Shown: positions 1-13,511 of the stretch, one piece after another
Layout of the letters: each line of letters starts with the position of its first letter
How positions within the stretch are numbered: position 1 is the stretch's first letter
Assembly: GCA_965644295.1 (NCBI GenBank)
Contig: CBFFRP010000487.1
Location: 1-13,511, forward strand
Length of the DNA: 13,511 bases
Origin: Paraphysomonas bandaiensis
Taxonomy: Eukaryota > Protista > Chrysophyceae
Direction of reading: 5' to 3'
The notes under the pieces: model-generated
Database searches by the model: none
Told to the model about the DNA's origin: nothing
Seen by the model: the letters and a program-made list of their open reading frames with translations, nothing else
Translations under genes and position numbers: made by a program

Positions 1-835
1 GCACCCAAGATCACTAGCACCAAGCTTTGGTCTAACTTAAAACAAGTGATAAACACCATAGAAGCATATATGCACACACACACACTCCTAACATGGTGCA
101 ACACACGTGGTGTCATCACACCACCACAGGTTGTGTAACTCTTCAATCAAAACTGAAAAATACACAGCAACCTGATAGGGAATGGCTCACCACCATATGC
201 CGAGAGTACACCGTATACTACGTATCTATACCCTACCAGAGACTGAAAACCCATAATCCAGGAAATACATAAATAGCTGTACATATAGTACGTATAGTAC
301 GCATACCACATTGCAATCCAACCCCAATAAGCCTTGCATGAACACTCGTGCACCTCAAGTGTATAATAGCGACTTCTCTCCTGTGATGGTCACATGTATT
401 TGCCCCCCTATAGGGTAGTACGGGTAATACATGTACATGTGTACGTATATGAGTAGTATACTGCAACTGCTACACAGGAATACGGGCCCACGTAACTTTG
501 ATATAAATTTGCAGCAGGTTTCACATCGTGACCGAAGTCACCAGCAGCAGATCATAGTCGTACATCATCAGCAGCAGATAAAAAATGTGGACATCATACC
601 TCAGAACGTTGGCCCAATATGTAGGTACACTGTGGTACAGTACCAAATGTCCAGAATGGTGTTGCATAATATGTATCCTGAACACAATGAAGGTCCTAAA
701 GCAATATATAGGGGTCCTGATATAGGGTCTTAAGCCAACATAGGGTCCTAAAAGCCAATGTAACCATGCATGTGACTCAATAGGGTGATACTATAGCCAC
801 GTAGATAGTGGCTGTGGAAATGCCACGTGGTCACA
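1..835 (-). repeat. 3' LTR of the Gypsy element (partial)
   Basis: Aligns to 7542-8367 (gcacccaagatcactagc... to ...gccacgtggtcaca). Homology stops at 835/8367, giving a TG start on the minus strand directly after the PPT. Confidence 0.95.
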
Positions 836-850
836 CTGCCTCCCTCCCCC
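836..850 (-). promoter_or_regulatory. Polypurine tract (plus-strand DNA primer)
   Basis: Minus strand reads GGGGGAGGGAGGCAG immediately before the TGTGAC LTR start. Confidence 0.92.
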
Positions 851-945
851 GTTTTGGTCGTCTACAGAATAGCATGCCTCCGGTATTCACAAATGCCAAC
901 GGGACTAGGTGTTACGTAGCCGTCAAAACGAAAATCCCCGGAGAA

Positions 946-1644
946 TTATAAGCTATGTAATAACAATTTGATATGGAATGGAATTGAGAGAGCAATAAGA
1001 ATGATGTGTCCAGCGTGGAACTTAATAAGACGGTGCCGGACCCGAGGATATTTGTTGGCAAAATCCTCGTCCACGAGTACCATTGTGCTGGCATTCACCT
1101 CGGAATGAACAAAGCAATGCACTAGGTAATTATCATAACGGTAGGTGCGGAGAGTGAGAAGATCCTTCACAGGATAAAACTCGCTTAGAGCTCTATGTGA
1201 TACCAGCGTGTAGAACTGGATAGGAGCTACATAAGTAAGCCTGAGGACAGAGTCTGGCAATTCCCAACTCATCGTACCAAGCATCACCATAAATTCGCAA
1301 ATCAACGATAAGGCTAGATCACCAGGTTGAAACCGAGTGATCGGTTGCCTGCGGAAATCCCGCGGATGTGTATTTCTTTGCATAGTCAGCAGTATAAATA
1401 AGATGGTAAAGATATCGTTTTCGAGAACAGAATCTGCAGCATAAGGAACGGAATCAAAAATATCCTTGCTGTAAGGGACTTCTCGGACATCTCCATCTTG
1501 AAAACGCACAGATGCGAAAACCATGGTAGATCGAACCTCTCTATCACCACGGTAATAAAGGATTTCATCAATAACATGTTGATCCTGATCCCGTAAAGCC
1601 ATTTTGTAAGCAGCATCAGAATCTCGCCGGAAACAATTTAACAT
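946..1644 (-). pseudogene. Frameshifted C-terminal extension of Pol integrase (chromodomain-like segment plus a second PGD-containing module)
   Basis: Overlaps the pol end and lacks a convincing start. QHVIDEILYYRGD...F..VRFQDG resembles the chromo pattern (Y/F)xVExIL..R...Y.V.W. An alternative frame near 1264-1308 gives VDLRIYGDAWYDELG, implying several indels (decay or sequencing error). Confidence 0.7.
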
Positions 1645-4600
1645 CGCTCACGGAAACACGAACCACTTGCCCAGTGGCGAGATGTTGACAGTCTACGTCA
1701 TTCTTGTACTGGGACTTGACTGAGAAAGGTCCCATATACCGGTGAGACATCTTAGGATGAACCTTTGCCCCTTTGTCAAATAAGACAAAATCTCCCGGTT
1801 GATACCTATTCTGTCTATCGGGATGCACACCTGTTCCTGCCCTCTCCGTGGCTAACTTTTGCTGATAAGCTTTGGAAGCCTCTCGGAGTTGGGCTAACTG
1901 ATCATTAAGCGCAGTGAGTCTAGCATGCGCCCGATCGGGAAGATCTTTGATATCCATGTTCAAATAGTCAAGATCCTTTGAGCCAAACGTCAACTCAAAA
2001 GGCGAAAATCCTGTTTCCGAAGACACTTCAGAATTTAGAAGATATTGAACACTTGCTAACCAACTAGGGTCCTCAAAGATGTCTTGTCGTTCCTCCCGTT
2101 CACTGTAATCATAGACCAGAGCACGTAGATGTCGAACTACTTCTCCAATAATTCTTTCACATCCATTTGCATGGCGATTGGCAATACTAAAAGTGTGCCG
2201 AACACCCATGTACTCCGTCAACTGTTTGAACAAATCTGAAGTCAAATCCGGTCCTTGATCCGAGATTATTAGATCTGTGTGACCGTAATGACTCCAGTAT
2301 TTCCATATAGTATTTGCAAGATTAAGAGCCGTCACACCTTTGACAGGTTCAAGGTACACAAACTTGGTGAAAAGATTGACCACCACGTTGATATGTGTAT
2401 ATCCCTCTGCACCGTGAGGTGTAATCTCAACAGCATCTATACCAATCGCGCTACGAGCATTTGGGGGCTTGAGATTTCGTACGATCGGGATAAGAGCCTC
2501 CTTCATAGCCAACCTCGTTTTCACACAATTTGGGCACTTAGAGATATAATCCTCAACAACCTTGTAAGGAATATTATGACCCGGGAACTCTTTGTTTAAG
2601 CGTATCCAGGTAGCCCTTCCCCCCATGTGTCCAACTCGCGCGTTATGAACCTCACGCAACGCCGTCTCCGGTGATACATGAGATGTTGGAGGGTCCCCAA
2701 TCTCTCGATCATCCGGGTTCATAAAGTTACCCAGAAAGTTAAAGTACTCATACTCATTACAGTCATCCCCCATGAAATAGGCGTCATCATATTCCTCCTC
2801 TGGGAATATTCCAGAGAGTATAGCAACCTGATGCTCTCTAGATAACCAGTCCGCCAACCAATTCTTGGCACCAGATATATGACGAATGCTGAAGTTGAAA
2901 GACTGCAAGAATATCCTCCATCGTGTAATCTTTGGAACATCCGAAGATTCCATCCACAATAAATTGTTATGGTCGGTCTCAATTGTGAATTGCTTGCCTA
3001 TTAAGTAATAAGCCAAGTGTTTAACACTGTAGAAAATTCCATATGCCTCTTGCTCTATAGTTGACCACTTCTGAGCTTGGGCAGAAAACTTTTTGGAAAT
3101 GAAAGCTATAGGCTGCCACTGTATGCTCCCATCCTCTAATATTTTCTTTTGCAATAACACTGAACCTATTCCCAACTCACTAGCGTCAGTACGCAATGTC
3201 CACTCAAGATTATAATCCGGATAAAACAGCTCACAAGCGTCTTGTAGTCCAGCAATGAAACGACGATACTCTGCCTCGTAGTCATGCCGCCATGTGGACT
3301 TATCCCAATTGAAACTCGACTTTGTCATGTCAGTCAAGTGAGCAACTAAATCAGAGTATCTAGGCGTAAAACTAGAAAAGAATACCCCTTTACCCAGCAA
3401 CGATCTGGCCTGTTTGGTGTTAGTAGGCATTGGAATCTTGCCGAGAGCCTCCTTCTTATCGGGATTAACCTCATATGACTTGTGACGGCAAACATATCCA
3501 AAGAAATCCACCTTTCTAAACCCCAACCAGCTTTTTGGCATCTTAAGTTTCACATTCCTTTCAATACATCTGTCAATGATCTTCTCGAACTTCTCATAAG
3601 CATCCCTGGCATCATTAGCCAATATAAGCATGTTATCGAAAATGACTATGGCCCACTCAGAGAAATCATCGAATATTTCTCTCACAGTTTCCTGTAAAAC
3701 ACCCGTGGCCGGAGCAATACCCTCTGGCATGAAATTAGGAGCAAATTGCCCCCAAGGCGTCTGAATTGATAGGCGCTCAGAAGTTTCATCATCTAATGGA
3801 ATTTGATGAAAAGCATTTGTTAAATCTATATCCATGTATAGCGGAAAGTTGATAATCTTGTCCAACTCATGCTTAACATTAGGAATCGTATAATTTCCCA
3901 CTTCCATGTGCTTGTTAATTTGCACATAGTCACCACAAAAACGGATGTATGGAGGAGTGGCTTTGGGAGCAACCACTAGGCATGAAGCCCAAGGAGAACG
4001 ACTCTTTCGGTAGAAATAGCCACACAGTCGCCGAAACTCCTTCTCCGAAGCCTCCCACAGCTTAGGATTGATCGGGCGAGCCTTTGGTTTCATTCGATCC
4101 GGGAGAGTGCTTTTCCATTTTAGAGACAAAGGGTCCACACCTCTCACACCGCTCCATTCGTCAGGCACGAACACTTTTTCAGCCTTCGTTGACAACAATT
4201 CCATAATCTTAGTTTCACTTTTCATTTCATCGCTGACATGAGTCTCTATCTGCTCATGATAGTCTTGGAGGGCTTCCTCCCTAGACTTTCCTAAGAATGT
4301 CAACGCATCCTTGAATTGAACCGGTAACTCAGTTTCCTCATCCTCTGGGGCAATAGCATCACTCGCTCTTGACCATGGGTGCACACGGTCATCAGAGTCA
4401 ACCGTGTCCCCTGCCAGAGATGACAACACATTCGAATTTTCATTATCGGAGACACCCTCGATTTGAGTGTCATGTGCCTCACGCATAACAGCACACATGA
4501 AAGGATATAATTTTCCAGTCAGCGCAGGCAACCCCAAAATAATATCATTACTCGTCATATCAATCACAAAGAATTCACCCGTATATTGATAGGTATGACT

Positions 4601-5026
4601 CTTCGGATCAGTCAGCACTAAATTTAATCTGACTCCTTCATTGAGATCCTTCACCGTTCTACTATCCGCCAATACCACACGGTGTTTAGCTTTATAAAAA
4701 CGGCTCGGTTCTAGTTTGTTCCGCAATCTGTCCACCAAATCCCTCGACACATAATTGGCTGAGAGGGCTCCAGTGTCACACAATATTTTTACTAACTCCT
4801 CTATTCCAAATTTTCTATCTAAAGTAATCCTTCCTATAGTGTGCGCTGAAGAGAAGCTCTTGGATGAAGGATAGCAGGCATACAGCTTAGCCTGATCCCC
4901 GATACAGACATTGGAGGAATTCGCAAACTCATTAAGGTCATTAGAATGCACTGAACATTCATCATTCTCATCACGAGTCTTTGAATTAGAATCCTCCCTG
5001 TCTGTATCGTTACATCCACCGAACCA
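1616..5026 (-). CDS. pol: Pol polyprotein: aspartic protease, reverse transcriptase, RNase H, integrase
   Basis: PR: ILCDTGA, DIILGLP. RT: SPWASCLVVAPK, RFCGDY, DIDLTNAFHQI, MPEG, IFDN, DFFGY. RH: TDAS, EQEA, TDH, ADWLSR. IN: HNARVGH...CPNC, GID, SDQG, NGCER, YMGPF. The frame is open from 5026, 25 codons upstream of the GTG at 4951. Confidence 0.97.
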   Translation of the reverse strand, partial: WFGGCNDTDREDSNSKTRDENDECSVHSNDLNEFANSSNVCIGDQAKLYACYPSSKSFSSAHTIGRITLDRKFGIEELVKILCDTGALSANYVSRDLVDRLRNKLEPSRFYKAKHRVVLADSRTVKDLNEGVRLNLVLTDPKSHTYQYTGEFFVIDMTSNDIILGLPALTGKLYPFMCAVMREAHDTQIEGVSDNENSNVLSSLAGDTVDSDDRVHPWSRASDAIAPEDEETELPVQFKDALTFLGKSREEALQDYHEQIETHVSDEMKSETKIMELLSTKAEKVFVPDEWSGVRGVDPLSLKWKSTLPDRMKPKARPINPKLWEASEKEFRRLCGYFYRKSRSPWASCLVVAPKATPPYIRFCGDYVQINKHMEVGNYTIPNVKHELDKIINFPLYMDIDLTNAFHQIPLDDETSERLSIQTPWGQFAPNFMPEGIAPATGVLQETVREIFDDFSEWAIVIFDNMLILANDARDAYEKFEKIIDRCIERNVKLKMPKSWLGFRKVDFFGYVCRHKSYEVNPDKKEALGKIPMPTNTKQARSLLGKGVFFSSFTPRYSDLVAHLTDMTKSSFNWDKSTWRHDYEAEYRRFIAGLQDACELFYPDYNLEWTLRTDASELGIGSVLLQKKILEDGSIQWQPIAFISKKFSAQAQKWSTIEQEAYGIFYSVKHLAYYLIGKQFTIETDHNNLLWMESSDVPKITRWRIFLQSFNFSIRHISGAKNWLADWLSREHQVAILSGIFPEEEYDDAYFMGDDCNEYEYFNFLGNFMNPDDREIGDPPTSHVSPETALREVHNARVGHMGGRATWIRLNKEFPGHNIPYKVVEDYISKCPNCVKTRLAMKEALIPIVRNLKPPNARSAIGIDAVEITPHGAEGYTHINVVVNLFTKFVYLEPVKGVTALNLANTIWKYWSHYGHTDLIISDQGPDLTSDLFKQLTEYMGVRHTFSIANRHANGCERIIGEVVRHLRALVYDYSEREERQDIFEDPSWLASVQYLLNSEVSSETGFSPFELTFGSKDLDYLNMDIKDLPDRAHARLTALNDQLAQLREASKAYQQKLATERAGTGVHPDRQNRYQPGDFVLFDKGAKVHPKMSHRYMGPFSVKSQYKNDVDCQHLATGQVVRVSVSDVKLFPARF

Positions 5027-6865
5027 TCAAGGGCGGGAATCACCGAAGTGATCCCTCCTCAAGATGGTCGGTTGTTTGTCCCTCTGCTCCGAACTTCCCG
5101 CAGACTTAAGATACGCATCGATCTTGTCCCGCATTTCGGACGCAGAATCCAACAGACATTTCGCATTATGATTATAAGGACAGTCTGTTTTGTCGCACTT
5201 GCCATACATGATTTTCCTAAGACACCCATACTTATCGGTCTTATTATTCTGAGCACCAGTGGGTCTGGAATGCATGGCTGACAGAGACCTATCTGAGTTA
5301 AAACGACGCTCCTCATCAACTGCTGCGTCCTTACCCGACATTGGTTTCACATCTGTCATCATAGCGACTTGTTTATCGTCATGTACCTCCAGATTGCTGG
5401 ACCGCCAAGTCTCACTCGGAGCATCCCACAAATCATCATCATTGGGTACATACCCATCATTATCATCCCACTCATCGTTATAGTTTCCTCCAGACTCATC
5501 GTAAGTATCTAGATGTGACACTTGCGAAACCCTTGGTTTAGAATCAACACGACTGTTCAACGAAGGTTTGTTGGACTGTTGAGAGAATAGTTCCTTTCTC
5601 CTCTTAAGATAGTCCTCGTGCTTCTGTTGAAACATCGTAGTCGACTCCATAGGTAACTGTCGGTACGCGATGGTTACTTGATAATGATCCAAGAGTACAG
5701 CCGAATACTCTTTGAAAAATTCGCTCATAGAGTCAAATTTATTAGTCGACATGCACCCCAACACATACTTAACATAGGTCCCGTCATTCAAAGTCTTAAA
5801 GAGTCTTATCAATCCGTACTCTTTGTCATCGATACGAGGACACCATGTTTTGTTTGAGACCAACATGATAGACAACATTGTTTGGAACGATTGCATCAAG
5901 TTCAATTGCTGATGATAGAATGCCTCAAAAGTCACAGCATTTACATACTTCCAGTCCATGATCTGGATATGTTTCAAGGAATCTCTGAGTTCATTATAAA
6001 ATGCCACGCAATTGAACACCTTGGTCTCCTGAGCCACAATGAGAAGCAAATCCGAAACATCCATTTGTGCCAGCTGCGCATGTGTGATGCTGTACACATT
6101 CCGCAGATGTGCCTTCAAACTGGTTGAAAGTACCTTTTGAATTCGCACCTCAGTTTCTTCTTGCTCTTGAAACTCTAAGATGTCTTTGATCGCTTTCGCC
6201 ACTTTACCCAACTTAAAGTCATTGATGCGAACATGACACCTCCTTTCCTCTCTAGTTATGGTAACTGTTTTGGCACTAGCCACCTCAGAACTTTTCTTCA
6301 AATCCCTGAATAACTTGCCCGCTTTCTTGCCCTTAAAGATGTTATCCATGAGGGTAAGCACATCATTAACACCATCACCATCAACATCGGGATTCGAACC
6401 ATCGTCCTCCTTGTTGCTATCTTCCTCCTGAGGAATAATGCGAAACTTAGCCATGTTTTCCAGAGTGGAATACCTCGGCTGACGTTTGTGTTTCGACGTG
6501 CGCTTGGTAACCTTTTGCCGCTGATGTGAGCCCACAGAAGCCTGAGACTGACTGCTCTCACCATCCTCAACATTTTGTACTCTATTCTCCAATATTTGCA
6601 TCCTGCTGCTGAGGTTAGACACTGCAGTAGCCACCTCTGTAAAAGACTGAGACATGGCACGAACTGTATCCAAAATCTCCTGGTTTGGATTGATGTTTGG
6701 AGCAGAAGACTCCTGAACAACATCCTGCACACCTCCAGCAGCGTCTTGTTTGGTTTCACCACTACCACCAGCGGCTTCCTGATCTTTCCCAGGAGTTTTC
6801 TTGCCGCCTCTCCTCGTTTTACCAGTCGGAGTTGACATGGTTAATGAGAAGAGCTTCCGCCTCAA
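5027..6865 (-). CDS. gag: Gag-like protein (about 600 aa) with C-terminal CCCH finger; likely start at ATG 6838 (MSTPTG)
   Basis: Long ORF directly upstream of and in frame with pol. It has a disordered or coiled-coil N-terminus, a helical-looking core and a Cys/His motif near the C-terminus. Assigned by position, not by recognised homology. Confidence 0.85.
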   Translation of the reverse strand: MRRKLFSLTMSTPTGKTRRGGKKTPGKDQEAAGGSGETKQDAAGGVQDVVQESSAPNINPNQEILDTVRAMSQSFTEVATAVSNLSSRMQILENRVQNVEDGESSQSQASVGSHQRQKVTKRTSKHKRQPRYSTLENMAKFRIIPQEEDSNKEDDGSNPDVDGDGVNDVLTLMDNIFKGKKAGKLFRDLKKSSEVASAKTVTITREERRCHVRINDFKLGKVAKAIKDILEFQEQEETEVRIQKVLSTSLKAHLRNVYSITHAQLAQMDVSDLLLIVAQETKVFNCVAFYNELRDSLKHIQIMDWKYVNAVTFEAFYHQQLNLMQSFQTMLSIMLVSNKTWCPRIDDKEYGLIRLFKTLNDGTYVKYVLGCMSTNKFDSMSEFFKEYSAVLLDHYQVTIAYRQLPMESTTMFQQKHEDYLKRRKELFSQQSNKPSLNSRVDSKPRVSQVSHLDTYDESGGNYNDEWDDNDGYVPNDDDLWDAPSETWRSSNLEVHDDKQVAMMTDVKPMSGKDAAVDEERRFNSDRSLSAMHSRPTGAQNNKTDKYGCLRKIMYGKCDKTDCPYNHNAKCLLDSASEMRDKIDAYLKSAGSSEQRDKQPTILRRDHFGDSRP

Positions 6866-6999
6866 AGACTATATCCACCAAACTTTTCCCTAACACACTG
6901 AGACAAGCAACCCTGGCAACTCCTAGAACCACTGACCCAGAACTCAACAACACACCACAAGACAAATCCCAAAGACAACCCTGCGTAAGAATCCAAAAA

Positions 7000-7025
7000 C
7001 TCAACACTCAACACTCAACACTCAA
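7000..7025. repeat. 7-bp tandem repeat (CTCAACA, about 3.7 copies) in the Gypsy 5' leader
   Basis: ctcaacactcaacactcaacactcaa read directly. Confidence 0.9.
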
Positions 7026-7116
7026 AACCCGTTGAACCCGTCGGATTTGTACAAGTGACAACAGTTAACACACAGGCGGTATCCACGGTCGATTGACTTC
7101 GAAAAGAACCGAATTT

Positions 7117-7128
7117 CCCCAGTCACCA
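7117..7128 (-). promoter_or_regulatory. Candidate primer-binding site of the Gypsy element
   Basis: Minus strand ...ACACA gtg TGGTGACTGGGG. TGG lies 3 nt after a CACA that mirrors the TGTG LTR start, and TGGTGAC resembles tRNA-Trp-type PBSs. It cannot be confirmed because the matching end of the other LTR is outside the window. Confidence 0.45.
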
Positions 7129-7131
7129 CAC

Positions 7132-8367
7132 TGTGTATCAAACAATCACCACTGAACAAAGAGCCTAGAGAACAACTACTGACAACTCACACCCAGAGAA
7201 CAACAGACAACCAACAACCACAAGCAACCGAAGGCAACAGACAACAAGCCCAAAGAATCAAGCCCAAAGAAGCGTGTCGCAGTTAGTTTCTTATAAGAGT
7301 GTGAAACAACAGCGCAAAGACAGAAATTTCTGTACGAGCAGTAAAGTAAATATTTACTATAACAACACCCGGTTTGATAACCAGGGTGTTGGCTCGTAAA
7401 CAATAAAACTACAACAACACCTACACTGAACCAACAAGCACAGTAATAACGGTATTATTATTAAAACACTTTTTTCCAAGTTTAGACCTAAACTCAGTTA
7501 GTGACTCCCGCGAAGAGTCACCGCGCAATGGTATACCGCTGGCACCCAAGATCACTAGCACCAAGCTTTGGTCTAACTTAAAACAAGTGATAAACACCAT
7601 AGAAGCATATATGCACACACACACACTCCTAACATGGTGCAACACACGTGGTGTCATCACACCACCACAGGTTGTGTAACTCTTCAATCAAAACTGAAAA
7701 ATACACAGCAACCTGATAGGGAATGGCTCACCACCATATGCCGAGAGTACACCGTATACTACGTATCTATACCCTACCAGAGACTGAAAACCCCATAATC
7801 CAGGAAATACATAAATACGGTACATATAGTACGTATAGTACGCATACCACATTGCAATCCAACCCCAATAAGCCTTGCATGAACACTCGTGCACCTCAAG
7901 TGTATAATAGCGACTTCTCTCCTGAGATGGTCACATGTATTTGCCCCCCTATAGGGTAGTACGGGTAATACATACATGTATGTATGTATATGGAAGTATA
8001 TACTGCAACTGCTACACAGGAATACGGGCCCACATAACTTTGATATAAATTTGCAGCAGGTTTCACATCGACCGAAGTCACCAGCAGCAGATCATAGTCG
8101 TACATCATCAGCAGCAGATAAAAATTGGACATCATACCCGAACGTTGGCTCAATATGTAGGTACACTGTGGTACATTACCAATGTCCAAATGGTGTTGCA
8201 TAATATGTATCCTGAACACAATGAAGGTCCTAAAGCAATATATAGGGTCCTGATATAGGGTCTTAAACCAACATAGGGTCCTAAAAGTCAATGTAACCAT
8301 GCATGTGACTCAATAGCGTGATACTATAGCCACGTAGATAGGGCATGGGAAATGCCACGTGGTCACA
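7132..8367 (-). repeat. 5' LTR of the Gypsy element (right boundary firm, left boundary tentative)
   Basis: 7542-8367 matches 1-835. Extension to 7132 is inferred only from the TGTG...CACA inverted termini and the candidate PBS. Confidence 0.8.
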
Positions 8368-8702
8368 TTTGGATGCCATTGCCCATCGTCCTCGTTCTTT
8401 GGTCGTTCCATTAGCCGTGTATGAATTCTTGTTGTTGTAAAAGAAATTCTTATATAATGTAGCTTATATCGGCGAATAAGTCCTTTCTTTGTACATATTA
8501 TTTGGTCTTCTCTCAGACCGTTTATTAACCCTTCGACTTCTCTGAATAGCCAAATCTTTTCCTCTGATGAGAGCAGTACCCGCTTGAGGTTTCTGTAGTT
8601 GTAGGCAACAGAACTTCTTGTATTTACAGGGCAACCTTGCAACCTCTCCGGGACTTGATTGGAAGACACGTCAATACTGTTATCTCTATCTACTGCTTCC
8701 AT
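8368..8702 (-). pseudogene. Broken ORF interrupted by the Gypsy insertion; possibly an N-terminal DNA-binding region of a DNA transposase
   Basis: Reads LSSEEKIWLFREVEG...TKKGLIRRYKLH and, after a frameshift, KNFFYNNKNSYTANGTTKERGRW up to the LTR edge. The helical, basic pattern ending in an RGR motif is only suggestive. Confidence 0.3.
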
Positions 8703-9917
8703 ATGCTACTGGTTTAAAAGGGATATGTCATTGTTCTTCTTATCTTTTGATTGTTTATTTGATTGTGTAGGACTGTTTTTTGGTTTGTGGGGGCCACGAT
8801 TTATCAGGTTTGTAGGACGACTGGCTCACTGACAACAAACAGCATAGAATTCGAAACTTGAAACTGGCGATGTCTGGTAGGACTATATAGTATGTGGTAC
8901 ATGATGGACGTGGGGTTGTATTGAGGTTGGAGTTTTATATATGCTTCCGACAACATGGATGCGGGTTGTTTTAGTAGTGGTGTGTGAGGGTGTGGATTTA
9001 TGTGGTGGTGTTGCTATTGGTGACGCGCAGTCGACTCCTGTGTATGTGGGAGGTCTCTTGGTGAGCATAATCTCATGTACGCATATAGTCATGACTGCAC
9101 ATGCATCTTGGGTATCTGTTGGGCGAATGCCTGCTGTGGACAACACCTCTAAGTTCGTAATCTGCCACGCCCTCATCGTGTTGATCATCGCCGCAATGCC
9201 CTCCATCCTCGCCAGTGCCATCACTTGTCCTGTACTTATTTGCAAGTTATCTACATATTTAACACACTGATTATTGCGATGAGGGGTCAAGAGAAGTGTG
9301 TTTGCACCAAATACACCGAATAGCCACGTTCAGTGCTAGCATTAACGAGCCAGCGTTCGTATCAATGGGTTGAATTAAGTATTTTAAAGATATATATAAT
9401 CTCCTTTTTATACTTTATACTCCGAAGAAACTCTAAACAATGTTCATGCTACTCTCTACAGCTACTTTGTGGCAACTTCGTTCATTATCAGCAGCTAACT
9501 TAATGCCAGAGGTACAACTACTTATACCGAAAAATTCTAAGAAAGCATTGCCAATATATACATATTTCAACTGGAAAACATTCATAAAAAAATACACTTC
9601 CCAAGAATTTTGAAAGAAGCTACACAACAAAAATACTTATACTGTACATATATTAAGAAATAATGATGCAAAAAAATTGATGGCAGTGTAATTTGTAGTC
9701 TACAGAGTCTTTTTCCAAGTAGATTCGGAGAATGCCCTGGGTAATTTTTTTTCGTTGTGCAATGATCGCTGCATCCATACCTTTTCCCGAAAGCATTGTT
9801 GCCAGTGCAAAAGACAGTGGTTAAAAGTCAAGAGAACGATGAAAGAGAGTTGACAGGCAATGAAACAATAAGTATACTATATTTGAAAATATACAACAAC
9901 TAAATTGTAATTAAAAT

Positions 9918-10102
9918 AGTTGAAGTATAAACTTCGCTTCCGTAGTTTCTCTATTGCATACGCACGACGTATCTTGAATGAATGGATATCACATCGCATG
10001 CATGCATATCCACACACTTAGTACAATGTATCGACATGTTTCATCTCTGTAATCTCTAATCATTATTCTCAATTCACCAAGTCAATACCTTGTAGTTCAA
10101 CT
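9918..10102 (+). repeat. Candidate 5' LTR of the Copia element (about 180 bp)
   Basis: Inverted termini AGTTGAAgTAtA (9918) and TgTAgTTCAACT (10102) lie directly before the PBS. The canonical alternative is TGAA...TTCA, 9921-10099. The second LTR is not in the window. Confidence 0.55.
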
Positions 10103-10112
10103 TGGTAGCGGA
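10103..10112 (+). promoter_or_regulatory. Primer-binding site, initiator tRNA-Met type
   Basis: TGGTAGCGGA shares TGGTAGCG with the Ty1 tRNA-iMet PBS and lies 53 nt before the gag ATG at 10156. Confidence 0.75.
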
Positions 10113-10155
10113 TTCTCGCGATCTATAACCTTTGTTTGCCCTTTTACTCATCAGC

Positions 10156-11270
10156 ATGGCTCTCCCTGTCTCCAAAAATCCTATCCAGGAGTTAACACTG
10201 GATCAATGCAAACGATTATCTTCTCACCTCGATAATCTGTCTCTTATATTTCCCTCTTGGGATGTTCCGCAGTATCCGGCACGTCTGCAAGACTTTGAAG
10301 CTTTCGAAACAGACTTTCGTGCGATGCTGAAGTCTACAAAATTATAATTAGACATCATCACCGGAAAGTCTATACGCGGCGACACACCTCCAATTGATGC
10401 TGATGATGATGTCAAATTACTGGCGGAATGGCGTCAATCACTGTATGATGAAAAAAATATATATGATCGTATACTCCGCATTATGGCGCGCGTTCCAGAC
10501 CAATCCCTCCAGTCGTGCGCACATTGGATTGAAGTAGCGATATAATGATTACGGTCTACAGGCATGGAAGAACCTATTGGCTTACATTGACCGGACGAAA
10601 TCGTCGGAGGACCGGGCTACGGAACGACAGGCCTTCTATTTGGCAACACAGGGTTCCAATATGAACAAGTTGCCTCCATCATTGCTAAACGCTTAAAACG
10701 GCGCAGCGACACAATATTCCCGATGCCGATCTCAATCAGCAATTATTATTTACTGGCTTCAGGGACCCATCCAAGGAACAGTCTCTTCGTTCACTTTTGC
10801 GCGCCACTATGCGTGGTTTGTCCTTTGAGAAAATTCTTATTCGGATAGAAGAACAGCTGCCTCTCTATGAAACAAGCGCGTTACCCTCTTCCAAACAAAA
10901 ATCAGTGTGTCCGCATTGTCACAAAAAATGCACACATTCTCCAGAAAATTGTTACAAAAATCCCAATTTTTCAGCTTTCAAGAAAAAACGAGATTTGGAA
11001 GACATTCACTGTTTGCGTTGTTGTGGTCAATTTGGCCATTATTATGTTGTCATGAACTGCCCGAAGAGGCCTAAACCCCCCGCACCTCCTGCACAACAAC
11101 CAGAAGTGCCCCAAAACGCTCCACAGCATGCTGCTAACCCTAGGCCCTCAATTTTGGTCAACAGAAGCGGTCGAGGACGTGGACGCCCACCCAAATCAAG
11201 TCGTGGCAGAGGCCGTTCTGGCACACACCGTCGTGCATCTACCAGACATGTACAGTTCATGGATACTGAT
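10156..11270 (+). pseudogene. gag: Copia gag remnant with two CCHC-like zinc knuckles
   Basis: Starts MALPVSKNP and carries stops and frameshifts. Contains CPHCHKKCTHSPENC and CLRC(C)GQFGHY(YV)VMNC, followed by a Pro-rich and RGRGR-rich tail. Confidence 0.8.
11259..11270 (+). repeat. Left copy of 12-bp target-site duplication ATGGATACTGAT
   Basis: Identical to 12482-12493. Confidence 0.92.
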
Positions 11271-11357
11271 CCCTCAACAAAGTCGGACTCGCACCTTTTC
11301 GTGGTGTTCTGGGGGATAAGTACCGGAGATATTTCTCCGGGAAACTAACGTGAGCCG
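11271..11357 (+). ncRNA. Putative (probably decayed) HDV-like self-cleaving ribozyme
   Basis: P2 CGG(A)CTCGC/GTGAGCCG; P3 ACC/GGT; L3 TTTTCGT; P1.1 GG; P4 CCGGAGA-TATT-TCTCCGG; J4/2 CTAAC; imperfect P1 CCCTCAAC/GTTCTGGG. Confidence 0.6.
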
Positions 11358-11476
11358 CATATTATATAGTCAGCAGATATATTGTTCTGCCCACTCATAG
11401 CCAAATGCTTGTGTGGTACAAGGGACACTAATAAGTGTCACTTGTGTAGACGTCTTTGGGCCCTGACGAATAAACA

Positions 11477-11553
11477 GGCATCTGGGAATGGGCCCACCTC
11501 AAGGGCATCCGGGACAGGGCCCACCAGAAGGGTAACCGGGGTATTGGGCTGCC
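11477..11553 (+). repeat. 27-bp imperfect tandem repeat (two good copies and one degenerate copy) inside the insertion
   Basis: ggcatctgggaatgggcccacctcaag / ggcatccgggacagggcccaccagaag / ggtaaccggggtattgggctgcc. Confidence 0.8.
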
Positions 11554-12481
11554 TGCTGAAGTTAAGCATCCGGGATGTTCACCTTAAGAACTCAAAACAC
11601 CTGAAGTCAGCAGATGTCAGGTATATCAACATTCTGCTTGCTCCCTGCGTTTGCTTTGAGTGATTGATGCTGAGTATGAGTTCACATTATTCGGTATCTG
11701 TGTGGCCAATGACCGAGGTAATGCGTCAAACTTTCCTCATGGATGCATGGCAATGGCAATGATGTGATTAGACCTGTCATGTCTTCTCACACGTCTACTG
11801 CCTAGTCTTGGTTTCTCCTGACCCAGGTCATTGAGATTATATCAAGGCTCTGGCACTGTTCTCCAAGCAGTGTCAGGTACATTTGTGGTGCTTTTATGTT
11901 ATTCTTGCTTAGTAGGTTTTCATCCGAGCGGGGAAGGTGCACGGTTTCCTACTAGTGTAAGTCACTCGGGAGAAGAGTGCAAGGTGGATGCATGTGCTGG
12001 ATGAGTGCACACAATGGAGGGAAGACATTGGAGTCAGCTTGAATTTGTAACAGATTTTGGTAGATGTCTGTTTCATGCGTCAGTGTGCAAAATTGCACCA
12101 GTGAGACCGCTTCGTGACCGTGGGAGGACCCGGCGCTATAGAGCTACTTTATTCTCCCTTCCAGACTACCTGCTGCTGTGAACACCACCTTGAAGAGGGC
12201 CCTAAAGATCTGCCGCATATACAGGAGACATATGCCGAAGACACCGACCGCAAGTTGTTTGTGTTAGGACAAGTAGATTGGGCAGGAGCGTATGATCCGG
12301 CTTAAACACGCAACTCGTCGTATGCCCATGTAGCTAACTAAATCGTGTTGTATAGTTGAGCACTTGTCGGTGCATGCAATAGTAACTAGATGAGAGTCAT
12401 GTTATGCATAGTGTCGCGCGAGTTGTTAGGTTGGTCGCGGCAACGCACAAGCTTGCGCTTCTTAATAATCAGATTTTCAAT

Positions 12482-12493
12482 ATGGATACTGAT
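12482..12493 (+). repeat. Right copy of 12-bp target-site duplication ATGGATACTGAT
   Basis: Identical to 11259-11270. Confidence 0.92.
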
Positions 12494-13511
12494 GATTCCC
12501 CTTATTCACAGACACATAGTAGTGATTCCAATGATGTCTTGATGGTCCTTCCATCTTCTGCAGTGGCCCCAAAGAATTCATCAGCCTCAACTAAGTGCTT
12601 TATTCTTGATGGCGGATGTGTTTTGACCATTTGGTTAATGATTGTACGCATTTATCATGTTTTGTACCAACGTCACGTCATTTTATTAAGGTTGCCGATA
12701 ACCATCAGCTCAAAGCGTGTCTGGAAAAGGCGATATTTCATTCTTCAAGAGAGTTAAATATTATCCACAGATCTCCCAGAATTTATTATCCGAAGGACTT
12801 ATGTTTGATCAGGGGTGGCATTTCAGGCAGATGAATAATGGAGACAAGATCGCCTCCATCATACACAATATTATGGCGCACGTCATCAAATTCACTTTGA
12901 TTATGATATTATGCGGTATTGGACTGCAGATCTACCTATTACAGGTCCTGCTATATATGTGAACCTGTTGCACGTTTTCCCAACGACATTTGTCACGTCA
13001 GTAATCCCTCTGTTACATCCATATCACCCAAGAAGGACACTACAGTTAGCTCATCCAATATGATGCTTTGTTCATACCGACGTCATCTTTCGACCCGTAT
13101 TTACTTCCTTCACCCACGTTGGATACCACCTTCAGCACCACAGTTTCAGCCGTTTTGCATGATGATTTGAATGCAACTCTACGTACATCTACACCCGGCT
13201 GTTGTGGTTTTTATGTGTCCTATTGTACTACCCCATGTACTTCTGCTAGTATACGTCTTCTGCTGACGGCACCGCTCACACCCCTCCGTCCAAACGTCAG
13301 TGTGTTCGCCGCGATCGCAGTAGATATATAGTAACGTCAAGATGCCTCCTAACTGCAGTTCATTGGCACCTGTCATCTCGAAGGCTGCACACGCGTTCCT
13401 GTTACTCCATCTCCAATTAGGTCATTCGGCGTACTCCATTCTCTATGATGCCCTCCGACATGGTAAGATTACTCTGGATTTCCATACTCATGGCGCTCTA
13501 TTGACATCAAC
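12482..13511 (+). pseudogene. pol: Copia pol remnant: protease, Pro/Ser/Thr-rich spacer, start of the GAG-pre-integrase domain
   Basis: FILDGGC (12599-12619), then across frameshifts FDHLVND...FIKVADNHQLKA and SGKGDISFFKRVKYYPQISQNLLSEG. LLHLQLGH at 13402-13425. Confidence 0.85.

Follow-up and report, generated by a model that had tools for sequence, protein, structure and literature searches.

The window analysed here, which is the whole 13,511-nucleotide stretch of Paraphysomonas bandaiensis contig CBFFRP010000487.1, raises the question of whether a mobile element inserted in it begins with a self-cleaving RNA. An initial annotation had placed an HDV-like ribozyme fold at positions 11271–11357, starting exactly at the 5' edge of an insertion flanked by target-site duplications. 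Reading the sequence together with that of its relatives, we consider it likely that this segment is the 5'-terminal HDV-like self-cleaving ribozyme of a family of non-autonomous, non-coding retroelements, similar to the short internally deleted elements (SIDEs) of R2.

The insertion and its family

The insertion (11271–12481, plus strand) is 1211 bp long, non-coding, and lies between perfect 12-bp direct repeats inside an otherwise continuous gag-like ORF. The repeat, ATGGATACTGAT, has exactly two matches in the window, the left copy at 11259–11270 and the right copy at 12482–12493 (both on the plus strand), and two matches were obtained in 0 of 200 shuffles; the duplication measures 11 bp if the last A of the element is counted with the element, and 12 bp otherwise. 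The interrupted ORF (10797–11270, plus strand), which is decayed and carries Cys/His knuckles, restarts in frame at 12482, so that the host reading frame is in phase across the empty site (...HVQFMDTD followed by DSPYSQ...), and the insertion has the same orientation as the ORF. The insertion and the target-site duplication that had been proposed are real; a complete duplication, checked at both ends, was seen in the window copy alone. The host as a whole (10140–11270 and 12482–13511, plus strand), a decayed ORF of retroelement-like character, has Cys/His knuckles, is broken by many stop codons and gave no Pfam match; we infer it to be of the gag or copia-like kind. Elsewhere in the window, a Ty3/gypsy LTR retrotransposon occupies positions 1–8367 on the minus strand, with LTRs at 1–835 (cut by the window start) and 7542–8367 that are 93–100% identical in their aligned blocks, and with a 1111-codon Pol (RT, RNase H and integrase) and a 612-codon gag-like ORF. 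This element looks recently active, because a 100%-identical Pol is found within a cluster of 32 Tara contig proteins; there are, in addition, hundreds of environmental homologues of the gypsy Pol.

The insertion has no LTRs and no inverted-repeat pair linking its two termini, and a Pfam search with every one of its ORFs gave no match. A tRNA-type SINE was ruled out, as ARAGORN finds no tRNA-derived head in the element, and so were a Helitron or a DNA transposon, by the perfect 11–12 bp duplication and the absence of terminal inverted repeats. Inside the element, a 27-nt tandem duplication (GGCATCYGGGA..GGGCCCACC..AAG; 11477–11530, plus strand; units 81% identical) is present as a single unit, or deleted, in diverged short copies. 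The 3' module (12445–12481, plus strand) consists of a palindromic hairpin around AAGCTT (12445–12458), about 25 nt upstream of the 3' end of the element, followed by the conserved 3' terminus of the family, ...AATAATCAGATTTTCAAT. The AAGCTT hairpin is a candidate recognition structure for the reverse transcriptase of a partner element; short variants have another hairpin-forming segment (GCTTGCGGCGACGCACAAGC), located further upstream.

Near-identical sequences were found in Tara Oceans marine metagenome contigs only, which hold eight further copies or fragments of the element. These copies were collected via protein, with an ORF of the insertion leading to three contigs (L001–L003) and an exhaustive HMMER search to three others (L007–L009); word-index, exhaustive HMMER and profile protein searches returned these six contigs in total, in which all copies are non-coding, and no autonomous partner with an RT was found by these protein-based searches. 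Two of the copies (L001 and L003) represent, like the window copy, a long form of ∼1.2 kb and are 98–99% identical to it, while short forms of ∼0.5 kb have the 3' terminus and the initial ∼320 nt in common with the long form and are 71–94% identical to the window copy. Five complete 5' ends, one of them from a short variant, follow five unrelated upstream flanks, and their homology begins exactly at C11271 (alignment A1), the first base of P1, which agrees with the earlier observation that the fold starts precisely at the 5' edge of the insertion. A sixth 5' end, in L008 (∼72% identical), has the same first base and has lost ∼33 nt from P3 to P1'. At the other end, six copies share ...TGCT(A)AATAATMAGnnnTTCAMTA and then diverge. 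The fixed 5' end, the conserved 3' end with its hairpin, the internal-deletion variants, the 11–12 bp duplication and the lack of coding capacity fit a non-autonomous retroelement copied by target-primed reverse transcription, which is the class to which we would assign the element.

The family is dispersed: the window copy lies in the gag-like ORF, another copy adjoins a hAT-like remnant, and others are found within or close to further members of the family. The remnant, just upstream of the copy in L003 (112–333, minus strand), matches the hAT C-terminal dimerisation domain weakly (E = 0.0017, short of the Pfam cut-off). Of the three contigs that have 60 nt or more of flank 5' of a direct copy, two carry a second copy, inverted and head-to-head: in L001 (1–68) it abuts the 5' end of the direct copy and is itself 5'-truncated at element position ∼38, and in L002 (1–194) it lies 110 nt away and has a full 5' end. 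Such pairs could reflect nested insertion, a preference of the element for its own copies, or a Penelope-like arrangement. In L002, a segment internal to the short variant (its positions 335–389) is also found upstream of the full 5' end (245–303), with GTGC between the two, and may represent a chimera formed by template jumping at the 5' terminus of the RNA. A tandem-like arrangement occurs in L007, where the 5'-truncated 3' part of another copy (496–560) follows the 3' end after 16 AT-rich bases. Lastly, a Cys-rich ORF of ∼129 codons runs from the first base of the element in L001 (69–457), L003 (334–722) and L002 (304–716); it is closed in the window copy by a 1-nt indel in the P4 loop, has no Pfam match and is probably not coding.

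The candidate ribozyme and its closest known counterparts

Direct reading of 11260–11360 yields the strand order P1-J1/2-P2-P3-L3-P3'-P1'-(P1.1)-P4-J4/2-P2', which is that of a nested double pseudoknot, and our own descriptor search returns exactly the same helix assignment; all elements are found in the order and at the positions that the initial annotation had given them. On the plus strand, the 5' strand of P1, CCCTCAAC (11271–11278), begins with C11271, which would be the 5' end of the proposed cleavage product and is the first base common to all copies. It is followed by a 5-nt J1/2, AAAGU (DNA AAAGT; 11279–11283), by the 5' strand of P2, CGG(A)CUCGC (11284–11292), and by P3, L3 and P3' (ACC, the 7-nt UUUUCGU and GGU; 11293–11305). 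The 3' strand of P1, GTTCTGGG (RNA GUUCUGGG; 11306–11313), comes directly after P3' and can form 6 of 8 pairs with 11271–11278. Then come GG (11314–11315), a candidate for P1.1 through two G·U pairs with U11297 and U11298, and, after a J1/4 of 7 nt, the P4 hairpin CCGGAGA-TATT-TCTCCGG (11323–11340), with 7 perfect bp and a 4-nt loop. J4/2, GAAACUAAC (11341–11349), holds the candidate catalytic C at 11345, within CUAAC (11345–11349), and the conserved block ends with the 3' strand of P2, GTGAGCCG (RNA GUGAGCCG; 11350–11357). P2 comprises 8 pairs, including one G·U, with A11287 bulged.

Several of the features by which HDV-like ribozymes are recognised are present: a 3-bp P3, a 7-nt L3 with the conserved U...C-G, and in J4/2 a candidate C followed by N-A-A before P2'. 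P1 departs from the ∼6–7 contiguous pairs expected of such ribozymes, since two of its eight positions, adjacent and central (U11274×U11310 and C11275×C11309), are mismatched in all full-length copies. P1.1 is limited to G·U pairs (U11297 and U11298 with G11315 and G11314, respectively) and is invariant in the four distinct sequences that cover both of its sides, and J1/4 is longer than the 0–2 nt reported for R2. The two P1 mismatches, the C as first base and the G·U-only P1.1 had been raised as caveats from the outset, and all of them hold. Decay of this particular copy, in contrast, is not supported: its mismatched P1 positions, its initial C and its L3 UU recur in all full-length copies, including those that are 98–100% identical, and the UU is found even in L009, which is only ∼75% identical. 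Being common to all full-length copies, they are traits of the source sequence of the family rather than of this one copy.

The stretch 11293–11308 is identical at 14 of 16 positions to the published catalytic-core motif of the Drosophila R2 ribozyme, ACCTCCTCGTGGTRTY, which we took from published primer sequences. Both differences are C>T changes in L3 (UU in the candidate, CC in R2), just as the initial annotation had noted. Allowing two mismatches, the motif has a single match in the window, where 0.02 would be expected, and a match in 4 of 200 shuffles; this one match lies 22 nt from the 5' terminus of the element, on the sense strand.

The overall layout, compared qualitatively and by eye, parallels that of drz-Agam-1-3, an 86-nt member of the HDV-like ribozymes of Anopheles gambiae whose sequence is printed in bioRxiv 10.64898/2026.10.01.755752 and whose helices were assigned by our own parse, to the point that the two appear near-superimposable. 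In both, J1/2 has 5 nt (AAAAU in drz-Agam-1-3, AAAGU in the candidate), P2 consists of 3 bp, a bulged A and 5 bp, GG follows P1', and P4 is a hairpin with a 4-nt loop; P3, L3 and P3' read ACC-UCCUCGU-GGU in drz-Agam-1-3 and ACC-UUUUCGU-GGU in the candidate, and the nucleotides before P2' are C-C-A-A-C and C-U-A-A-C, respectively. The two differ in P1, which in drz-Agam-1-3 is a perfect 7-bp helix starting with G and in the candidate has 8 positions, 6 of them paired, and starts with C, as well as in the CC or UU of L3 and in J1/4, of 3 nt in drz-Agam-1-3 and 7 nt in the candidate.

Within the family, the J4/2 sequence AAACTAAC is invariant in 9 of 9 copies and fragments, element positions 31–90 are 87–100% conserved in copies that are 75–78% identical overall, and a hypervariable linker (37–67% identical) starts right after P2'. 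This conservation is consistent with function and does not prove it, because other blocks of the element are equally conserved. Over the 87 nt, the two long subfamilies differ by three changes alone, all in P4, which lengthen its stem from 7 to 8 bp, shorten its loop from 4 to 3 nt and so keep the hairpin. Both changes observed in P3 maintain pairing as G·U, and one-sided changes in P2, P3 and P4 likewise retain G·U pairs. Compensatory changes number 0 in 28 pairs, a count that is uninformative rather than negative, since the copies are too few and too alike (3–4 distinct sequences span the two strands of P1 and of P2) and the diverged contigs are without the 5' strands.

Chance, competing structures and other explanations

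How easily could such a fold be found by chance? A relaxed descriptor, which admits two P1 mismatches and a G·U P1.1 and is thus loose enough to accept the candidate, fits ∼180 start positions in 27 kb (both strands) when it is left unanchored and P2 is required to have at least 5 bp. With P1 fixed at the first base of the element, as was done for 20,000 dinucleotide shuffles of its first 120 nt, any match to the relaxed descriptor was obtained in 44 of the 20,000, a match with at least 7 bp in P2 and at least 5 in P4 in 7, and one at the level of the candidate (P2 of at least 8 bp and P4 of at least 7 bp) in 1. Because the unanchored descriptor is loose, the weight of the argument lies in the coincidence of the fold with an independently defined 5' end and in the match to the R2 core.

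Rfam, which the initial annotation had named as a check, gave no HDV-like match: cmscan of the whole window at gathering score reached no family and gave no hammerhead, and at E ≤ 10 on segments of 701 nt and 110 nt it returned noise alone, with no HDV-like or other ribozyme. This is a weak negative, as pseudoknots are left out of the models and the number of families, 4227, enters the E-value as a factor. A scan of IMG/VR gave no matches. A scan of JGI metagenomes with a 19-mer from J4/2-P2' gave three matches, set aside as chance matches in an unrelated, apparently protein-coding stretch. A scan of GTDB genomes with a gapped core pattern gave 10 loci, of which the two inspected (L010 and L011) are chance matches; several of the matches fall in a repeated sequence of one Chloroflexia MAG, four copies of which carry the pattern (L011, L013 and L018 are among the loci), and the one inspected copy (L011) seems to match by chance and to be unrelated to the element.

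The minimum free energy (MFE) structure is a nested two-hairpin alternative (CCCUCA/UGGGGG and GGACUCGC/GUGG.GUUC) at −26.2 kcal/mol, with a folding z-score of −0.83, and it is in competition with P1 as well as with P2. For the nested portion of the HDV-like fold (P2, P3 and P4), the score is −23.7 kcal/mol, which makes the fold energetically competitive even before P1 is added. We also considered the contiguous 6-bp helix CCCUCA/UGGGGG as the P1 of an HDV-like register and set it aside, as it forces either a 4-nt J3/1 or a 19-nt L3; it is non-canonical as well, because 4 nt separate P3' from P1' and the guanines of P1.1 are consumed. Two changes speak against the 8-position P1, namely C11278>G in L002b, which breaks its top pair, and a TT inserted in the P1 3' strand of L009, and both affect positions that are unpaired in the contiguous alternative.

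The segment could be the structured two-hairpin terminus of another kind of mobile element, with the HDV-like reading a product of pattern-matching by eye; the ease with which the relaxed descriptor is satisfied elsewhere, the plain two-hairpin MFE and its z-score of −0.83, the absence of Rfam matches and the absence of covariation would all agree with this. We nevertheless hold it to be highly improbable, as it would leave to accident a fold anchored at an independently defined 5' end that is equalled in a single one of 20,000 shuffles, a 16-nt core so rarely expected per window and yet so near that end and on the sense strand, and the detailed features in common with drz-Agam-1-3 (the bulged A of P2, the length of J1/2 and C-N-A-A-C). 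A somewhat better case, although still an unlikely one, can be made for a relic, that is, a sequence of HDV-like descent whose catalysis was severely impaired by the two adjacent P1 mismatches and by the replacement of CC with UU in L3, and whose 5' end is set by other means, such as an internal promoter starting at 11271. In this family of ribozymes, P1 mismatches are uncommon and single ones have been linked to the loss of activity in vitro, and both P1 mismatches and lost conserved L3 bases correlate with inactivity of R2 ribozymes (PMC3774820); the competing nested MFE fold is the more stable one, no Rfam model matches, and the first 77 nt of L1Tc are described as promoter and ribozyme at once (PMC3383444). 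Against such a loss of function speak the persistence of the supposedly defective sequence in near-identical, young copies and of the L3 UU in the 75%-identical L009, a block more conserved than the flanking linker with an invariant J4/2, and the retention of the conserved C-G of L3, the candidate catalytic C and the A's of J4/2. A scan for promoters and terminators of the bacterial type is uninformative for a eukaryotic sequence.

A further alternative concerns the class of the element and leaves the ribozyme aside: its carrier might derive from another retroelement class, e.g., a Penelope-like one, instead of being a LINE-dependent, SIDE-like element. Insertions of Penelope-like elements are typically arranged as partial tandems, with inverted 5'-truncated copies ahead of them, and the inverted head-to-head copies in two of the three contigs with at least 60 nt of upstream flank, the internal segment just upstream of the 5' end in L002 and the 5'-truncated 3' part 16 nt after the 3' end in L007 recall this pattern. 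The window copy, in contrast, consists of a simple insertion between clean duplicates and is free of partial tandems, and known Penelope-like elements and retrozymes carry hammerhead and not HDV-like ribozymes, while Rfam finds no hammerhead in the window; we thus think a derivation of this kind quite improbable. The preferred reading of 11271–11357 remains that of an HDV-like ribozyme at the 5' end of a SIDE-like element.

As the odd features of this ribozyme are family-wide, it either works in its present form, or the uniform 5' end arises otherwise, e.g., from a start site like that of L1Tc with its dual Pr77/L1TcRz. Taken to its full extent, the former would mean that the element is a recently active, dispersed SIDE-like parasite whose HDV-like ribozyme works in vivo with a P1.1 of G·U pairs alone and with two neighbouring pyrimidine mismatches in P1, as a natural variant beyond the sequence rules accepted for the fold. 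This stronger proposal is a tentative one that we would not expect to hold in full, and a variant ribozyme of this kind may require high Mg2+, folding during transcription or the help of a protein chaperone supplied by the partner.

A possible mode of propagation and its significance

The boundaries and the duplication of the insertion, the family with its uniform 5' ends, the compatibility of the sequence with the fold and the resemblance of its core to known ribozymes are shown by the data above. From these observations we infer how the element may propagate, including its cleavage, its read-through transcription, its mode of transposition and its reliance on a partner. With no evident promoter of its own, it would be transcribed within a read-through transcript, here in sense orientation inside an old retroelement ORF. 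The ribozyme would fold co-transcriptionally and cut immediately 5' of C11271, which would remove the host sequence and leave the RNA with a definite 5' terminus. The reverse transcriptase of an autonomous partner would then act on the conserved 3' hairpin and terminus in target-primed reverse transcription, a step that would produce the 11–12 bp target-site duplication.

Comparable strategies are known from several retroelements. Cleavage at the 5' end has been documented for R4, Dong, Baggins, L1Tc, RTE and the R2 of Drosophila (PMC3774820), and R2 SIDEs are non-coding internal-deletion derivatives in which the 3' end and the ribozyme at the 5' end are preserved (PMC3414825). The present family resembles R2 and its SIDEs in having, at its very 5' end, a candidate HDV-like ribozyme that is predicted to cut at the first base of the element, in the core ACC-UxxUCGU-GGU-RUY, and in non-coding forms that arose by internal deletion, retain both ends and have no poly(A) tail. 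It differs from them in its dispersal, since R2 and its SIDEs are site-specific in 28S rDNA, and from R2 in the UU that replaces the CC of L3 and in the two central P1 mismatches. In the L1Tc/NARTc elements of trypanosomatids (Pr77-L1TcRz), RTE, R4/Dong and Baggins, a 5'-terminal HDV-like ribozyme is common to an autonomous element and the non-autonomous one derived from it, and it releases the RNA from co-transcripts; the 77 nt of L1Tc also act as an internal promoter, a role that the present element is not known to have. Retrozymes and Penelope-like elements are likewise non-autonomous retroelements with self-cleaving ribozymes, to whose arrangement the inverted and partial-tandem copies in L001 and L002 are similar; theirs, by contrast, are hammerhead ribozymes, often with circular RNA.

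Non-LTR retrotransposons and deletion derivatives of them that carry an HDV-like ribozyme at the 5' end are already well documented in insects, trypanosomatids and other animals. Since the same strategy is known for R2 and its SIDEs, R4/Dong, Baggins, RTE and L1Tc/NARTc, the candidate described here probably adds a further example of it, from a marine eukaryote. What is of interest is the occurrence of a non-canonical P1 and P1.1 in an apparently recently active family. If the RNA is active, the sequence space tolerated by the HDV fold would be widened to include a G·U-only P1.1 and a mismatched P1, and the element would represent a ribozyme-dependent parasite that reaches dispersed sites through the read-through transcripts of other mobile elements. 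The module would also provide a sequence handle by which the autonomous partner may be located in the source genome.
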